Part shown: piece after piece, positions 1 to 64,000 of the stretch
How positions within the stretch are numbered: the first letter of the stretch is position 1
How the letters are laid out: every line of letters begins with the position of its first letter
From: Candidatus Undinarchaeota archaeon
GTDB lineage: Archaea > Undinarchaeota > Undinarchaeia > Undinarchaeales > UBA543
Length of the DNA: 64,000 nucleotides
Direction: 5' to 3'
NCBI GenBank assembly: GCA_964567575.1
Contig: CAZMMZ010000003.1
Location: forward strand, 1-64,000
Made by a program: the position numbers and the translations under genes
The notes under the pieces: generated by a model
The model's input: the letters and a program-made list of their open reading frames with translations, nothing else
The model's database searches: none
What the model was told of the DNA's origin: nothing

Positions 1-759
1 ATAAAACCTGAGTGGGTTGAGAAGCAGCCCCTTTATGCATTAATTCTTGGAGCATGTTTAACAACTATTGGTATTTGGATTGGTGCAATTATTTTCACAG
101 AAGACGCGAGTTTGGCTGGAGTTCTTTTCACAACCATCTCTGCAGTTCCGTTCTTCAAAAAAATTCTGGATCTTGAGGAAGCAGCGCGTGTTAATATTAA
201 AACAACTGCTGAAGCAATGAAGCGCAACTTATGGATTATATTCATTTATGGAATGTTTTTCATTGGAATGACATTTGCATACATGCTTTGGTATATGATT
301 TTACCTGATCTTATGAATGGTTTGATTTTCAGCAAGCAGCTTGCGGTTTTCGGTGGAGGAACCTCTAGTTTCCTCGGTCAATTCTCTGGCTCTCATATGA
401 ATTACTTTTTCCCAATTCTTCTAAATAATCTTAAAGTCGTGTTTGTCTGCATGGTTCTTTCACTGCTTTACGGAAGCGGTTCAATATTATTACTTGCCTG
501 GAATGCATCAGTGCTTGGTGTATTCATTGGCAGTTTCGGAAAACTCACTTCTTTTATTGCCTTCATTCCACATACAGGAATGGAATTCATTGCATTCTTC
601 TTTGCAGCTATATCTGGGGCTCTGATTTCAATGTTGGTTCTACATAATAAACAGAGAATGAAGAAAACAGCAGAGCGAATCATGTTTGATTCTATGGGGA
701 TGTTCATGGTCGCCTTGGTTTTGATTTTTATTGGTGCGTTTATTGAAGTTATGATCTAA
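1..759 (+). CDS. Stage II sporulation protein M (SpoIIM)-family membrane protein, 5' end beyond the window
   Basis: Frame 1 is open from base 1 (IKPEWVEKQPLYALILG...). Multiple TM segments; LNNLKV...LLAWNASVLG and PHTGMEFIAFFFAAISG...GAFIE motifs. Confidence 0.7.
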   Translation: MKPEWVEKQPLYALILGACLTTIGIWIGAIIFTEDASLAGVLFTTISAVPFFKKILDLEEAARVNIKTTAEAMKRNLWIIFIYGMFFIGMTFAYMLWYMILPDLMNGLIFSKQLAVFGGGTSSFLGQFSGSHMNYFFPILLNNLKVVFVCMVLSLLYGSGSILLLAWNASVLGVFIGSFGKLTSFIAFIPHTGMEFIAFFFAAISGALISMLVLHNKQRMKKTAERIMFDSMGMFMVALVLIFIGAFIEVMI

Positions 760-773
760 CTTAATACAAAACC

Positions 774-780
774 TTATATA
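774..780 (+). promoter_or_regulatory. Putative TATA box for the tRNA-His/hisS leader
   Basis: TTATATA preceded by A-rich BRE-like AAAACC, about 25-30 nt upstream of the structured region at 805. Confidence 0.45.
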
Positions 781-809
781 CTGGGACAGTTACATATGTC
801 ACTACTATG

Positions 810-834
810 ATGAACAGAAGGGATTGCCTTCACA
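810..834 (+). repeat. 25-nt direct repeat, copy 1 (hairpin GAAGG-GATTG-CCTTC)
   Basis: atgaacagaagggattgccttcaca matches 2308-2332 at 24/25 positions. Confidence 0.85.
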
Positions 835-918
835 GTTGTTGAACAAGTAAGTTCATCTAGTTTCACTTTTCAAAAACTTTTAAGTACTAGTGAAAGCTCT
901 ATTTCTTGTTATAAAATT

Positions 919-994
919 GGCCTGGGTAGTCTAGCGGTTAGGATGGGGGATTGTGGATCCTCAGAGTCGAGTTCGATTCTCGGCCCGGGCCCCA
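919..994 (+). tRNA. tRNA-His(GUG) with encoded G-1 and CCA
   Basis: Acceptor G-1/GCCTGGG pairs with CCCGGGC-C73. Anticodon arm GGGGA-TTGTGGA-TCCTC, T-loop GTTCGATTC, 3' CCA. Confidence 0.97.
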
Positions 995-1018
995 TTTACA
1001 TTCAAAGGGGGAAAACAA

Positions 1019-2311
1019 ATGCCTAAATTTGAAACACCGCGCGGAATGCGCGACTTCTTACCAGAAGACATGGAAAAACGAAGCTATGTTATTGAAGCGA
1101 TTCGAAAAGTTTATTCAAGATATGGTTTCAGGGAAATTCAAACACCAGCATTAGAAAGTTTAGACTTGCTTAATGCAAAATCTGGTGGTGGAAAAGAAGT
1201 TTCAAAACAAATTTTTGCACTTAAAGATCAAAGCGGACGAATGTTGGGAATGCGATTTGATCAAACTGTTCCTACAGCTCGCGTTGTAGCAAACAATTCA
1301 CAACTTCCTAAACCTTTCAAAAGATTTGTTATTGGCCCGGTATGGCGCTACGAGCGTCCACAAGCTGGTCGCTTCCGCGAATTCTGGCAAGCAGATGTTG
1401 ATATTTTCGGAGTTGATGGTGTAGAAGCAGATTTAGAATCTGTTGCGTGTGCCATTGACGTAATGCAAGAATTAAATTTCAAAGAATTTTATGTTGATAT
1501 TAACAACCGCAAGCTCGTTGAAGGTATTGCGCTTGATTATGGTTTTAAATCAACTGATGTTCCTGAGCTTCTTCGATGTATTGACAAGCTTGACAAAATT
1601 GGAGAAGATGCTGTAGTTGCAGAAATGAAGGAAAAGAAACTTGATGAAGAGCAAGGTCGAAATCTTCTCAATGCTTTGGTTGCTGAAGGAAAACCAACTG
1701 AAATTTTGAAAACTGCAAAAAAGCTAGCAAAAAACGAAACTGCAAAACAAGGAATTGAAGAACTTGAAGAATTTTTCAAACTTGCAAAATCATACGGCAT
1801 TTCTGATTATCTTAGATTAAATCTCAGTTTAGCTCGTGGTCTTGATTATTACACTGGGATGGTTTTTGAAATAATTGCAAAGGATGCGAAAATCGGTTCA
1901 ATTACTGGTGGTGGTCGTTATGACAAACTTATTTCACTTGCTGGTGGACAGGATTTACCAGCTACTGGAATTTCAATTGGTGTTGACAGACTTGTTCAGG
2001 TCCTTGAACAAGTTGGGAAGCTTCCAACTTTGAATAGTGTTAAAGCTCTCGTTTGCTATTTCCCAGGCTGCAAAGAAAAAGCAATTGAAATTGTTCAGCA
2101 ATTAAGAAAAGCCGGAATCAATTCAGACTTTGATACAAAAGGTCGAAGTATTTCAAAGAATTTAGATTTTGCAAATTCAAATGGAATTCCATTTGTGGTC
2201 ATACTTGGTGAAAAAGAAATTAAAGAAAATCAAGTTGCAGTTAAAGATATGGAAAAGGGAGAGCAGTCGCTTGTTACACTAGGTGATTTAATTAAGAGGT
2301 TAACAAAATGA
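1019..2311 (+). CDS. hisS: Histidyl-tRNA synthetase
   Basis: TPRGMRDFLP, RFDQTVP, WRYERPQAGRFREFWQADVD, LARGLDYYTG and GGGRYD motifs. Start moved to ATG 1019 because the ORF-track start lies inside the tRNA. Confidence 0.97.
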   Translation: MPKFETPRGMRDFLPEDMEKRSYVIEAIRKVYSRYGFREIQTPALESLDLLNAKSGGGKEVSKQIFALKDQSGRMLGMRFDQTVPTARVVANNSQLPKPFKRFVIGPVWRYERPQAGRFREFWQADVDIFGVDGVEADLESVACAIDVMQELNFKEFYVDINNRKLVEGIALDYGFKSTDVPELLRCIDKLDKIGEDAVVAEMKEKKLDEEQGRNLLNALVAEGKPTEILKTAKKLAKNETAKQGIEELEEFFKLAKSYGISDYLRLNLSLARGLDYYTGMVFEIIAKDAKIGSITGGGRYDKLISLAGGQDLPATGISIGVDRLVQVLEQVGKLPTLNSVKALVCYFPGCKEKAIEIVQQLRKAGINSDFDTKGRSISKNLDFANSNGIPFVVILGEKEIKENQVAVKDMEKGEQSLVTLGDLIKRLTK

Positions 2312-2332
2312 ATAGAAGGGATTGCCTTCACA
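2308..2332 (+). repeat. 25-nt direct repeat, copy 2 (overlaps the hisS stop codon)
   Basis: atgaatagaagggattgccttcaca. Confidence 0.85.
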
Positions 2333-2341
2333 CTCAGTTCT

Positions 2342-3046
2342 AAGAAAAAAGTAATTGGTGTTCTTGGTGGTATGGGTCCGGTTTCTACAGCTGAATTTTA
2401 TAGAGAAATAATTAGACAATGTCAGAAACAATATGGTGCCAAATATGATGAGGATTATCCTGAAATTTTTATTTACAATCTTCCAATCCCTGATGTTGTT
2501 GAAGGTTTGAAAACTCCAGAAAAAACTCTTGATGTTCTAGTAAACGGTGCAAGAAAATTAGCTTCGCTTGATATTGATTTTATGACTATTCCTTGTAATA
2601 CAGTTCAGTATTTTTATGAAGATATTCAAGCGAAACTTTCTGTTCCCCTTCTAAATATTATAAAAGAATCTGCTAAGAAATTAAAATCATTGGGTTATTC
2701 TAAAATCAGTCTTCTTGCAACTGAAACAACAATTAAAACTAAATTATATGAAAAAATATTTTCTGAATTAGGTATAACTCTTTTTCCACCTCAAAATCAA
2801 TCAACAGTTACTAGAATAATCCTTAATATTCTTGCAGGCAAAAGAACCACCTCTGATAAAAATGATTTACTCCAGATAATTAGTGAATTAAAAGAACAAG
2901 GAGCAGAAGCAGTTCTCTTGGGATGTACTGATTTATCTTTCTTTTTGGATGAGCAAGATTCCTCTTTACCAATATATGATTCAACTATAATCCTAGCTGA
3001 AATGACTGTTAAATATGCGATTACTCAAACCAAACAAATTAAATAA
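2342..3046 (+). CDS. Aspartate/glutamate racemase family protein, start codon uncertain
   Basis: KKVIGVLGGMGP, IPCNT and LLGCTDL two-cysteine motifs. The conserved N-terminus lies upstream of ATG 2372 and has no in-frame canonical start. Confidence 0.85.
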   Translation, partial: KKKVIGVLGGMGPVSTAEFYREIIRQCQKQYGAKYDEDYPEIFIYNLPIPDVVEGLKTPEKTLDVLVNGARKLASLDIDFMTIPCNTVQYFYEDIQAKLSVPLLNIIKESAKKLKSLGYSKISLLATETTIKTKLYEKIFSELGITLFPPQNQSTVTRIILNILAGKRTTSDKNDLLQIISELKEQGAEAVLLGCTDLSFFLDEQDSSLPIYDSTIILAEMTVKYAITQTKQIK

Positions 3047-3068
3047 TCGTTTCTCTTACTAATTTACA

Positions 3069-3563
3069 ATGGTTACTAAGAAACAATTCGCTGAAATAAC
3101 AAAAGAGCACCAAGAGCATATTTTAGCTGCGCTATTCAAAGCAGAACACAAAACTTTTACAAATATTAAAGTTGGTTTGGATATTGATACTTCAAAAGCA
3201 TATAGTATTCGCGTTGCTGTTATTTTGATGTGCGAACTTCCTGATGAAATTGTTAAAAAGATTTTTGTAATCCAACAGGATTCAAACAAATTCATTTCAA
3301 AATTGGATGTTGCTGAGTTTTCAGAATACGCTGCAGAGTTGGAGAAAACTGGTTTCTTTGTTCCAGAGCGCGATGATCTTGTTGTAATAACTCCTGAAGA
3401 TGTTCCTGTTGAAGCGTACAAAAATCTTCGTGGAAAAATAATTTTTATGAGTATTGATACTGTTCTAAAAGGTCTTGATGATAAATATGAAGATAATCGA
3501 GAATTAAGAGATGTGTTGCGGCATTATGGTTTTGTTCGAGAAAAGAACGACGATTCTTATTAA
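3069..3563 (+). CDS. Hypothetical protein
   Basis: 164-aa ORF with normal codon usage; no recognisable motif. Confidence 0.6.
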   Translation: MVTKKQFAEITKEHQEHILAALFKAEHKTFTNIKVGLDIDTSKAYSIRVAVILMCELPDEIVKKIFVIQQDSNKFISKLDVAEFSEYAAELEKTGFFVPERDDLVVITPEDVPVEAYKNLRGKIIFMSIDTVLKGLDDKYEDNRELRDVLRHYGFVREKNDDSY

Positions 3564-3994
3564 CTTCCTACTTTCACTTTTTCAACAGGAACTTCTAAAT
3601 TTATCAAAGTATTAAATTCTTCAGGTTCTTCTGCAATAATATCTGATACTGTTATAATTCCTAAAATTTCTCCTTGCTCATTTATTACTGGTAATTTTTT
3701 TATTTTATGTTTTGTCATTAACTCAGCTGCTTCTTGTAAAGTATTTCCAGGGCCAATTGCGTGAACTGGTGAACTCATAATCTCGCTTAATTTTGTTTTT
3801 TTCGGATCTTTGTCTTTTGCAATAACTTTGTAAATAATATCTGTTGTTGTTACAATTCCGAGGATATCTGTTTTTGAAGCAATTAAAAGTGTGCGCTCTT
3901 TTTTCTCAGCAAGTACTTTTACAGCGCTCGAAACAGTGCTGTCTTCGCCTTTAACTTCAAATTGTTGTTCCATTACTTCTTCTACAGTTTTCAT
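3560..3994 (-). CDS. Tandem CBS-domain protein
   Basis: ILGIVTTTDI and KIKKLPVINEQGEILGIITVSDI; likely start MKTVEEVM. Confidence 0.9.
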   Translation of the reverse strand: MKTVEEVMEQQFEVKGEDSTVSSAVKVLAEKKERTLLIASKTDILGIVTTTDIIYKVIAKDKDPKKTKLSEIMSSPVHAIGPGNTLQEAAELMTKHKIKKLPVINEQGEILGIITVSDIIAEEPEEFNTLINLEVPVEKVKVGS

Positions 3995-4060
3995 AATACC
4001 ACATTTATTTTTCAAGTTTATATTAGTAACCTTTTTTAACCCCAATAATAAAGACGTATT

Positions 4061-4888
4061 ATGGACATTGGGAAATTCATCAGGCGAAGTGTCACCGATT
4101 ATCTTAACAATCCGATAATTATGCTCCCATTTGCAATAATGGGGTTAATTGGTGCTGGTTTAAGTATTATCTCTCAATTTTATCTTCATTCTAGTACATC
4201 AGTGTTTGATGAAGCAGCAATTAAAATAGCGATTGCTAGCGGACACATTCCTATGGATCTTTTGGTTATTCTTGGAAAATATTTTTTAATTGTTATAGTT
4301 TCAATTGTTGCACTTTCTCTTGTTAGTTCATTTTTCCATGCGTTTTCAATTGGATTAGCTCAAAAAATTGCAAAGAAAAAGAAACCAACGTTCAAAGATG
4401 GTTCAAATGCATTTAAATTCGGTTTCAAAGTTTTCAGTTTCAAAGTTCTTATTTGGCTTTTCACTGGGCTTGGAATTATTTTAATAACATTGCCAACGGT
4501 TTTCTTGTTTGGATCATTTGGTCTTTTGCTCTCATGTGTTTTCGTGTTTTTCTTTTCTCTTTTATTACAATTTGTAGGATTCTTTGGAAAGCAAGCAATT
4601 GTTCTTGAAAAACTCGGAGCATGGTCAGCATTTCAAAGAAGCTTTAAATTAATTCGAAAAAATCTTGAAAATGTTCTTCTTCTACTTGGTGCGTATATTT
4701 TCTTCTTCGCGGTTTTTCTTATTTTCAAAAAAATTGCAGTAACAATTGCTAATTACGTTTTCGCAGGATTTAGTCTTGTTGTGTTCACACAAGCAGCAAA
4801 CTTTATCTTCACATTCTTGATTCTTTCGCCAATTTTTGTTATAATAAAAACATCTTACTTCATTAAGAAATCATCTAAGCGTCGATAG
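4061..4888 (+). CDS. Multi-pass membrane protein
   Basis: About 6 TM helices; the C-terminal 'AIVLEKLGAWSAFQRSFKLIRKN' pattern is typical of uncharacterised archaeal membrane proteins. Confidence 0.7.
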   Translation: MDIGKFIRRSVTDYLNNPIIMLPFAIMGLIGAGLSIISQFYLHSSTSVFDEAAIKIAIASGHIPMDLLVILGKYFLIVIVSIVALSLVSSFFHAFSIGLAQKIAKKKKPTFKDGSNAFKFGFKVFSFKVLIWLFTGLGIILITLPTVFLFGSFGLLLSCVFVFFFSLLLQFVGFFGKQAIVLEKLGAWSAFQRSFKLIRKNLENVLLLLGAYIFFFAVFLIFKKIAVTIANYVFAGFSLVVFTQAANFIFTFLILSPIFVIIKTSYFIKKSSKRR

Positions 4889-5294
4889 CTTCGCGAAGTT
4901 TAATATTAAGTTTCTTTTCGAGTTTTCTAATAAGCTTCTCATCTGGGTGCGCGCTTCCAGATATAAGTTTGCTAATCACCGAACTCTTTTCATTTAACAT
5001 AGCTGCGAATTCTTCCAGTTTCTTTCCGCTTTGTTGCCATGCTTTTTGTATTATCTTTCCATACTCTTCAACAAGTTCATAGTCATCACTAACATCTGAA
5101 GAATACGGAATCCCAACTTTTCGTCCTGGTGGTTTGTAACTATTTGTTTGACTTGGCGATACTGCAACAGAAGGTTTTGAGAACTGCACTTCTTCTCCAT
5201 ACTTTACACAATTCTCACAAACATTCAGAATAGATCCCTCGACACTAATTTTTCTAGGGTTTTGTATTTCCTTTCCGCACAATTCACACTCCAT
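4875..5294 (-). CDS. mbf1: Archaeal multiprotein bridging factor aMBF1 (TIGR00270 family)
   Basis: N-terminal CELCG...VCENC zinc ribbon, ELVEEYGKII linker and C-terminal HTH. Confidence 0.9.
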   Translation of the reverse strand: MECELCGKEIQNPRKISVEGSILNVCENCVKYGEEVQFSKPSVAVSPSQTNSYKPPGRKVGIPYSSDVSDDYELVEEYGKIIQKAWQQSGKKLEEFAAMLNEKSSVISKLISGSAHPDEKLIRKLEKKLNIKLREAIDA

Positions 5295-5337
5295 AATAGT
5301 CTAAGTAATAACTTCTTTTGTTAAAAATCTTGCGAAT

Positions 5338-5871
5338 TTAGTTTTTTGGAGCTTTTACAGTTATTCGTCCTTTTCTGCTTTCAAATCCAACTGCATTGAA
5401 ATAATATACTGTTGGTCCTTCAAGAGCGATACTCCAGGATTCTCCTGGTCGTATTTTTGGAGAATATGTATGTCGTGAATATGTTACTAAATCTATTCCA
5501 TGCATGTTATAGTCTTCATCATTTATCCAAGTAACAATTGTTCCACTTTCTATTGTAACATCATTTGGTTTGAATCGATTGTCCCTTAATATGATTTCAA
5601 CCATTTCTATCTCTTCAAGTGTTTCTGGTTCTTCAACAACTTCTATTTCTTCTTCAATCTTCTCTTCAACAATTTCTATGTCAGCTTCTGGTTCAATTTG
5701 TATTATTGCTTCGCGTGGTGGGTTTGCAATATCAATGCTTGCTGTTGCTTCTCCTTCTCCTGCAACCACTAGAACTTTTGCAGGTGTCATGAATAGTGCT
5801 ACAACAAGAACTATTATTATAAGTATTAATCCAATAAGGAAGATATCCTCTTTATTTTTCATACTTTCCAC
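5338..5871 (-). CDS. Membrane-anchored cupredoxin-fold protein lacking copper ligands
   Basis: N-terminal TM, acidic linker, then FKPNDVTIESGTIVTWIN...H...PGESWS; YYFNAVGFESRKG replaces the usual Y-C-x-x-H-x-x-M. Confidence 0.7.
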   Translation of the reverse strand: MESMKNKEDIFLIGLILIIIVLVVALFMTPAKVLVVAGEGEATASIDIANPPREAIIQIEPEADIEIVEEKIEEEIEVVEEPETLEEIEMVEIILRDNRFKPNDVTIESGTIVTWINDEDYNMHGIDLVTYSRHTYSPKIRPGESWSIALEGPTVYYFNAVGFESRKGRITVKAPKN

Positions 5872-5926
5872 TAATCAATTTAAGTTTATAAGGATTTTGG
5901 ACTGGCTAATTTGAATATAAAAGTAG

Positions 5927-5988
5927 TGCCTCTGCCCGCCCATCTTTCATCATATTGTAATCAGCTCGATGTCGGTACATCATCGGCA
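5927..5988 (-). ncRNA. Box C/D guide sRNA, predicted targets 23S A2503 and 16S C1402 (E. coli numbering)
   Basis: Minus strand reads TGCC-G-ATGATGT(C)-ACCGACATCGAG-CTGA(D')-TTACAAT-ATGATGA(C')-AAGATGGGCGGG-CAGA(D)-GGCA. Terminal stem TGCC/GGCA; TATA-like ATTTATA at 6011-6017. Confidence 0.88.
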
Positions 5989-6035
5989 ATATGTTTTGGT
6001 TTAAAGGTTGTATAAATAGTTTTAATTTGCGAGTT

Positions 6036-6953
6036 TCAAAAATTATCTAAATAATGTTGATACTTATGGCGCATTATTTTCTCAGTTCCTGCTGTTTTGA
6101 CAAAACCATGTGATCTACTCTGTTTAAGTGTTTCATATGATATGCCATCACTTACAATAATATATTTTGAGAAAAGCCGAATATTATTGGGTGTCTTCCG
6201 TACTACATCCAGGAATTCCGATAAACAAATTTTTGCATATCCCCCAGTTACCATAAAATAATCTATCCTTGGGTCTATTTGATTCAAAGCATCAATCGCA
6301 TAATGAGCTGCTTCTTTTTTCTTTCTAAAATCTTTATAGATTTTTGTTATAGGAGGTCCGCCTCGTACTGGAGTTATATCTTTTGAATCTTCAGCATCCT
6401 GTTTTAATCGGTTTTTTAATTCTCTAGGCATTTTTTCAAATCTGAAACCATTGTGCATAATCCTCCAAGTATTATAGTTTTTCTTTTCTTCTTTCTGTGA
6501 TTTTTTATTATAATTAAGTTTGAAACCAGGAACATCTGAATTATATGGATCATGTGTTTGTCCAAATACATTATCATAATCAGTTGAGGATGAGGCAGTC
6601 CAATTGTAAGTATATATTTCATCATCATCTCCATATCGCTCCTGATAAGCATCCGCCATATCTGTTGGATTGGCATCATCTCTTTGGTCAGAATAATCTA
6701 GTCCTGCGTGATCTTGCTGTACATGTTCCAAAATATCATTCATGTCTTTAATTCTGTAAATAATTCGTATATCTGCAAGATTGTAAATATCTTCTAGAAA
6801 ATAGCTTGAATATGTTTCATAAATGATTGGGATTTTTCTTTTTTTCAGAATATTAGCAAATTTTAATATTTCATAATACTGGTCTTCATCACATCGCAAA
6901 TTTGTCCATGGTTGTATCATGAAAAGCGCTGCTCTATTTCTGTATTTTCCCAT
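6036..6953 (-). CDS. Hypothetical protein, possibly a divergent cysteine hydrolase (isochorismatase-like) fold
   Basis: AALFMIQP near the N-terminus and IDYFMVTGGYAKICL loosely resemble isochorismatase motifs; long acidic insertion between them. Confidence 0.4.
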   Translation of the reverse strand: MGKYRNRAALFMIQPWTNLRCDEDQYYEILKFANILKKRKIPIIYETYSSYFLEDIYNLADIRIIYRIKDMNDILEHVQQDHAGLDYSDQRDDANPTDMADAYQERYGDDDEIYTYNWTASSSTDYDNVFGQTHDPYNSDVPGFKLNYNKKSQKEEKKNYNTWRIMHNGFRFEKMPRELKNRLKQDAEDSKDITPVRGGPPITKIYKDFRKKKEAAHYAIDALNQIDPRIDYFMVTGGYAKICLSEFLDVVRKTPNNIRLFSKYIIVSDGISYETLKQSRSHGFVKTAGTEKIMRHKYQHYLDNF

Positions 6954-6981
6954 AATTAGTTACGTTATTTTAACTTGTATA

Positions 6982-7410
6982 TTACTCTTGTTCTTGTGGT
7001 GCTGGAACTGGGTCTGAAGGTTGTGGTGCTTCTGGTTGCGGTTCAGGGGCTGGTTCTGGTGCAGGCTCTGGCTCAGGTTCTTCAGGGGTAGCTTCTGGTT
7101 CTTCAGGGGTAGCTTCTGGTTCTTCAGGAGCAACAGGAGTTTCTTCAGGAACTTCTGTAACTGCTGGTTGTTCTGGTTCTTCCACTGTTGATTCTTCTGG
7201 CACTGGTGTTGTGTCTAATGGTTTTACTTCAATTGCACCAGTTGGGCATGCGCCTTGGCAAGCTCCACATTCAATACAATGATTTGGTTTGAAATCCTGT
7301 GTTTCAACTCTTGGGAATCCTTCAGAGTCCTTATCAATTGCAGTTACTGGACATACTCCAATACATGCATAATTTTTTTGACATTTTGTTTTATCTACTA
7401 CTGCTGGCAT
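6982..7410 (-). CDS. 2x[4Fe-4S] ferredoxin with long Pro/Glu-rich tail
   Basis: CQKNYACIGVCP and CIECGACQGACP; likely start MPAVVDKTKC. The tail has a 21-nt tandem repeat (PEEPEAT) at 7076-7117. Confidence 0.9.
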   Translation of the reverse strand: MPAVVDKTKCQKNYACIGVCPVTAIDKDSEGFPRVETQDFKPNHCIECGACQGACPTGAIEVKPLDTTPVPEESTVEEPEQPAVTEVPEETPVAPEEPEATPEEPEATPEEPEPEPAPEPAPEPQPEAPQPSDPVPAPQEQE

Positions 7411-7522
7411 TTTATTTTCCTCGTGCGTTTGGTTGAGAATAATTGTATTTAAGTTTATCCGCTTCTGCAAATTTTTTACACACCTGGAAACTTTATTAAA
7501 GAAACAATGCTTGTTTTATTCT

Positions 7523-8494
7523 ATGAAGTCTTCAGCAATTGCTCACTCAAATATAGCACTTATCAAATACTGGGGACGCTCTTCAGAATTGAATATCCCA
7601 CTGAACGACAGTATCAGCATGACAAAAAATGGTATTGGGGATATTAAACTCAAAGCTCATACAACAATTGATTTTTCTGAAGATTTTTCTGAAGATGTTG
7701 CAATTCTCAATGGAGAACAATTATCTGATAGAAATCTTGAAAGAATTCTTTTGGTTATCAATCCTTTGCGAGAAAAATCTGCAATTAATTTAAATTTTAA
7801 AATGGAAAGCAAAAATGATTTTCCCACACAAAGTGGACTTGCATCGTCTGCTGCTGGTTTTGCAGCGCTTGCAACTGCTGCATCTGCTGCACTTGAATTA
7901 AAATTATCAAAAGAAGAATTATCAACATACGCGCGTCTCGGCTCTGGATCTGCAGCTCGTTCAATTCATGACGGCTTTGTCCATTGGCATACTGGTGAAG
8001 ATCATGAAAGTTCTTTTGCTGAGCAAATCTGCGAACCAAATGATTTTCAAATGAATGCTGTTATTGCAGTTATTAATGAGGAGAAAAAGAAAGTCACTTC
8101 TGATGTTGGTCATGATTCTGCTTTTACAAGTCCGTTGAATTCTCCAAGAGTAACACGATCTCAAGAGCATGCTGAATTAATTCGCAAAGCAATTCTTGAT
8201 GATGACTTTACAACTGTTGGAAAAATCGCAGAGAGCAGTGCGCTTTACATGCATGCAGTAATGATGACTTCAAACCCTGCTTTGTATTATTGGTCTTCTA
8301 AAACTGAAAAAGTCATGGACTTAGTTCGAGATTCTGATATCAATTGTTTCTTTACAATTGATGCCGGTCCGAATGTTCATGTTCTATGCAGACCTGAGAA
8401 TCGCGAGGAAGTTGAGAAACTTCTTTCAGATTACAAAACAATTCCTGCTGAACCAGGAGAAGGTTCTTCAGTGGTGCAGGAACACTTATTTTAA
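7523..8494 (+). CDS. mvaD: Mevalonate (di)phosphate decarboxylase, likely phosphomevalonate decarboxylase (PMD, Chloroflexi-like)
   Basis: AHSNIALIKYWG, GLASSAAG, RLGSGSAARS and TIDAGPNVH motifs. S-x-x-G-H and MHAVMMTS-P-L-YW recall Chloroflexi PMD rather than the SR-x-GM of DMD. Confidence 0.88.
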   Translation: MKSSAIAHSNIALIKYWGRSSELNIPLNDSISMTKNGIGDIKLKAHTTIDFSEDFSEDVAILNGEQLSDRNLERILLVINPLREKSAINLNFKMESKNDFPTQSGLASSAAGFAALATAASAALELKLSKEELSTYARLGSGSAARSIHDGFVHWHTGEDHESSFAEQICEPNDFQMNAVIAVINEEKKKVTSDVGHDSAFTSPLNSPRVTRSQEHAELIRKAILDDDFTTVGKIAESSALYMHAVMMTSNPALYYWSSKTEKVMDLVRDSDINCFFTIDAGPNVHVLCRPENREEVEKLLSDYKTIPAEPGEGSSVVQEHLF

Positions 8495-8517
8495 GGGGAG
8501 GAAACTATCACAATTCA

Positions 8518-9177
8518 ATGAAGGATAAAGCAGTAATCTTTGACATGGATGGTGTAATTGTTTATACTCTAGATCATCATTATGCAGCTTGGAAAGATCT
8601 TCTTGCAGAACGAAATATTAATTTTTCGCGTAATGAATTCAACAATATGATTGGTCAATCTTCTCAGGCATTTATTCAATCTCTTCGACTAAAAGGACTT
8701 AAAGGTGGTGAAAAACGATTAGTAGAAGAGAAAGATAAAAGATATCTTCAAAAATTCAAGGAGAAAGCACCGCCTCTTGTTGATGGTTTTCTTCCTATCC
8801 TTGAGGACATAAAAGATATTGATCTTAAAACAGCAATCGCAACTTCCGAGCCAATGGAAATTATGAATGCAACAATAATAGAATATGGTTTGCTAAATAA
8901 ATTTGATGAGTTTGTAACTTCTGATGATGTTAAAAATTTAAAACCAGATCCTGAAATATATTCCTTAACTTCTCAGAAATTAAATGTTTCTCCTCAAAAT
9001 TGTATAGTTTTTGAAGATTCACCTAGTGGTGTTAAATCTGCAAAAAAGGCAGAAATGTATTGTATTGCATTGACAACTTCTTATTCAAAAAATGAATTAA
9101 AAAAAGCTGGAGCAGATAAAATAATAACTAATTTCACTGAAATAAATCTTGGAGACATATTAGATGCACTTAACTAA
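8518..9177 (+). CDS. HAD-family phosphatase (beta-PGM-like)
   Basis: FDMDGVI motif I, KPDPEIY and FEDSPSGV. Confidence 0.9.
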   Translation: MKDKAVIFDMDGVIVYTLDHHYAAWKDLLAERNINFSRNEFNNMIGQSSQAFIQSLRLKGLKGGEKRLVEEKDKRYLQKFKEKAPPLVDGFLPILEDIKDIDLKTAIATSEPMEIMNATIIEYGLLNKFDEFVTSDDVKNLKPDPEIYSLTSQKLNVSPQNCIVFEDSPSGVKSAKKAEMYCIALTTSYSKNELKKAGADKIITNFTEINLGDILDALN

Positions 9178-10312
9178 AAACGAGGAGCAAATCCTCAATG
9201 GGGAACAAGGCGAAGCTAAACAAAAAGCTCTCAAAATTCTTGTCAAGCTCGGTGATAAAGAAAAATCTGATAATCTAATACCGATACGAAGTGCACACGT
9301 CCCAAATATTTCTTATACAGAACTTTCTGAAAGCGAAGTAACTACATTAGAAAAATGGGCAGAGCATTTTCCAAAAGTTGAAGTTCCAACAACTTTGAAT
9401 GCAGGTGGTGTTTCCCAACGAACTCCTGATTTTGTTGATGACTTACCAAAGCAAGGTCAAATCATAAATTCTTTCAAAGCGTTCCATACTATTCCCGTTC
9501 TTACAACTGCTCCATATACAATTGGTTATATTCCAAAAGAAGGAAATGATATTGCGTGGGGTCATGATAGTGCAGTTGTTTATGCAAATTCAGTTCTTGG
9601 TGCGTGCACAAATAATCATCATTGGAAAACTGCACTTGCTTCAGCACTTCTTGGAGTAACTCCAAATTCCGGATTGCATCTTCAAGCCAACCGCGAACCT
9701 GAAATAAATTTGAAAGTTAAGGAAAAACTTTTCGGTTATGAAGATTTCAGTGCACTTGGATATTATGTTTCAAAAGAATATTCAAATCAAATTGTAAATT
9801 TTAGTTTTCCTTCAAAGCCAAACAAGGAAAATCTACAGGCGCTTGCTTCTGGTTATTCCACTAATACAAAGAAATACATGTTTACAATTGGAAATAAAAT
9901 TGACGCCGAAAAAATTGAAGTTGGATTTGATGAAATCGATACAGTTTTCCAGGAATTCTCTGCTGAAGATCCAGATTTCGTTGCTCTTGGTTGTCCTCAT
10001 TTTTCAAATTCTGATTTCCAAAAAATTGCAAGAATTCTGAAAGGGAAGAAACTTCAGAAATCTGCGAAGTTTTGGATTTACACTGCTGAAAAAATTCGCG
10101 CTGATTTAGAACTTGATGGGCATGAGGATTCTATAAAGAAAGCTGGATGTTATGTTGCAACTGATGCATGTCCGAGCCTTGCTCCTCTTGAAAAGTTTGG
10201 AATAAAATGTGTTATGTCAAATTCTGCAGAGCTATGCGCAAAAGTTAAAAGCATGGGTCTTAAAGCTCACTTATCAAGCTTTGACGATATTGTCAAGTGG
10301 GGGTTTAGATGA
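9164..10312 (+). CDS. Aconitase X catalytic (phosphomevalonate dehydratase large subunit-like) protein, divergent active site
   Basis: MHLTKNEEQILNGEQG, SAVVYANSVLGA and GCPH; several conserved motifs altered (see findings). Confidence 0.85.
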   Translation: MHLTKNEEQILNGEQGEAKQKALKILVKLGDKEKSDNLIPIRSAHVPNISYTELSESEVTTLEKWAEHFPKVEVPTTLNAGGVSQRTPDFVDDLPKQGQIINSFKAFHTIPVLTTAPYTIGYIPKEGNDIAWGHDSAVVYANSVLGACTNNHHWKTALASALLGVTPNSGLHLQANREPEINLKVKEKLFGYEDFSALGYYVSKEYSNQIVNFSFPSKPNKENLQALASGYSTNTKKYMFTIGNKIDAEKIEVGFDEIDTVFQEFSAEDPDFVALGCPHFSNSDFQKIARILKGKKLQKSAKFWIYTAEKIRADLELDGHEDSIKKAGCYVATDACPSLAPLEKFGIKCVMSNSAELCAKVKSMGLKAHLSSFDDIVKWGFR

Positions 10313-11253
10313 AGAATCCAACTGGTTCAGCATGTGGAAAAATAATACTTTTCGGAGAACACTCTGTTGTGTATGGTCATCCTGCGATAGCAGTCCCTGT
10401 TACAGCATTACATGCTGATGTTTTTATTCAACCAGCTGAGACATTAGTAATTTCATCTCGAAATTTTAATACTGAATATGAAATCTTGAAAAATCCTTTA
10501 AATAAAAATGAAACTGGTTTTGGACTTCAAGAAACAGTTCTAAACACTTTGAAATTTTTCAATCTTCTAAAGAAGCAGAATATTCACATTACAATTGATT
10601 CTTCAATTCTTCCAGCATCTGGTTTGGGGAGTAGTGCTGCTGTTGCTGTTGCAATTATCCGCGCGCTTTCAAATTATTTCAAAAAGAAAATTTCAAATAA
10701 AGATTTGTATGATCTAGCTTTCAAAACTGAAGTGATTTATCATGGGGATCCAAGTGGTATTGACCCTGCAGTAATTATTCACGAAAAACCGGTTTACTTT
10801 AAGAGTGGTAAAAAAACTCGTCTTGAACCACTAAAGGTTGCTAACAAAATTCCTATTATAATTGCTGACACCGGAGTTCGCAGTTCAACAAAGGAAGTTG
10901 TTTCTGATGTGAAAAAAGCAAGAGCAAGCGACAAAGATAAGTATGATACAATTTTCAGTGAGATAATTCCTATTGTTCATCGGGTACGCGATGTTATAGA
11001 AAAAGGAAATGTTTCAGAGCTTGGCAGATTAATGAATGAAAATCACGAACTTCTAAAACAAATTGATGTTTCAAGTCCTGAACTTGATTTGCTTGTTGAA
11101 TCTGCGCGCGAGGCAGGAGCAACAGGAGCTAAACTCGCTGGTGCAGGAAGAGGCGGCCACATCATAGCGTTGGCTGAGGATAATGTGCAAAAAATCAGCA
11201 AAGCGCTTGTAGATGCTGGAGCATCCCATATTTTCTTTACTGAAATTGTTTGA
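10309..11253 (+). CDS. mvk: Mevalonate kinase 1 (bacterial/Chloroflexi-like)
   Basis: GKIILFGEHSVVYG, SGLGSSAA, HGDPSGID (catalytic Asp intact) and GAKLAGAGRGG. Confidence 0.9.
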   Translation: MKNPTGSACGKIILFGEHSVVYGHPAIAVPVTALHADVFIQPAETLVISSRNFNTEYEILKNPLNKNETGFGLQETVLNTLKFFNLLKKQNIHITIDSSILPASGLGSSAAVAVAIIRALSNYFKKKISNKDLYDLAFKTEVIYHGDPSGIDPAVIIHEKPVYFKSGKKTRLEPLKVANKIPIIIADTGVRSSTKEVVSDVKKARASDKDKYDTIFSEIIPIVHRVRDVIEKGNVSELGRLMNENHELLKQIDVSSPELDLLVESAREAGATGAKLAGAGRGGHIIALAEDNVQKISKALVDAGASHIFFTEIV

Positions 11254-11307
11254 GAAAACTTAAATAGGACTTTATGGAACTGAGAGCTATTCGAAGTGAT
11301 ATATACA

Positions 11308-12234
11308 ATGATAACAGCTTCTGCCCCAGGTAAAGTAATACTCTTTGGTGAGCACGCTATGGTTTTTGGCGAGCTTGGCATTGCTACTGCAATTGAGAAA
11401 CGAGCATACGTTACAATTTGTGAGCTCGATGAACCAAAAATCGTAGTGCAGTCTAAGAATGTAGAGACTACAATTGAACTTCCTTCTTCTGAACGACCAA
11501 AAGAACCAATTACAAAAGCTGCACGCCTTGCTCTTGCAAAATGTGGGCACAAAGATCAAGGTCTTGGTATTGAGATTAATTCTGAAATTCCACAAAGCGC
11601 AGGTCTTGGTGCATCAGCAGCGATTTGCACTGCAACTGCAGCTGCTGTTCTCAAGATGTTTGAAAGCGAACTTGATATTATGAAAGTTGCAGAGATTGCA
11701 TACGAAGCTGAGAAAACAATTCATACTAATCCTACTGGTGTTGAAACTGCAGTCACAACTGTTGGTGGAACAATTGCTTTCCATCGCGGGCAAGTTGAAG
11801 CATTGAAAACCGAATCATTAAGCATGGTTGTTGCAAACACTGGATTTACAAGCAATGCAGAATCAATGATTAAATTAGTTAAACAACATATTGAGGATCC
11901 TCGAATGGGTTGCACACTTTTCTCAATTGGTGGATTAGTTAAACAAGCAAAAGATGCTATTTTGAGAAATCAATATTCTGTTATTGGAAACTTAATGTAT
12001 AAAAATCACGATTATCTAAAAAATCTTGGAGTAAGTTCACCGGAACTTGAGAATCTTGTAAAGCGCTCAAAAGATGCAGGTTCCCCTGGTGCAAAGCTTA
12101 CTGGTTTTGGTGGTGGTGGTTCTATGATTGCATTAGCCAAAGATCCTGATCCTCTTGTTGATGCTCTTAAATCATCTGGAGCAAAAGTTTTCAAAACCAT
12201 GACAGGACAGAATGGTGTAAGAATTAAAGAGTAA
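11308..12234 (+). CDS. Mevalonate kinase 2 (archaeal-like GHMP kinase, catalytic Asp->Glu)
   Basis: APGKVILFGEH, AGLGASAA, HTNPTGVE and GAKLTGFGGGG. Confidence 0.82.
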   Translation: MITASAPGKVILFGEHAMVFGELGIATAIEKRAYVTICELDEPKIVVQSKNVETTIELPSSERPKEPITKAARLALAKCGHKDQGLGIEINSEIPQSAGLGASAAICTATAAAVLKMFESELDIMKVAEIAYEAEKTIHTNPTGVETAVTTVGGTIAFHRGQVEALKTESLSMVVANTGFTSNAESMIKLVKQHIEDPRMGCTLFSIGGLVKQAKDAILRNQYSVIGNLMYKNHDYLKNLGVSSPELENLVKRSKDAGSPGAKLTGFGGGGSMIALAKDPDPLVDALKSSGAKVFKTMTGQNGVRIKE

Positions 12235-12274
12235 ACTCAAACTATAAATATTCTAAAACAAAGTTATTCTTGGG

Positions 12275-13039
12275 ATGGTAAAGGATTTAATTTTCATTAA
12301 GCTTGGAGGCTCGGCTATTACTAACAAGTCTGTTGAAAATTCTCTTAATGAAAAAGTTTTGAATCAAGTTTCAAAAGAAATTTCTGAATGCAAAGATTTT
12401 AATTTTTTAATTGGTCATGGTGGTGGTTCATTCGCGCATCCTATTGCAGCGAAATACAATGTTCAAAATGGGTTGCAAGGTAGCAGTCTTGAAGGATATT
12501 CTAAAACTCGAAAAGCTGTTGATGATTTAGGAGAAATAGTAACTGGTTCATTAACATCTGCTGGAGTTCCAGCAGTTTTTCTTCCAACTTCTACTCTTGC
12601 TGTAATGAAAAACGGAGAAGTAAAAGAATTTTTCACTTCTCCAATTGAAAAATATCTTGAAACTGGGAAAGTTCCTGTACTTCCTGGAGATGTTTGCCTT
12701 GATTATGAAAAAGTTTTTTCAATTGCATCAACTGAAATGATTTTTAATTTCCTGGCAAGTAAATTCAATCCAGTAAAACTTATTATTGGAACAAATGTCG
12801 ATGGTGTGCTTGATAACGATATTGTGATTCCTGAGATAAATCATCAAAACTTCAATAAAGTATTGGAAAAACTCGGTGGTTCTGCTGGAGCAGATGTGAC
12901 TGGTGGGATGAAACACAAAGTTGAAGAACTAAGTAAAACACATATTGACGTTCATATCATTAATATTCAGGAAGAAGGGAGATTGAAAAAAGCCATTCTT
13001 GGAGAAGATGTTATTGGAACGAGGTTGATTTTTAAATGA
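12275..13039 (+). CDS. ipk: Isopentenyl phosphate kinase
   Basis: KLGGSAIT, HGGGSFAH with the IPK-signature His, PGDV and DVTGGMKHKV; operon context. Confidence 0.92.
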   Translation: MVKDLIFIKLGGSAITNKSVENSLNEKVLNQVSKEISECKDFNFLIGHGGGSFAHPIAAKYNVQNGLQGSSLEGYSKTRKAVDDLGEIVTGSLTSAGVPAVFLPTSTLAVMKNGEVKEFFTSPIEKYLETGKVPVLPGDVCLDYEKVFSIASTEMIFNFLASKFNPVKLIIGTNVDGVLDNDIVIPEINHQNFNKVLEKLGGSAGADVTGGMKHKVEELSKTHIDVHIINIQEEGRLKKAILGEDVIGTRLIFK

Positions 13040-14076
13040 CAGGGGAAACAGAATCTCGAAAGTTAGATCATATAATGATCTGTACTGAGAAGGATGTCCA
13101 ATCTCAAAAATCAACACTTTTTGAGTGTGTTGATTTTTTGGATGGTCCTAAATTTTTAAGTGAACCTGATTTAGATTGTAGCACAACTTTTTTCAAAAAG
13201 AAATTGAATTATCCAATTATAATTGCTGGAATGACAGGGGGTGTTGCCGATGCTGAGCAAATTAATAAAAATTTAGCTCAAGCTGCTGAAGAGCTTGGTC
13301 TTGGTTTTGGTCTTGGTTCACAACGAGCAATGCTTGAAAATCCAACTTTGAAAAAGACATACGAAGTGCGAGATATTGCTCCTAATGTTCTATTACTTGG
13401 AAATATTGGAGCTGCGCAACTTTCTGAATATTCACAAGAACAAATTGAAAATCTTGCATTAACTGTTGGCGCAAATGTTTTGGCTGTTCATCTAAATTCA
13501 ATTCAGGAAAAAATTCAACCTGAAGGAAATCTTCCTGATATTGATTATTCTGAAAAAGTAAAACAATTATGTTCTTCTGTAAAACTTCCAGTTATCCTTA
13601 AAGAAACTGGTATGGGCATTTCTTCAAAAGATGCTCACAGTTTCAGAGAATCTGGAATTGCAGGAATTGATGTTGGTGGTGCAGGTGGAACTTCTTTCGC
13701 ACGAGTTGAACTTGAGCGTGGTGGAAATGGGGAATTCCATAATCTGGAAAATTCAGGAATTCCAACTGCAGCTAGTATCCTTGAAGTCAGAAAAGTATTT
13801 CCTAATATTCCAATAATTGCTACTGGTGGGATTCGGACTGGGTTTGATGTTGCAAAATCAATAGCCCTTGGCGCAGATGTTGCTGGTATAGCTCTTCCTT
13901 TATTGAAACCAGCGCAGGAAAGTACTGAAGCTGTTGTTGGGAAGCTTGAAAAAATAATTGAGGATTTGAAAAAAGCAATGATTTCTTCAAATTCTCCAAC
14001 TGTAAGTGATTTAAAGGCAGATAAGATTAACATAAATGGAGAATTGCTTGAATGGGTAGAAAACTTGAAAAATTAA
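13036..14076 (+). CDS. fni: Type 2 isopentenyl-diphosphate isomerase
   Basis: RKLDHI, AGMTGG, GSQRAML, HLNSIQE, KETGMG, GAGGTSF and TGGIRTG. Confidence 0.95.
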   Translation: MTGETESRKLDHIMICTEKDVQSQKSTLFECVDFLDGPKFLSEPDLDCSTTFFKKKLNYPIIIAGMTGGVADAEQINKNLAQAAEELGLGFGLGSQRAMLENPTLKKTYEVRDIAPNVLLLGNIGAAQLSEYSQEQIENLALTVGANVLAVHLNSIQEKIQPEGNLPDIDYSEKVKQLCSSVKLPVILKETGMGISSKDAHSFRESGIAGIDVGGAGGTSFARVELERGGNGEFHNLENSGIPTAASILEVRKVFPNIPIIATGGIRTGFDVAKSIALGADVAGIALPLLKPAQESTEAVVGKLEKIIEDLKKAMISSNSPTVSDLKADKININGELLEWVENLKN

Positions 14077-14897
14077 AGGCGTTTAGTGAATTAATTCGTA
14101 TTAAGGAAACATTTTTTGTTTTTGTTTCTGTTCTTGCAACTATTCTATTATGTCAAGGGAATGTGTTCAATTGGAAAATCACTCTTCCAGCTTTGTTGGC
14201 AATCATTTTTATTGCAGCTGGTGGAAATATGATAAATGATTCTTTTGATTTTTTTATTGATCTTGTTAATCGTCCTGACAGACCATTACCTTCTGGTCGG
14301 TTTTCAAGGAAGAATGCAAAGAGATTGTCTTTTGTTTTATTTTTTATTGGAATATTTTTTTCATTATTTCTTCCATTGCTTTCAATAGTTATTGCATGTT
14401 TTACAGTAGTCCTTTTAATATTCTATTCTTATTTTTTCAAAAGAAGTGGTTTTTTAGGGAATTTTTTTGTAAGTTATATGTTCGCATCTATTTTTGTTGC
14501 TGTAGCTGCTACAACTCCTAATTTAATGACTGGTATTTTTATTGGGATCTTGGCATTCTTTACTTCATCTGCTCATGAAATTCTAAAAGATATGGAAGAT
14601 GTTCGTGGTGATAAAATCGGTGGTGTAAAAACACTTCCAATAAATCATGGAATCAAAAAAACCAATTTTATTGTTTTTTCATTCCTTCTTATAGCAATTC
14701 TTTTCACCCCAATCCCGTATTTTCTTGGGTTAGTTTCTTTTTATTATCTCTTTGTTATTTTCATTGCTGATTTGGTTTTCGTAAAAGTTATATTATCAGT
14801 ACTCCGTAGTTCTTATACAAATCCAACCAAAAATGTTAATCTCATTTTATTTGGTGTTGGTATTGTGTTCTTGGCATTTTTTGCCGGGTTGCTATAA
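14052..14897 (+). CDS. UbiA-family prenyltransferase, probable DGGGP synthase
   Basis: GNMINDSFDFFIDLVNRPDRPLPSG and HEILKDMEDVRGD motifs; multi-TM. Confidence 0.85.
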   Translation: MGRKLEKLKAFSELIRIKETFFVFVSVLATILLCQGNVFNWKITLPALLAIIFIAAGGNMINDSFDFFIDLVNRPDRPLPSGRFSRKNAKRLSFVLFFIGIFFSLFLPLLSIVIACFTVVLLIFYSYFFKRSGFLGNFFVSYMFASIFVAVAATTPNLMTGIFIGILAFFTSSAHEILKDMEDVRGDKIGGVKTLPINHGIKKTNFIVFSFLLIAILFTPIPYFLGLVSFYYLFVIFIADLVFVKVILSVLRSSYTNPTKNVNLILFGVGIVFLAFFAGLL

Positions 14898-15169
14898 TGG
14901 CCATTTCAAAAGCAGCTACACTTTCAGTATTACTCGCAGTTGTGCTATTATACCTCACACCACTCCACCCTGCAGCTGTTTTTGTTATAGCAGGTATCGG
15001 TGTTACATTTCTTTACCGTGCAATAAAAGGATGTTTTAATTTCGTTAACCCAATGGCAATTACTGGAGTTGGAGTTGTTGTTGTTCTTCATTATTTCTAC
15101 CCTAACCTAATTGTTGCTCTTGTTGCTGGTCTTGCAATTTCTGTTATTACTGGTCTAGTACTTCCATAA
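14897..15169 (+). CDS. Small membrane protein
   Basis: 90 aa, almost entirely hydrophobic; start overlaps the UbiA stop. Confidence 0.65.
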   Translation: MAISKAATLSVLLAVVLLYLTPLHPAAVFVIAGIGVTFLYRAIKGCFNFVNPMAITGVGVVVVLHYFYPNLIVALVAGLAISVITGLVLP

Positions 15170-15207
15170 CAACAAATTATAAAAATATCCAAATATAGGT
15201 ATTATTA

Positions 15208-15564
15208 GTGATTTCAATGAAGGGGTTCAAAACATTTCTTATAGGGCTTGCTGGCTTTGTTTCTATTGTACTAACTGCATTTTTCTTCAACATAAATATG
15301 GGAGTTTTATTATTCACTATTGTTATTTTCTCTTTTATTCATCCAACAGTTTCTTTTATTCATTCAAATAAATCCACTGATTCGTATGTAGATGATACGG
15401 TTTCTAATATCGAAGCTACTCCTGAAATTATAGAACACCTTGAAGAAAAAGTTCATGATGTTATTGACTTCACAAAAGAAAAAGTTTCAAAAACATGGAA
15501 GCAATACACCACTGAAGCAGAATCAATAGCATGCGAGCTAACTGATTTTATGCATTCAAAATAA
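15208..15564 (+). CDS. Hypothetical membrane protein
   Basis: Two N-terminal TM segments and an acidic C-terminus. Confidence 0.55.
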   Translation: MISMKGFKTFLIGLAGFVSIVLTAFFFNINMGVLLFTIVIFSFIHPTVSFIHSNKSTDSYVDDTVSNIEATPEIIEHLEEKVHDVIDFTKEKVSKTWKQYTTEAESIACELTDFMHSK

Positions 15565-15570
15565 ATTAAT

Positions 15571-16182
15571 TTATTTTACAAGTTTTCCAAGTTCTGCTGA
15601 TTTCTCACCAAGAATTTTTGCAGCTTCAGAAACGATTTTTCCAGGTTCTAGATTTCCGTGGCTCTCAACTCTGAATGAAAATACTGGGTTAGTTCCCTTT
15701 TCATATCCATAGCTGATAACTCCGGTTTGCCATTTTGCATGTTCTTTTCCTTTACCTAGCATTGCAATTGCTTCAATTTTGACTTTTTGATTCTCTAGAA
15801 GTTTTGTTATAGGAATATTAGTGTCTGTAACAGTTGTTTTTGGATCATTTGATTTAAGGTCGCCAGAATAAACTGTACATGGTCCTTTCTTTACAAGAGT
15901 GAATGAAACTTGGCATTTTGGACATCCTTTTCCTTTACAAGTGCACTTGTCTGGGAGTTTGAATGTTCTAAGATCAGTCTTTATTGGAACAAGTCCAATT
16001 CTATGTGCAACAATTTCGTCATAAAGTGCAGAACCGTTTTCATAAATTGTAACATCATCAATTGCTAGAACTGGAACTTCAGAAAGCATTAGTCTTCTAA
16101 GTGTGTTTGCAAAAGAAGGTGTGATTCCTTCTATATCAAAAGTTAGAACATTCTTTTCTTTTTTAACATTGGAAATTTTCAT
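15571..16182 (-). CDS. rpoD: RNA polymerase subunit D (Rpo3), short form
   Basis: FANTLRRLMLSEVP, ALYDEIVAHRIGLVP, GKEHAKWQ; follows rps11. Confidence 0.95.
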   Translation of the reverse strand: MKISNVKKEKNVLTFDIEGITPSFANTLRRLMLSEVPVLAIDDVTIYENGSALYDEIVAHRIGLVPIKTDLRTFKLPDKCTCKGKGCPKCQVSFTLVKKGPCTVYSGDLKSNDPKTTVTDTNIPITKLLENQKVKIEAIAMLGKGKEHAKWQTGVISYGYEKGTNPVFSFRVESHGNLEPGKIVSEAAKILGEKSAELGKLVK

Positions 16183-16578
16183 TTAAACTCTCCTTCCTCT
16201 TTTTCCGCCCTTGCGTCTCATTGTGCCATGAGCGACTGGAGTGACGTCCTCTATTTTTCCAACGCGCAATCCAGCTCGTGTTAGAGATCGAATAGCTGCT
16301 TGTGCGCCTGGTCCTGGTGAGCGGGATTTGTTTCCGCCTGGTGCCTTAACGCGAATATCAACATCGTATATTCCTTTACTTTTTAATTCATCAGCTATTT
16401 TATTGACCTGTTGCATTGCTGCAAATGGGCCTGGCTTTTCTCTACCACTTCTAACTACCATTCCACCAGATGTGGATGATATTGTCTCTGCGCCGGTTAT
16501 ATCTGTAACATTAATTATTGTGTTATTGAAAGAGGAAAAAATATGAATTATTCCTTTCTTGTTTATTTCTTTACTCAT
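16183..16578 (-). CDS. rps11: Ribosomal protein uS11
   Basis: [20 protein letters not shown] and IEDVTPVAH. Confidence 0.97.
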
Positions 16579-17171
16579 TCTGCGTCACCTTCCTTTTTCT
16601 CTTCAGCTGGTGCTTCTGGTTTTGCTTCTCCGCCTTCAAGTGCTGGGGATTCTTCAGGACCTTTTGCTTCTTTCTTTTTTGGAGCTCTTGGAGCTCGTGA
16701 AATTCCTACATATGCAATTGTTTCTTCTTTATCAACAGGTACAATTGTTCCAGGGATTGAATGTTTTCTTCCATTGTATTTTACCTGTCCATGAATGATC
16801 ATTTGTCGTGCTTCTTTTGCAGTTTTTGCAATTCCTTTTGCTTTCAAAATACTTTGCAAACGTCGTGTAAGAACATCACGAACATTTAATCCTAGAATAT
16901 CTGAAAGTGTTGCGCCTTTTGAAACAATTCCTTGTCTTGTAAGACGGTTGAGAAGTAATTTTTGGAGGTTTTCTCCTTTTTCATCTTTTTTACCAATAAG
17001 TTGTCGTGCTTGTTGCCGTGCATTACTAATAAAAGTCTTTGCGCGCCAAATTTCACGATTGTTTTTTAATCCGAATTCTCTTTTAAGTTTGAGTTCATCA
17101 GCAATCCTTGTACCTTGCCACATGTGTGCAGGCGTTGTGAATTTTTTGCGTGTTTTTTTTGGATCTCCCAT
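16575..17171 (-). CDS. rps4: Ribosomal protein uS4 with acidic tail
   Basis: [21 protein letters not shown] and ARQMIIHG. Confidence 0.96.
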
Positions 17172-17184
17172 CTTTATTTACTCC

Positions 17185-17628
17185 TTATTTCTTTTTCTGA
17201 ACTCCAACAGTTTTGTTCTTTCGTCCTGAGGATCGTGTTCGCTGACCACGAACAGTTAGTTTGAACATGTGTCGAATTCCGCGATATGATTTTTTCTTTT
17301 TCATATTTGTTATATCTTCACGGTTTACAAGCATTAAATTTGTTTCAACATTGTGAGTATCAATACCGGTTTCAGGATCTTTTCTCCGGTTTAAGAGCCA
17401 TTTTGGGAATTCAAGTGTGTGTGGGGCTTCTAGCATTTTTTCAAGTATTTTCATTTCTGCATCTGTTAAATCACCCATTAAAATTTTATCATCAAAACCA
17501 GCTTTTTTTCTTATTGCACGAGCGGTCATAAAACTAATACCTCGCATGTGTCGTAGTGCTGACTCTACTGGAACCTCTCCCGGAAGATCCTTTCTCATCA
17601 ATCTAACAAGTTTTTTAGTGTCTGCCAT
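17185..17628 (-). CDS. rps13: Ribosomal protein uS13
   Basis: WLLNRRKDPETG and SYRGIRH...VRGQRTRS. Confidence 0.96.
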   Translation of the reverse strand: MADTKKLVRLMRKDLPGEVPVESALRHMRGISFMTARAIRKKAGFDDKILMGDLTDAEMKILEKMLEAPHTLEFPKWLLNRRKDPETGIDTHNVETNLMLVNREDITNMKKKKSYRGIRHMFKLTVRGQRTRSSGRKNKTVGVQKKK

Positions 17629-17708
17629 CAAATTATCCCCAATAAAAAGGAATTTAGCGGATTTAAGAGTATCAAACCGTTATATATGCTTTTTGGGACT
17701 GCCTCTCT

Positions 17709-18359
17709 TTATAAAATATTCGGTTGCAAGTTTTCGAAACTTGCGCGTATTTTAGAAAGATTTTCTTGCGCGTCTGTTATCTCTGTAAGTTGTAAAGTAG
17801 CGTAAGCGCTCTTCAAATGCGGAACTTCTTTATCATTAATTATTGTTAAAAGATATGCTGCGATGTTGTTAAGATTTACTAGATTATTGCAAGCTCTTTC
17901 TTTCCATTTTTTATCTTCAACTTCTTTATTCACTTTATTTATTATATCTGCTGACAGTTTCTGTATACTCACAAGAAGATTTATTTGATGCTCCAAATGT
18001 ACTGCGAATTCTAATTCTTCCTCAACTTCTTTTAGAATTTCACGTTCAGTTGTACCTTTTGCATCTTTTTCAAGTTCGTCAACAAGCTTTGCTTCTTCTT
18101 CAATTGATTCTGATAATGTTCTTGTATCAACTTCAAGAGCAAGAAGTAATTTTCCTATTTCAGGAGATGCATGTTTTTCAGATTCTTTTACAAGCATCAT
18201 AATTTGATCTATTTCGTTTTTTGGATTTTTCAAATCCTCGCCAAGCTCATCTTTCTTGCCGGTCATGAAGTCTCTTTTCTCCTTAACGACTTTCTCTGCG
18301 TTCTCAAGATGTTTCCTAACAGAAAGCATCCCTCCTTTTTTTAAATATTCTTTATCCAT
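17709..18359 (-). CDS. Hypothetical coiled-coil protein
   Basis: 216 aa, E/K/L-rich heptad pattern. Confidence 0.6.
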   Translation of the reverse strand: MDKEYLKKGGMLSVRKHLENAEKVVKEKRDFMTGKKDELGEDLKNPKNEIDQIMMLVKESEKHASPEIGKLLLALEVDTRTLSESIEEEAKLVDELEKDAKGTTEREILKEVEEELEFAVHLEHQINLLVSIQKLSADIINKVNKEVEDKKWKERACNNLVNLNNIAAYLLTIINDKEVPHLKSAYATLQLTEITDAQENLSKIRASFENLQPNIL

Positions 18360-18361
18360 TT

Positions 18362-19978
18362 TTAAAATAGTCCTTTCTTTCCTTTTGCTTTTTTAACTAG
18401 TTCTTTAGTTTTTGTTTTTCTAAGTTTTTCTAGTGCTCTCTTTTCTCCACCTGTTAGTTTTCCTTCTTCTGCTAGTTTTTCAAGCTGAGCAATTGCGCCT
18501 TTTGCATCTTCCATTGGTTTTATTTTCTTTAGGTATTTCTTCTTTGTAAGTTGTGGGTGTCCATACATTGGAACTGGATATTTTTTCAAATAATCTTGTA
18601 TTAGATAAATGACTGCGTATCCTGGTCCCATAAAAATAAACACAAGCAAAAGTCCTAGAATCAAACTAAGTCCCCAAGTTGCACTTACGAAAGCATAAAT
18701 TGTTCCCATTGTTATCATTAACAAAACAATCCAAAGATAAATTGGTTTTATTTCTAAACTGTAATTCCACCAAAGAACTGAAAGTCCTAATGTAACACTT
18801 CGCATGAACTTGACATAACGGTCGCGGCCTAACAGTTTCATTAGCGATCGTTCCATGTAATAATAAATAATATCTCTTTTCTTACTTCCATAAAGTTTCC
18901 ACTGATTGAATATATCTCCGAAAACAGCAGTCATTTTAATACCATCATACTCAGTATCTTCCCAAGCATTCTTGACAATCGGTCTGTAGAAGTAGAAGAA
19001 TTTCCACCATGGGTGGTAAATTAATTCACGTCCTGTTATAACAACATCTTCAGGATCAACAGCTTCAATATATGAAACCCATTGGATAGCTGCGAGTTTT
19101 GCTTCGTGCTTTTCCATTGTTGGTCTGTAAACTTCATACTTTACTCCTTTCGGAAGTTTTGGCTTTTGGATTTTTCCACGAGGAGCCATATTACAAGATT
19201 CAATTGCATTTATGATATTGACTTCTTTCCAAACTTGTCTTGCTCCCATTTTATCAACAGCTGCTGATAATGCAGGATCTGTGTCGAACCACGCATCAAT
19301 TTCTCCAGTGAAAGCATTAATTGCAAAGTAACCCTTTTTCATTTGCCCGCTTTTTGAAATATGATAAGAGAATCTCCAATATGGTTCGTATGCTAGCTCT
19401 TTGTTCATAAACCAAATACATTTAAAATTGATGAACATCATTTTTTCAAAGAACCATTTTAATTTCCACTTGACTTTTTCATAATCCCAAAGAACTGGAT
19501 AAGCCGGTGCATTGAACCACCACTTCTCTTTTGTCATTGCTTTTCCAAGAAGTGTCTGAACTTTGTCTGGTGTTAATATGCTAACATTAAGAGGAACCGC
19601 TGCAGTTTCTGCATCTTCTTTTGCTCCATTTGTTGTTAAAAGTAAAACTGAATGTGCATCTGAGTGATCTCGAATTTGCCCTGCCTGTTCACAATCTGCT
19701 ACTGTAACTGGTCCTTGTCCTCGTTTGTAACGAACAATTACACGACCGAATGGGCGTTCAATATCTTTCTTTTCAGCGAGAATATCAGCTTTGTAAACAA
19801 TTCCTTCCTCTTCTTTCTTAGGTAAAACTTCACCTGGTCTTCCTGTTTCTTTTTCAAGAGGTGCAGTTGTTATTTTTCCACCTACAATTCCTACATTTCT
19901 TCGGGTTTCATACCCATACATATTTAGAAGCTCTTCTACGAAATCTAGGAGGGTGTTTATGTCCATACAGTAATACAT
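18362..19978 (-). CDS. Membrane protein with N-terminal Mrr-like restriction-endonuclease-fold domain
   Basis: FVEELLNMYGYE...ADILAEK...VIVRYKR...VLLLTTNG; two TM helices near the C-terminus. Confidence 0.6.
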   Translation of the reverse strand: MYYCMDINTLLDFVEELLNMYGYETRRNVGIVGGKITTAPLEKETGRPGEVLPKKEEEGIVYKADILAEKKDIERPFGRVIVRYKRGQGPVTVADCEQAGQIRDHSDAHSVLLLTTNGAKEDAETAAVPLNVSILTPDKVQTLLGKAMTKEKWWFNAPAYPVLWDYEKVKWKLKWFFEKMMFINFKCIWFMNKELAYEPYWRFSYHISKSGQMKKGYFAINAFTGEIDAWFDTDPALSAAVDKMGARQVWKEVNIINAIESCNMAPRGKIQKPKLPKGVKYEVYRPTMEKHEAKLAAIQWVSYIEAVDPEDVVITGRELIYHPWWKFFYFYRPIVKNAWEDTEYDGIKMTAVFGDIFNQWKLYGSKKRDIIYYYMERSLMKLLGRDRYVKFMRSVTLGLSVLWWNYSLEIKPIYLWIVLLMITMGTIYAFVSATWGLSLILGLLLVFIFMGPGYAVIYLIQDYLKKYPVPMYGHPQLTKKKYLKKIKPMEDAKGAIAQLEKLAEEGKLTGGEKRALEKLRKTKTKELVKKAKGKKGLF

Positions 19979-20005
19979 AAGTACGTAAAATCATATTTAA
20001 AGGTA

Positions 20006-20989
20006 GTGATGAGCCCAAATTATGTGTCAGAAAGCAGTGTAAAAATCCAAATTCCTACTCAGGATACTCGTCCATCTGCTTCTTCTGCATTCTATAATCC
20101 GCGAATGAAATTAAATCGCGACTTGAGCATGGCGGTTGCAAAGGAATTCTTGAAAAACCGTAAGCAAGCGTGCATCTGCGAACCGTTCTCAGCTACTGGA
20201 ATCCGTGCTTTGCGATACGCAAAAGAAACAAAATCAAATGTTTTTGCAGGTGACATACGTAAGTCTTCAGTTGATCTCATTCAAAAAAATGCAAAATTGA
20301 ATCAAATCACAAATATCGAAGTTTTTCATGGAGATGCAAATGAGCTTCTCACAGCACGAAAGTACGATTTAATTGATTTAGATCCATTTGGAACTCCCGC
20401 ACCTTTTATTGACTCAGCTTTGCAAGGTTTGAAAGCAAATGGAATGCTCGCTGCTACAGCAACTGATATGATGGCGCTTTGCGGAGTTGCACCAAAGCAA
20501 GGAACTGCAATGCCAAAATATGACGGAGCAAAAGCAATGAAATGCGAGTTTGTTCACGAAGTTGCAATTCGTCTTTTACTTGGTTTTATTGCGCGCAAAT
20601 CAAAACGAATTATTAAACCGGTTTTGAGTTTAAGTACTGATCATTACATTCGTGTTTTTGTTAAATTCGGAAAAATTGGTAAGAATAAAATTGGTTATGT
20701 TAATTACAATCCAAAAACAGGAAAGCGTTCTGTTTCAAAAATCAAAAAGAAAAACTTCAAACATGCTGGCCCACTTTGGATTGGCAAACTTTGGGATAAA
20801 CCATTTTTGAAAAAATTAGATTTCCAGCACAAGCTCCTTGATTTTATGATTGAAGAAGCAAATGGCAAACCATTATTTTATACCACTAGAGAATTAGTAA
20901 AAGGAATTCAACCTCCAATAAAAGAACTTCTCAAAAAATTCAAAGCAACTCGAACTCACTTTAAACCGCAAGCAATTCGAAAAAAATAA
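20006..20989 (+). CDS. trm1: tRNA (guanine26-N2)-dimethyltransferase
   Basis: FYNPRMKLNRDL, SATGIRALRY, DLIDLDPFGTPAPF and RTHF. Confidence 0.95.
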   Translation: MMSPNYVSESSVKIQIPTQDTRPSASSAFYNPRMKLNRDLSMAVAKEFLKNRKQACICEPFSATGIRALRYAKETKSNVFAGDIRKSSVDLIQKNAKLNQITNIEVFHGDANELLTARKYDLIDLDPFGTPAPFIDSALQGLKANGMLAATATDMMALCGVAPKQGTAMPKYDGAKAMKCEFVHEVAIRLLLGFIARKSKRIIKPVLSLSTDHYIRVFVKFGKIGKNKIGYVNYNPKTGKRSVSKIKKKNFKHAGPLWIGKLWDKPFLKKLDFQHKLLDFMIEEANGKPLFYTTRELVKGIQPPIKELLKKFKATRTHFKPQAIRKK

Positions 20990-21005
20990 AAACGAAGCGC
21001 GGGGT

Positions 21006-21917
21006 TTAAGCCGCTGCTTCTGCCATTTTGTCTTCAATTCCAAGTTCTTCAATAAGTTCTTTGTATCTGTTTCGGATTGTAACCTCAGTTACTCCAGCTA
21101 CTTCTGCAACTTCTCTTTGTGTTCTCTTTTCATTTTCTAAAGTTGAAGCTACGTAAATTGAAGCTGCTGCAACACCAGTTGGTCCACGACCAGAAATCAG
21201 ATCTTTGGTTTGTGCACTCTTTAAAATTGCAATTGCACGCTCTTGTGTGTTTGGGCTGAGTTTTAGCTCAGATGAAAATCTTGAGATGTAATCAATTGGA
21301 GATGTTGGTAGTAATTTAATACCAAGTTCTCGTGTGATAAATCGGTATGTTCTTCCAACTTCTCTTTTCTTTACTCCTGAACCTTCAGCAATTTCATCAA
21401 GTGTTCTTGGAACATTGTGTTTTCTGCAGGCTGCGTAGAGCGCTGCTGCAACAACAGATTCCATTGAACGTCCTCGAACAAGTCCGCGTGTTACTGCTTT
21501 TCTGTAAATCAAAGCAGTTGTTTCGCGTATGTTTTTTGGAAGTCCAATTGCACTTGATATTCTATCAAGTTCAGAAAGAGCGTAGCGAAGGTTTCTTTCT
21601 GTAGCAGTAGAAACCTGTCTGTGCCATCTCTTAAGTCTGTAAAAAGCTGCCCGCTTTGATGGCGGTAGCTTGTATAAATCTGAATATCCTTGATCACCAA
21701 TCGAGGTGCTTAGACCTTTATCGTGACGTGTATATGTTAAGAAAGAACCAGTTCTGTCACGCTTGCTTTTTTGTTCATAATCAAAAGCGCGCCATTCCTG
21801 AGTTGTATCAATTTGTCGTTCTTCTAGAACTAAACCGCATTTCCCGCAGATTTTCTCTGCACGTCTTGCGTCTGTAGTCAAACTTTCTGATCCGCATTCT
21901 GGACATTTATCAGCCAT
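21006..21917 (-). CDS. tfb: Transcription initiation factor IIB
   Basis: CPECG...CGKCG ribbon, [13 protein letters not shown] and [22 protein letters not shown]. Confidence 0.98.
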
Positions 21918-21924
21918 TTTTCAC

Positions 21925-22155
21925 CTATTTAGTATACAATACTTTGCCAATCATTTTCTCAACATCCACACTTTTGGAATGTTTGATTGTGGCATACGGC
22001 TTTTTTATTGGCCCGAAAACATCAGAAATAATGCCAATTTTTTTCTCATCTTCTGTGAAAACTAACATATTTTCCTTTTTAGGAATACTGTTTTCACAGC
22101 GCAGAACCAACATATGGTTCTTCGAATCATGGAGAACTGTACCGATTGCTTGCAT
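21925..22155 (-). CDS. gar1: H/ACA RNP protein Gar1
   Basis: KIGIISDVFGPIKKPYA; conserved adjacency to tfb. Confidence 0.88.
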   Translation of the reverse strand: MQAIGTVLHDSKNHMLVLRCENSIPKKENMLVFTEDEKKIGIISDVFGPIKKPYATIKHSKSVDVEKMIGKVLYTK

Positions 22156-22226
22156 ACCTTTAAATAGGGGTAAAAAATCTTGTATATATACCTTTCGGTA
22201 TTTCTAATTTTTAAATATTTCTCTTT

Positions 22227-22460
22227 TTACATGCCTTTGCTCTTCCAAGCAAGGAAGAACAGAGCCACGAAGCTTACCAAAAGTAGTGACAAGCTTGCAA
22301 TTGAGAACACACTGCTTCCACCATCTTCAGCTACAGTGTTTCCTAGAACAGAAAAACCAGTTAAAGAAAGTCCAGAAACCGCAAACATAGAAACTACAGT
22401 GATTGCAGCTATTGCGATTAATGAGATTTGAAGCACACGTTCAACAGTGACCTTTGTCAT
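22227..22460 (-). CDS. Small two-TM membrane protein
   Basis: 77 aa with two hydrophobic helices. Confidence 0.6.
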   Translation of the reverse strand: MTKVTVERVLQISLIAIAAITVVSMFAVSGLSLTGFSVLGNTVAEDGGSSVFSIASLSLLLVSFVALFFLAWKSKGM

Positions 22461-22483
22461 ACTATTTTCCTGGTTAAATTAGT

Positions 22484-23147
22484 TCATATATGTTTCGGGT
22501 TACTACTTTCTTTTGATTTTTTTATTTTATTCTTTTTCAGTTTTTCACCGCGTGCTAATGCTTCATAACCAGGGAGTTTTCCTTTTATGTCTGCAAGTTT
22601 CTCTCGATATTTTGTAACTCTAATTTCATATGTTGCTGGCAGGGTTTTCTTTTTAAATCGATCTTCTTGCGCTTTTTTAGTTAGTTTTTCTAATACTCTT
22701 TCTTCAATCTTGAGCATTTTTACTTTTTGTTTTGCTCTAAGTCGTCTGGTTATTCTAAATGTAAGTACAGTTCCAACTGAAAGGAAAATAATTAGAACTA
22801 TCAAATGTTTCCAACGTCGTTGTAAAAATGTTTTCCCAGCTTTTTTATTGTATTTAGTATTGTCATTTCTGCTCGTTTCTCTTCTAGCATAATTTCCATT
22901 TCTACAAGTTTTGTTTCAGCTTCTTCATAACGTTCTTTTTTGAATGCAGCTACTGCTAATTCATATTCATTTTGTGTTTCTGTAATGTTTACTCCAGCTT
23001 CATTATACTCTTCAAGTTTTAATTCAAAAGCTCGCAATTCATCTAGTAATTCAAATCCTTTGTTTCTTCTTTCTGGAATTATTTTAGCTAATCTAAAAGC
23101 TTCATATAATCAGAATATCGTTTTCCATTATCGTAGGTTGCTTGCGC
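22484..23147 (-). pseudogene. 5'-truncated, doubly frameshifted C-terminal fragment of a membrane-anchored surface protein
   Basis: The reading AQATYDNGKRYSD / YEAFRLAK...TIKK / AGKTFLQRRWKHLIVLIIF... needs one added base near 23107 and one in the T6 run at 22841-22846. Confidence 0.7.
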
Positions 23148-23563
23148 TTAAAGGAATTCCAACAGGTGCTATTACAATTTTCCCATTAGGTTTTGACAAA
23201 ATCGGGCCTGGTGAAAGCCAAAAATTCAAGATTATTTTCAACGCAAAGGACATTTCCATAGGGGAGTATGCCGGAGTTTATACGGCAGTTTCTGATCAGG
23301 GAGTAATCATGCAGAAAGACACTATTTTTGTTGTTAAAGAGAAACTGTCTGGAGCTACAATGTTTGTTCCAACAATAAAAAGACTAGCTTCATGGATATC
23401 AATCCCTGTCTTTTTACTTTTATTAACTGGGTTTATATTTTTTATCAAGTTCTCACCAAAAAAATCTAAAAAGAATGTTTTGCAGCTGACATCAGTGTCT
23501 AAAATATCTAGAATAAAAAATTGGTTATTCAAACATAAAAAGGAAAATCAGTCAAAAGTTTAA
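23147..23563 (+). pseudogene. 5'-truncated C-terminal fragment of an Ig-like/TM surface protein
   Basis: LKGIPTGAITIFP...GPGESQKFKIIF...TM-basic tail; no plausible start or signal peptide. Confidence 0.6.
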
Positions 23564-23652
23564 AATTCGCAAACCTTTTTATATAATATAATAATAGCTG
23601 TGGATATGGCTCCACCAAAAAAGAAAAAACCGTGTTGCAAATAATTACAATC

Positions 23653-24264
23653 ATGAATTCAAAAAACCTAATCTTAATATTACTACTAATCACAGCAATT
23701 TTCTTTGCTGGTTGTATTGAACAATCAGTAGAAGAAGTGGAGGAACCTGAAGAAGTTCCTGACGAAATTATTGAGGAAGAAGAAATGGGTACTAAAGTAT
23801 TACTAAAAACAACAATGGGCGACATAACAATTGAGCTCGCTGACAACATGCCAATTACTACTGGCAATTTTGAGAAACTTGTTAAGGAAGGTTTCTATAA
23901 TGGTGTAATTTTCCACAGAGTTATTTATCAATTCATGATACAAGGTGGGGATCCAGAAGGAACTGGAACTGGTGGTCCTGGTTACAAAATCGAGGATGAG
24001 TTTGTAGAAGGAAGCACTAACTTGCGCGGAACAATCGCAATGGCAAATTCCGGTCCTAACAGCGGCGGGAGTCAATTCTTCATAAATCTTATTGATAATG
24101 AATATCTTGATTGGGACAAAGAACCATTACAAAGCAAACATCCAGCATTTGGAAAAGTTGTTAACGGTATGAATGTTGTTGTTGATATCGGTGCTATGCC
24201 TGTTGGTCCTGGTGACAAGCCAGAGACTGAAATCAAAATTATTGAGGCTACAATAATAGAATGA
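23653..24264 (+). CDS. Cyclophilin-type peptidyl-prolyl isomerase, lipoprotein
   Basis: FFAGC lipobox, FHRVIYQFMIQGGDP and IAMANSGPNSGGSQFFIN. Confidence 0.93.
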   Translation: MNSKNLILILLLITAIFFAGCIEQSVEEVEEPEEVPDEIIEEEEMGTKVLLKTTMGDITIELADNMPITTGNFEKLVKEGFYNGVIFHRVIYQFMIQGGDPEGTGTGGPGYKIEDEFVEGSTNLRGTIAMANSGPNSGGSQFFINLIDNEYLDWDKEPLQSKHPAFGKVVNGMNVVVDIGAMPVGPGDKPETEIKIIEATIIE

Positions 24265-24782
24265 AAATTAAAACAATTACTTTACTTTTGATACTGCTCT
24301 TAGCAGTTACTGTTGCTGGTTGCATTGAGCAACCTGTTGAAATAGGAGAAGAAGAGTTCTGTAATTCTGACAATGAGTGCATACCACTCCCTTCAGACTG
24401 TCACCCAGAAATCTGCATAAACCATGAGTATGCAGGGAATTATGAAACGCCCGAAGTGTGTACTGAAATCTTCATGTTAAATGCAGCTTACAAACCCGAG
24501 GATTGTATATGTGTTAATAATAGGTGTACTAATAAGAATAAAGTTGATAATGTTGATCCGGATTCTAGCTCATTGACAATGGATGAAGCTCTTGAAATAA
24601 TAAAGAATAGTGATTGTGCCCAGGAAGAACTTGAGGAAACTGTAAGTTACAATATTAATACAAAAACTTGGTGGTTTGATCTTAATTTAGAAAAAGAAGG
24701 TTGCAATCCTGCTTGTGTTGTTAATGAAGAAACAAAAACTGCTGAAATTAATTGGAGATGTACAGGTTTGATTGTGCCTTAG
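24261..24782 (+). CDS. Cys-rich putative lipoprotein
   Basis: VAGC lipobox, CNSDNECIPLPSDCHPEIC and GCNPACVV...WRC. Confidence 0.75.
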   Translation: MKIKTITLLLILLLAVTVAGCIEQPVEIGEEEFCNSDNECIPLPSDCHPEICINHEYAGNYETPEVCTEIFMLNAAYKPEDCICVNNRCTNKNKVDNVDPDSSSLTMDEALEIIKNSDCAQEELEETVSYNINTKTWWFDLNLEKEGCNPACVVNEETKTAEINWRCTGLIVP

Positions 24783-24843
24783 TTATTAGAACTTCAAATC
24801 CAAAACTATATTAAACCAAAGTCGGATTTTTGTTTAACGAAGT

Positions 24844-25194
24844 ATGAAAAATAATAAAGCACATCTGCACATCCCTGGAATTATTCTTAAAGTAATTATT
24901 GTTGGTAGTGCTGCTTGGATAACGTTCCTCCTTGCTATTGGAAAAACAGTTCCAACAAATGCGATTTTTGCATTTGCAATCCTTATGTTTTTTTCACAAT
25001 TTGTTAATATGATGTTTGGGATGAATCCAATTGGAATGATTTCTGGAATGTTCGTTGCGTTGTTCGCGCTAATAATGGTTAAAGCGGTTTACAGTTATCC
25101 TTCTACAGCATTCGGAAAATTTTTCATAAATAATCTTATTTTTATTGCACCAACTTTTGCAGTAATTGATATTATACGAGATATCATAGATTAA
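24844..25194 (+). CDS. Small membrane protein
   Basis: About 4 TM segments. Confidence 0.6.
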   Translation: MKNNKAHLHIPGIILKVIIVGSAAWITFLLAIGKTVPTNAIFAFAILMFFSQFVNMMFGMNPIGMISGMFVALFALIMVKAVYSYPSTAFGKFFINNLIFIAPTFAVIDIIRDIID

Positions 25195-25266
25195 TTTTTA
25201 AAAAGTAAGGGGTGCGCCAAAGATCTTACCCTGTCAGCGCTTAGAAGTTTTCAGTTTATATCAGAT

Positions 25267-25881
25267 TTAGTATCTTTTTGGTTTGTGTTTCTGATAGCAG
25301 TCTCTGCAGTATACTGGTTTGTCGCCGGTTGGTTTGAAAGGCACCTGTGTTGACTGTCCGCAATCGGAGCAGGTTACAGTTGTCATTTCTCTTGGAGCAC
25401 TGTCGTATCCACCTCGGCCTCCGCCTCGGTTTCCACCACCGAATCCGCCACCACGGCCGCCACCGCCACCGCCGAATCCACCTGACCTACGTGGAGGTCT
25501 GTGTTTCTGGTAGCAATCTTTGCAGTATAGGGGTTTAGATTCATCAGGTTTGAAAGGAACTTCACAATCACTTCCGCAGTCTGCGCATTTAGCTTTGTAA
25601 ATTTCGCGTCCACGGTCGTCGGTTTTTCCAGTTTTTTCTACTGTTGAAGTTGATTCTTCTGCCTGTGCTTCTGGAGCTGCTTCTTCTGCTGGCTCTTCTT
25701 CTGCTGACTCTTCAGCTGGTGCATCTTCTGTTGGTGCATCTTCTACTGATTCTTCTGGTGCTTTTTCTGAAGCATCTTCTGTGTTTTCTTCGGAACTTGT
25801 ATCTTCTTTTGTTTCTACTTCTTCCTGTTCTGTGTTTGTTTCTTCCTGAGGTGCTGCCTCAGGTTCATCATCTGCGTACAT
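25267..25881 (-). CDS. Double CxxC-x17-CxxC zinc-ribbon protein with RGG linker and acidic N-terminus
   Basis: CADCG...VPFKP...LYCKDCY and CSDCG...VPFKP...VYCRDCY. Confidence 0.88.
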   Translation of the reverse strand: MYADDEPEAAPQEETNTEQEEVETKEDTSSEENTEDASEKAPEESVEDAPTEDAPAEESAEEEPAEEAAPEAQAEESTSTVEKTGKTDDRGREIYKAKCADCGSDCEVPFKPDESKPLYCKDCYQKHRPPRRSGGFGGGGGGRGGGFGGGNRGGGRGGYDSAPREMTTVTCSDCGQSTQVPFKPTGDKPVYCRDCYQKHKPKRY

Positions 25882-26052
25882 TTTATTTTTACCTATTATT
25901 TTATTTCACAAAAAGAGTTACATATGTAATTCTTTTTTGTGCACGCTTTTTGAGAGTTAATGGGTATTTAAGGGTTGTGTTAGTCGAAAAATTAAAAATA
26001 CAACGATATATTTTCAATGTGTTTAAATACAACTTTATTATTCAAAACGAAC

Positions 26053-27027
26053 ATGCAGTACAACATATCTTTGTTAAGTATTGATCTTGAAACAGTAAAT
26101 TCATTTGCAGCGAAGCTTGGCACAAAAGCAACTGAAAGCAATATTGTTCTATATCATGGCGATCTTGATGACAAAGTTTTGAATATTGCTGCTGCGATTT
26201 CATATCCTGAAAAAATCGAAACTGTTTTCCAATGCGCAGAAATTTCAGAATGTGCAATAGTGGTTCTGCCTGCTGATTACATTCTTGATTATCGTCTTGG
26301 CGAACTTGTAATAATCCTTAATTATCTTAATAAAAAAGTTTGTTTTATTATTGACAAAACTAATTGTGAAAGTGATTTTAAAATCGCTGACATGCGATCA
26401 AAACTAGAAGCACTTCTTGCAAATACAAGTTTGAAAGATTCAAAAATTATTGATGTTTCTTTGAAAAATGATTCTGAAATTAATGAATTAAAAGCATGGA
26501 TAAAATCCATTGAGTTTGAAAAATCTGACAAGCCATTGTTTGTCATGGATCATTTTTTTGATGTTAAAAGTATTGGAACTGTTTTACTTGGTGAACTTAA
26601 AACCGGAACCATGAAAGCATATGACAAGTTTAAGATTTATCCACTTAAGAAAGAAGTTCTTGTAAAATCAATGCAGGTTATGGATGTTGATCAAAAAGAA
26701 GTCCTTGCGCCGATTCGTCCTGGGCTTGCAGTGAAGGGTGTGAAAGTTGATGAGCTCAAACGAGGGTTTGTTCTTTCCGCTGAAGAATTGCCAGTGATTG
26801 AAGAACTTTCAGGAACTTTTGAAAAGAATCCTTTTTACAAAAACGATATCAGTAACGGTGAAAAATATCGTGTTGCTCTTGGTGCGCAGATTGTTGAAGG
26901 TGTTATTGAAGATTTGAATTTCAAAATGAAACTTGAGAAACCATTAGTGAAATATTTGGATACGGCAGTTATTTTCAGATCCGATCTGAAAACTGGTTTG
27001 AGAGTTGTTGGAAAAGTACGCATCTGA
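26053..27027 (+). CDS. SelB-like / EF-Tu-like archaeal protein with degenerate G domain
   Basis: LGTKATESNIVLY, SYPEKI, MDHFFDVKSIGTVLLG and VKSMQVMD; no P-loop GxxxxGKS. Confidence 0.8.
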   Translation: MQYNISLLSIDLETVNSFAAKLGTKATESNIVLYHGDLDDKVLNIAAAISYPEKIETVFQCAEISECAIVVLPADYILDYRLGELVIILNYLNKKVCFIIDKTNCESDFKIADMRSKLEALLANTSLKDSKIIDVSLKNDSEINELKAWIKSIEFEKSDKPLFVMDHFFDVKSIGTVLLGELKTGTMKAYDKFKIYPLKKEVLVKSMQVMDVDQKEVLAPIRPGLAVKGVKVDELKRGFVLSAEELPVIEELSGTFEKNPFYKNDISNGEKYRVALGAQIVEGVIEDLNFKMKLEKPLVKYLDTAVIFRSDLKTGLRVVGKVRI

Positions 27028-27086
27028 AAACATACAAAAAATTTTATATACTACATCAAGCCCTACTTAGTCAGGGGAATTATAAC

Positions 27087-27443
27087 ATGAAAATTAAAGA
27101 TGTATTATCACAACAAAGCGCTACACTTGAAAATGTAGAAGTAACTGAAAAAGCTGATGTCAGAACTTTCCAAAAATTTGGTAAAGAAGGACGAGTTTGC
27201 AATGCTAATATCAAAGACGATAGTGGCGAAATGACACTAACATTATGGAACGATGAAATTGATGCTGTTAATGAAGGCGACAAAATTAGCATCGTTGATG
27301 GTTGGGTTTCTGAGTGGCAAGGCAACAAACAGATTTCTGCTGGACGAAATGGTAAGATTACAAAAGCTGGCGAAGAAGGCGCTGCAGCACCTGCTGAACC
27401 TGCAGAAGAAGTAGCTGTTGAAGACGCACCAAAAAAAGAATAA
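27087..27443 (+). CDS. ssb: Single-OB-fold single-stranded DNA-binding protein
   Basis: GRVCNANIKDDSGEMTLTLWN...IVDGWVSEWQGNKQIS. Confidence 0.88.
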   Translation: MKIKDVLSQQSATLENVEVTEKADVRTFQKFGKEGRVCNANIKDDSGEMTLTLWNDEIDAVNEGDKISIVDGWVSEWQGNKQISAGRNGKITKAGEEGAAAPAEPAEEVAVEDAPKKE

Positions 27444-27485
27444 GTAAATTCTTTTATTTTGTTAATTAGTTAGCTCGGATGCTAA

Positions 27486-28139
27486 TTATTTCAAATCCGC
27501 ATCATTATCATAACCACGGCTTTCCCAAAATCCTTCATAATTTTCATCATCTGTAAATTCAATTTCTGTAATCCATTTTACCCATTTGTATCCGAATTTT
27601 TGTTCTGCTACAACTTGGAATGGGAAACCTCTTTCTTCTGGAAGTGTCATGTTATTCATTTTATACGCTATCATTATATTATTGTCAATCAAATAATCAA
27701 GTGGTAGCGCGCTTGTGTAACCATCGTAGGCATGGAATATTACTGTGTTCGCTGTGCCAAGGGGATTTGCATCTTCCACAAGATCTTCAAAAAGCACACC
27801 TTCCCAAAGAATTGTAGCGCTCCATCCTTCAACACAATTAAGTGTAACAACTTTGCTGTATGTCTGTCTGTCAATTACTTCGTCATACAAATACTCTTGA
27901 GGAGTTTCAACAAGTCCGTGTATTTTTAATTTATAATCTTCAATATCAACACGCTGAATTCCTTTGATTGAGTTTTCTCTGAAATCATTTGCTGATGAAA
28001 GTCGCTCACCTTCATATTCTCTTATTTCAATTTCATCAAGTTCTATTGTACTTTCTTTTCCATTCATTGAAACCCCACTCTCAATACAGCCAGCAAGCAA
28101 TACAATTAAAATTAGTAAAATAATTATTTTGAAGCGCAT
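27486..28139 (-). CDS. Molybdopterin-dependent oxidoreductase (MsrP/sulfite oxidase-like), lipoprotein
   Basis: LLAGC lipobox, CVEGW Mo-ligand Cys, DGYTSALPL and ERGFPFQVV...GYKWVKW...GFWESRGY. Confidence 0.88.
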   Translation of the reverse strand: MRFKIIILLILIVLLAGCIESGVSMNGKESTIELDEIEIREYEGERLSSANDFRENSIKGIQRVDIEDYKLKIHGLVETPQEYLYDEVIDRQTYSKVVTLNCVEGWSATILWEGVLFEDLVEDANPLGTANTVIFHAYDGYTSALPLDYLIDNNIMIAYKMNNMTLPEERGFPFQVVAEQKFGYKWVKWITEIEFTDDENYEGFWESRGYDNDADLK

Positions 28140-28154
28140 TTGAAACCTCTTCGA

Positions 28155-28274
28155 TTAAGAATTAAATGTGTTACTCCAAACTGCAGCAAGTTTTAGAAGT
28201 CCTGTAATTAAAAGCACAGAAAATGAAATCAGAAGAAGGTAATTCATATAACATCTTAATTTTGTTTGGTTCAT
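28155..28274 (-). pseudogene. 40-codon membrane-peptide remnant (DUF4405-like start)
   Basis: MNQTKLRCYMNYLLLISFSVLLITGLLKLAAVWSNTFNS*; not in the ORF track. Confidence 0.35.
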
Positions 28275-28336
28275 AAAGAAACATAACTAAAATCTGTTTT
28301 TAAAGTTTTGGGGCGGCGCGCGCTCATAGCTGAAAA

Positions 28337-28972
28337 TTACAAGTGCTTAATTGGTTTTTCGAGTTTAGGGTTTTTAATCATTAGTGTAAATGTAACTAAT
28401 TGTAAAACTATTACTATAACAACCATTATTACTGCAAGATATCCAAACCAATCAGGACCTCCACCATAAGTTGAAAAAAATTGGAAATAAATGAAATGTC
28501 CAGAAACTAAATAAAATACTGCGTGAGTTAGACTATGAAGCCATTTCCACAAATCTATACCTAAACCTTCAATTACTTTGCCAAAAGAAGTAGCTGTAAG
28601 CAATAATGACCAAAATAGGGCAATTAAACCAAGTAAATTAGCAAGCCCATACCCCTCTCCACCAATATGTATTAAACTTGAAAACGATCTTAATACAAGT
28701 ATAATTATAAAATGAACTAAAGCTGTTAAAGTAAACCAAATGCCAAGTTCTCCTCTCCAACTCCAAGGACTAAATAAAGGTGATGAACTTTGTGTAGGTT
28801 TTTTCAATCTCATTATTGGACCAATAATTAAAATTAAAAATAATAAAATAAATGAAATCCTAGCAAATGATACAGTCCACGAAATATTCAGTAAAAATTT
28901 GAAAATAGAAACTAAACCTAAAGAAAAAATACCAACAATTAAATGTTGCCTTAAAGTATTTCTAGCATCCAT
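28337..28972 (-). CDS. Ferric-reductase-like transmembrane protein (MsrQ-like)
   Basis: WRGELGIW...VHF, LLLTATS and WKWLHSLTHAVFYLVSGH histidine pattern. Confidence 0.8.
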   Translation of the reverse strand: MDARNTLRQHLIVGIFSLGLVSIFKFLLNISWTVSFARISFILLFLILIIGPIMRLKKPTQSSSPLFSPWSWRGELGIWFTLTALVHFIIILVLRSFSSLIHIGGEGYGLANLLGLIALFWSLLLTATSFGKVIEGLGIDLWKWLHSLTHAVFYLVSGHFIYFQFFSTYGGGPDWFGYLAVIMVVIVIVLQLVTFTLMIKNPKLEKPIKHL

Positions 28973-29030
28973 AATTTTACTAAATTAAAATTGAGTATAT
29001 ATATTTTGTTTTTAGGGGAAAATTAAAATT

Positions 29031-29117
29031 TGGTGCGGGGGACGAGGTTCGAACTCGCGAATCCACTAAGGAACTAGGCCCTCAACCTAGCACGTTTGAC
29101 CACTCCGCCACCCCCGC
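29031..29117 (-). tRNA. tRNA-Leu(GAG), CCA encoded
   Basis: GCGGGGG/CCCCCGC acceptor, CTAGG-TTGAGGG-CCTAG anticodon arm, long variable arm and GTTCGAACC T-loop. Confidence 0.96.
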
Positions 29118-29155
29118 AGAATTAAGTTTTGTTGTCATCAGTGTTATTTAAAAGT

Positions 29156-30892
29156 TTATCTCTTCTCAACGATTTTATCGCGCCATTTATTCCAATCATC
29201 TTCAAGTTCATTAAAAATTATTTTAATATGTTCATCACTCCACTTATTATTTTTCAAATGCATTTCAAGTTTCTTTCTCTCAACTCCGTTTTTCATATGG
29301 AATGCAATGTACTTCTTCAATGCGTTTTTGTGTCGATCTGTGAGTGCGTGCTTTTTCTTGGACTCTGGTGGCTCTTTCCTAATTTTTAATTTGAATAATA
29401 ATAATTGCCAATCCTTAATTAATTCCATTTCAAATTTCTTGTCAACAACAATTACAGTTCCTACTCCAACAATAAAGAGTGTAATAATAACAATGGCTAC
29501 CCACAATGCATTGTCGATTCCTAGTGTTTTTGTTCTGCCTTCAAATTCTTTTACAATTTCTGAAACATCTTTTTCTGGAATGTCTCCTCCAATTGGAACT
29601 TCTGGTTTGTCTGGAATCGGTATCGGTTCCACTCCTTTGACAACTAACGTTCGCAATTCAGAATTGTATTCATTATCTGAATCATCAATACAGCGGATTC
29701 TCCATTCCCAAATTCCTTCTGAAACCGAAACCATTGAAAATGCAGTTTCTTCATCACTTGTCCCGCCCTTTTTCACTTCGCGGACACTTTTGTTTGTTAT
29801 TAATTCACATCGATTCAAACCAAGAAGCGCCCTCGGAATATATTTGAAATTTACATTTCCTGTTTCTATGTTTTCGTAATCTTCTGGAGCTGTTGCTTTA
29901 ACATTAATGTATTCGCTCATCAGAATTGTTTTGTTAACCCACAAATTGCGTTGACTTGAAGTGACATTATTTCCTTCAGAATCATGACAAGTGATAGACC
30001 AATTATATGGTCCTGTTTTTACATGCACTTGTTCAAACATATTTACTGAATTATTGACAATATCACTATTTGTTCCATTAACCGATTCATTTAATTCTAA
30101 TGTGCACCATCGCAATGGTAACCGACTTTTTGGAGTATATTTGAAAGTAACATATCCATCAAGATCAACTGCATCCTCTATTGGACTATTCAAAGTAATC
30201 ATTTGAGAAGTTGTTAATTCTGCAATTAAAAGTCCATGCGATGATTCTCCAACATTACCTGCTTTGTCTTCACATAAAACTTTCCACATATAATCTCCTT
30301 CTGTTAATACAATTTCAGGGAAAGTCGAAGTTCCATTTCCTGCATTTGCAATATATCCTTTTTTCTCATCCTCAACAAACAATGTACAATTCTCAATTCC
30401 GGTTTCCATATCTATTGCATTGACTTTGAAAACAGTTCTTCCATTTGTTGTGTTGTAAGTTGTTACAGAATTATCTACAGTAATTGTCGGTGCAACATCA
30501 TCTAAAACTATATTGACAGTTCTATTTGTGGAATTATGAAGATTTGTATAATTATCTCTGCACTGAATATAGTACCACCAGGTTCCGTTTGTCAGTGCAA
30601 CATCTTTGAAATACTGTTGTTGACTTCTTTCTATTGTGCTACTTAATGCAATGTAAGTTCCATTTGAAATTATTTTACACCAGCTTACATTGTTATCACT
30701 TGTTGGCGTATATGTGAAATTAACCAACGCTTCCTGTTTTTGTAATGTTGATGGCATTCGAATATATTCATTCGCGTCTGGTTCAGTAATACTTATTGTC
30801 ACTGGGCTCGTGTTCCCTGGGATCGCATATACTGCACCTGCCATGGCTAGGATTGAAAATAAAAAGACCAAAGCCATCAATGACCGCTTCAT
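29156..30892 (-). CDS. Surface protein with repeated Ig-like modules and C-terminal TM anchor
   Basis: Signal peptide, four modules with C...(W)xWxIxCxD, many NxT/S sites and a TM helix. Confidence 0.8.
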   Translation of the reverse strand: MKRSLMALVFLFSILAMAGAVYAIPGNTSPVTISITEPDANEYIRMPSTLQKQEALVNFTYTPTSDNNVSWCKIISNGTYIALSSTIERSQQQYFKDVALTNGTWWYYIQCRDNYTNLHNSTNRTVNIVLDDVAPTITVDNSVTTYNTTNGRTVFKVNAIDMETGIENCTLFVEDEKKGYIANAGNGTSTFPEIVLTEGDYMWKVLCEDKAGNVGESSHGLLIAELTTSQMITLNSPIEDAVDLDGYVTFKYTPKSRLPLRWCTLELNESVNGTNSDIVNNSVNMFEQVHVKTGPYNWSITCHDSEGNNVTSSQRNLWVNKTILMSEYINVKATAPEDYENIETGNVNFKYIPRALLGLNRCELITNKSVREVKKGGTSDEETAFSMVSVSEGIWEWRIRCIDDSDNEYNSELRTLVVKGVEPIPIPDKPEVPIGGDIPEKDVSEIVKEFEGRTKTLGIDNALWVAIVIITLFIVGVGTVIVVDKKFEMELIKDWQLLLFKLKIRKEPPESKKKHALTDRHKNALKKYIAFHMKNGVERKKLEMHLKNNKWSDEHIKIIFNELEDDWNKWRDKIVEKR

Positions 30893-30987
30893 AAAAACCT
30901 GTAGTGTTTTGGGTTTAAAAATACATTTGTTTTCCCTTAACCCAATCAGAAAACTATAAAACCGAATTTATCTACTAAATAATTACT

Positions 30988-31653
30988 ATGAGAGACAATG
31001 TTCGATGGATAATAATAAGTGTGCTGATTGTCGGTTTACTGATAACCAGTGTTTCTTTTATGAGTAACGGAGTTGCTCCTACTAGTTTTATTTCGCTTAA
31101 TTCTATTTTAGGAAAAGTCACTGGTCAGATTACTGGAGTTTATTGCGTTCCTTCAATGAAAATTTCAGCACCAGAAGCAGTTACTATAAGTCCAGGTGCT
31201 CACACCGATATTCAAATTGATGTGTCTGATATCAACTGTGGTGTTTCTCGCGCAACCTTAACTCTTACGGATTTCCCTGAAGATTATTATACTGTCACAC
31301 CAGAATATCATCCAACTCTTTCACCTAAAAATGATAATTCTTACACCATAACTTTTAGTGCTCCAAAAGCTGCAGAAGGTATGGTCTATTTAACAAATGC
31401 TAGAATCCGAGGCAGTGGTTCTAATTTCTACAGCAGTGATATTGAAGTTACTGTTGATACACTTCCTACAAAACCAGGTGCTGTTGCAGGCACTCCAGCA
31501 ATTGAAAATATTGTAACAACTAAATCTCGAGGTGTTCTTGATTCTTTCCTTAGCAGTCAAACTTGGTGGGCCGTATCACTCATAGTTGTTATTGCAGCAA
31601 TTTCTCTTGTGATTTATGAATATTTACCTGAAGAAGCTAGGAAAACTCGATAA
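30988..31653 (+). CDS. Membrane-anchored Ig-like protein
   Basis: N- and C-terminal TM helices flanking a beta-rich domain. Confidence 0.7.
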   Translation: MRDNVRWIIISVLIVGLLITSVSFMSNGVAPTSFISLNSILGKVTGQITGVYCVPSMKISAPEAVTISPGAHTDIQIDVSDINCGVSRATLTLTDFPEDYYTVTPEYHPTLSPKNDNSYTITFSAPKAAEGMVYLTNARIRGSGSNFYSSDIEVTVDTLPTKPGAVAGTPAIENIVTTKSRGVLDSFLSSQTWWAVSLIVVIAAISLVIYEYLPEEARKTR

Positions 31654-31708
31654 TTTTTGACCTACCATAACCTTTAAAAAGGACTGGTATTATAGGAACT
31701 GCACTTGA

Positions 31709-32062
31709 ATGAAACGAAATAAGACTAACCCCCGCGTTTTGGGTTTAATTAAATCTTTATATGAAAAGTCAGCTGAATCTAAGGCTGCTCTATGGAAGAA
31801 TTTAGCAAAGCGACTTGAATCCCCCAACCAGAACTGGGCGTCAATAAATCTTTCTCGTTTAAGCCGAATTACAAAAGAAGGAGAGACAATTGTTGTTCCT
31901 GGAAAAGTTCTTGGCTCAGGTACACTTTCTCACAAACTTAATATTTTCGCAGTTTCAGCTTCCAAAACCGCACAGGTTCGAATAAAAAAATCTGGTAGCT
32001 CTTTTGGAATTATTGAAGATGCACTTGCAAAACCAGCAAAAGGAGTTCGAATTATAAAATGA
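31709..32062 (+). CDS. rpl18e: Ribosomal protein eL18
   Basis: KTNP, INLSRLSR and VVPGKVLGSG. Confidence 0.96.
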   Translation: MKRNKTNPRVLGLIKSLYEKSAESKAALWKNLAKRLESPNQNWASINLSRLSRITKEGETIVVPGKVLGSGTLSHKLNIFAVSASKTAQVRIKKSGSSFGIIEDALAKPAKGVRIIK

Positions 32063-32478
32063 AAGTTATTGACGCAACAAATCTCAAAGTTGGAAGACTC
32101 GCATCTTATGTTGCACATGAAGCTCTAAAAGGTGAGACCTTTCGAATTGTCAATGCTGAGAAAGCAGTAGTTACTGGCACAAAAGATTCTATTCTTAAAA
32201 GATACAAATTCAAGAGAACTGTTGGTTCACGATATCAGGGTCCATTTTACCCAAAACGATCTGACAGGATTTTAAAACGTTCAATTCGAGGTATGCTTCC
32301 ATACAAAAAACAAAGAGGAAGGGAAGCTCTTGATCGCATTCGCGCATATATCGGAGTTCCTGAAGAACTTGCCAAGCAAAAGCCTGAAGTTCCTGAAGTA
32401 GCAAAACTCGGTGTTATTGAAAAACGTATGTATATGACTCTTGCAAATCTTTCAAATGAACTTGGAGCTAAACAATGA
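32059..32478 (+). CDS. rpl13: Ribosomal protein uL13
   Basis: GRLASYVA, VNAEKAVVTG and KRSIRGMLPYKK. Confidence 0.96.
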   Translation: MKVIDATNLKVGRLASYVAHEALKGETFRIVNAEKAVVTGTKDSILKRYKFKRTVGSRYQGPFYPKRSDRILKRSIRGMLPYKKQRGREALDRIRAYIGVPEELAKQKPEVPEVAKLGVIEKRMYMTLANLSNELGAKQ

Positions 32479-32882
32479 GTGCAAAAAAATCTATTACAAC
32501 AACTGGAAAAAAGAAAAGCGCAAAAGCGCGTGCATCTATCCAGAAAGGTAGTGGTAAAGTTACTATTAATTCAATCCCTGTTGAAAACTGGGGTTCTTTT
32601 TATGAGCGCAATTTGATTCTTGAGCCAATGCACATAATGGAAAAAGCTCTCAGCGCAGTTGATATTAGTATTAATGTATTAGGTGGCGGTTCTGTTGGTC
32701 AGGCTGCAGCATGTAGGGTTGCAATGGCTCGCGCGGTTATCAAATTCACAAATGACGACAAATTAAAGAAAGACCTTATAAGCTACGACGATAAGATATT
32801 CTCTGGTGATTCAAGGCAGAAAGAACCTTGTAAACCAAACGATTCTTCAGCTCGTGCACGAAGGCAGAAGAGTTACAGGTAA
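32475..32882 (+). CDS. rps9: Ribosomal protein uS9
   Basis: GGGSVGQA, YDDKIFSGDSR and ARARRQKSYR. Confidence 0.96.
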   Translation: MSAKKSITTTGKKKSAKARASIQKGSGKVTINSIPVENWGSFYERNLILEPMHIMEKALSAVDISINVLGGGSVGQAAACRVAMARAVIKFTNDDKLKKDLISYDDKIFSGDSRQKEPCKPNDSSARARRQKSYR

Positions 32883-32889
32883 TGTTAAA

Positions 32890-33084
32890 ATGATTATTCC
32901 AGTAAGATGTTTCACATGCGGAAAACCACTCGGCGCAGAGTATGAAGAGTTTAAGAAACGTGTTGAGGCAGGCGAAGAAGAAAAAGCAATTCTTGATTCT
33001 CTTAATGTTGAACGATACTGTTGCAGACGAATGATTCTCACACAACTGGATCTTCTTGAAGAAGTAGCTCAGTTCGACGCATAA
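32890..33084 (+). CDS. rpoN: RNA polymerase subunit N (Rpo10)
   Basis: MIIPVRCFTCGK...RYCCRRMI. Confidence 0.97.
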   Translation: MIIPVRCFTCGKPLGAEYEEFKKRVEAGEEEKAILDSLNVERYCCRRMILTQLDLLEEVAQFDA

Positions 33085-33101
33085 ATATTAATTTTACAAG
33101 A

Positions 33102-33119
33102 TACTGACATACGTCAGTA
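33102..33119. promoter_or_regulatory. Palindromic operator upstream of a TATA box
   Basis: TACTGAC-ATAC-GTCAGTA, 3 nt upstream of TTTATATA (33123-33130). Confidence 0.6.
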
Positions 33120-33170
33120 ACATTTATATAGTATAATATTGAGTTTAATTAACCGATTGGGACAAACAAA

Positions 33171-33467
33171 ATGGCAGTTTTAGGATTCCGAAATACGAAT
33201 AAAGAGCAATCTAATGTTTTGCCTAATGTTGATTCTGAGAATTTTACTTATGAAAGTATATCAAAAGAAGTCCGAATCACTCAAAAACAGTTTGAAGCAC
33301 TTCATACTGCTTTAAAGCACAAGTATTATTCTTGGCCACGCAAAGTAACTCTTGAAGATCTTGCACAACGTTCTGATACAACCCGAAGAGCTTTCCAAGA
33401 GAACCTGCGAAAAGCTGAAGCCAAACTTTTCCCGCACCTTGTGAAGAAATTTATGCGCGGCGAATAA
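33171..33467 (+). CDS. Bat-like (HTH_10) DNA-binding protein
   Basis: ITQKQFEALHTALKHKYYSWPRKVTLEDLA...FQENLRKAEAKL. Confidence 0.85.
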   Translation: MAVLGFRNTNKEQSNVLPNVDSENFTYESISKEVRITQKQFEALHTALKHKYYSWPRKVTLEDLAQRSDTTRRAFQENLRKAEAKLFPHLVKKFMRGE

Positions 33468-33518
33468 ATTCTTTTTTATCATAACACTTAAAAGGTGCTA
33501 AACTATTTCTGTAGATAG

Positions 33519-34646
33519 ATGGCATTTAAAATCTCTAAACTTTCAATTCTTTTACTAGCACTTGTTATACTCAGTTTAATATCGCCTTTAGCATATGCTC
33601 AAGAAGAAAAGATTGATGTTGTTTATTTCTACGGCGATGGTTGTCCGCATTGCGGAAATTTAGAAGAATGGCTAGATGAAATCAAAGACGAGTATCCAAT
33701 TAATCCAATTAGCTACGAAGTTTATTCAAATCCAGAGAATCGAGATCTTGCTATTAAAATGGCAAAGGAATATGGTGAAAGTTTCCGTGGTGTTCCTATG
33801 ACTTTCATCTGCGATGAAGTTTTTATTGGTTTCAGTGAATCAGTTACTGCTGGTCGTATGGAAGCTAAATTAAAAGAATGTCAACAAGCTACTTGTGTAA
33901 TTTCACCTCTTGATGCTGTTAAAGAATGTGAAGGAGATGTTCAAAAAGAAAAATTAACATTCGCTTCTGTTATGACGCTTGCTGTTGCTGATTCAATTAA
34001 CCCTTGCGCGCTAGCAGTTCTGGCAATGGCGTTAATTGCATTGCTTGCAAAAGATCCTGCTAAAAAGAAAAGAGTTTTGCTCGGAGGTTTTGCTTTTATT
34101 TCAGCTGTGTTCCTAACGTACTTGATTTACGGCGGAATCATAATCCAGTTCTTCAAAGTCCTTGAATCTTATTTCGTTTCATTAAGTTTCTATGTCCGAG
34201 CGTTATTTGCACTTCTTGCAATTGCGCTTGGTATTATGAATCTAAAGGATTTTGTCAAATACAAACCAGGTTCATTTGGAACTGAAATGCCTGTGAAACT
34301 CAGACCAATGGCTAAGCGAATAATTGCAAATATCACAAGCCCTTACGGCGCTTTCATAATCGGAATCTTTGTAACTCTGTTCTTATTGCCATGCACAATT
34401 GGTCCTTATCTCGTGGTCGGAAATATTCTGTCAGGACTTGCTTGGGTGAAATCATTGCCATGGCTTTTATTGTATAATATCATTTTTGTCCTGCCAATGG
34501 TTGTTGTTACTCTGCTTGTTTACTTCGGAATGTCTCGCGTCACTGATGTAACTGCATGGAAAGACAAGAATGTAAAATGGCTACACTTTATTGCTGGATT
34601 AGTTCTGTTGCTACTTGGTATTGCAATGCTATTCGGTTTCGTCTAA
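33519..34646 (+). CDS. Thioredoxin-domain / CcdA (DsbD-beta) fusion membrane protein
   Basis: Signal peptide, CPHC, ADSINPCA and FLLPCTIGPY. Confidence 0.85.
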   Translation: MAFKISKLSILLLALVILSLISPLAYAQEEKIDVVYFYGDGCPHCGNLEEWLDEIKDEYPINPISYEVYSNPENRDLAIKMAKEYGESFRGVPMTFICDEVFIGFSESVTAGRMEAKLKECQQATCVISPLDAVKECEGDVQKEKLTFASVMTLAVADSINPCALAVLAMALIALLAKDPAKKKRVLLGGFAFISAVFLTYLIYGGIIIQFFKVLESYFVSLSFYVRALFALLAIALGIMNLKDFVKYKPGSFGTEMPVKLRPMAKRIIANITSPYGAFIIGIFVTLFLLPCTIGPYLVVGNILSGLAWVKSLPWLLLYNIIFVLPMVVVTLLVYFGMSRVTDVTAWKDKNVKWLHFIAGLVLLLLGIAMLFGFV

Positions 34647-34696
34647 TTCAGAGAGGCTTTACATAAACGTCTTCTACTAGTTTCTTTTATTTTAAT

Positions 34697-34737
34697 CTGT
34701 AAAACAAATTTCATAATAAATCTATCTTGTTTTACAG
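34697..34737. terminator. Inverted repeat between convergent genes
   Basis: CTGTAAAACAA-N19-TTGTTTTACAG. Confidence 0.4.
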
Positions 34738-34764
34738 TTAAATATATGTTTCGCAAAAATCAAA

Positions 34765-35139
34765 TTATGCGTTTTTCTTAATTCTAAACAATAACCAATT
34801 CTTCGGCCCCGTTTTCTCGAATTTGATAAGACAATATTTTCCTTTGAGCTTTTTTCCTTTTAATTCAAAAACCATTTTCCCAGGGGCTTTGCTTTCCATT
34901 TCATAAGTTCCGGAATCCCAAATTTTTACAGTGCCTTTTCCATAACCTTCTTCAATTGTTCCTTCAAAATTAATATAAGAAACTGCGTGGTCTTCCACTT
35001 GCACTGCCAAACGCTTGAGGCCTACTTGTTTTGGTGGTTGTTTCGGAACTGCCCAGCTTTTCAAAACCCCATTCATCTCCAACCTAAAGTCCCAGTGCAA
35101 ATTTGTTGCATTGTGTTCTTGTATTACAAATCTATTCAT
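34765..35139 (-). CDS. Stand-alone LigD 3'-phosphoesterase domain
   Basis: FVIQEHNATNLHWDFRLE, LKSWAVPK, RLAVQVEDH and YGKGTVKIWDSG. Confidence 0.93.
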   Translation of the reverse strand: MNRFVIQEHNATNLHWDFRLEMNGVLKSWAVPKQPPKQVGLKRLAVQVEDHAVSYINFEGTIEEGYGKGTVKIWDSGTYEMESKAPGKMVFELKGKKLKGKYCLIKFEKTGPKNWLLFRIKKNA

Positions 35140-35686
35140 TTTTTAATTTTTTTAGGATTTTTTTCTTTTTTATTACGTTTTCAATTTCTTCCTTAATATT
35201 ATAAGCGTGTTCTAGATCTGTTTTAACAACGTCTTCCATTTCCATATTTTCTAAAAGTTTAATTTGTTTTTTTAAATCTTTCAAAGCTTTTTCTGGTTCA
35301 TTATCTCTTTCATATAAAATTTCTGCACGAGTAGCGTAAGATCCAGAAAGCAATTTCGTATTTTTTTCATTCTTTATAATATGATTAAGAATTTTCATTG
35401 CTTGTTTAAACTTTTTTAATTCTGTTAATGTAACTGCTCTGTAATACTGGAGGGCATTATCATCTGGAAACATTTTGCAAAAAAATGTAAAAATTACATT
35501 TGCTTTTTTCCATTCTCCATTGTTTATTAGTTCAAGCGCGTTGTTTAGGATTTGCATTTTGTCTATTCCAGGTTCTTCTTCCCAAGTTTGAATCAAGTCT
35601 TCTTCAAATTCGGATTTTTTTCTTCCTCTGTTTTTCTTTAATTTTTTTATTGCCATTTTTATTTTTCCCAAGCCGTAGTGCAACAC
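35132..35686 (-). CDS. TPR-like repeat protein
   Basis: Helical repeats, e.g. ALQYYRAVTLTELKKFKQA and YATRAEILY...KALKDL. Confidence 0.7.
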   Translation of the reverse strand: MLHYGLGKIKMAIKKLKKNRGRKKSEFEEDLIQTWEEEPGIDKMQILNNALELINNGEWKKANVIFTFFCKMFPDDNALQYYRAVTLTELKKFKQAMKILNHIIKNEKNTKLLSGSYATRAEILYERDNEPEKALKDLKKQIKLLENMEMEDVVKTDLEHAYNIKEEIENVIKKKKILKKLKNE

Positions 35687-35703
35687 TAAGCTTCCTATCG
35701 GTT

Positions 35704-36189
35704 TTATCGTTTACTAATTGCGTCAAGTATTTCTTCTCGTAAGTCTACTGCTTCTTTTAATTGTTCTTTAACACTTTCAGGTTGTCTATATTTTTTCATG
35801 AGTTTTATTGCAATGTTAATATCTTTAAATGCATTTCCCAAGTCATCATGATAATCTAACTGAATTTCAGCACGCATTTTGTAGCTATCAAAAACAGTTG
35901 CCTCATCTTTGGCAGTTTTTATTAATCTATCAAAAGTTTTTTCAGCTTTAGCAAATTGCCCTAATCTAGTTTCACCCATTGCAATAAAAAAATCTGGCCA
36001 TTCTTTGTTTTTTCGTTTTTTTCTGAGTTCACTCCAAAGTTTCATTGCTTCTTCCCACTTGTTTTGATTTTGCAAATCAAAAGCTTTTTCTGCTAAAGCT
36101 ACAAATTCATCATCTCTTGGTTCTAAAAAATCATTTAGTTGGCCTGTATTGAACCATTCTTGTTTTCTTTTAGCATTTATTACTACCAT
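35704..36189 (-). CDS. TPR-like repeat protein, paralog of the adjacent gene
   Basis: Same layout: A..L...KWEEA, FFIAMGE, YKMRAEIQL...AFKDI. Confidence 0.7.
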   Translation of the reverse strand: MVVINAKRKQEWFNTGQLNDFLEPRDDEFVALAEKAFDLQNQNKWEEAMKLWSELRKKRKNKEWPDFFIAMGETRLGQFAKAEKTFDRLIKTAKDEATVFDSYKMRAEIQLDYHDDLGNAFKDINIAIKLMKKYRQPESVKEQLKEAVDLREEILDAISKR

Positions 36190-36190
36190 T

Positions 36191-36550
36191 TTATATCCTG
36201 AACATGTTTCTACTGAGTTCGCTTGTTATGTTGTTGTGTATCTTGAGATCCGCGCGCTGTTTTTTCGTGAGCTTTTTTTTGCGCGTGCGCTTTGGTGCAG
36301 ATGACTTTTTTGTGGTTCTTCTCCTTTTTGTTGTTTTCCTTTTCCAGAGAAGATCCCCGGGGGTGAATTGGAATGTTTCGTCGAGAGTGGTTCCTAGCGC
36401 ATGCGCGAGTCTATGCGCTAGGAGGAGGGAGGGGTTAAATTGGCTCCGCTCGATCAGACCGACGGTCTCACGAGCGACCCCGGATTCTCGCGCCAGCTCC
36501 GATTGGGAGAGATTCTTCCTTGCACGGAACTCTTTTATCCGGGTTTTCAT
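36191..36550 (-). CDS. XRE-family HTH regulator with basic tail
   Basis: MKTRIKEFRARKNLSQSELARESGVARETVGLIERSQFNPSL. Confidence 0.88.
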   Translation of the reverse strand: MKTRIKEFRARKNLSQSELARESGVARETVGLIERSQFNPSLLLAHRLAHALGTTLDETFQFTPGDLLWKRKTTKRRRTTKKSSAPKRTRKKKLTKKQRADLKIHNNITSELSRNMFRI

Positions 36551-36708
36551 AATGTAGTTAAAGAGATTAATACCTCTCTTTTTGAGATACACATATCTCT
36601 TTATGAGGAATATATATCTCTTTCTGGTATATAAGTGTTGCGTTTGCTATTAACACATAAACCATAACGCTTATATATTATGTCAAGTAGAGCTTAACTC
36701 TGAAATTG

Positions 36709-36781
36709 GTTCAGTTTGTAGTTCGTAGTTTGTAGTTCGTGGTTACCACTACCTACCTACCACCAACCACTAACCTAACCA
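36709..36781. repeat. Heptamer short-repeat hairpin in the thermosome leader
   Basis: (T[T/C]GTAGT)n followed by complementary ACCACTA/ACCTACC-type units. Confidence 0.65.
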
Positions 36782-36797
36782 ATAGGACAAACAAAAA

Positions 36798-38459
36798 ATG
36801 ACACAACTAACAGGACAACCAATTGTAATTATGTCTGATAAAGCAAACCGCACACGCGGACGAGATGCACAGCGCATGAATATCATGGCTGGCAAAATCG
36901 TAGCTGAAGCAGTTAAATCAACACTAGGACCAAAAGGAATGGACAAGATGCTTGTCGATTCACTTGGCGACGTCGTCATCACAAATGACGGTGCTACTAT
37001 TCTTAAAGAAATGGATATCCAGCACCCAGCTGCAAAGATGATGGTTGAAGTTTCCAAAGCTCAGGAAGATGAGGTCGGAGACGGAACAACCACAGCAGTT
37101 GTTGTTGCAGGCGAGCTTCTCAAAAAAGCAGAAGACTTACTTGAAATGGATATTCATCCAACAGTGATTGCACGCGGTTACAGAATGGCAAATGACGAGG
37201 CACAGAAGTTCCTCGAAGCAACTGCTGACACAATCTCAAAAGATGATACAGACACTCTAGAGAAAATCGCAATGACAGCAATGACTGGAAAATCCGCAGA
37301 ACGCGCACGAGAAAGTCTTGCAAAACTTGCAGTAAAAGCAGTTTCTCTTGTTGCAGATGAATCAAATGGAAAAATTTCAATTGACTCAGATAACATCAAA
37401 ATCGAAAAGAAAGAAGGTGGATCAATTGATGATTCAGAATTGATTAGCGGTATAATTCTTGACAAAGAGCGCGTGCACAACGGCATGCCAGAAAAAGTTT
37501 CAAGTGCAAAAATCGCTTTAGTTGATTCAGCTCTTGAAATTAAGAAAACAGAAACTGATGCAAAGTACAATATTAATGATCCAGCTCAGCTTCAAAGTTT
37601 CCTTGAACATGAAGAAGGAATGTTGAAGAAAATGGTTGAGCAGATTAAAGCAAGCACCGCAACAGTCTTGTTTTGTCAAAAAGGAATCGATGATCTTGCA
37701 CAACACTTCCTTGCAAAGGAAGGAATTTTCGCAGTTCGCAGAGTAAAGAAAAGCGACATGGAAAAACTTGCTCGTGCAACCGGTGGAAAAGTTATGACAA
37801 GCATCGACGATTTAAGTTCAACTGATCTTGGAAACGCTGGAATTGTTGAAGCTCGCAAAATCGGTGGAGATGACATGATTTTTGTAACAGAATGTGTTTC
37901 ACCAAAAGCAGTTTCAATTCTAATTCGCGGCGGAACCGAGCATGTTGTGGACGAAGTTGATCGCGCATTACAAGATGCAATCGGCGGAGTTTCAGCAAGC
38001 ATTGAAACCGGCAAAATTGTTGCTGGTGGTGGAGCAATTGAAATTGAACTTGCAAAAGCACTCAAGGCTGCAGCTGAGAAAGTCTCAGGACGAGAACAGC
38101 TAGCAATGACTGCTTTCGCAGAAGCAATTGAAGTAATTCCACGAACTCTTGCAGAGAACGCAGGACTTGATTCAATTGACAAACTTGTTGAGCTAAGATC
38201 AATGCATGAAACACCAGAAGGCAAGAACAACGGCCTTGATGTTTTCGCAAACACAGTAAAAGACATGAAAGCAGAAGGTGTTATTGAACCGCTCAAAATT
38301 AAAACACAAGCAATTAAGTCAGCTTCTGAAGCTGCAGAAATGATTCTTCGAATTGACGATGTAATCAGTGCAAAAGGTTTCAGTGGTGGCGGAGATGCAG
38401 GCGGAGCAATGCCTCCAGGAATGCCCCCAGGAATGGGCGGAATGCCTGGCATGATGTAG
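36798..38459 (+). CDS. ths: Thermosome (group II chaperonin) subunit
   Basis: [25 protein letters not shown] and GGM-rich tail. Confidence 0.98.
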
Positions 38460-38478
38460 GTTCGTAAAAACTAATCTT

Positions 38479-38504
38479 AAGCTCTGGTGTAAAAACCAGG
38501 GCTT
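38479..38504 (+). terminator. Hairpin followed by a T-tract after the thermosome
   Basis: AAGCTCTGGT-GTAAAA-ACCAGGGCTT then ACTCTTTTT. Confidence 0.55.
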
Positions 38505-38573
38505 ACTCTTTTTCTAACTTTTCATACTTAAAAACCTTTAAATACCCAGATTGCTTATTCGCTTTGATGCAAT

Positions 38574-39230
38574 ATGCCTGAGAAATCTCAAATGTACGAG
38601 ATCGTCCCCGTGGACCCTCTTTCTAAGCTTCAGAAGAAGCACCAGACACTTGAAGAAGATATTCGAGAGATTAAATCGGCTCTTAGAGGAACCGTTGGAC
38701 TTTCTAAAATAGAATCAAATGCAGATCAATTCATTCAGCGAATGCTTGAGCTTATGACATCCTCTCAGAAAATGGTTGAAGAAGTCGCCAGCTCAAATCA
38801 GAAGGTTGCGACACGAATTCAAGCAGCAATTGACAAGATGAATCAAGTAAATGAAGAATTATCAGTCAAACTCACACAAATTCTCAACTTCTTTGCACAG
38901 GCCACAGATGCAATGACAGATGGGGGTGATTCCGAATCCTCTGATGATCTTGTTGATTCTCTTAATAATCTCAAAAAGATAATGGAAGGGCTTGCAGAAA
39001 GCAATGCAAAAACAAATCAGGTTCTCGGGTCACTTGATACTCATTTGAAGAAAAGAGTAGCAAGGCGAAGGCCAAGTCAAATGCAGAGGTTGCCTTCATT
39101 GGTTGGAATACCACCAGCTGCTCCTCCACAAGCGCCACCTGCATCACAACAAGGACAAGCACAAGGGCAAAGAAAAGCTCCAGCGCAAGGCGGAGAACCA
39201 GATCTTCCACCGCCCCCCTTTCCTCCTTAA
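38574..39230 (+). CDS. Coiled-coil protein with Pro/Gln-rich tail, first gene of the pilus locus
   Basis: Heptad repeats and a PPPPFPP end. Confidence 0.7.
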   Translation: MPEKSQMYEIVPVDPLSKLQKKHQTLEEDIREIKSALRGTVGLSKIESNADQFIQRMLELMTSSQKMVEEVASSNQKVATRIQAAIDKMNQVNEELSVKLTQILNFFAQATDAMTDGGDSESSDDLVDSLNNLKKIMEGLAESNAKTNQVLGSLDTHLKKRVARRRPSQMQRLPSLVGIPPAAPPQAPPASQQGQAQGQRKAPAQGGEPDLPPPPFPP

Positions 39231-39233
39231 ACA

Positions 39234-39443
39234 ATGACAACTAGAAAAGCACACAAAATCGTGATACAACTCATAATCATACTAGCTTTTGTATTTGGAT
39301 TAATAGTTGCACTTATTGCACGACAAACCGGTAGCTACGAAGTCGGAATAATTTTTGTCGGAGCTGTTCAGATAATAATTCTTCTAGCAATTCTTTATGT
39401 ACTTGAACATGTTATTGAATTTATGGAGGTTCATGTTAAATGA
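39234..39443 (+). CDS. Small two-TM protein in the pilus locus
   Basis: Hydrophobic 69 aa; overlaps the next start. Confidence 0.65.
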   Translation: MTTRKAHKIVIQLIIILAFVFGLIVALIARQTGSYEVGIIFVGAVQIIILLAILYVLEHVIEFMEVHVK

Positions 39444-39946
39444 AGTCGCATCGCAAAAAAATGCAGAATAGAAAAGGCATAACCCCAATCATCTCAGTTA
39501 TTCTACTCCTTATGATGACCATTGCTATTGCTGGTCTTGCTTATTCCTGGCTTCAGAAAATGCAAGGAAGCATAACAACTTCAACAGAAAACAGGACTGC
39601 AGAATTGCTCGGTGGTTTGAAAATTGAGCTCAAGGTTGATGGTTATTACATGAATTGTACAACTGGTTCTAACTTGACAACCTTCTATGTCAGAAACGCA
39701 GGAAGCGAAGCTGCGTCAAATGCGAGAATATTTGCTGACGATCAGTTCTTTGTCAATGGTACCGGAGGTACTAACTCGACATACGGAACAATTTCAGCAG
39801 GTCAAATGGTAACCTTTGCAATAAATGCAACCGATGGTTGCAACTTCTTTAATGAAACTCCTAGAACTATCAAAGTTGTCAGTGACCGCTCAACTGTTGA
39901 AAAGGCATTCACCTTCACCTGTTCTGAAGGCAATTGTATAGGTTAA
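39440..39946 (+). CDS. Type IV pilin / archaellin-like protein, probable major pilin
   Basis: Class III signal RKG|ITPIISVILLLMMTIAIAG. Confidence 0.9.
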   Translation: MKSHRKKMQNRKGITPIISVILLLMMTIAIAGLAYSWLQKMQGSITTSTENRTAELLGGLKIELKVDGYYMNCTTGSNLTTFYVRNAGSEAASNARIFADDQFFVNGTGGTNSTYGTISAGQMVTFAINATDGCNFFNETPRTIKVVSDRSTVEKAFTFTCSEGNCIG

Positions 39947-39984
39947 TCGAATTCTAAAACCTTATAACTATCTCAAGATTATCC

Positions 39985-40644
39985 ATGATTATGTATCCTT
40001 CTTCGAGAAAAGCGCAGTCTGAAGTTTTGTCAAAAGTAGTAGTTGTCCTTATACTGTTGGCTCTTTCTTCATTCGCATATACATGGGGTTCAAATCTTAT
40101 TGAAGCTCAAAAAATGCGATCTGAAGTTGAGGAAATCCAATCAAAATTTTTAGAATTGAAAACAAAAATCACTGAAGTTGCAAATGCAGGAAATGGCTCT
40201 GCAAGATTTGTTGATTTGAAACTCGAGTATGGTATTCTTTCAATTGAACCTGGCGAGCCTTGCAGTGGAACTGATCCAGATAATAATATGCTTCGCTATG
40301 TTCTTTCAACTAAAGATAATTTTGTTGATTCTTTAACCTGGGCTCTTTCAGATTCTGCTAATAAAAATCTTAATTGCATAGCTCCTTACGAAAACAGTAG
40401 TTCCGGAATTATAATTTCAAAATCCACAGTCTCCGAAGGTTTAAGCATGAATGAATATGCGTTGTGGTTCCGCAAATTGAATCAGTCTGGAAATACAAAT
40501 CAATTTTTAATTAATCTCACAACAGGGTCAGCAGATTCAGATATGCGTCTCACAGCTGGCTCACATCAAATTCGAGTTGAATCTCAAGGATCTGTCCAAG
40601 TCGGCACATCCTCTTACACAAAAGTGTTGATAAGTGATGTATGA
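39985..40644 (+). CDS. Pilin-like protein
   Basis: RKA|QSEVLSKVVVVLILL. Confidence 0.8.
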   Translation: MIMYPSSRKAQSEVLSKVVVVLILLALSSFAYTWGSNLIEAQKMRSEVEEIQSKFLELKTKITEVANAGNGSARFVDLKLEYGILSIEPGEPCSGTDPDNNMLRYVLSTKDNFVDSLTWALSDSANKNLNCIAPYENSSSGIIISKSTVSEGLSMNEYALWFRKLNQSGNTNQFLINLTTGSADSDMRLTAGSHQIRVESQGSVQVGTSSYTKVLISDV

Positions 40645-41327
40645 ATTTCAAAAATAAAAAAGCACAAGCAGAATTGATTTCATTTGTCCTAGTTGCAATC
40701 ATAGTTATTATTGTCGTTCTTGCTTCATATGCGTGGGGTTCTCAAATTCTTGATGATCGAAAAGAATCTTATGCAGCTACAAAAATGCGAGATAAAATGT
40801 TCGAGATTCGCGAAGCTGTTATGAGTGTTGCGCAAGAAGGTGCGAATTCAACTCGCGTTGTTTCTGTTATTATTGAAGATGGGAAATTATATCTTGACAC
40901 GAGTTTCATTCCAGTTTCGTGCGGTCAGGCGCGGGCAGATAATGGAATTATTTATGAAATTGCAACAAAGGAGCAAATTGTTAATTCAGAATCATGGGCC
41001 AATGTTGATCCATATGAAAATGAAACCGGTGATCTGTGTACTGTTGGCGGTCCATCTCTAAGTTATCCTGGAGTTTTATTTGCACGGCATCGAGGAACTG
41101 GTGAAAATGGAAAATATTTGAATCAATATCTACTTTCATTTAGAAATCTCAAGGACATTAGCACCGGCGAGAGTCACATAATCCGCATTGGTTCTTCAGA
41201 AATCGGGCAAAACACAACTGGAATTGGTGAAGGAAAACACAATATTCTTATTCGTAATAACGCGATTACTTTTGATTCTGCAAATTCTCGGTGGACACAT
41301 GAGATTTCACTGATTTTCGACCCATAA
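40641..41327 (+). CDS. Pilin-like protein, paralog of the preceding gene
   Basis: KKA|QAELISFVLVAIIVII; shared VA.EGANSTR / VANAGNGSAR segment. Confidence 0.8.
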   Translation: MNFKNKKAQAELISFVLVAIIVIIVVLASYAWGSQILDDRKESYAATKMRDKMFEIREAVMSVAQEGANSTRVVSVIIEDGKLYLDTSFIPVSCGQARADNGIIYEIATKEQIVNSESWANVDPYENETGDLCTVGGPSLSYPGVLFARHRGTGENGKYLNQYLLSFRNLKDISTGESHIIRIGSSEIGQNTTGIGEGKHNILIRNNAITFDSANSRWTHEISLIFDP

Positions 41328-41373
41328 AGCGAATACACTAAACCTTTTATACTGAAAACGATTATCTCGATTA

Positions 41374-41811
41374 ATGAGAAACTGTAAGGGTGTCAGCACT
41401 ATTATGGAGCAGGTCTTCATCCTGATGTTTGGTGTCCTGTTATTGATAACTGTAGTGGTGACATTCTCAGACTTAAAGGACGATACTGTCGAGTACTCGG
41501 CAATTCCTCAGTATGAGGCAGTTGCTCAGCATATGCACGCTGTTGTTATTTCAGCGCAGGAACAAATGCAATTGGCTGAATCAGGATACATCGGCTTCAC
41601 AATACCGCGTGAAATCGCTGGGAAAAACTACATAATGCGTTTCAATAATACGCACATACGGGTTGAGGATTTCCAGCAGGAAATAAACCAGACTGTTCTG
41701 CTTGCGCAGAGTAACATAACAGTATCTGGAAATGTCAGTTCTTCTGACAGCGGAAAAGCACGCGCATATTTCAATACAACTGAAAGGAGTGTAACATTCA
41801 CAACGATATGA
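41374..41811 (+). CDS. Pilin-like protein
   Basis: KG|VSTIMEQVFILMFGVLLL. Confidence 0.8.
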   Translation: MRNCKGVSTIMEQVFILMFGVLLLITVVVTFSDLKDDTVEYSAIPQYEAVAQHMHAVVISAQEQMQLAESGYIGFTIPREIAGKNYIMRFNNTHIRVEDFQQEINQTVLLAQSNITVSGNVSSSDSGKARAYFNTTERSVTFTTI

Positions 41812-43895
41812 ACAGAAACTTCAAGCGTTTTCTAAAGCATGCGGCAAGCGCCGTGAAAGAGCACCATGATAATGAGATTTTGAAAAAAGCTCACGTTGCT
41901 CCAGTTTCACATTCTAAACCAAAACCAGAAGAAAAACCAAAAGCAGTCGCACCTAAAAAACCAATTAATATTCACGAGGATTTGAAAAAAGAAGGAGTTC
42001 CTGCAGAACTCAGTCACAAGATGCACAAAGTTGTTGAAGATCATCCTGACAGCGATGCAAAAGAAGTTCTTGGTGGTGCAATACAACAAGCAATTGAACA
42101 CAAGAAGAAAGGGAACATTATGCCAGAAGGTCTTACAAAGATTGTTGAAGAGGCAGTTGCTGAACAAGAGAAAGGTGTTTCAAAAGAAGAGCTCAGTGAT
42201 CTTATTTCTGAAATTATGAAATCTGAATTGGCAAAAGTTGAGTCAATGAAAACTCATTACAAAGAATCTCATCCTGAAGCGCCAATTGAAGATTCACGCC
42301 TTGCAGGTGGAATTCCGGATGTTGCAATGCCGGTTCCTTCAACTATTAAGCAAGATATTATTCAAGCAGAATCAAAAGGTCTTGCTGTTGACATAGATCT
42401 TACAAAAACCAACATCACGTACCCGCTTATTTACAGTGGGGGGAAAGTTCATGTTTATGCAAATATCAGATACGATCCAACAATGCATCATTTAACTTTC
42501 CGAGTTATTGAACCGCAATTAAGTGCAGAAGAGCAAAAGCAATTGGCGAAAATTGAGAACACACTTATTGAAGAACTTGAAGTTGATTTCTCAGCTCTCA
42601 AAAAACAAACTGCTGAAAAATATCTTTTTGAAAAAATTAACAGTGTTATTGAATATTACGGAATGAAAATGACTTCGCGCACTAAGGAAATTATGGATTA
42701 TTATATCAAACGAGATTTCATTGGACTCGGTCCAATTGAACCGATGTTCCAGGATCTTAATATTGAGGATATTTCCTGTGACGGAACTGGAATTCCAATT
42801 TATGTTTATCACCGCGATCCTCGATTCGGTTCTCTTCGTTCAACAATTTCTTTCAAGGAGGAGGATTCTTTAGATTCATTTGTAATGAAGCTCGCACAGC
42901 GGTGCGGCCGTTCGATTTCTGTTGCAGATCCTTTGCTTGATGGTGCGCTTCCGGATGGATCTCGTGTTCAGGCCACATTTGGTACTGGCATTTCTATGAA
43001 AGGTTCAAACTTCACAATCCGAAAATTCACTAAAGATCCTCTTACTTTTGTTGATCTTGTAAAGTACGGGACAGTCAGTGCAGAGCTTCTTGCATATTTG
43101 TGGCTTGCAATGGAACACAACAAATCAGTTCTTATTGCCGGACCAACTGCTTCTGGAAAAACAACAATGCTTAATGCGCTCTCGCTTTTCATTCGACCTG
43201 AATTAAAAATTGTTTCAATTGAGGATACGCCCGAATTGAGACTGCCACATGAGAACTGGATTTCTCAGGTTTCAAGAACTGGTTTCGGCCCTGAGGGAGC
43301 TTCTGGAAAGAAGCTTGGGGAGATTTCGCTTTTCGATTTGCTTAAGGCATCGTTGCGTCAAAGACCAGATGAGATAATTGTCGGAGAGGTTCGTGGTAAA
43401 GAGGCGTATGTTCTCTTCCAGCAAATCGCTACCGGTCACCCTGGTATGAGCACGATTCACGCAGAATCTATGGAAGCTGTTATCAACAGACTTACAACTC
43501 CTCCAATTTCTTTGCCAGCAAGTTTGATTCAGCACCTTGATATCCTTCTTGTTATGACTCGACAAAGAATGGAAGGAAAATACAAAAGACGAATTAAAGA
43601 AGCCGTTGAGGTTATTGGTTACGATACAAATAAGGATAGACCGTTCTTGAATATTCCTTATCATTGGATTCCTTCTGAAGATAAATTTGAATATAATGGA
43701 AAGAGTGGAATTCTCAAGGAGATAATGGAAACAATCGGAGCTTCTCCAGAGGGAATTTTCGGAGAAATTGACCGCCGAGTTAAAGTAATTGAGTGGATGG
43801 TTCGGTCAGGAATTCGCGATTACAAAAACGTGGGCAAAGTGGTGAGTGAATATTACCAGAGCCCGCAAACTGTTCTGGAGAGAATAGATATCTAA
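41808..43895 (+). CDS. Type II/IV secretion (pilus assembly) ATPase, FlaI/TadA-like
   Basis: GPTASGKTT Walker A, SIEDTPEL, LRQRPDEIIVGEVRG and TGHPGMSTIHA; long N-terminal extension. Confidence 0.95.
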   Translation: MNRNFKRFLKHAASAVKEHHDNEILKKAHVAPVSHSKPKPEEKPKAVAPKKPINIHEDLKKEGVPAELSHKMHKVVEDHPDSDAKEVLGGAIQQAIEHKKKGNIMPEGLTKIVEEAVAEQEKGVSKEELSDLISEIMKSELAKVESMKTHYKESHPEAPIEDSRLAGGIPDVAMPVPSTIKQDIIQAESKGLAVDIDLTKTNITYPLIYSGGKVHVYANIRYDPTMHHLTFRVIEPQLSAEEQKQLAKIENTLIEELEVDFSALKKQTAEKYLFEKINSVIEYYGMKMTSRTKEIMDYYIKRDFIGLGPIEPMFQDLNIEDISCDGTGIPIYVYHRDPRFGSLRSTISFKEEDSLDSFVMKLAQRCGRSISVADPLLDGALPDGSRVQATFGTGISMKGSNFTIRKFTKDPLTFVDLVKYGTVSAELLAYLWLAMEHNKSVLIAGPTASGKTTMLNALSLFIRPELKIVSIEDTPELRLPHENWISQVSRTGFGPEGASGKKLGEISLFDLLKASLRQRPDEIIVGEVRGKEAYVLFQQIATGHPGMSTIHAESMEAVINRLTTPPISLPASLIQHLDILLVMTRQRMEGKYKRRIKEAVEVIGYDTNKDRPFLNIPYHWIPSEDKFEYNGKSGILKEIMETIGASPEGIFGEIDRRVKVIEWMVRSGIRDYKNVGKVVSEYYQSPQTVLERIDI

Positions 43896-43896
43896 G

Positions 43897-44766
43897 ATGG
43901 ACTTGAAAAAGGAATACAAACAACTTGCTGCCAGACTTTTTAATACGTTTGTTGATTCTTATCTCTCTAAATTTTCTTGGGTGAAAAAGGATCTTCGTAA
44001 AGCAGGTATCAAAATCATGCTTCGGGAGTATCTTAGTATTGCTTTACTGACAACAATTTTGCTTATTCCAGTTTGGTTTATTGTTATTTTCTTTTTCATG
44101 ACACTTTTTAGTATTCCAGCGCCGATTTTGTCAACACTTCTCTTAACAATTCTTTTAACAGGAGGCACTGCGTTTCTTTCTCTAGAATATCCAGCTACAA
44201 AAGCAAAAGAGCGCGCGCGGAATATTGATAATAATCTTCCTTTCGCTTGCCTTTACATGAACACAATTGCAGGCACTGGCGCTGCTCCCCATCTGATTTT
44301 TAAATTCCTTTCTGAATTCAAAGAATATGGAGCTGTTTCTGAAGAAGCTAAGAAAATAAATGATGACATTGAAGTGATGGGTGAGGATATTGAAAAAGCG
44401 CTTCGCCGCGCTGCTCGCGAAACACCATCTGAGAATTTAAGAGATTTGCTTTGGGGTATGATCACTACAATTGTTCAGGGTGGTGATTTGAAATCACTTC
44501 TTGATGCAAAATCGCATCACTTGATGGAAGCGTATCGCCGAAAGCTTGAGGATTTCACTACTAATGTTAGCATGTATGTTGAGATTTACATCACTGTTGT
44601 GATTGTCGGCTCGATATTTTCAATTGTTATGATGACGATTATGGGTGCCATATCAGGTTTCGGAACTTTGCAAGCGTTCCAGACTTTAATGGTTTACGTG
44701 TTCCTTCCAGTTGCATCTATTGTATTCATATTCCTACTGAGATTAATTTCTCCACTTTCAAAATAA
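43897..44766 (+). CDS. Type II secretion F / TadC-like membrane platform protein
   Basis: IDNNLPFA, TPSENL; T2SSF layout. Confidence 0.88.
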   Translation: MDLKKEYKQLAARLFNTFVDSYLSKFSWVKKDLRKAGIKIMLREYLSIALLTTILLIPVWFIVIFFFMTLFSIPAPILSTLLLTILLTGGTAFLSLEYPATKAKERARNIDNNLPFACLYMNTIAGTGAAPHLIFKFLSEFKEYGAVSEEAKKINDDIEVMGEDIEKALRRAARETPSENLRDLLWGMITTIVQGGDLKSLLDAKSHHLMEAYRRKLEDFTTNVSMYVEIYITVVIVGSIFSIVMMTIMGAISGFGTLQAFQTLMVYVFLPVASIVFIFLLRLISPLSK

Positions 44767-44767
44767 A

Positions 44768-45643
44768 ATGGCAATAAATCCGTTTAACAAAGAAGAAAGA
44801 ACCCCTGCAGATAAAGGGGACCTTATTCTTGGTCTTGAGAAACGGTATGCAGTGCTTATATTTTCTGGGATGGGTGCGGCTTTCACTTTTGTTATGATGG
44901 TTCTTTTTGCACCATCTGATATGTTTGGTTTTTCTGTTGGAGTTGCACTTACTGTTGCATTTGTTCCGTATTCGATTTACGCATACCTTGAAAAGAAAGC
45001 AATTATTGACATGGAGAAGAATTTGCCATCATTCCTTCGCGATATTGCAGAGTCTAGGAAAACTGGAATGACTTTGCCGCAGGCCTTGTACAAGAGCGCG
45101 CAGGTTGATTATGGTAAACTTTCAGTTGAGTTGAAGAAAATGGCGAATCAGATTTCGTGGGGCGTTCCGTTCCATGATGTGCTTGCTCGATTTTCAAAAC
45201 GATCAAAAAGTGGTTTCATTCAACGGTCAATTGCAATTATCATAGAAGCGCAACAAAGTGGTGGAGCTCTTGTTGAAACTCTTGATGCTGTTGCTCGTGA
45301 TGCACGCATGTTAAAGGAAGCAGAAGCGGAACGTAAATCAAAATTGAATCAGCAGGCTGTTATTATTTATGCGATTTTCTTTTTGTTCATGATTATTGTT
45401 GTGGCTTTGCAGAAACTGATGATGCCTCTTATTTATTCTAAGGGTTTCGCGCTCGCAACTGAAGATCCAGATCTGATTATCAGCTACTATCAGAACTTAT
45501 TCTTTTCAATGATTTTAATCCAAGGTCTTTTCAATGGAATGATTGCAGGGCAAATTGGAGAAGGTTCACCAATTCTTGGTTTGAAGCATAGTGCGATTTT
45601 CGTAATTGTGGGAGTGATGGTCTCATGGCTGTTTATATTTTGA
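44768..45643 (+). CDS. Type II secretion F / TadC-like membrane platform protein
   Basis: LPSFLRDIAES...GMTLPQAL and GQIGEGS...GLKHS. Confidence 0.9.
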   Translation: MAINPFNKEERTPADKGDLILGLEKRYAVLIFSGMGAAFTFVMMVLFAPSDMFGFSVGVALTVAFVPYSIYAYLEKKAIIDMEKNLPSFLRDIAESRKTGMTLPQALYKSAQVDYGKLSVELKKMANQISWGVPFHDVLARFSKRSKSGFIQRSIAIIIEAQQSGGALVETLDAVARDARMLKEAEAERKSKLNQQAVIIYAIFFLFMIIVVALQKLMMPLIYSKGFALATEDPDLIISYYQNLFFSMILIQGLFNGMIAGQIGEGSPILGLKHSAIFVIVGVMVSWLFIF

Positions 45644-46227
45644 AATTTGTGAAGGGGCTAAGGTGCAAGGGGGCTAAGGAGCTAAAGCAATATCCTAGCC
45701 CCATAGCTCCCTACTCGCCTAGCCCCCTTAACCAAAAGGCCCAGGTAAATTTCGGTTTCATTATAGCGGTTCTTCTGTTGATTGTTGTTATCATTACAGC
45801 AACTACTGGTGTTCTTGATAAGCTTCCATCTATTAAACATGATGCAGAAACATCTGCAATGGCTCCACGCATTGAAGTTATTAGCAAGTTGTTGCTGGAA
45901 GATCCTGGATATCCTGCTACATGGACTTCTGCGAATGTCGAGCGCGTTGGTTTAATTCATCACAATTCTTACAATAACAAAACTAAATTTGGCCAGCTTA
46001 ATTCCACAAAAATTAATTATGTTGCAACTTTGTCATATGATACTATAGCGCATCAACTTGGTTTGTTTAATGATACGAATTTCCGTTTGCGCGTGTCAAA
46101 TGCTAATATGATTCTTGATATTAATCAGAGTTTGCCTGGCAGTACTGCGAGTGTGTTTGTTTTGAATCGCGTGTTTTCACTTGATGGAACAAGTTTTGTT
46201 AATGCAACTTTGGAGGTGTGGGAATGA
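45640..46227 (+). CDS. Pilin-like protein with hairpin-extended leader
   Basis: QKA|QVNFGFIIAVLLL; start probably TTG 45640. Confidence 0.75.
   Translation: MKFVKGLRCKGAKELKQYPSPIAPYSPSPLNQKAQVNFGFIIAVLLLIVVIITATTGVLDKLPSIKHDAETSAMAPRIEVISKLLLEDPGYPATWTSANVERVGLIHHNSYNNKTKFGQLNSTKINYVATLSYDTIAHQLGLFNDTNFRLRVSNANMILDINQSLPGSTASVFVLNRVFSLDGTSFVNATLEVWE
45652..45729. repeat. GC-rich short-repeat hairpin in the pilin leader
   Basis: GGGGCTAAGG x2 plus GAGCTAAAG, followed by complementary CCTAGCCCC x2 and CATAGCTCCC. Confidence 0.7.
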
Positions 46228-46709
46228 GAGCGCTTCGTAATAACAAAGGTTGGCTTCGAATTATTGAAATCGTTCTTGCAGCAACTTTGGTTTTCTCTTT
46301 TATGATGTTCATCTCTCGATTTGAGGGGGGTTCTCAAATCTCTCGGCCAGACACTGATGATTATTTGCTTCGGCAAATTGGCGAGGATGCGCTTCGCGCG
46401 TATGATATTACAGATACAGTTGGGGATGCGAAAAGTGATTTAGCAACTGATGTGATTGAAGGAGATTGGACATCAATTGGTTCATATTTTGATGGGTCTC
46501 TTGAACAGAATATCGGATACGCTGTGTACTTTTACAATGACACAAGCGGATATTCTGATGGTGAAGTTTACTTGGAAACTGGCACAACAAACATTCCTGT
46601 GAATCGCGATATTGCAACTGTGTATTACATGATTGCTGGCGATTCAGGTTCTCATTGCAGTGATATTAATGCGTGCGCTGTAAAGCTCGACCTTTGGTAT
46701 ATGAAATGA
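46224..46709 (+). CDS. Pilin-like protein
   Basis: NKG|WLRIIEIVLAATLVF; GGAGGTG RBS. Confidence 0.8.
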   Translation: MRALRNNKGWLRIIEIVLAATLVFSFMMFISRFEGGSQISRPDTDDYLLRQIGEDALRAYDITDTVGDAKSDLATDVIEGDWTSIGSYFDGSLEQNIGYAVYFYNDTSGYSDGEVYLETGTTNIPVNRDIATVYYMIAGDSGSHCSDINACAVKLDLWYMK

Positions 46710-47410
46710 AATTGAATTTCAAAAACAACAAAGCGCAGTTTTTCATAGCGAGCGCTGTCATCATCATCATCATGCTCTATTTCATTTACTTCCATGTGCT
46801 TGGTCGCAATGAACTTGATTCATCAACGTTGCAAACTTCTGATTTGTCTTATACTTTGAATAATATTCGCGAGGAATATGATTCAGTTGTTGAATTAGCA
46901 TTGTCTGGTGTGTCGATTAATGGTGAAGGTGATCGGGACGCAGCACTGGATGGGAACTTAACGTTGTTTTCGAGCTTTGTTGCGAATTTAACAGCGCAAC
47001 AGCATATTGTTTCGGACATTACTGCAGGCCGGCTGGATGCAAATGCTACTTACATGAATGCAAGTGTTAACATAACTCTCAAGGGTTTGACTTCTCAGGC
47101 AACTGCTCGGTTCTATGCAGTTAGTGAAATCCGAAATGCAATTACTCAGCTTGTGACTTGCACATCTGGGCCAAATGTTTTGGATTTCAGAGTGCGCGTG
47201 TTGAAAGAATATCTTGAGCCAGTTGTTGATTTAACTGCTGGGAATTTCACAGTGGTGTATGATGGTGGGGGTATTTCTCCTAGTGTGACGCACGAGGGCG
47301 CTGGTGTTTATTTGTTTGAATCATCTACTGCATGTGCTGGAAGCGATTCTTTATCAGTTACTGTAATTGATAATAGAAATATCAAAGCAGCACACACCAC
47401 TACAACATAA
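46706..47410 (+). CDS. Pilin-like protein
   Basis: NKA|QFFIASAVIIIIML. Confidence 0.8.
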   Translation: MKLNFKNNKAQFFIASAVIIIIMLYFIYFHVLGRNELDSSTLQTSDLSYTLNNIREEYDSVVELALSGVSINGEGDRDAALDGNLTLFSSFVANLTAQQHIVSDITAGRLDANATYMNASVNITLKGLTSQATARFYAVSEIRNAITQLVTCTSGPNVLDFRVRVLKEYLEPVVDLTAGNFTVVYDGGGISPSVTHEGAGVYLFESSTACAGSDSLSVTVIDNRNIKAAHTTTT

Positions 47411-47472
47411 TTATGTTATAGGTAGATTTAAATAAAGGTCTTTTAAAGGATTTCTCAGAAAGGAGGTGTAGA

Positions 47473-47727
47473 ATGAATATATATGTTGGAAATCTTTCAT
47501 GGGAAATGGACCAAAGCGTATTACGAGCAGAATTTGCAGCGTTTGGAACAGTTGACTCATTGAACATTATTATGGATAAAATGACTGGTCGATCTAAAGG
47601 ATTCGGTTTTGTTGAAATGTCAAATGATGATGAAGCAAAAGCAGCTATAGCGGCATTAGATGGTAAAGAAGTCGGCGGACGAGCAATTAAAGTTAATGAA
47701 GCTAAGCCAAAAGAACCACGAGTTTAA
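47473..47727 (+). CDS. RRM (RNP-1) RNA-binding protein, bacterial type
   Basis: IYVGNL (RNP2) and RSKGFGFVEM (RNP1); AGGAGGT RBS. Confidence 0.95.
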   Translation: MNIYVGNLSWEMDQSVLRAEFAAFGTVDSLNIIMDKMTGRSKGFGFVEMSNDDEAKAAIAALDGKEVGGRAIKVNEAKPKEPRV

Positions 47728-47794
47728 TTAACTAATCTTTTTTGATTATACTTTTAAGCGTTTGGATGTAAGAACACAGGCGCACTCTTTTTAT

Positions 47795-48253
47795 TTAATT
47801 TTTAAATTTAAATCCAAATAATCTTCCAAGTTGATACAAATTATTTTTCTTTTTTCTCCGCCTGCTCGCGGAGGTAGAGCGAGGACGTTCGCCTTCGGCG
47901 AAGTCCTGATTGAAGTTGGTTAGTATTTTTGTAGATTTTTTTACAGGTTTTTTAGCAGGCGCAGGAATGTGTCGCGGCGTTACTGTTTTACGCTCTCGCG
48001 CAGGCGCGCGCGCCTGTTGCACAGGTTCTACAGATTTTTTAATTTCATTATTTTCTAATTCATCTTCTAATAAAAATAAAGAATCTACACTTGTATTGAA
48101 ATGTTTTGCAATTTTTTTTGCTAAAAGAAGGTTAGGAATACTCTTCCCACTCTCAATCAGGCTTATTGTTTCACGATGAGTGTTGGTTTCTTGCGCCAAA
48201 TGAGCTTGTGTCATTCGTCTGCGCGCACGAAACTCAGGAATTCTAGTTTTCAT
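47795..48253 (-). CDS. XRE-family HTH regulator with basic tail
   Basis: MKTRIPEFRARRRMTQAHLAQETNTHRETISLIESGKSIPNL. Confidence 0.88.
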   Translation of the reverse strand: MKTRIPEFRARRRMTQAHLAQETNTHRETISLIESGKSIPNLLLAKKIAKHFNTSVDSLFLLEDELENNEIKKSVEPVQQARAPARERKTVTPRHIPAPAKKPVKKSTKILTNFNQDFAEGERPRSTSASRRRKKKNNLYQLGRLFGFKFKN

Positions 48254-48273
48254 GTAACAGTAACCACCTCATA

Positions 48274-48314
48274 ATGTGAGGTTAACCTCACATAATGTGA
48301 TGTTAACATTACAT
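48274..48314. promoter_or_regulatory. Tandem 20-bp palindromic operators upstream of the XRE gene
   Basis: ATGTGAGGTTAACCTCACAT (perfect) and ATGTGATGTTAACATTACAT (1 mismatch), 21 bp apart; minus-strand TATA at about 48323-48329. Confidence 0.8.
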
Positions 48315-48331
48315 TTTGTAGGTATAAATAA

Positions 48332-48819
48332 CTATTTCTTTCGAAATTTATTTTCTTCTTCTTTAACATCGTGTTCCAGCTCAATCATATTTCTACTCAT
48401 CTTTTTTTTCATTTCAGTAATTGTAGTTTCTCCTAACCACACATTAAGTGGGTTTTCTAAATTTTTATGAATTCTATCTGTTATTTCACCTAATTCAAAA
48501 TTAATATAAAAAAGATCTCCACTTTTAATCATTGCTGCTCGTTCCAAAAGTGTTTCTAACTTTTTTCTGTAATTTATTTTCATTTGCATGATTCCTTCAT
48601 ACATTGTTTTAAGCTGTTTATTGCTATTGATTAATTCCAAATCTTGTTCAAAAATTTCACCCCGTAAAAAAGGGACACACTCGTGCAGTATTCTCCAATA
48701 AACTTTTTTTGTTTTTAAAATTGTATGTTAAAACCAGATTTTTTATTTATCTCGTTAATAATTAGTCTCAAATTCTTCTTTGTTTTCGTTAATAATTTTT
48801 CTGTTATTCTTTCAACCAT
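48332..48819 (-). pseudogene. Hypothetical gene with a single frameshift
   Basis: MVERITEK...GFNIQF joins LKTKKVYWRILHEC...ELINSNK if one T is added at 48717-48720. Confidence 0.55.
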
Positions 48820-48855
48820 TCTAAAAACATATTCATTTTAATACTTTATAACAAT

Positions 48856-50052
48856 TTATTTCTTCAAAAATTCAACTTCTTCTTTATCTAATTCCAAATT
48901 TAGATTCACTTTCTTCTTCAGCATTTGCCTGAAATAAGGCATTTGCTCTTTTGCTCGTTTCCTTGAGCAATGCAACTGTTCACCAATTTTTCCAGCAACT
49001 TGTTTGCGCATAGCTCGGCTTGCTCTTGTTCTACCCATTCGCATTAAATAAGTTGGTGGCATGTATCTAGTGAACTTGTTGTACTTCTGCTCCTTTGCTA
49101 AAGCAGTACCAAGCGCCATTAATTCAGCACTGTAACTCATGAATGTCCAAGCACCGCGCCGTGCAATCCTTCCCGTGAAAACATCTGCGCGTGAAATTGC
49201 ATCAAAAGCTTTTGCAACTTCCTCAGGTTTCTCATACTCTTTTGGAATTGTTTCAATAAGCCACAACATAATCTCATTCGGACTTTTATCACAATCCCAA
49301 ACACTTTGCATAATTGTTTTAGGATCTTTGGATTTGTAAATCGCAAACAAAGTATCGAAAATGCTCTTAACACGATCTCGTTTTCCAAGTACTTCCAAAT
49401 CCTTCATTGTAATCTTGTCAATTCCAGATAAAGTTTCAATATCATTAATTGCAGAGCGCAAATCACCTTCAGCTCTACGAGAAATTTCAGCAATCACAGT
49501 TTCGTCAATATTCATTCCTTCTTTTTCAGCAATTTCTCCTAATCGCTTTGCCATTGAACGAATATCCACTTTCCTCAAATCAATACCTCTACATTTTTTC
49601 TTGAGTGTGCGGAGTTTCTGATTCCACTTGTCAGTTGCTGTGAGAATCATTGGGAAGCAAGTCTTATCAACAATCTTGCCTAGTGTTGCCATACCACCGC
49701 GGTCTGAATTTCCATGAACACCATCAACTTCATCAACAAGAATTAGTTTGCCATTACTTGGAATCAAACTCTGCTGATTGCAAGCGCATCCAATCTTTGC
49801 TTCAATCTGATCCTTTTTCCGATAGTCAGATGCATTCATTTGAATAAGCTCATAACCAAGTTCTTCAGCTACAGCAATTGCAATTGAAGTCTTGCCACTG
49901 CCTACTGGTCCTGTGAGGAGAATAGCTTTCTCTGGCTGTTGTTTAAAATTTTGAACAAAATCAAGAATTGCTTTAACACTACCAGCTTGCCCAACAACTT
50001 CGCTTGTGTTAGCAGGACGATACTTCTCAACCCAAGGGAGTTTGTTTGTCAT
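48856..50052 (-). CDS. rfcL: Replication factor C large subunit
   Basis: LPWVEKYRP, GPVGSGKTS, MNASDYR, LVDEVDG and GDLRSAIND. Confidence 0.95.
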   Translation of the reverse strand: MTNKLPWVEKYRPANTSEVVGQAGSVKAILDFVQNFKQQPEKAILLTGPVGSGKTSIAIAVAEELGYELIQMNASDYRKKDQIEAKIGCACNQQSLIPSNGKLILVDEVDGVHGNSDRGGMATLGKIVDKTCFPMILTATDKWNQKLRTLKKKCRGIDLRKVDIRSMAKRLGEIAEKEGMNIDETVIAEISRRAEGDLRSAINDIETLSGIDKITMKDLEVLGKRDRVKSIFDTLFAIYKSKDPKTIMQSVWDCDKSPNEIMLWLIETIPKEYEKPEEVAKAFDAISRADVFTGRIARRGAWTFMSYSAELMALGTALAKEQKYNKFTRYMPPTYLMRMGRTRASRAMRKQVAGKIGEQLHCSRKRAKEQMPYFRQMLKKKVNLNLELDKEEVEFLKK

Positions 50053-51023
50053 TACTTTTCTTTTCCAATAGCATAAATCTGCGCAAGCAGTGCAACAACT
50101 TGAATGCGTGCATCTGCGCCTTCAATAATTCTGAAATTATATTCACCAATTTTGTCAAGCAAAGTCACAAGCTTCTCTTGTGGCAGTTCCATTTTCAATA
50201 CGCACTGATGCATTTGTCGAACAACATCCTCGCCACTTAAACCTTGTTTAATCATAACACCGTCAAGCTGGCTTCGAGCCTCTTCGAATTTACCATCAAA
50301 TGCTTTCTGAACGCATTCTTCAATATCTTGTGGTCGCGCTTTAGCAGCAACTTTGTAAACTGCTTCTGCATTAATTTGCTTCACAGTTGAAGCAGTTGCT
50401 TGCAAGAGATTAATTGCCTGACGCAAATCTCCGCCACTAACTTCAAGCAAAGCTTCCATACCATCATCACTAATTGCAACACTTTCTTTTTCCCCAATCA
50501 TTTGCAATCGTGCTTTAACATCTTCCTGCGCAACAGGTAAGAATCTGAAAAACGCGCACCGACTTTTAATTGGATCAATAATTTTTGAATTATAATTGCA
50601 TGCTAAAATGAAACGGCAAGTTGCAGTGTAATCTTCCATAGTTCGTCTCAATGCTTGCTGCGCTTCGCGAGTAAGGGCATCACTTTCATCAAGGTAAATT
50701 ATTTTGTAAGGAACATTTCCAATTGGTCTGGTTCTTGCAAAATCTTTTACTTTCACACGAACAACATCAATACCTCGTTCGTCACTTGCATTTAATTCCA
50801 AAAAGTTTCCGCGCCAGTTATCGCCGAATAGTTCGCGGGCTATTGCTATTGCGCATGTAGTTTTCCCAGTTCCAGCTGGACCTGCAAATAACAAATTCTG
50901 CAGAGTCTTGTTCTCTACAAAAGATTGCAGTCGGCTCACTATCTCTGTTTGACCAACTACATCGTTTAACAATTGAGGTCGATACTTTTCAGTCCAGACC
51001 TGCTCGAATAATTCTTCAGCCAT
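50052..51023 (-). CDS. rfcS: Replication factor C small subunit, no intein
   Basis: WTEKYRP, GPAGTGKTT, ELNASDERGID and IKSRC. Confidence 0.97.
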   Translation of the reverse strand: MAEELFEQVWTEKYRPQLLNDVVGQTEIVSRLQSFVENKTLQNLLFAGPAGTGKTTCAIAIARELFGDNWRGNFLELNASDERGIDVVRVKVKDFARTRPIGNVPYKIIYLDESDALTREAQQALRRTMEDYTATCRFILACNYNSKIIDPIKSRCAFFRFLPVAQEDVKARLQMIGEKESVAISDDGMEALLEVSGGDLRQAINLLQATASTVKQINAEAVYKVAAKARPQDIEECVQKAFDGKFEEARSQLDGVMIKQGLSGEDVVRQMHQCVLKMELPQEKLVTLLDKIGEYNFRIIEGADARIQVVALLAQIYAIGKEK

Positions 51024-51116
51024 TTCTCCCCAACGTGTTGTATGAGCGGGGATATTTAATGTATTCGGTTTTCGAGTTTCTTATTATTTATATACCCCTT
51101 TTGCATACGCTTCTAT

Positions 51117-53363
51117 ATGAATAAAAGCAATCAATTGGCACTTTTCTTAGCCATTTTAATTCTAATGTTTGCGACTTTGCCTACTACATTTGCAAGTGAG
51201 CAAGTCACAACTGTATATGATGCAGATTTGTCTGTTTCTGTATCTGAAATAATTCCAACTACTGTTAATCCATTTGACAGTCAGTATTTTACATTTGAAT
51301 CAATTCAAATTCGAAACTCTGGACAAGCTCCGGTTATCTGCAAAATCCCAACTGGACTTGATAATGGTGATGGGAAGATTTCAGAAGATGAATACTGGGC
51401 AACTCTTGCATATAACAAACTTGACAAAGATGGAGATTCATTCCAAGGACTTTTTAATTCATTCATACTTGATGATATTTTTGTAAATGAAGAATCACTT
51501 CTTAATGGAATTGCCTTATTGAAAGAAAAGAAGTTAATCACTGAAGAATCCGCGCTATTCTATACTCGAAAAGAATCTCGGATAACTAGTGGATTCTGCA
51601 AAATCAAAATTCTTGATTCTATGCCAGGACAAGGTTCAAAACTAATAAAAGAATTCACACTTGACAGAAATCTTGCAGCAGGAACTTCTGTTATTCTCTC
51701 AACAAAATTCAAGGACTATGTAATTGAAGGTGCAGGAATGCATAGTATACAAGTTATTGCAGATTATGATAACTTGCTTCTTGAAAAAAACAAGGATAAC
51801 AATGTTGCAGATCTTCAAATATATGTAAATGCATTCCAACCGGATTTATTCTTTATGGGGTCAAATAAGATTTATAACCGTGGTCCCGCGCCTATGCTTT
51901 GCAACCGGTTCAAAATAAACAAAGGTGTGTTTGCTCCATCAAAGAAAGCATTTGGTGAAACTCCAAGAACGCGCGTACTTTCATACATGCTTCTTTCTGA
52001 AACAATTGCATATGCAGAAGCAAATGGGCACACGTGGTTCTCTGGCGAAGATATGAGAACGGTGTTTGATTCCTCTGCTATTTTCGAAACTTATTATGAT
52101 GATTATCCAAACACAGAAAAATACAAAAACCGCATTTTCGCTTTGTTGTCTGAAAATCTTTTGGATCATGAAAATGTTCATCCTGTTTTGAAACAACTTG
52201 GGGGTTCATTCTGGATTGCTGATAATGTTTTAATAAGAAATTACTGCTGGTTTGGCGATGCTGATACAGAAGAAGATGTTTGCAAAGATCCTATTGCTTT
52301 AGATCAAGCTATTGTTAATCCAGGAAGCTTTGTTCCAATTGGTGGAGTAACTGCTGGTTTCAGTAATGTAAATTGTTTTGCTCTTGAAGATTCCAATCAA
52401 GATAATAATCTTTACTCTGAAGGATTTGAAAATCAATTCATTGAGAATCCATCTTCACTTGAAACCAAAGTCAGTATAAATTTAGAATTGGATAACAAAT
52501 ATTGTGATGGGATTGTTAATGTTTACACTTCAACAACCGGAACCGAGTGGGGACTTGTTAATGCGATTCCAACCTGCCCAACTCGACAATGTAATAATAT
52601 TGACACCGAACTTACAATTTCAAATCTCTTTAGCTACATTAAATTAGAGAGTAAGACCTGCACTCTTAAAGATTCTTCAATTACAATATTGGATTCAAAT
52701 TACGGAGATCCATTCACTCGCGTGTCAGAATATTGTGGTAATAGTTATGGGTGGTCAGTACCACTTAAAGCAGATGATGAAGTAATCCCAATTGACAAAT
52801 GCTCTCCAAAAATTGTTTCACATATTCATTATTTCGGTGGCGGTTCTGAAGGAGTAAATACTGAAAAAGATGCAGTTGTTTATTTAAACACCCCAATTCC
52901 TTCAACTTCAAATGTTGAAATTTTAGTTGACGAGGTTTATGATATTCTTGTGGGTGAACCAACAGACTTTTTATTCCAGTTGAAAAATAAAGGAGTTAAA
53001 CCAATTGATGAGCTTGATGTTGAGCTAGAATTTCCAAACGACGCTTGTTTAGATAGCACAACACAAAAAGCCACGATTTTCAATCCTAATAGTCGAAAAG
53101 ATGTTATCTTTACTTTCGATCTTCCAACAATCACTTTTGTTAATAGTTATCCACTCACCATAAATGTGAAACGCGCTGGTTATACTATTGCCAGCAAAGA
53201 AGTCGAAGTTCGTATTGTGAAAGATGATTATTTACTACTCTATACTATCTATGGATTAATTGGCGTTGCTGCTATTGGTCTTATAGTCATTGTATTGAAA
53301 TTTACTGGTATTCATGAGAAAATATTTAAAAAGAAACATAGACGAAAACGTCGGAAGAAGTAA
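51117..53363 (+). CDS. Large secreted surface protein with CARDB/Ig-like segments and C-terminal TM anchor
   Basis: Signal peptide, IQVIADYDNLLLEKNKDNN CARDB-like end, TM helix plus HRRKRRKK. Confidence 0.75.
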   Translation: MNKSNQLALFLAILILMFATLPTTFASEQVTTVYDADLSVSVSEIIPTTVNPFDSQYFTFESIQIRNSGQAPVICKIPTGLDNGDGKISEDEYWATLAYNKLDKDGDSFQGLFNSFILDDIFVNEESLLNGIALLKEKKLITEESALFYTRKESRITSGFCKIKILDSMPGQGSKLIKEFTLDRNLAAGTSVILSTKFKDYVIEGAGMHSIQVIADYDNLLLEKNKDNNVADLQIYVNAFQPDLFFMGSNKIYNRGPAPMLCNRFKINKGVFAPSKKAFGETPRTRVLSYMLLSETIAYAEANGHTWFSGEDMRTVFDSSAIFETYYDDYPNTEKYKNRIFALLSENLLDHENVHPVLKQLGGSFWIADNVLIRNYCWFGDADTEEDVCKDPIALDQAIVNPGSFVPIGGVTAGFSNVNCFALEDSNQDNNLYSEGFENQFIENPSSLETKVSINLELDNKYCDGIVNVYTSTTGTEWGLVNAIPTCPTRQCNNIDTELTISNLFSYIKLESKTCTLKDSSITILDSNYGDPFTRVSEYCGNSYGWSVPLKADDEVIPIDKCSPKIVSHIHYFGGGSEGVNTEKDAVVYLNTPIPSTSNVEILVDEVYDILVGEPTDFLFQLKNKGVKPIDELDVELEFPNDACLDSTTQKATIFNPNSRKDVIFTFDLPTITFVNSYPLTINVKRAGYTIASKEVEVRIVKDDYLLLYTIYGLIGVAAIGLIVIVLKFTGIHEKIFKKKHRRKRRKK

Positions 53364-53366
53364 AAG

Positions 53367-54056
53367 ATGGAAAAGAAATATCCACAACACTTTGCAATTA
53401 TCCCTGATGGATGTCGTAGATGGGCAAAGGAACGTAATCAAATGCCATGGGAAGGGCACAAGAAAGGTGTTGAAGTTATAGAAGAATTACTCCAATGGTT
53501 TGTTGATACTTATCCAACCAAATATATTACTGGTTACGGACTTTCTATTGAAAATTTCAACAGAGCAAAGAATCAGCTTGATGCATTGGCAATGCTTTAT
53601 TCCAAACACTTTATGCGAATTGCCAATGATGAACGCACACACAAAAATGAAGTTCGTGTGCAAGTGTTAGGTAGGGTTGATCTTCTTCCAAAAAAAGTTC
53701 AGAAAGCAATAAAGAGTGCAGAAGAAGCAACAAAAGATTACGATAAACATATTTTTAATATTGCATTGGCTTATTCCGGCAGATCAGAAATTGTTGATGC
53801 TGTGAAAAAACTAAATGAAGCTGGTTCTGAAATTTCTGAGGAAAACATTTCAAAAAATCTTTATCAACCAGATGTTCCAGAGCCTGATATGATATTCCGA
53901 AGTTCTGGAGAGCAACGAGTAAGCAACTTCCTGCTTTGGCAGGGCGCTTATTCAGAATTGTTTTTTGTGGACAAGTATTGGCCTGATGTAACAAAAGAAG
54001 ATATTGCAAAAGCAATGGATGAATTTGATTCAAGGCAGAGACGATACGGAACTTAG
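53367..54056 (+). CDS. uppS: cis-prenyltransferase (undecaprenyl diphosphate synthase family)
   Basis: HFAIIPDGCRRWA, LSIENFNR and FRSSGEQRVSNFLLWQ. Confidence 0.95.
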   Translation: MEKKYPQHFAIIPDGCRRWAKERNQMPWEGHKKGVEVIEELLQWFVDTYPTKYITGYGLSIENFNRAKNQLDALAMLYSKHFMRIANDERTHKNEVRVQVLGRVDLLPKKVQKAIKSAEEATKDYDKHIFNIALAYSGRSEIVDAVKKLNEAGSEISEENISKNLYQPDVPEPDMIFRSSGEQRVSNFLLWQGAYSELFFVDKYWPDVTKEDIAKAMDEFDSRQRRYGT

Positions 54057-55102
54057 AACAAGTATTTCAAATAAGATGTGTATTTCCAAAGCATTGGATT
54101 TTTTACAAAAGCTTTCAATAATTTTGTTGGGTGATCCATATCCCCGTGTTCAGCAAAAACTTTTTTGATTTCTTCTTTATTTAACAAATCCCACAGATTA
54201 TTCATTTCATTATCGCTCATCTTTTTTATTCTGTTTCGTATTCTTCTTCCCAAACTAAAGTCCCAAAAGAATTCTTTTTGCCAATTTTTTTCATAACTTT
54301 CCAAATTATTTTTCTTAATTGAATTTGCTAAAATTTTAGCAGATTTAAAACCAAAATAAACACCACCGCCTGTTGTTGCTTTTACCTGTCCAGCAGCATC
54401 TCCAACAACAGCAATGTTCCCATTTGTAAATTCAGGTCTTACTGATATAGGAATAACTCCTGCATTTGTTGAAAGAATTTCTGGCTCCTCAAATTTATTT
54501 TTCAAAAAATTATCAAGATACTCTTTTACATTAGTATTTGTTGCAGCTCCAACCCGAAGCCGATCCCCTGCTGGAACAATCCATGCGAAAAATCCTGGAG
54601 CAAAGTTGTCTCCGAAATACATTTCAATAAAATCCCTTCCATAATCTTCAATTGGGATTTCATATTGTAATCCAACGAGTTTCTCTTTAATAGGCTTTAA
54701 ACCAGAAAGCCGCGCCACAATTGAATTGGGTCCATCAGCTCCTATAATATATTTACTTTCAAAATTTAAATCTGAAACATGTTTTGTTTGAATATTAATT
54801 CCTTCTGCTAATTTTTTATCAAACTTTTCGCGGTCAATAACATATGCTTGATCTTGATCTCGTGCAAGTTCAAATTTTTTCCCAGAAGGTGAATAAATTC
54901 GCGCGCCTTTAACTTTGTTTAAAATACATTCTTGTGGGATTTCATAAACAGAATCAATATTTTTGCTAATTAATCCAGTGCATTGCACAGGTTTTCCGAT
55001 TTTTTTGTGCTCTTCGTAAACAGTTACATCTAAGTCCTTCAATTGCTGCGCTAAGAATAATCCAACTGGTCCAGCGCCAACAATCGTGCAATCTCCTCCC
55101 AT
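54053..55102 (-). CDS. Geranylgeranyl reductase family FAD oxidoreductase
   Basis: IVGAGPVG, VQCTGLIS, IIGADGPNS, FFAWIVP and VGDAAGQVKATTGGG. Confidence 0.9.
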   Translation of the reverse strand: MGGDCTIVGAGPVGLFLAQQLKDLDVTVYEEHKKIGKPVQCTGLISKNIDSVYEIPQECILNKVKGARIYSPSGKKFELARDQDQAYVIDREKFDKKLAEGINIQTKHVSDLNFESKYIIGADGPNSIVARLSGLKPIKEKLVGLQYEIPIEDYGRDFIEMYFGDNFAPGFFAWIVPAGDRLRVGAATNTNVKEYLDNFLKNKFEEPEILSTNAGVIPISVRPEFTNGNIAVVGDAAGQVKATTGGGVYFGFKSAKILANSIKKNNLESYEKNWQKEFFWDFSLGRRIRNRIKKMSDNEMNNLWDLLNKEEIKKVFAEHGDMDHPTKLLKAFVKNPMLWKYTSYLKYLF

Positions 55103-55136
55103 AAAGCTTAAATCCCTTAACACCCATTTATATCTT

Positions 55137-55454
55137 ATGATAGACGAACTTGACAGCCTTCTTGCTAAGTCAAAGAAAGTAAAGAAAGATCCGTTTGAGG
55201 GTCACCGCGATTTTAGAAAAGAACTTCTTGAAGTCATTGATGAATTGGAAAAGGAGCAGAACTTATCTTTCAAAAAAGAAGAAGTGTTTGAGCGTACAGA
55301 TTCTAGAAAAATACCAAGAGAAGAAGCTGAAGTTGAATTTGATGATTTAATTGCAAGTGGGATAATTCGGGAATTAAAAGGCGGGGATGGGATTTATCAG
55401 CGAGCAAATCGCGGAGATTATTCACCTGCGTTTGAAGATATGCCTGATTGGTGA
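55137..55454 (+). CDS. Small winged-helix-like protein
   Basis: EEAEVEFDDLIASGIIRELKGGDGIYQR resembles MCM/RPA C-terminal WH domains. Confidence 0.5.
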   Translation: MIDELDSLLAKSKKVKKDPFEGHRDFRKELLEVIDELEKEQNLSFKKEEVFERTDSRKIPREEAEVEFDDLIASGIIRELKGGDGIYQRANRGDYSPAFEDMPDW

Positions 55455-56639
55455 TTATCCAGAAACAAGATATGTGCTAGTTGCTTTTTTGATTTTAACA
55501 TTTACCTTCTCACCTAGTTTATGTGTTCCTTTTACAACAATTGGTTTGTAAGCGAAATTCCTTCCAATAAAATCATTTTCTTTTCCGTGTTCATCAATCA
55601 AAACTTCTCCTTCCCAATTAATCCAATCATTGTTTCGTGCTTGTCCAATTTCTTTTACTAATTTAGTTGCTTCGCGACTTCGTTCTTTCTTTGTAATTTC
55701 TTCATGCTGTTTCAATTCAGCAGCTGAAGTTCCAGGTCGTGCACCGTAGCGTGAAATATTTACAATATCTGGTTTAGTTTCTTCAAGCACTTTAAGAGTG
55801 TCTTTGAATTCCTGATTCGTTTCACCAGGGAATCCAACAATAATGTCAGTTGAAATTGTGATTTGAGGAATTTCGCGTTTTACATAATCAATTATTTTTT
55901 TATAATCTTCAACAGTGTAAAACCGATTCATTTCTTTGAGAATTTTGTTATTTCCAGATTGAATTGGAAGATGTAAGAACTTGAACATTTTTTCGTGCTG
56001 CAAAGCTTTGGAAAGAGCAGGTAACATTTTCATAGCGTGGTTTGGATTCATCATCCCAACACGCACTTTAAAATCACCATCAAGCGTGCATACTTTCTCA
56101 AGCAAATTTGGGAGTGAATTTCCAATATCTATTCCATATGCTCCAGTGTCTTGTGCAGTTATCCAAATTTCTTTACACTCATCTTTAATTGCAGTTTCAA
56201 TTGCATTCAAAATCTTTTCAACAGAATAACTTTTGAGTTTGCCGCGAGCAAACCTAACAATACAATAAGTGCATGAACCCAAACATCCTGAAGAAATTGG
56301 AATAATTCCTACAAGTTTATTTACGCGAATGTGTGGACCTTCAAGAACTTCTTCATGCTTAACCCCCCAAATCTCTGCATTCGGAGCAACTTCTTTTATT
56401 TTATCTCGTTCTGCTTCAGGCATACAACCTGCAACAATTAATTTCTTATTTGAATATTTTTTCAGTGCTTTCAAAATTTTATTTTCAGTTGGGGTTTTGA
56501 CAATGCACGTATTTACAACAACAATGTCTGCATCATCTGGAGTTGAAACTTGTTCATGCTCTTCAGCCAAAGCACCAGCTATAGCTTCTGAATCTGCTTG
56601 ATTCCGAGAACATCCATACGTTTCAATATAAAATTTCAT
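55455..56639 (-). CDS. mtaB: tRNA t6A37 methylthiotransferase (MiaB/MtaB-like)
   Basis: ETYGCSRN, NTCIVK, AGCMP, CLGSCTYC radical SAM motif and TRAM domain. Confidence 0.92.
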   Translation of the reverse strand: MKFYIETYGCSRNQADSEAIAGALAEEHEQVSTPDDADIVVVNTCIVKTPTENKILKALKKYSNKKLIVAGCMPEAERDKIKEVAPNAEIWGVKHEEVLEGPHIRVNKLVGIIPISSGCLGSCTYCIVRFARGKLKSYSVEKILNAIETAIKDECKEIWITAQDTGAYGIDIGNSLPNLLEKVCTLDGDFKVRVGMMNPNHAMKMLPALSKALQHEKMFKFLHLPIQSGNNKILKEMNRFYTVEDYKKIIDYVKREIPQITISTDIIVGFPGETNQEFKDTLKVLEETKPDIVNISRYGARPGTSAAELKQHEEITKKERSREATKLVKEIGQARNNDWINWEGEVLIDEHGKENDFIGRNFAYKPIVVKGTHKLGEKVNVKIKKATSTYLVSG

Positions 56640-56697
56640 TTCCTTAACTCACTTGGGTTAATGAACTTTTATAACACTTTCTAAGCGCAGTTTATTT

Positions 56698-58404
56698 ATG
56701 TTCTTTAAAAAATCTACTCCAAAAGAATCATTTCTGGATTCAAATTTTTCCAGTATAATAAAACCAGACATACTGTTTTTTAAACCAGATCATTCTTTCT
56801 TGCAAGGCCAGTTCAATCGGGTTTTAATGGCAGTTGGATACCCGCGCGAAGTGCAGGAAGGTTTTATGGATCGATTGATAAGGAGCAAGGATGAATTTGA
56901 TCTTTCTATTCATATCTTCCCTTCATCAATTGAAGTGATGCTAATTAATTTGAATCGTTTGCTAAAGAAACTGAATGCAGATAAGTATGCATCTGAAAAA
57001 CGCGGAGTTATGACTCCTTCACTTGATCTTTTAATTAGTGATACGCGAAAAGTTCTTGAAGAAATTCAATCTGGAAAAGAAAAACTTTTCAAAACAAGTT
57101 TTTATGTGAATGTAACTGCATTTGAAAAAAAGGAACTTGATGCTTCAACAAGAAAAGCTGAAGCAATTCTAAATTCTCTTAGTATAGTTCCGAAAAAAGC
57201 AACTTTCAAAATGCGCGAAGGATTGCAAAGTATTCTTCCAATTGCGCGCGATAAATTGAAACAACAAAGGACTTTAACAACATCAGCGCTGAGTGCCTGT
57301 TTCCCCTTCACTTCGTCGTTTCTTGAATCTGATAATACTGGAGTGATGATTGCAACTAACAAAACAACAGGGATTCCAATAATTCGAGATGTATTCAAAC
57401 AAACAAATCCTAATTCACTTATTTTAGGAACTTCTGGCTCTGGAAAAAGTTTTTGTTGCAAATTAATTTTCTTGCGATCTTTCCTTGCAGGCACAAAAGT
57501 TTTTGTTGTAGATCCTCAAGCCGAATATCTTGATCTAACACGCGTATTGAATGGACAAGTTATTGAAATTTCAAAAGAATCAGATTCAATAATAAATCCT
57601 CTTGATTTAATGGGACAAACTCAAGATGATAAGCGTCTTTCTCTTTTGTCAGCGTATCGCATAATGTTTCCAAATATCGACAACCAGAGCTTAGCAATAC
57701 TTGACAAAGCAACATCTCTTGCATATCAAAACACAAAAACTCCTATTCTCAAAGATTTGTTACGATTTATTAAAAAAGAAAAATCTGAGCGCGCTCGAGA
57801 TTTGGAATTACAATTAGAGCAATATGTTTCTGGTGCATTTTCTTTTCTTAATCAAAAAACAAATTTGAATTTTGATAATGAATTCATTTGTTTTGATATT
57901 CAGAAAATGCCAACTGCTGTAAAACCTTTAATGTCGTATTTGATTTTAGAATATCTCTATAACACAATGCAAAAAGATCGTTCGAGAAAAATGCTTGTAA
58001 TTGATGAAGCGTGGTCTCTTCTAAGTCATGCAAATTCTTCTGATTATCTTTTCAAAATTGTAAAGACTTGCAGGAAATTCAATCTCTCGCTTTTTCTAAT
58101 AACACAAGAAGCAAATGATGTTCTTAATAATGATGCAGGAAAATCAATTCTTGCAAATACAAGCTGTAAATATTTGCTAAAGCAAGATGCAAGTGTTATT
58201 GATCAGCTTGTGAAATTGCTTGGCTTAACCAACAAGGAGCGTAACATTCTTTTGCAAAGTTCTGTTGGGGAAGGGATATTGATAATTGATAGTGAACGTT
58301 TTCCTGTTAAAATTCTTGCATCTCCAGCAGAAGCTGGGTTAATTACAACTAATGCTGATGAACTTCACAAGCGTGAGAAGGAGAAAAAATGTACGACAGA
58401 ATAG
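56698..58404 (+). CDS. VirB4/TraC-family conjugative-type ATPase
   Basis: YPREV, FPFTSS, GTSGSGKS Walker A, VDPQAEY, INPLD and VIDEAW...RKFNLS...ITQ. Confidence 0.85.
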   Translation: MFFKKSTPKESFLDSNFSSIIKPDILFFKPDHSFLQGQFNRVLMAVGYPREVQEGFMDRLIRSKDEFDLSIHIFPSSIEVMLINLNRLLKKLNADKYASEKRGVMTPSLDLLISDTRKVLEEIQSGKEKLFKTSFYVNVTAFEKKELDASTRKAEAILNSLSIVPKKATFKMREGLQSILPIARDKLKQQRTLTTSALSACFPFTSSFLESDNTGVMIATNKTTGIPIIRDVFKQTNPNSLILGTSGSGKSFCCKLIFLRSFLAGTKVFVVDPQAEYLDLTRVLNGQVIEISKESDSIINPLDLMGQTQDDKRLSLLSAYRIMFPNIDNQSLAILDKATSLAYQNTKTPILKDLLRFIKKEKSERARDLELQLEQYVSGAFSFLNQKTNLNFDNEFICFDIQKMPTAVKPLMSYLILEYLYNTMQKDRSRKMLVIDEAWSLLSHANSSDYLFKIVKTCRKFNLSLFLITQEANDVLNNDAGKSILANTSCKYLLKQDASVIDQLVKLLGLTNKERNILLQSSVGEGILIIDSERFPVKILASPAEAGLITTNADELHKREKEKKCTTE

Positions 58405-58685
58405 ATTTAAGCTCTGCAAAAGCTGTAGCAAGAAATTTCTCAATGGAATTTCCTACAATAAAAGAAATGCGGTTTAGATTAATGCAAAAAGTAAGTAATG
58501 TTTTGCAAAAAGAACAAGGGTTTTTCTTTTTTGATCAAATCTACGATATTTTTGAAATAGTTTATTGCAATCTTCCAAAGAATATAGTATCTGAACTTGA
58601 AGAATGGGTTGAAAAAGATGAGAATATAAAATTCATTGAAAAACAAGATGGTTTTTACAAATATGCAGTTATTCCAACAATCTAA
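58389..58685 (+). CDS. Hypothetical protein coupled to the VirB4-like gene
   Basis: 98 aa; start overlaps the VirB4 end. Confidence 0.55.
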   Translation: MYDRIDLSSAKAVARNFSMEFPTIKEMRFRLMQKVSNVLQKEQGFFFFDQIYDIFEIVYCNLPKNIVSELEEWVEKDENIKFIEKQDGFYKYAVIPTI

Positions 58686-58687
58686 AC

Positions 58688-59020
58688 TTATTCTTTTTTC
58701 TTTTCTTCAGGTTTAGGTTCTTCTGGCTTTGCTTCTTCAGTAGGTTTTTCTTCTGGTTTCTTTTCTTCTGCTTTTGGTTCTTCTGGTGGTTTTTTTTCTT
58801 GTTTAGGAGCTTCTTGTTTTTCTGGTTCTCCTGTTTTTTCTGTGTAACCACATCCGCCACATGAAATCCTATCTTTGTGAACTGCTAGGAAAACTGCAGG
58901 TCCACATTTTGGGCATGTTCTATTTTTTCGCTCAACTGCCTCGCCTTTAATATTATAATAATTAAATTTGCCTTTGTAATTTCTTTTCTTTCCTGTTTGT
59001 TTTTTTGGTGCTTCAGCCAT
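58688..59020 (-). CDS. rps27ae: Ribosomal protein eS31 (S27ae) with E/K/P tail
   Basis: [25 protein letters not shown]. Confidence 0.95.
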
Positions 59021-59025
59021 TTAAA

Positions 59026-59460
59026 TCACTCCTTTTTTTCCTCAGCAGGTTTTTCTTCTTCTGGTGCTTCTTCTTTTTTCTCTTCTGCAGGTTTTTCTTC
59101 TTTCTTTTCTTCAGCTGGAGTTTCTGCAGGTTCGCTAAGGTCTACTTTCATTTCTCCACTTGCATCAGGAACATTTGAATCTGTTGTTTTTTCTTTCTTT
59201 TCTTTTGGTTGTGGTTCTGTTGCTTTAAGAGCTTCTTCACTTTCATAGATTTTCACATAAGCTTCAGACTCTTTCATTCCATAAGAAGTTTTTATGCTGT
59301 CAAGAACAACAAGTTCTTTATTTGAAATATTATATTTTGTACAAACTTTATCCAAAAGTTCGTTCTTTTTTGGTGTTGCAGCTTCTGCAACTACCTTTAT
59401 TACAAGCTCCTTTCTTTTTAGAAGCGGGTTTTCTTTTGAACTAATTTCTTCAATTTCCAT
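59026..59460 (-). CDS. rps24e: Ribosomal protein eS24 with E/K/P tail
   Basis: ENPLLKRKE, ATP and KTSYGMKESEAYVKIY. Confidence 0.93.
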   Translation of the reverse strand: MEIEEISSKENPLLKRKELVIKVVAEAATPKKNELLDKVCTKYNISNKELVVLDSIKTSYGMKESEAYVKIYESEEALKATEPQPKEKKEKTTDSNVPDASGEMKVDLSEPAETPAEEKKEEKPAEEKKEEAPEEEKPAEEKKE

Positions 59461-59468
59461 TTTAATCA

Positions 59469-59654
59469 CTACTGAACAATAAGCGCGTATTCTCCTTTTT
59501 CTTTTATTTCAAGTTTTTCTGCAACTTGAGATTTTTCTGGATTGATTATAACTACAAGCCCTCGCCATCTTGTTGAAAGATCTGTATTCTGACAAATAGG
59601 ACAAACATTGTCTTCTGTTATTTTTCTGCAACTTTTACATGCTTTTTTTGTCAT
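59469..59654 (-). CDS. spt4: Transcription elongation factor Spt4 (RpoE'')
   Basis: ACKSC...CPICQ...WRGLVVIINPEKSQVA. Confidence 0.95.
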   Translation of the reverse strand: MTKKACKSCRKITEDNVCPICQNTDLSTRWRGLVVIINPEKSQVAEKLEIKEKGEYALIVQ

Positions 59655-59660
59655 TTTATA

Positions 59661-60257
59661 TCACTTCTTTTTCCCTTTTTTCTTGTCGTCTTTCTTTTTG
59701 TTATCAGATTTTTCTGTTTTCTTTTCTTTTTCATCCATCCAGCCGTATTTTCCAAGTCCTGGCTGTCTCATTGTTAAACCAATCTTGTTTTCTTTGCTTT
59801 TCTTTAAGCTGATTGTAACAACGCGAGCTCGTACAAGATCTCCTTGTGAAATGGTTTTCTTTGATTCTTTTCCAACGAATCGTGAACCTTTTTCATCATA
59901 GTTTAGGTAATCGTCTGTTATCTGAGATACGTGTACTAGACCGTCAAGAGGTCCGAGTCTTATGAATATTCCGAATTCAACAACTTCAATTACTTCACCA
60001 TCAACAACTTCTTGAAGTTCTGGTTTGTATGTGAGTACTTTGAAAGTAGCATTGTAAAACGCAGCGCCGTCGCCAGGTATTACTTTTCCAATACCATCGG
60101 TTGTAACACCTAGAATTGACACTATAGCTCCTAAATCTCTGTCTAGTTTGCTCTCATACTTTTCAGCGAGTATCTGTTGTAGTGTTTCTTCAAGTTTGCC
60201 GCCGAATTTATCTGGAATGACACGAACTGTGTCTTCAATTTCAACTATTTGATACAT
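59661..60257 (-). CDS. rpoE: RNA polymerase subunit E' (Rpo7)
   Basis: GKVIPGDGA, FGIFIRLGPLDGLVHVSQI and IGLTMRQPGLGK. Confidence 0.97.
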   Translation of the reverse strand: MYQIVEIEDTVRVIPDKFGGKLEETLQQILAEKYESKLDRDLGAIVSILGVTTDGIGKVIPGDGAAFYNATFKVLTYKPELQEVVDGEVIEVVEFGIFIRLGPLDGLVHVSQITDDYLNYDEKGSRFVGKESKKTISQGDLVRARVVTISLKKSKENKIGLTMRQPGLGKYGWMDEKEKKTEKSDNKKKDDKKKGKKK

Positions 60258-60339
60258 GATTATTAACCCCCAATTTAAGTGAATATAATAGCTAAGATAA
60301 GCACCAAATTGTTCCTCTAGCTGGTTATAAACGTTTCGT

Positions 60340-62322
60340 TTATAGGAACAATGGGATGAAAACCAATGCTATGATACTCATTAACTTGATTAAGATGTTT
60401 AATGCTGGTCCTGCTGTGTCCTTGAATGGGTCTCCAACAGTGTCTCCAACAACTGCATTTTTGTGCACTTCTGAACCTTTTCCACCAAGTTTTCCTGATT
60501 CAATGTATTTCTTTGCGTTGTCCCATGCTCCGCCTGAGTTTGACATCAATAAAGCAAGTAAAAATCCTGAAGCAGTTGCACCTGCAAGAAGTCCGCCGAG
60601 TGCTTCTACACCAAGAACAACACCAACTGCAATAGGTGAAACAATTGCAATCAAACTTGGTAGGATCATTTCTCTCAAAGCTGCTCGTGTACTGATATCA
60701 ATACACTTTACATAATCAGCTTCTGCTTTGCCTTTCATCAAACCTTTAATTGTTTTGAATTGTCTTCGAACTTCCTCAACAATTGCCATAGCTGCATTTC
60801 CAACTGCTCGCATTGCGAAAGCTGAGAACAAGTATGGTAATAATGCTCCTAGGAATAACCCAACAACAACTTTTGGTGTCATGAGGTTTATCACAGTAAG
60901 TCCAACAGTTTGTCCGTATGTGACAAATAATGCAAGAGCAGTCAAAGCAGCGGAACCAATTGCGAAACCTTTTCCAATAGCTGCAGTTGTGTTTCCAACA
61001 GCATCAAGAGCTTCTGTTCGCTTTCTTACATGTCCACCGACTTTTGCCATTTCTGCAATTCCTGCTGCATTATCTGCGACAGGTCCGTAAGTGTCAGCTG
61101 CTAGTGTGATTCCAAGTGTTGAAAGCATACCAACTGCTGCCATTGCAATTCCGTAAACTCCACTGAATTTGAATGAAACTAAAATTGCAGATACAACGAA
61201 AAGAACTGGCAATACTGTGCTGAACATTCCAACTGAAAGTCCTGTTATAATGTTAGTTGCTGATCCCATTTTTGATGCAAGCGCAATGCTTCGTACTGGC
61301 TTTCTTGTGTCAGATGTGTAATACTCTGTTGCTAATCCAATTCCAATTCCTGAAACTAATCCTGCAACAAGTGAAACGAATAAGTGATATGTTCCTGTCA
61401 AAAACCAAATTGCAATAAATGAAAGTACTGCTGTTAGTCCCGCGCTGATGTATATTCCATTATTCATAATGCTGTGTGGTTTTCCTTTCTTCATTGAAAG
61501 CACAAAATAACTTCCAAGAACTGAACAAATAATTCCTATTCCTGCTATAAGCATTGGAAGAAGAACTGCGGTTCCAGCTGTTAAATTAAGTGCACCGAAA
61601 GTTACTCCAACAATACCAAGTGCCATTGCCGCGATAATTGAATCAACATAAGATTCAAACAAGTCTGCACCCATTCCAGCAACATCTCCAACGTTGTCCC
61701 CAACATTGTCTGCAATTACTGCAGGGTTTCGTGGATCATCTTCTGGAATTCCTGCTTCTACTTTACCAACTAAGTCTGCTCCAACATCAGCGGACTTTGT
61801 GAAAATTCCACCACCAACACGGGCGAACAATGCTACAGAACTTGCTCCGAAACCGAAACTGAATAACATTGAAACATCGCCGAATATTGCGTAAAGAATA
61901 CTAACTCCAAGCAAACCAAGACCAACAACCATTAGTCCCATAACAGAACCACTTGAGAAAGCTACGCGAAGTGCTTTCTGCAAATTTGATCGTGCAGCTT
62001 GAGTTGTTCTTACATTTGCAGTTGTTGCAATCATCATGCCGGCATAGCCTGCAAATGCTGAACATCCTGCTCCAAGAACAAATGATAGTGCGGATAGTCT
62101 TGATATTAAGAAAAATAAAACTCCGCCCATAATAATTACAAAAACAGATAATGTTAGGTACTGCCGCTTTAGATAGGCAGAAGCTCCTTTCTTTATCTTC
62201 ATAGAAATGTCACGCATCATTGGCGTGCCATCATTCCGACTCTTTATTTCGCGGACAAGCATGACCGCAAATACAAGAGCGATAATCGCGCTAGTAGGTG
62301 CTATCCAATATAATAAACTCAT
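60340..62322 (-). CDS. hppA: Membrane-bound pyrophosphatase, K+-dependent (probably Na+-pumping)
   Basis: [37 protein letters not shown] (Ala = K+-dependent type) and [10 protein letters not shown]. Confidence 0.96.
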
Positions 62323-62374
62323 TTGTTTTCTCCCAATTAAGTGAAATTTCTTATTTAACGAAGTATTTAAAACT

Positions 62375-62860
62375 TTACTTCTTTGTCCGAGATCGTTTTG
62401 GGTACTTTAATGCCCCTAAAAATAGAACTTGCACATTATTTTTCTCTGCTTTTTTTATTAATTCTTTATCTGATGTGCAAAGTCGTGCCCCGAGTTTCTT
62501 AGAAAAATCAATTAGTGAGTCATCAACAGTCTTTTTTGATTTCTCTGCTTCCTCAATTTTTATTTCATATGCGAATCCAGTTATGCTCTCGTTATCCATT
62601 CCAGTTCTAACTGCTTTACTTATCTCACTATCTGATATCATTTTATCAACAAGTGAGATTGCAAGTTTTGCAGCATCTTTTATTTTCCTAGCTTTCTTCG
62701 GATTGTTTTTGATTCCTTCTAATTCATTCATAACATAGCGTGGAATTACTGCTTCGTAATTTCCTAAGAGTTTCAAGAGCTCCATAAAAATATCGCGAGA
62801 CGGAGTTCTGCCTGGTATTAATAATACAGATGTGTCAAGTATTACTTTGTTTTTTTCCAT
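62375..62860 (-). CDS. PIN-domain protein (Fcf1/Utp24-like)
   Basis: [22 protein letters not shown] and [12 protein letters not shown]. Confidence 0.85.
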
Positions 62861-63670
62861 TTAAGCTGGGCAGGATGATGTTACTAGCCGTGAATTGTAG
62901 CACCGCTTGTCTTTGCAGAAGTCGCGCGTGCATTCGTTTGTGTCTGCACATTCCTCATCTTCTGTGCATTCATTGTATTCGTAATCTGGGAACCAGGTTT
63001 TGTAATTGTTGAAATTGTATTTCTTTCGAGTGAAGCGTTTTGTTCCTGCTTCCATTTCTTTATCTTCATCATTATATCCTGTGACATTAACTTTTTCTGT
63101 TGCTGGATATACTACTAGTAAAACTCCTGAAAGGTATACTGCTTCTGATCCTGGGTCAGCAAGGCCGGTTGAAAATGATAATGCTATTGTATCTGAAGTT
63201 GTTGTTACATCTTGAAGCCGTTCAATAAGATCTGGGAATTGCGCTTGCGGATTCTCTTCCATGTAACTCTTCACATCTTGCACATCCCCTGCTTGTGCGA
63301 TAGCTGCTGGTGTGGTTGTAGTTGTTGAGCTTGGTGAAGATGCGGAGCTTGGACTACTACTGCTACTTGAAGCTGCTATAGCTGCGAGTTCATCTGCAGT
63401 TGGTGAATGGGTTTTCACGCACTCGTTTGTAAGTGCAACTGCTGCAGTTTCACTAAATCCAGATGCAAGATGTTCTTTGTATTCTTTGTAATATTGAACA
63501 CAATCAACAGTGTCAGTGTCTGTTTCAGTTTCTTCTTCTGCTTCTTCTGTTTCAACATCTTCAATTTCGCCTGTTTCTGCATTCTCTCCCTCAGGACCGA
63601 CTTTGACTGTGCAACCTGCTGCAGCTACTACAAGCAGTATTAATAATATCATAATGATTTTTGAATTCAT
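62861..63670 (-). CDS. Putative lipoprotein with Ser/Thr linker and Cys-rich C-terminus
   Basis: AAAGC lipobox, poly-Ser/Thr and CTEDEECADTNECTRDFC. Confidence 0.75.
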   Translation of the reverse strand: MNSKIIMILLILLVVAAAGCTVKVGPEGENAETGEIEDVETEEAEEETETDTDTVDCVQYYKEYKEHLASGFSETAAVALTNECVKTHSPTADELAAIAASSSSSSPSSASSPSSTTTTTPAAIAQAGDVQDVKSYMEENPQAQFPDLIERLQDVTTTSDTIALSFSTGLADPGSEAVYLSGVLLVVYPATEKVNVTGYNDEDKEMEAGTKRFTRKKYNFNNYKTWFPDYEYNECTEDEECADTNECTRDFCKDKRCYNSRLVTSSCPA

Positions 63671-64000
63671 AGAGTTTCATAATTAGTGAAGTTATTTAAG
63701 CATTAGGATAAGGGTCGATAGAAATTATAGTGCGCCTCTATCAACAGTTTTGGGTGGTAACCGTCTTGATGGTAACTATAGTGTCCGTCGAGATGGTGTG
63801 TGGGAGACCGTCAGGACTCCTAAATCTCCACGAACATTTTTTTATTAACAGAGACGCGCATTTTAGGTGTGTGAAAAATTTAACCGTCTCTTCACATACC
63901 TAAGTAGGATGTATATTCTGTATGATATATATACCTTTCTGTTTTTTAGAAAAATAATCTAAAAAGAAATTTAATTTAGAACTTTTTCCTATAAATAAAA

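Follow-up and report, generated by a model that had tools for sequence, protein, structure and literature searches.

A conserved box C/D sRNA of Undinarchaeota with predicted guides to 23S A2503 and 16S C1402

We identify a genuine, previously undescribed archaeal box C/D guide RNA that is conserved in Undinarchaeota (DPANN). Its gene occupies positions 5927–5988 of the window (the 64,000-nt stretch of contig CAZMMZ010000003.1 that was analysed) and lies on the minus strand, read from 5988 to 5927, with a length of 62 nt as deduced from the sequence. With a probability of roughly 0.8, we interpret the gene as an independently transcribed box C/D sRNA that would form a ribonucleoprotein (RNP) with L7Ae, Nop5 and fibrillarin and guide the 2′-O-methylation of two predicted nucleotides, A2503 of 23S rRNA and C1402 of 16S rRNA (E. 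coli numbering throughout). The evidence consists of the anatomy of the locus, its conservation and covariation, the complementarity of both guides to rRNA of a congener and the finding of genes for all three proteins; from these lines, transcription, RNP assembly and the two methylations are predicted.

Gene anatomy and genomic context

The RNA opens with the 5′ strand of a terminal stem, UGCC (5985–5988, minus strand, as are all features below), followed by a G; this strand pairs with the 3′ strand GGCA (5927–5930) to give a stem of 4 bp. Between the two strands lie box C (AUGAUGU, 5977–5983), the 12-nt D′ guide ACCGACAUCGAG with 23S A2503 as its predicted target (5965–5976), box D′ (CUGA, 5961–5964; invariant among the orthologues with both guides), a D′–C′ spacer of 7 nt (UUACAAU, 5954–5960; variable among orthologues), box C′ (AUGAUGA, 5947–5953), the 12-nt D guide AAGAUGGGCGGG with 16S C1402 as its predicted target (5935–5946) and box D (CAGA, 5931–5934; a variant of CUGA). 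Boxes C and D are thus one base each off the RUGAUGA and CUGA consensus, the departure in box C being its last base, U. A TATA-like box (TTTATA, 6011–6016) approximately 22–26 nt upstream of the RNA 5′ end probably represents an archaeal promoter, and a run of four T residues (5919–5922), 4 nt past the 3′ stem, is a likely terminator. The locus therefore has the hallmarks of archaeal box C/D sRNAs: C and D boxes at the ends, internal D′ and C′ boxes with a short spacer between them, two guides close to 12 nt long, a terminal stem and, for both guides, at least 9 bp of complementarity to rRNA (that of a same-genus species) with a Watson–Crick pair at the fifth base. An earlier sequence-only reading had proposed an unannotated C/D sRNA at 5927–5988 with four boxes, two 12-nt guides, a terminal stem and an upstream TATA; all of these elements are present, on the minus strand, and the C/D sRNA interpretation is supported, with a positive outcome for each computational check suggested in that reading.

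The source assembly is an archaeal Undinarchaeota MAG of 745 kb in 18 contigs (82% complete). Two minus-strand open reading frames flank the sRNA gene (5338–5871 and 6036–6953), neither of which matched a Pfam family, and the gene begins 47 nt past the stop codon of the upstream one. The downstream frame opens with a segment that, read by eye, is hydrophobic and signal-like. A search of the genome for the proteins of the C/D RNP, which had been suggested as a check, found genes for all three above the Pfam cut-offs: fibrillarin (264.9 bits), adjoining Nop5 (162.8 bits) on contig 6, and L7Ae (95.9 bits) on contig 9. RlmN had no match in the 82%-complete genome.

Predicted pairing with rRNA

The 16S rRNA gene of the organism is assembled only to approximately position 704 and its 23S rRNA gene is absent from the assembly; the rRNAs of a same-genus species (G002), whose 16S is 95–96% identical to the organism's own fragment over the shared part, stood in for the 23S and the 3′ end of the 16S. 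The E. coli rows of published alignments and the positions given in the RlmM paper (PMC3488215) served to verify the numbering. The alignment of the G002 16S (L051) with the organism's own 16S fragment (L001) breaks at approximately 452–508 of the G002 gene, with about 50 extra bases in G002, and the Rfam hit to that own fragment comes in two parts, divided at model positions 496/518; the 16S of the genus may contain an insertion or intron.

The D′ guide forms 10 Watson–Crick pairs (guide positions 2–11) and a G–U pair (position 12) with the G002 23S site, UUCGAUGUCGGC. The initial claim of a perfect 12-nt complement therefore fails, as the 23S of the lineage reads UUCGAUGUCGGC and not CUCGAUGUCGGU at this site. 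The guide base five positions upstream of box D′, a U, forms a pair with the A of UUCGA, so that the assignment of A2503 by the +5 rule holds on the same-genus 23S. In the 16S of G002, the target region reads ACCGCCCGUCAA, and the D guide forms 9 contiguous pairs (8 Watson–Crick and one G–U) with CCGCCCGUC, as previously stated. Its fifth base forms a G–C pair with the second C downstream of the G, which likewise agrees with the +5 assignment of C1402. Checked against the same-genus rRNA in place of the organism's own, both guides thus pair at the registers first proposed.

Both sites also stand out energetically. Among all 4,428 12-nt windows of the G002 16S and 23S, the most stable duplex of the D′ guide is with the A2503 site (−18.2 kcal/mol; mean −3.2, s.d. 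2.1) and that of the D guide is with the C1402 site (−19.9 kcal/mol; mean −4.6, s.d. 2.8), approximately 7 and 5.5 s.d. below the mean, respectively. The target sequences at the two sites were invariant across every Undinarchaeota rRNA that we fetched. In a whole-genome search, no site in a tRNA or mRNA was more complementary to the guides than the rRNA sites, and the only perfect matches to the guides in the genome were on the antisense strand of the sRNA gene itself. An alternative target for the D guide beside the D′ target, 23S positions 2511–2522, was rejected: it offers only 7 pairs, differs from one relative to another and places a G·U at the target position.

The C1402 guide across archaea

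We searched archaeal genomes for the C1402 guide with the pattern GA(U/C)GGGCGG, one base and CNGA, preceded by a C-type box. Matches were found in 40 of 301 genomes (23 of 205 genera), most of those inspected being clear C/D sRNAs, and a control with the reversed pattern gave none. Approximately 70% of the archaeal C1402 guides (L085–L104), and all 12 of the Undinarchaeota copies, have a U opposite 16S G1405 (a G–U wobble) instead of the fully complementary C. The C1402 guide also occurs repeatedly with, or beside, a guide complementary to 16S CUUAAAGGAAUU (archaeal loci L098–L103, L104 and Undinarchaeota genome G016 (L069)); the latter guide belongs to a tandem second sRNA in L098–L103 and is the D′ guide in L104 and G016. 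This hints that the C1402 and CUUAAAGGAAUU guides are an ancestral pairing, in which the second was replaced by the A2503 guide in the order Undinarchaeales.

The distribution and pairing of the C1402 guide bear on the alternative that fares best, namely that the locus is a real C/D sRNA in which only one guide directs methylation and the other serves as an anchor or folding chaperone or is inactive. The likelier inactive guide would be the 9-bp, G–U-containing D guide of the sRNA's own genus: 9 bp is the usual lower limit for guide–target prediction, and double guides in the published set usually target sites within 100 nt of one rRNA (PMC4644070), whereas these two lie on different rRNAs. 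Chance matches as long as the 9 bp of the D guide are, moreover, common genome-wide, at about one per 55 kb. Yet the D-guide core GAUGGGCGG is invariant in the 12 Undinarchaeota copies and recurs in the same register in the 40 archaeal genomes, the duplex extends to 10–11 bp in sister families and the target pair is a Watson–Crick G–C, and the D′ guide has 10 Watson–Crick pairs and is itself kept across the phylum. We therefore consider a single active guide unlikely, and favour the reading in which both guides would direct methylation.

Lineage restriction of the A2503 guide and guide shuffling

The A2503 guide shows a much narrower distribution. It is present in 13 of 17 Undinarchaeota genomes, as either the D′ or the D guide and with differing partners, and in none of the 284 non-Undinarchaeota archaeal genomes searched. 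Likewise, none of 489 published sRNAs from seven species has a guide to the A2503 column (2777; PMC4644070 supplement). The predicted target of sR204 from Ignicoccus hospitalis is column 2778, which corresponds to E. coli U2504, the neighbour of A2503 but a different nucleotide (PMC4644070 supplement). These two surveys bear out the expectation, voiced before any comparison, that guided methylation of A2503 would be unusual. When the A2503 guide was sought under stricter criteria in a set with each GTDB species represented by a single genome, matches came from ten archaeal MAGs and five bacterial contigs. Of the archaeal matches, nine were orthologues of the sRNA; the tenth, in an Undinarchaeota MAG, was another sRNA that shares the D′ guide. 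The five bacterial matches fall within the number estimated from the pattern length and database size.

Several Undinarchaeota genomes carry one of the two guides in other combinations. The A2503 guide is the D′ guide of an sRNA with an orphan partner in G013 and the D guide of another sRNA in G014 and G016, whereas the C1402 guide is found with other D′ guides in G016 and G010. The partner guides in G013, G014 and G016 had no convincing rRNA target, except for the D′ guide that accompanies the C1402 guide in G016, which matches 16S CUUAAAGGAAUU. Given that the A2503 and C1402 guides sit with differing partners, they behave as selected modules, and the family illustrates guide shuffling between sRNAs. 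Our literature search found neither a report of 2′-O-methyl-A2503 nor a paper on Undinarchaeota C/D guide RNAs; the A2503 guide thus predicts a ribose methylation that we have not found reported, at a concrete, testable site.

Uniqueness, conservation and covariation

Searching the whole 745-kb assembly with a regular expression for the four boxes and the terminal stem yielded the sRNA locus as the sole match. In shuffled-genome controls, the strict pattern gave no match in any of ten shuffles, and a relaxed pattern gave none in nine and one in the remaining shuffle. At gathering thresholds, Rfam had no match at the locus. A permissive scan gave 15 weak matches, 14 of them to box C/D families and those 14 all on the minus strand, with sR2 scoring best (21.9 bits versus a gathering threshold of 42) and the SNORD43 model reaching 14.6 bits (threshold, 45). 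Because no curated Rfam C/D family reaches its gathering threshold, the sRNA is, judged from its sequence, a new family within the known box C/D class. A whole-genome run of the generic snoPyro_CD model missed even the sRNA locus, and a relaxed C…D scan combined with an rRNA-match filter gave 215 matches, mostly in coding sequence, which is too noisy for a count of the sRNA repertoire. From this noisy scan comes a second C/D-like locus in the same genome (G000), outside the window on contig 9 (47325–47381, minus strand), with the order AUGAGGU, a 12-nt guide, CUGA, a spacer, GAUGAUGA, the guide GAAAGGUAGCUG and CCGA. In isolation, the RNA encoded at 5927–5988 is not unusually structured (z = −1.2), and its minimum-energy fold retains the terminal stem; we regard this low intrinsic structure as unsurprising for an RNA with protein-folded k-turns.

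Orthologues were sought by BLAST and with a covariance model (R1) built from six copies, which scores the sRNA locus at 81.2 bits. The sRNA was found in 12 of 17 Undinarchaeota species genomes, and both guides are kept together in 10 species genomes from four families. Boxes and guide cores are invariant among the orthologues, and the D′–C′ spacer varies in both sequence and length (3–12 nt). A TTTATA-like box lies approximately 22–30 nt upstream in most orthologues (degenerate in a few), and most have T-runs within about 10 nt downstream. A metagenome scan added one further variant (L120) and six GC-rich chance matches without boxes.

Paired positions changed in concert. The terminal stem is 100% paired in six orthologues, with one pair changed on both sides from C–G to G–C. 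In stem II of the k-turn, position 5 of box C covaries with position 2 of box D, from U–A in the sRNA's own genus to A–U in sister families; box D is accordingly CAGA in the former and CUGA in the latter, with compensation in box C. This change on both sides accounts for the odd combination of CAGA and AUGAUGU. Box C position 7 also changes together with the final base of the D guide (U·G, U–A and A–U). The compensatory changes come from few independent lineages. In all ten dual-guide orthologues, the usual U·U position of the k-turn (box C 5/box D 2) is a Watson–Crick U–A or A–U pair, whereas the single-guide relatives in G010, G016 and G013 retain U·U.

These patterns make it very improbable that the motif arose by chance or is what is left of an sRNA gene that has decayed and lost its function. 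Such an origin could be read from the non-consensus boxes C and D and from Rfam scores that all lie below threshold, but the deviations in the two boxes compensate each other (the U–A pair), the locus is unique in its genome against 0–1 matches in the shuffles, and orthologues in four families show compensatory changes and, for the most part, a TTTATA-like box. We also rejected, as having next to no likelihood, a plus-strand hairpin resembling an intrinsic terminator (5970–5988 and a T-rich tail) or another plus-strand element: a consensus scan does give one terminator-like site on the plus strand, but the organism is an archaeon, the flanking genes are on the minus strand, the hairpin requires two G–T pairs and conservation tracks the C/D boxes and guides instead of the hairpin.

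Proposed mechanism and significance

By analogy with the established model of the C/D RNP, the two binding sites of L7Ae would be the C/D k-turn at the ends of the sRNA and the C′/D′ k-loop within it, and a Nop5 dimer would bring in two fibrillarins. Each 12-nt guide would then pair with pre-rRNA over about 10 bp, and fibrillarin would 2′-O-methylate the rRNA nucleotide facing the guide's fifth base, counted upstream from box D′ or box D. The predicted target of the D′ guide, 23S A2503, belongs to the peptidyl-transferase centre and the entrance of the exit tunnel, and that of the D guide, 16S C1402, is situated at the top of helix 44 in the decoding centre. The 16S and 23S genes adjoin on one contig in the congener, and therefore, speculatively, one RNP could meet both targets on a single precursor.

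The locus shows that the C/D machinery has been retained in a reduced DPANN genome, together with no fewer than one canonical guide RNA, whose predicted targets lie in both functional centres of the ribosome. We regard as about evenly balanced a broader evolutionary proposal, in which Undinarchaeota ribosomes carry an RNA-guided 2′-O-methyl group on 23S A2503 as a phylum-specific innovation, and one order fused the corresponding guide to the ancient, pan-archaeal and eukaryote-like C1402 guide, so that one RNP would mark both catalytic centres of the ribosome in a reduced genome whose complement of guide RNAs is very small.

Comparison with known systems

A2503 is central to nascent-chain sensing, and at C1402 the bacterial enzymes RsmI and RsmH make m4Cm1402. 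A2503 is also central to antibiotics that bind the peptidyl-transferase centre (PMC3488215), and bacterial RlmN (m2A2503), Cfr (m8A2503) and RlmM (Cm2498) act on the same or adjacent universally conserved nucleotides (RlmM/Cfr context, PMC3488215). In contrast to the guide system proposed here, these bacterial enzymes are all stand-alone proteins, and those at A2503 methylate the base, not the ribose.

The closest likeness in architecture is to the archaeal box C/D sRNAs (sR2, RF01139; sR49, RF01303; snoPyro_CD, RF00095; and the sets of Dennis et al. 2015, PMC4644070). They too are approximately 60 nt long, with four boxes, guides of 12 nt and a short stem joining the ends, and they target functional centres of rRNA (as predicted here) and depend on L7Ae, Nop5 and fibrillarin, a dependence that would apply here as well. 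The Undinarchaeota sRNA differs from them in that AUGAUGU and CAGA give a Watson–Crick U–A where U·U is usual, in that its two guides address different rRNAs, and in its host, a DPANN archaeon with a reduced genome of mesophilic type that holds no other strict four-box match. Across the seven species covered by Dennis et al. 2015, the column of C1402 (16S C1389) is assigned to just two sRNAs, which are from Thermoproteales and are each flagged with a target mismatch (PMC4644070).

The D guide has its counterpart in eukaryotes. SNORD43 (RF00221) methylates human 18S C1703 (PMC7114786), and from the shared target sequence we infer that this C is equivalent to E. coli C1402. The Rfam consensus of SNORD43 aligns with the C1402 guide in an identical register and shares its layout: a guide core GA(C/U)GGGCGG, one base and a CAGA box, with the fifth base opposite the same C of the universal CCGCCCGUC. 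The core is the first (D′) guide in SNORD43 and the D guide in the Undinarchaeota sRNA, and SNORD43 has a C where the Undinarchaeota sRNA has a U, so that its duplex lacks the wobble. At this universally modified nucleotide, the C1402 guide connects the archaeal guides with those of the SNORD43 type in eukaryotes.

What the first reader, a model, noticed from the sequence alone, without database searches (positions are those of the whole stretch)
7523..14897. Hybrid mevalonate operon combining parts of two pathway variants plus extra genes
Eight co-oriented, partly overlapping genes run mvaD-like decarboxylase, HAD phosphatase, AcnX large subunit, kinase 1, kinase 2, IPK, IDI-2 and UbiA (seen). 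The known variants are eukaryote-type (MVK, PMK, DMD), haloarchaea/Chloroflexi-type (MVK, PMD, IPK), archaeal/Aeropyrum-type (MVK, AcnX large+small, UbiD/UbiX, IPK) and Thermoplasma-type (established). This operon has a complete MVK-PMD-IPK-IDI route. It also keeps full-length archaeal-route genes whose active sites are altered, without their partners, plus a phosphatase. Inference: this is either a pathway replacement caught mid-way or a new branch/regulatory module built from the old enzymes.
Basis: partly seen in the sequence, partly recalled or inferred. Interest (0 to 1): 0.88.

Follow-up and report, generated by a model that had tools for sequence, protein, structure and literature searches.

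The report
Mevalonate operon keeping rewired orphan dehydratase
A tiny marine DPANN archaeon (Undinarchaeales) replaced its lineage's usual route to lipid building blocks with an imported decarboxylase and kinase, yet kept the old dehydratase's large subunit and the old kinase, both with altered active sites and both under strong purifying selection, so they probably now do a different, still unknown job.

Summary
Window 7523-14897 holds eight co-oriented, partly overlapping genes: MVD-family decarboxylase, HAD phosphatase, lone AcnX large subunit, two mevalonate-kinase paralogs, IPK, IDI-2 and UbiA.

The decarboxylase has the PMD signature (His kept, DMD Lys/Arg absent). With IPK present and no PMK, the working route is MVK-PMD-IPK-IDI2.

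Across the 17 Undinarchaeota species genomes held, nine have AcnX large and small subunits plus UbiD in the same operon frame. The other eight have an MVD-family decarboxylase instead, and none has both. The query's genus has PMD where UbiX-UbiD sat and an Anaerolineae-like MVK where the small subunit sat.

The retained large subunit descends from the native one. It sits on a long stem branch and has lost one Fe-S cysteine and every mapped mevalonate-phosphate carboxyl and hydroxyl ligand. Its dN/dS of 0.13 is among the lowest in the operon. The native kinase carries Glu for the catalytic Asp (dN/dS 0.12).

This is a completed in-situ pathway replacement with repurposed old enzymes, not decay. 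Their new function is unknown.

Earlier first-reader notes in this scan flagged the same orphan gene. I found no published description.

The parts
7523..8494 (+). Phosphomevalonate decarboxylase (PMD-type member of the MVD family), acquired by transfer.
   Evidence: PF22700 and PF18376 match, and TIGR01240 scores 248 bits. The best solved relative is the Anaerolinea PMD 6N0X (237 bits, against about 195 for DMDs). The PMD His is kept, and the Lys and Arg equivalents of DMD are absent. It is 53-65% identical to Micrarchaeia, Bathyarchaeia, Promethearchaeota, Thermoplasmatota and some bacterial sequences, but only 36-38% and 29-30% to the decarboxylases of two sister genera. The longer TTG-started frame from 7433 is not supported by homolog N-termini.
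8518..9177 (+). HAD-IA phosphatase or phosphomutase-like hydrolase; an old, dispensable member of the operon.
   Evidence: PF13419 matches at 113 bits and the best subfamily is the beta-PGM-like TIGR02009. The DxD, T/S, K and ED motifs are intact. Homologs at 31-33% identity lie directly upstream of canonical AcnX large subunits in G002 and G003. In the G012/L070 species an unrelated 156-aa ORF takes its place.
9164..10312 (+). AcnXL*: orphan, rewired derivative of the native phosphomevalonate dehydratase large subunit.
   Evidence: PF04412 matches at 302 bits, and it aligns to 7CNR at E 5e-53 over the full length. Residues invariant in 116 canonical homologs are replaced, in TkAcnX numbering: C110 to T, E129 to H, S130 to D/E/R, K361 to E, Y365 to K/S, G48 to N. 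C283, C342, N79 and S50 are kept, and new conserved Cys appear at query positions 148 and 358. The clade is sister to the native G009-type gene, on a stem of 1.05 substitutions per site with crown branches of about 0.1. dN/dS is 0.13. No small subunit is found in three genomes of the genus.
10309..11253 (+). MVK_A: xenologous mevalonate kinase with canonical catalytic motifs, sitting where the AcnX small subunit lies in relatives.
   Evidence: TIGR00549 scores 266 bits. The best solved relatives are bacterial MVKs. It is 44-50% identical to Anaerolineae MVKs but 31-43% to the other MVK-like kinases of Undinarchaeota, the native ones included. In the tree it is sister to the Anaerolineae clade (98% SH-aLRT). 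The K, GLGSSAA, SGID and GAGRGG motifs are intact.
11296..12234 (+). MVK_B: native mevalonate kinase ortholog with Glu in place of the catalytic Asp. The real start is probably the ATG at 11308.
   Evidence: TIGR00549 scores 231 bits. It groups with native Undinarchaeales MVKs (99%). Glu aligns with M. mazei MK Asp138 in all three genomes of the genus. It is 80-84% conserved within the genus, with dN/dS 0.09-0.12.
12275..13039 (+). Isopentenyl phosphate kinase.
   Evidence: NF040647 scores 198 bits against a cut-off of 120. It holds the same operon position in all relatives.
13036..14076 (+). Type 2 IPP isomerase.
   Evidence: TIGR02151 scores 347 bits against a cut-off of 281.
14052..14897 (+). 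UbiA-family prenyltransferase (DGGGP-synthase-like).
   Evidence: PF01040 matches at 150 bits. NF009523 and NF009521 score 208-214 bits, below their cut-offs. It is the last conserved gene of the operon across the phylum.
14897..15169 (+). 90-aa hydrophobic ORF, co-oriented and conserved in the genus.
   Evidence: It has no family match. It is 71% identical in G013 and 53% in L070 at the same position. The sequence is largely hydrophobic.
15208..15564 (+). 118-aa ORF with a hydrophobic N-terminus, the last co-oriented gene.
   Evidence: It has no reliable family match. It is 41-52% identical at the same position in G013 and L070.

Best explanation
The cluster is the lower mevalonate operon of an Undinarchaeales (DPANN) archaeon in which the ancestral archaeal route was replaced in place by the ATP-dependent route.

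Inferred flux:
- Mevalonate is phosphorylated by MVK_A, possibly also by MVK_B.
- PMD decarboxylates mevalonate 5-phosphate to isopentenyl phosphate.
- IPK makes IPP.
- IDI-2 makes DMAPP.

What was replaced:
- PMD occupies the former UbiX-UbiD position.
- An Anaerolineae-like MVK occupies the former AcnX small-subunit position.

What was kept: two native proteins with changed active sites.
- The AcnX large subunit (AcnXL*) has lost one Fe-S cysteine and all the carboxyl and hydroxyl ligands of mevalonate 5-phosphate.
- The native kinase (MVK_B) has Glu for the catalytic Asp.

Both are under strong purifying selection. They are repurposed, not decaying.

Shown: gene content, phyletic complementarity, ancestry of each gene, residue changes and selection.

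Inferred: AcnXL* no longer dehydrates mevalonate 5-phosphate. My committed guess, at about 40%, is that it acts as a ligand- or metal-binding accessory (regulatory or scaffold) protein of the pathway, perhaps together with MVK_B. A new catalytic activity gets about 25%.
For: Gene identities.

PMD type:
- Best solved relative is Anaerolinea PMD 6N0X. The two positions mutated in 6N0Z (N to K, H to M) read gap/Arg and His here.
- The motif criterion comes from PMC11052028.
- IPK is present, and the only other GHMP kinase in the genome is HddA-like.

Phyletic pattern in the 17 genomes of the phylum:
- AcnXL, AcnXS and UbiD occur together in 9.
- An MVD-family decarboxylase occurs in the other 8.
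- None has both.
- The lone AcnXL occurs only in the query's genus.

Gene orders:
- Relatives: UbiX-UbiD-(GHMPx or HAD)-AcnXL-AcnXS-MVK-IPK-IDI2-UbiA.
- Here: PMD-HAD-AcnXL*-MVK_A-MVK_B-IPK-IDI2-UbiA.

Ancestry:
- MVK_A is sister to Anaerolineae MVKs, and MVK_B groups with the native MVKs.
- AcnXL* is sister to the native G009-type gene, on a 1.05 stem.

Residue roles:
- TkAcnX structure paper PMC8184944.
- ApPMDh Cys-to-Ala mutants keep under 4% activity, PMC10040528.
- The replacements are seen.

Selection, G000 against G013: AcnXL* 0.13, MVK_B 0.12, PMD 0.21, IPK 0.30, UbiA 0.33.

Uniqueness: only the query's own 50% cluster among the 150 best of 1.84 billion representatives shows the multi-site rewiring.
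Against: - No biochemical data exist.
- dS between the compared species is about 1.1-1.6 (near saturation), so dN/dS values are approximate. The ranking by amino-acid identity gives the same order.
- The genomes of the genus are only 78-82% complete, so absence of the small subunit, UbiD and UbiX rests on three incomplete genomes plus contiguous operons.
- AcnXL* keeps two cluster cysteines and gains two conserved ones, so it may still bind a cluster and be catalytic.
- Asp to Glu in MVK_B is conservative and may leave kinase activity.
- The accessory or regulatory role has no direct evidence.
Confidence: 0.75

Rival explanations
1. AcnXL*, with HAD and/or MVK_B, is a new enzyme forming a side branch of the pathway. 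It would use a rebuilt metal or cluster site (two old Cys, new Cys and His) on a substrate other than mevalonate 5-phosphate.
For: - Selection is strong and the protein keeps its full length.
- C283 and C342 are kept. New conserved Cys at query positions 148 and 358, and conserved His at the former E129 and at query position 152, lie at or within a few residues of mapped active-site positions in the sequence.
- The gene is translationally coupled to HAD and MVK_A.
- The AcnX family has already swapped cluster ligand positions between its types.
Against: - The catalytic Ser and a carboxyl ligand come from the small subunit, which is absent.
- The sister lineage consists of 200-227-aa proteins covering only the C-terminal half. 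The two with that region intact (L072 short, P0401) have Ser at both remaining Cys positions; P0470 keeps one Cys and is cut before the other.
- HAD is missing in one species that keeps AcnXL*.
Confidence: 0.25
2. The operon is a replacement caught mid-way. AcnXL* and MVK_B are functionless leftovers that have not yet been deleted.
For: - Their partners are gone.
- Their active sites are damaged.
- Two sister genera with an MVD-family decarboxylase have lost AcnXL entirely.
Against: - dN/dS is 0.13 and 0.12, the lowest in the operon.
- Both are 78-80% identical between species whose PMD, IPK and UbiA are 47-67% identical.
- The frames are intact in G000 and G013 and on metagenome contig L070 (the G012 species); G012's own copy is cut by a contig end.
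- The stem is long but the crown is short.
- A 745-kb streamlined genome is unlikely to carry 2 kb of junk inside an operon.
Confidence: 0.04
3. The route is eukaryote-type. The decarboxylase is a DMD (or dual DMD/PMD) and one MVK paralog, most plausibly MVK_B with its altered base, is the phosphomevalonate kinase.
For: - TIGR01240 (DMD) scores above its cut-off while the haloarchaeal PMD model does not.
- Public annotations call the relatives DMD.
- Two MVK-like kinases are otherwise redundant.
- Some Chloroflexota enzymes are reported to be dual.
Against: - The DMD Lys and Arg193-equivalent are absent and the PMD His is present.
- IPK is retained in the operon.
- Both kinases score as MVK (231-266 bits) and only 36-62 bits on the PMK models.
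- MVK_B is the ortholog of the single MVK in relatives.
- Related genomes on the archaeal route also carry two MVK paralogs.
Confidence: 0.07
4. AcnXL* is still a phosphomevalonate dehydratase working with an unrecognised partner, so the operon runs both routes, as in Lokiarchaeia.
For: Dual-route operons exist in Promethearchaeota (PMC11052028).
Against: - There is no UbiD or UbiX to consume the product.
- The site-A Cys is lost, and each single Cys-to-Ala change in ApPMDh leaves under 4% activity.
- K361, E129, S130 and Y365 are all replaced.
Confidence: 0.02

Closest known systems
Haloarchaea/Chloroflexota-type mevalonate pathway (MVK, PMD, IPK; Haloferax volcanii, Roseiflexus, Anaerolinea thermophila PMD 6N0X)
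   Same: The enzyme set is the same. The decarboxylase has the PMD His and lacks the DMD Lys. IPK is present and PMK is absent. One kinase is most closely related to Anaerolineae MVKs.
   Different: It sits in a DPANN archaeon, inside the frame of an archaeal-route operon. The PMD belongs to a clade shared by Micrarchaeia, Bathyarchaeia, Asgard, Thermoplasmatota and some bacteria. The operon also carries a rewired AcnX large subunit, a second (native) MVK and a HAD.
Archaeal (Aeropyrum-type) pathway: phosphomevalonate dehydratase AcnX type IIb (ApPMDh; TkAcnX 7CNR/7CNS) with UbiD-type decarboxylase and UbiX
   Same: AcnXL* is a full-length homolog descended from the native large subunit. It keeps two of the three cluster Cys and part of the phosphate-binding loop. 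It holds the same operon position next to MVK-IPK-IDI2-UbiA.
   Different: There is no small subunit, UbiD or UbiX. The site-A Cys and all mapped carboxyl and C3-OH ligands are replaced. It cannot be filed as a PMDh.
Chimeric or dual-route mevalonate operons of Asgard archaea (PMC11052028, 2024)
   Same: PMD and AcnX genes occur in one operon, and the PMD is 57-60% identical.
   Different: The Asgard operons keep complete, canonical AcnXL, AcnXS and UbiD, so both routes look intact. Here only a rewired large subunit remains.
Catalytically inactive aconitase-family regulators (IRP2 and apo-IRP1, apo-aconitases that bind RNA); analogy from general knowledge, not tested
   Same: An aconitase-superfamily protein is kept under selection after its cluster-dependent catalysis is lost or switched off.
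   Different: There is no evidence here for RNA binding or iron sensing. AcnX is a distant branch, and this protein lacks the fourth domain altogether.
In-situ xenologous gene displacement within conserved operons (general concept)
   Same: Foreign genes of equivalent pathway role occupy the exact slots of the displaced native genes.
   Different: Two displaced native genes were not lost but retained in altered form.

Membership tests
Phosphomevalonate dehydratase large subunit (AcnX type IIb) | Homology to AcnX (PF04412) over its full length. | tested here: met
   302 bits over positions 1-400 of the 400-position profile. Aligns to 7CNR at E 5e-53.
Phosphomevalonate dehydratase large subunit (AcnX type IIb) | Three conserved Cys ligands of the [4Fe-4S] cluster (TkAcnX C110, C283, C342). 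| tested here: not met
   C110 is Thr in all four variant sequences. It is Cys in 116 of 116 canonical homologs. Each single Cys-to-Ala change in ApPMDh leaves under 4% activity.
Phosphomevalonate dehydratase large subunit (AcnX type IIb) | Substrate ligands E129, S130, K361 and Y365. | tested here: not met
   They read H, D/E/R, E and K/S. The canonical residues are invariant or nearly so in 116 homologs.
Phosphomevalonate dehydratase large subunit (AcnX type IIb) | A partner small subunit (PF01989) supplying the catalytic Ser. | tested here: not met
   No PF01989 match in G000, G012 or G013, and no tblastn match. These genomes are 78-82% complete.
Archaeal-type mevalonate pathway | UbiD-type decarboxylase and UbiX. 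| tested here: not met
   No PF01977 match in the three genomes of the genus. No PF02441 match and no tblastn match to a relative's UbiX in G000.
Phosphomevalonate decarboxylase (PMD) | MVD-family fold with the PMD His, lacking the DMD Lys and the Arg that binds the beta-phosphate. | tested here: met
   using the criterion from PMC11052028. Substrate preference itself is not testable here.
Diphosphomevalonate decarboxylase (DMD) | A conserved Lys in the YWGK motif and a companion PMK. | tested here: not met
   The motif reads YWGR with a one-residue gap. No PMK-like gene is present. TIGR01240 does score above its cut-off.
Mevalonate kinase | TIGR00549 above its cut-off, plus the Lys, the GLGSSAA loop and the catalytic Asp (MmMK Asp138). 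| tested here: met
   This holds for MVK_A (10309-11253): 266 bits and all motifs canonical.
Mevalonate kinase | Catalytic Asp (MmMK Asp138, human Asp204). | tested here: not met
   MVK_B (11296-12234) has Glu at this position in all three genomes of the genus. The other motifs are kept. The effect of Asp-to-Glu on activity is unknown.
HAD superfamily, subfamily IA | Motifs I-IV (DxD, S/T, K, acidic pair). | tested here: met
   PF13419 at 113 bits. Motifs seen by inspection. The substrate is unknown.
Isopentenyl phosphate kinase / type 2 IDI | Curated equivalog model scores above its cut-off. | tested here: met
   NF040647 scores 198 against 120. TIGR02151 scores 347 against 281.

The most novel reading that the evidence does not exclude
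Displaced enzymes of an essential pathway were recycled into a new function. AcnXL* would found a new AcnX type that works without the swivel domain, on a rebuilt 2-Cys/His/acid site, as a metabolite- or metal-sensing regulator or as a new enzyme. It would act together with a 'retired' native mevalonate kinase. The same fate befell the native kinase in three Undinarchaeales lineages, and the native AcnX in a second lineage, where it survives as a half-length protein without the cluster cysteines.
Probability: 0.3. Interest if true: 0.8.

Novelty: new variant of a known kind. Interest (0 to 1): 0.62.

Why it matters
Archaeal membranes depend on the mevalonate pathway, and how its four variants turned into one another is an open question.

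This phylum holds the ancestral operon, the replaced operon and a state in which the old genes persist in altered form, all in one conserved gene frame. The replacement can therefore be read step by step.

It also yields two concrete candidates, a rewired AcnX large subunit and mevalonate kinases with a changed catalytic base. These test the idea that displaced enzymes are kept for non-catalytic or new roles. They also extend the AcnX family beyond its two characterised activities.

Tried and rejected
Contexts of P0002-P0005, P0401 and P0470 could therefore not be fetched directly. I used the genome search, the fetch from genomes and the two collection scans instead.
- The metagenome scan did not return the contigs of P0401 or P0470. 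It did give L072, with a similar short form.
- Single-sequence AlphaFold2 of AcnXL* was unusable (mean pLDDT 38.5).
- An AU test could not reject a single clade for the decarboxylases of the three Undinarchaeales genera (p 0.61). Two of them sit on branches of 4-5 substitutions per site. 'Independent acquisitions' therefore remains an inference from identities (57-65% to other phyla, against 29-38% within the order).
- dN/dS for MVK_A (G000 against G013) could not be computed because dS is saturated.
- My G005-G007 value for AcnXL came from a mis-framed coordinate and is discarded.
- I looked for a disguised small subunit among the neighbouring small ORFs. The 90-aa and 118-aa ORFs are hydrophobic and match no family.
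- MVK_A is not the ortholog of the extra kinase (GHMPx) of related genomes. They form separate clades.

Full report
**What is there.** Between 7523 and 14897, eight genes lie on the + strand. Overlaps are 14, 4, 4 and 25 nt, and gaps are 23-42 nt. Pfam and NCBIfam identify them as follows:
- an MVD-family decarboxylase;
- a HAD-IA hydrolase;
- a full-length AcnX large subunit (PF04412, 302 bits);
- two GHMP kinases, both scoring as mevalonate kinase above the curated cut-off (266 and 231 bits);
- isopentenyl phosphate kinase;
- type 2 IPP isomerase;
- a UbiA prenyltransferase.

Two small hydrophobic ORFs (14897-15169 and 15208-15564) continue the cluster and are conserved in the genus.

**The organism and the rest of the pathway.**
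- The window is contig C3 of a 745-kb, 18-contig genome estimated 82% complete.
- Source names on close homologs ('Candidatus Undinarchaeales archaeon') and earlier notes of this scan place it in Undinarchaeales (DPANN).
- A candidate HMGS, a thiolase, a DUF35 protein and a class II HMG-CoA reductase lie together on contig C7.
- A polyprenyl synthase lies on C2.
- No GGGP synthase was found, in line with Dombrowski et al. 2020 (PMC7414124).
- The genome has no AcnX small subunit (PF01989), UbiD or UbiX.
- Its only other GHMP kinase is HddA-like.

**Which route operates.**
- The decarboxylase's best solved relative is the Anaerolinea thermophila phosphomevalonate decarboxylase 6N0X (237 bits, against about 195 for true DMDs).
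- At the two positions that differ between 6N0X and its engineered variant 6N0Z (N to K and H to M), the query has a gap followed by Arg, and His.
- The position of the DMD Arg that binds the beta-phosphate (my recollection of S. epidermidis R193) is Asp.
- A 2024 survey uses the same Lys/His criterion to separate DMD from PMD (PMC11052028).
- IPK is retained and no PMK exists.

The working route is therefore MVK, PMD, IPK, IDI-2. This is inferred from sequence and has not been assayed.

**The replacement seen across the phylum.** In the 17 species genomes held for the phylum:
- AcnX large subunit, AcnX small subunit and UbiD occur together in nine.
- An MVD-family decarboxylase occurs in the other eight, which belong to three genera.
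- No genome has both sets.
- The ninth 'over cut-off' PF22700 hit, in G004, is a cross-match on its kinase.
- Only the query's genus (G000, G012, G013) keeps an AcnX large subunit without its partners.

Gene orders:
- G005, G007, G008: UbiX-UbiD-GHMPx-AcnXL-AcnXS-MVK-IPK-IDI2-UbiA.
- G009: UbiX-UbiD-AcnXL-AcnXS-MVK (the contig ends there).
- G003: MVK-UbiD-HAD-AcnXL-AcnXS-UbiX-IPK-IDI2-UbiA.
- G002: UbiD-HAD-AcnXL-AcnXS-UbiX-IPK-IDI2-UbiA.
- G011: PMD'-MVK-IPK-IDI2-UbiA.
- Query's genus: PMD-HAD-AcnXL*-MVK_A-MVK_B-IPK-IDI2-UbiA.

PMD therefore sits in the UbiX-UbiD slot and MVK_A in the small-subunit slot. The intergenic gaps leave no room for remnants.

**Origins of the parts.**
- *MVK_A* is 44-50% identical to Anaerolineae kinases, but 31-43% to the other MVK-like kinases of Undinarchaeota, the native ones included. 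It is sister to the Anaerolineae clade (98% SH-aLRT).
- *MVK_B* groups with the native kinases (99%).
- *PMD* is 53-65% identical to sequences from Bilamarchaeaceae (Micrarchaeia), Bathyarchaeia, Promethearchaeota, Thermoplasmatota, KSB1 and Cytophagia. It is only 36-38% and 29-30% identical to the decarboxylases of the two sister genera, whereas native genes of those genomes are 35-50% identical to the query's.
- A tree nests the query's PMD in that mixed clade. An AU test cannot reject one origin for all Undinarchaeales decarboxylases (p 0.61), because the others sit on branches of 4-5 substitutions per site. Separate acquisitions are likely but not proven.
- *HAD* aligns end to end at 31-33% identity with HAD genes that sit directly upstream of canonical AcnXL in G002 and G003. 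This level is close to that of the other vertically inherited genes in those genomes, so HAD is probably an old operon member.
- The G012 species (metagenome contig L070) has an unrelated 156-aa ORF in the HAD position. AcnXL* therefore does not depend on HAD.

**The orphan AcnX large subunit.**
- It aligns over its whole length with TkAcnX (7CNR).
- Residue roles come from the TkAcnX-substrate structure (PMC8184944) and from ApPMDh mutagenesis (PMC10040528).
- Compared with 116 canonical homologs, the variant clade (query, P0002, P0003, P0004) replaces residues that are otherwise invariant:
  - cluster ligand C110 to Thr;
  - E129 to His;
  - S130 to Asp, Glu or Arg;
  - K361 to Glu;
  - Y365 to Lys or Ser;
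  - G48 to Asn in three of the four;
  - an invariant Arg-Glu pair (query positions 151-152) to Asn/Ser-His.
- C283, C342, N79 and S50 are kept.
- Cys at query positions 148 and 358 is conserved in the clade; most canonical homologs have another residue at both.
- Each single Cys-to-Ala change in ApPMDh leaves under 4% activity. The catalytic Ser lies in the missing small subunit. Dehydratase activity is therefore very unlikely.
- An exhaustive HMMER search of 1.84 billion representatives found the multi-site rewiring only in the query's own 50% cluster among the best 150.

**Not decay.**
- In the AcnXL tree, the variant clade is sister (99%) to the canonical genes of G009 and P0005, from the same order. 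Its stem is 1.05 substitutions per site and its crown branches are about 0.1. That is a burst of change followed by constraint.
- Nei-Gojobori estimates between G000 and G013:

| Gene | dN/dS |
|---|---|
| MVK_B | 0.12 |
| AcnXL* | 0.13 |
| IDI2 | 0.15 |
| PMD | 0.21 |
| IPK | 0.30 |
| UbiA | 0.33 |
| HAD | 0.35 |

- dS is about 1.1-1.6, so these values are rough.
- Amino-acid identities agree with them: AcnXL* 78%, MVK_B 80%, PMD 67%, IPK 56%, MVK_A 54%, UbiA 47%.
- The frames are intact in G000 and G013 and on metagenome contig L070 (the G012 species). G012's own copy and contig L071 are cut by contig ends.

**A second retained derivative.**
- Three metagenome proteins of 200-227 aa (L072:348-1031, P0401, P0470) cover only the C-terminal half of AcnXL.
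- The L072 protein is 50-51% identical to AcnXL*, against 38% to the next-best gene. P0401 and P0470 are 42-48% identical to it.
- They form its sister group (95%).
- L072 short and P0401 have Ser at both remaining cluster Cys positions. P0470 keeps the first Cys and is cut before the second.
- On L072, the short gene lies between UbiD and GHMPx, in an operon that also holds a canonical AcnXL of the G005/G008 type.
- The native AcnXL lineage has therefore been kept in altered form in at least two settings. One follows displacement by PMD. The other sits beside a different canonical AcnXL.
- That two of the three short forms carry Ser at both remaining Cys positions argues for a role that does not need the cluster. 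I could not test whether the short forms are functional.

**The native kinase shows the same pattern.**
- The Asp that aligns with M. mazei MK Asp138 is Glu in MVK_B in all three genomes of the genus.
- In human MK, mutating this Asp to Ala or Asn lowers kcat more than 40,000-fold without changing substrate binding (PMC6283576).
- It is Asn in the native kinases of G005, G006 and G007. In G008 the glycine-rich phosphate loop is broken instead.
- Each of these genomes also has a second, canonical MVK-like gene. That gene, GHMPx, is 49-51% identical to the kinase of Promethearchaeota operons.
- All genomes with a single MVK keep the Asp.
- The Asp-to-Asn kinase is strongly constrained: dN/dS 0.044 at dS 0.60 between G005 and G006.
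- These represent three lineages, not seven independent events.

**Most likely mechanism.** Flux runs through MVK_A (and perhaps MVK_B), PMD, IPK and IDI-2. AcnXL* and MVK_B are repurposed derivatives of the displaced native enzymes.
- About 40%: AcnXL* is a ligand- or metal-binding accessory (regulatory or scaffold) protein.
- About 25%: it is a new enzyme.
- Under 5%: it is junk.
- About 2%: it is still a dehydratase.
- About 7%: the decarboxylase is a DMD and MVK_B is the PMK.

**Comparison with what is known.**
- The haloarchaea/Chloroflexota route and the archaeal route are both established.
- Chimeric and dual-route operons are tabulated for Asgard archaea (PMC11052028). I saw intact dual-route operons in Promethearchaeota.
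- The Undinarchaeota paper speaks only of 'the archaeal mevalonate pathway'. Of the searches I ran for the two lower-pathway enzymes and for AcnX, none returned a paper describing an orphan rewired AcnX large subunit, and the only search that included the phylum name showed no account of this replacement.
- Two earlier first-reader notes of this scan flagged the same gene.
- I rate this a new variant of a known kind.

Noticed in passing
L037:3900-4844 (G005), L064:5159-6202 (G006), L043:4500-5438 (G007), L036:9308-10216 (G008): The native mevalonate kinases of four related genomes on the archaeal route have lost canonical catalytic features. Three have Asp to Asn and one has a broken GLGSSAA loop. 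Each genome also carries a second, canonical, Asgard-like MVK (GHMPx). The Asn form is under strong purifying selection (dN/dS 0.044).
   Followed up: partly
L043:713-2851 (G007:C115): A single 712-aa open frame appears to fuse the UbiD-type decarboxylase with the GHMPx mevalonate-kinase paralog. Part of the stretch is masked, so the fusion needs checking.
   Followed up: no
L072:348-1031: A 227-aa protein with Ser at both remaining cluster-Cys positions matches only the C-terminal half of AcnX large subunits and is sister to the query's AcnXL*. It lies between UbiD and GHMPx in an operon that also has a canonical AcnXL. An unassigned 225-aa ORF (974-1651) overlaps its end.
   Followed up: partly
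window 8518-9177 vs L031 (G013): The HAD gene has the highest nucleotide identity of the operon between the two species (0.79-0.86 in 150-nt windows). Its synonymous divergence is unusually low (dS 0.42 against about 1.2 elsewhere). This hints at recent exchange or a constraint at the DNA or RNA level.
   Followed up: partly
L070:352-822: In the G012/Tara species, an unrelated 156-aa ORF with no family match replaces HAD between PMD and AcnXL*.
   Followed up: partly
L044:6707-7348 (G002), L040:7206-7862 (G003): A HAD-IA gene sits directly upstream of the canonical AcnX large subunit in two distant Undinarchaeota. An unexplained phosphatase may therefore be an old companion of the archaeal route.
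   Followed up: partly
window 6982-7470 (-): A divergently transcribed ferredoxin-like protein of the 2x[4Fe-4S] type abuts the operon. It is conserved at the same place in G013 and G012, and lies near the operon in G008.
   Followed up: no
L047, L050, L052, L063 (Promethearchaeota): These operons carry UbiD, AcnXL, AcnXS and PMD side by side, followed by MVK, IPK and IDI2. Both routes from mevalonate 5-phosphate to isopentenyl phosphate look intact there.
   Followed up: partly
L056, L057, L060, L061: Close relatives (53-56%) of this PMD occur in KSB1 and Cytophagia bacterial MAGs, so the clade crosses domains.
   Followed up: no
window 14052-14897 and the whole genome: The operon ends in a DGGGP-synthase-like UbiA gene, and the genome has a polyprenyl synthase. 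No GGGP synthase (PcrB family) was found in the 82%-complete genome. The acceptor substrate of this prenyltransferase is therefore unclear.
   Followed up: partly
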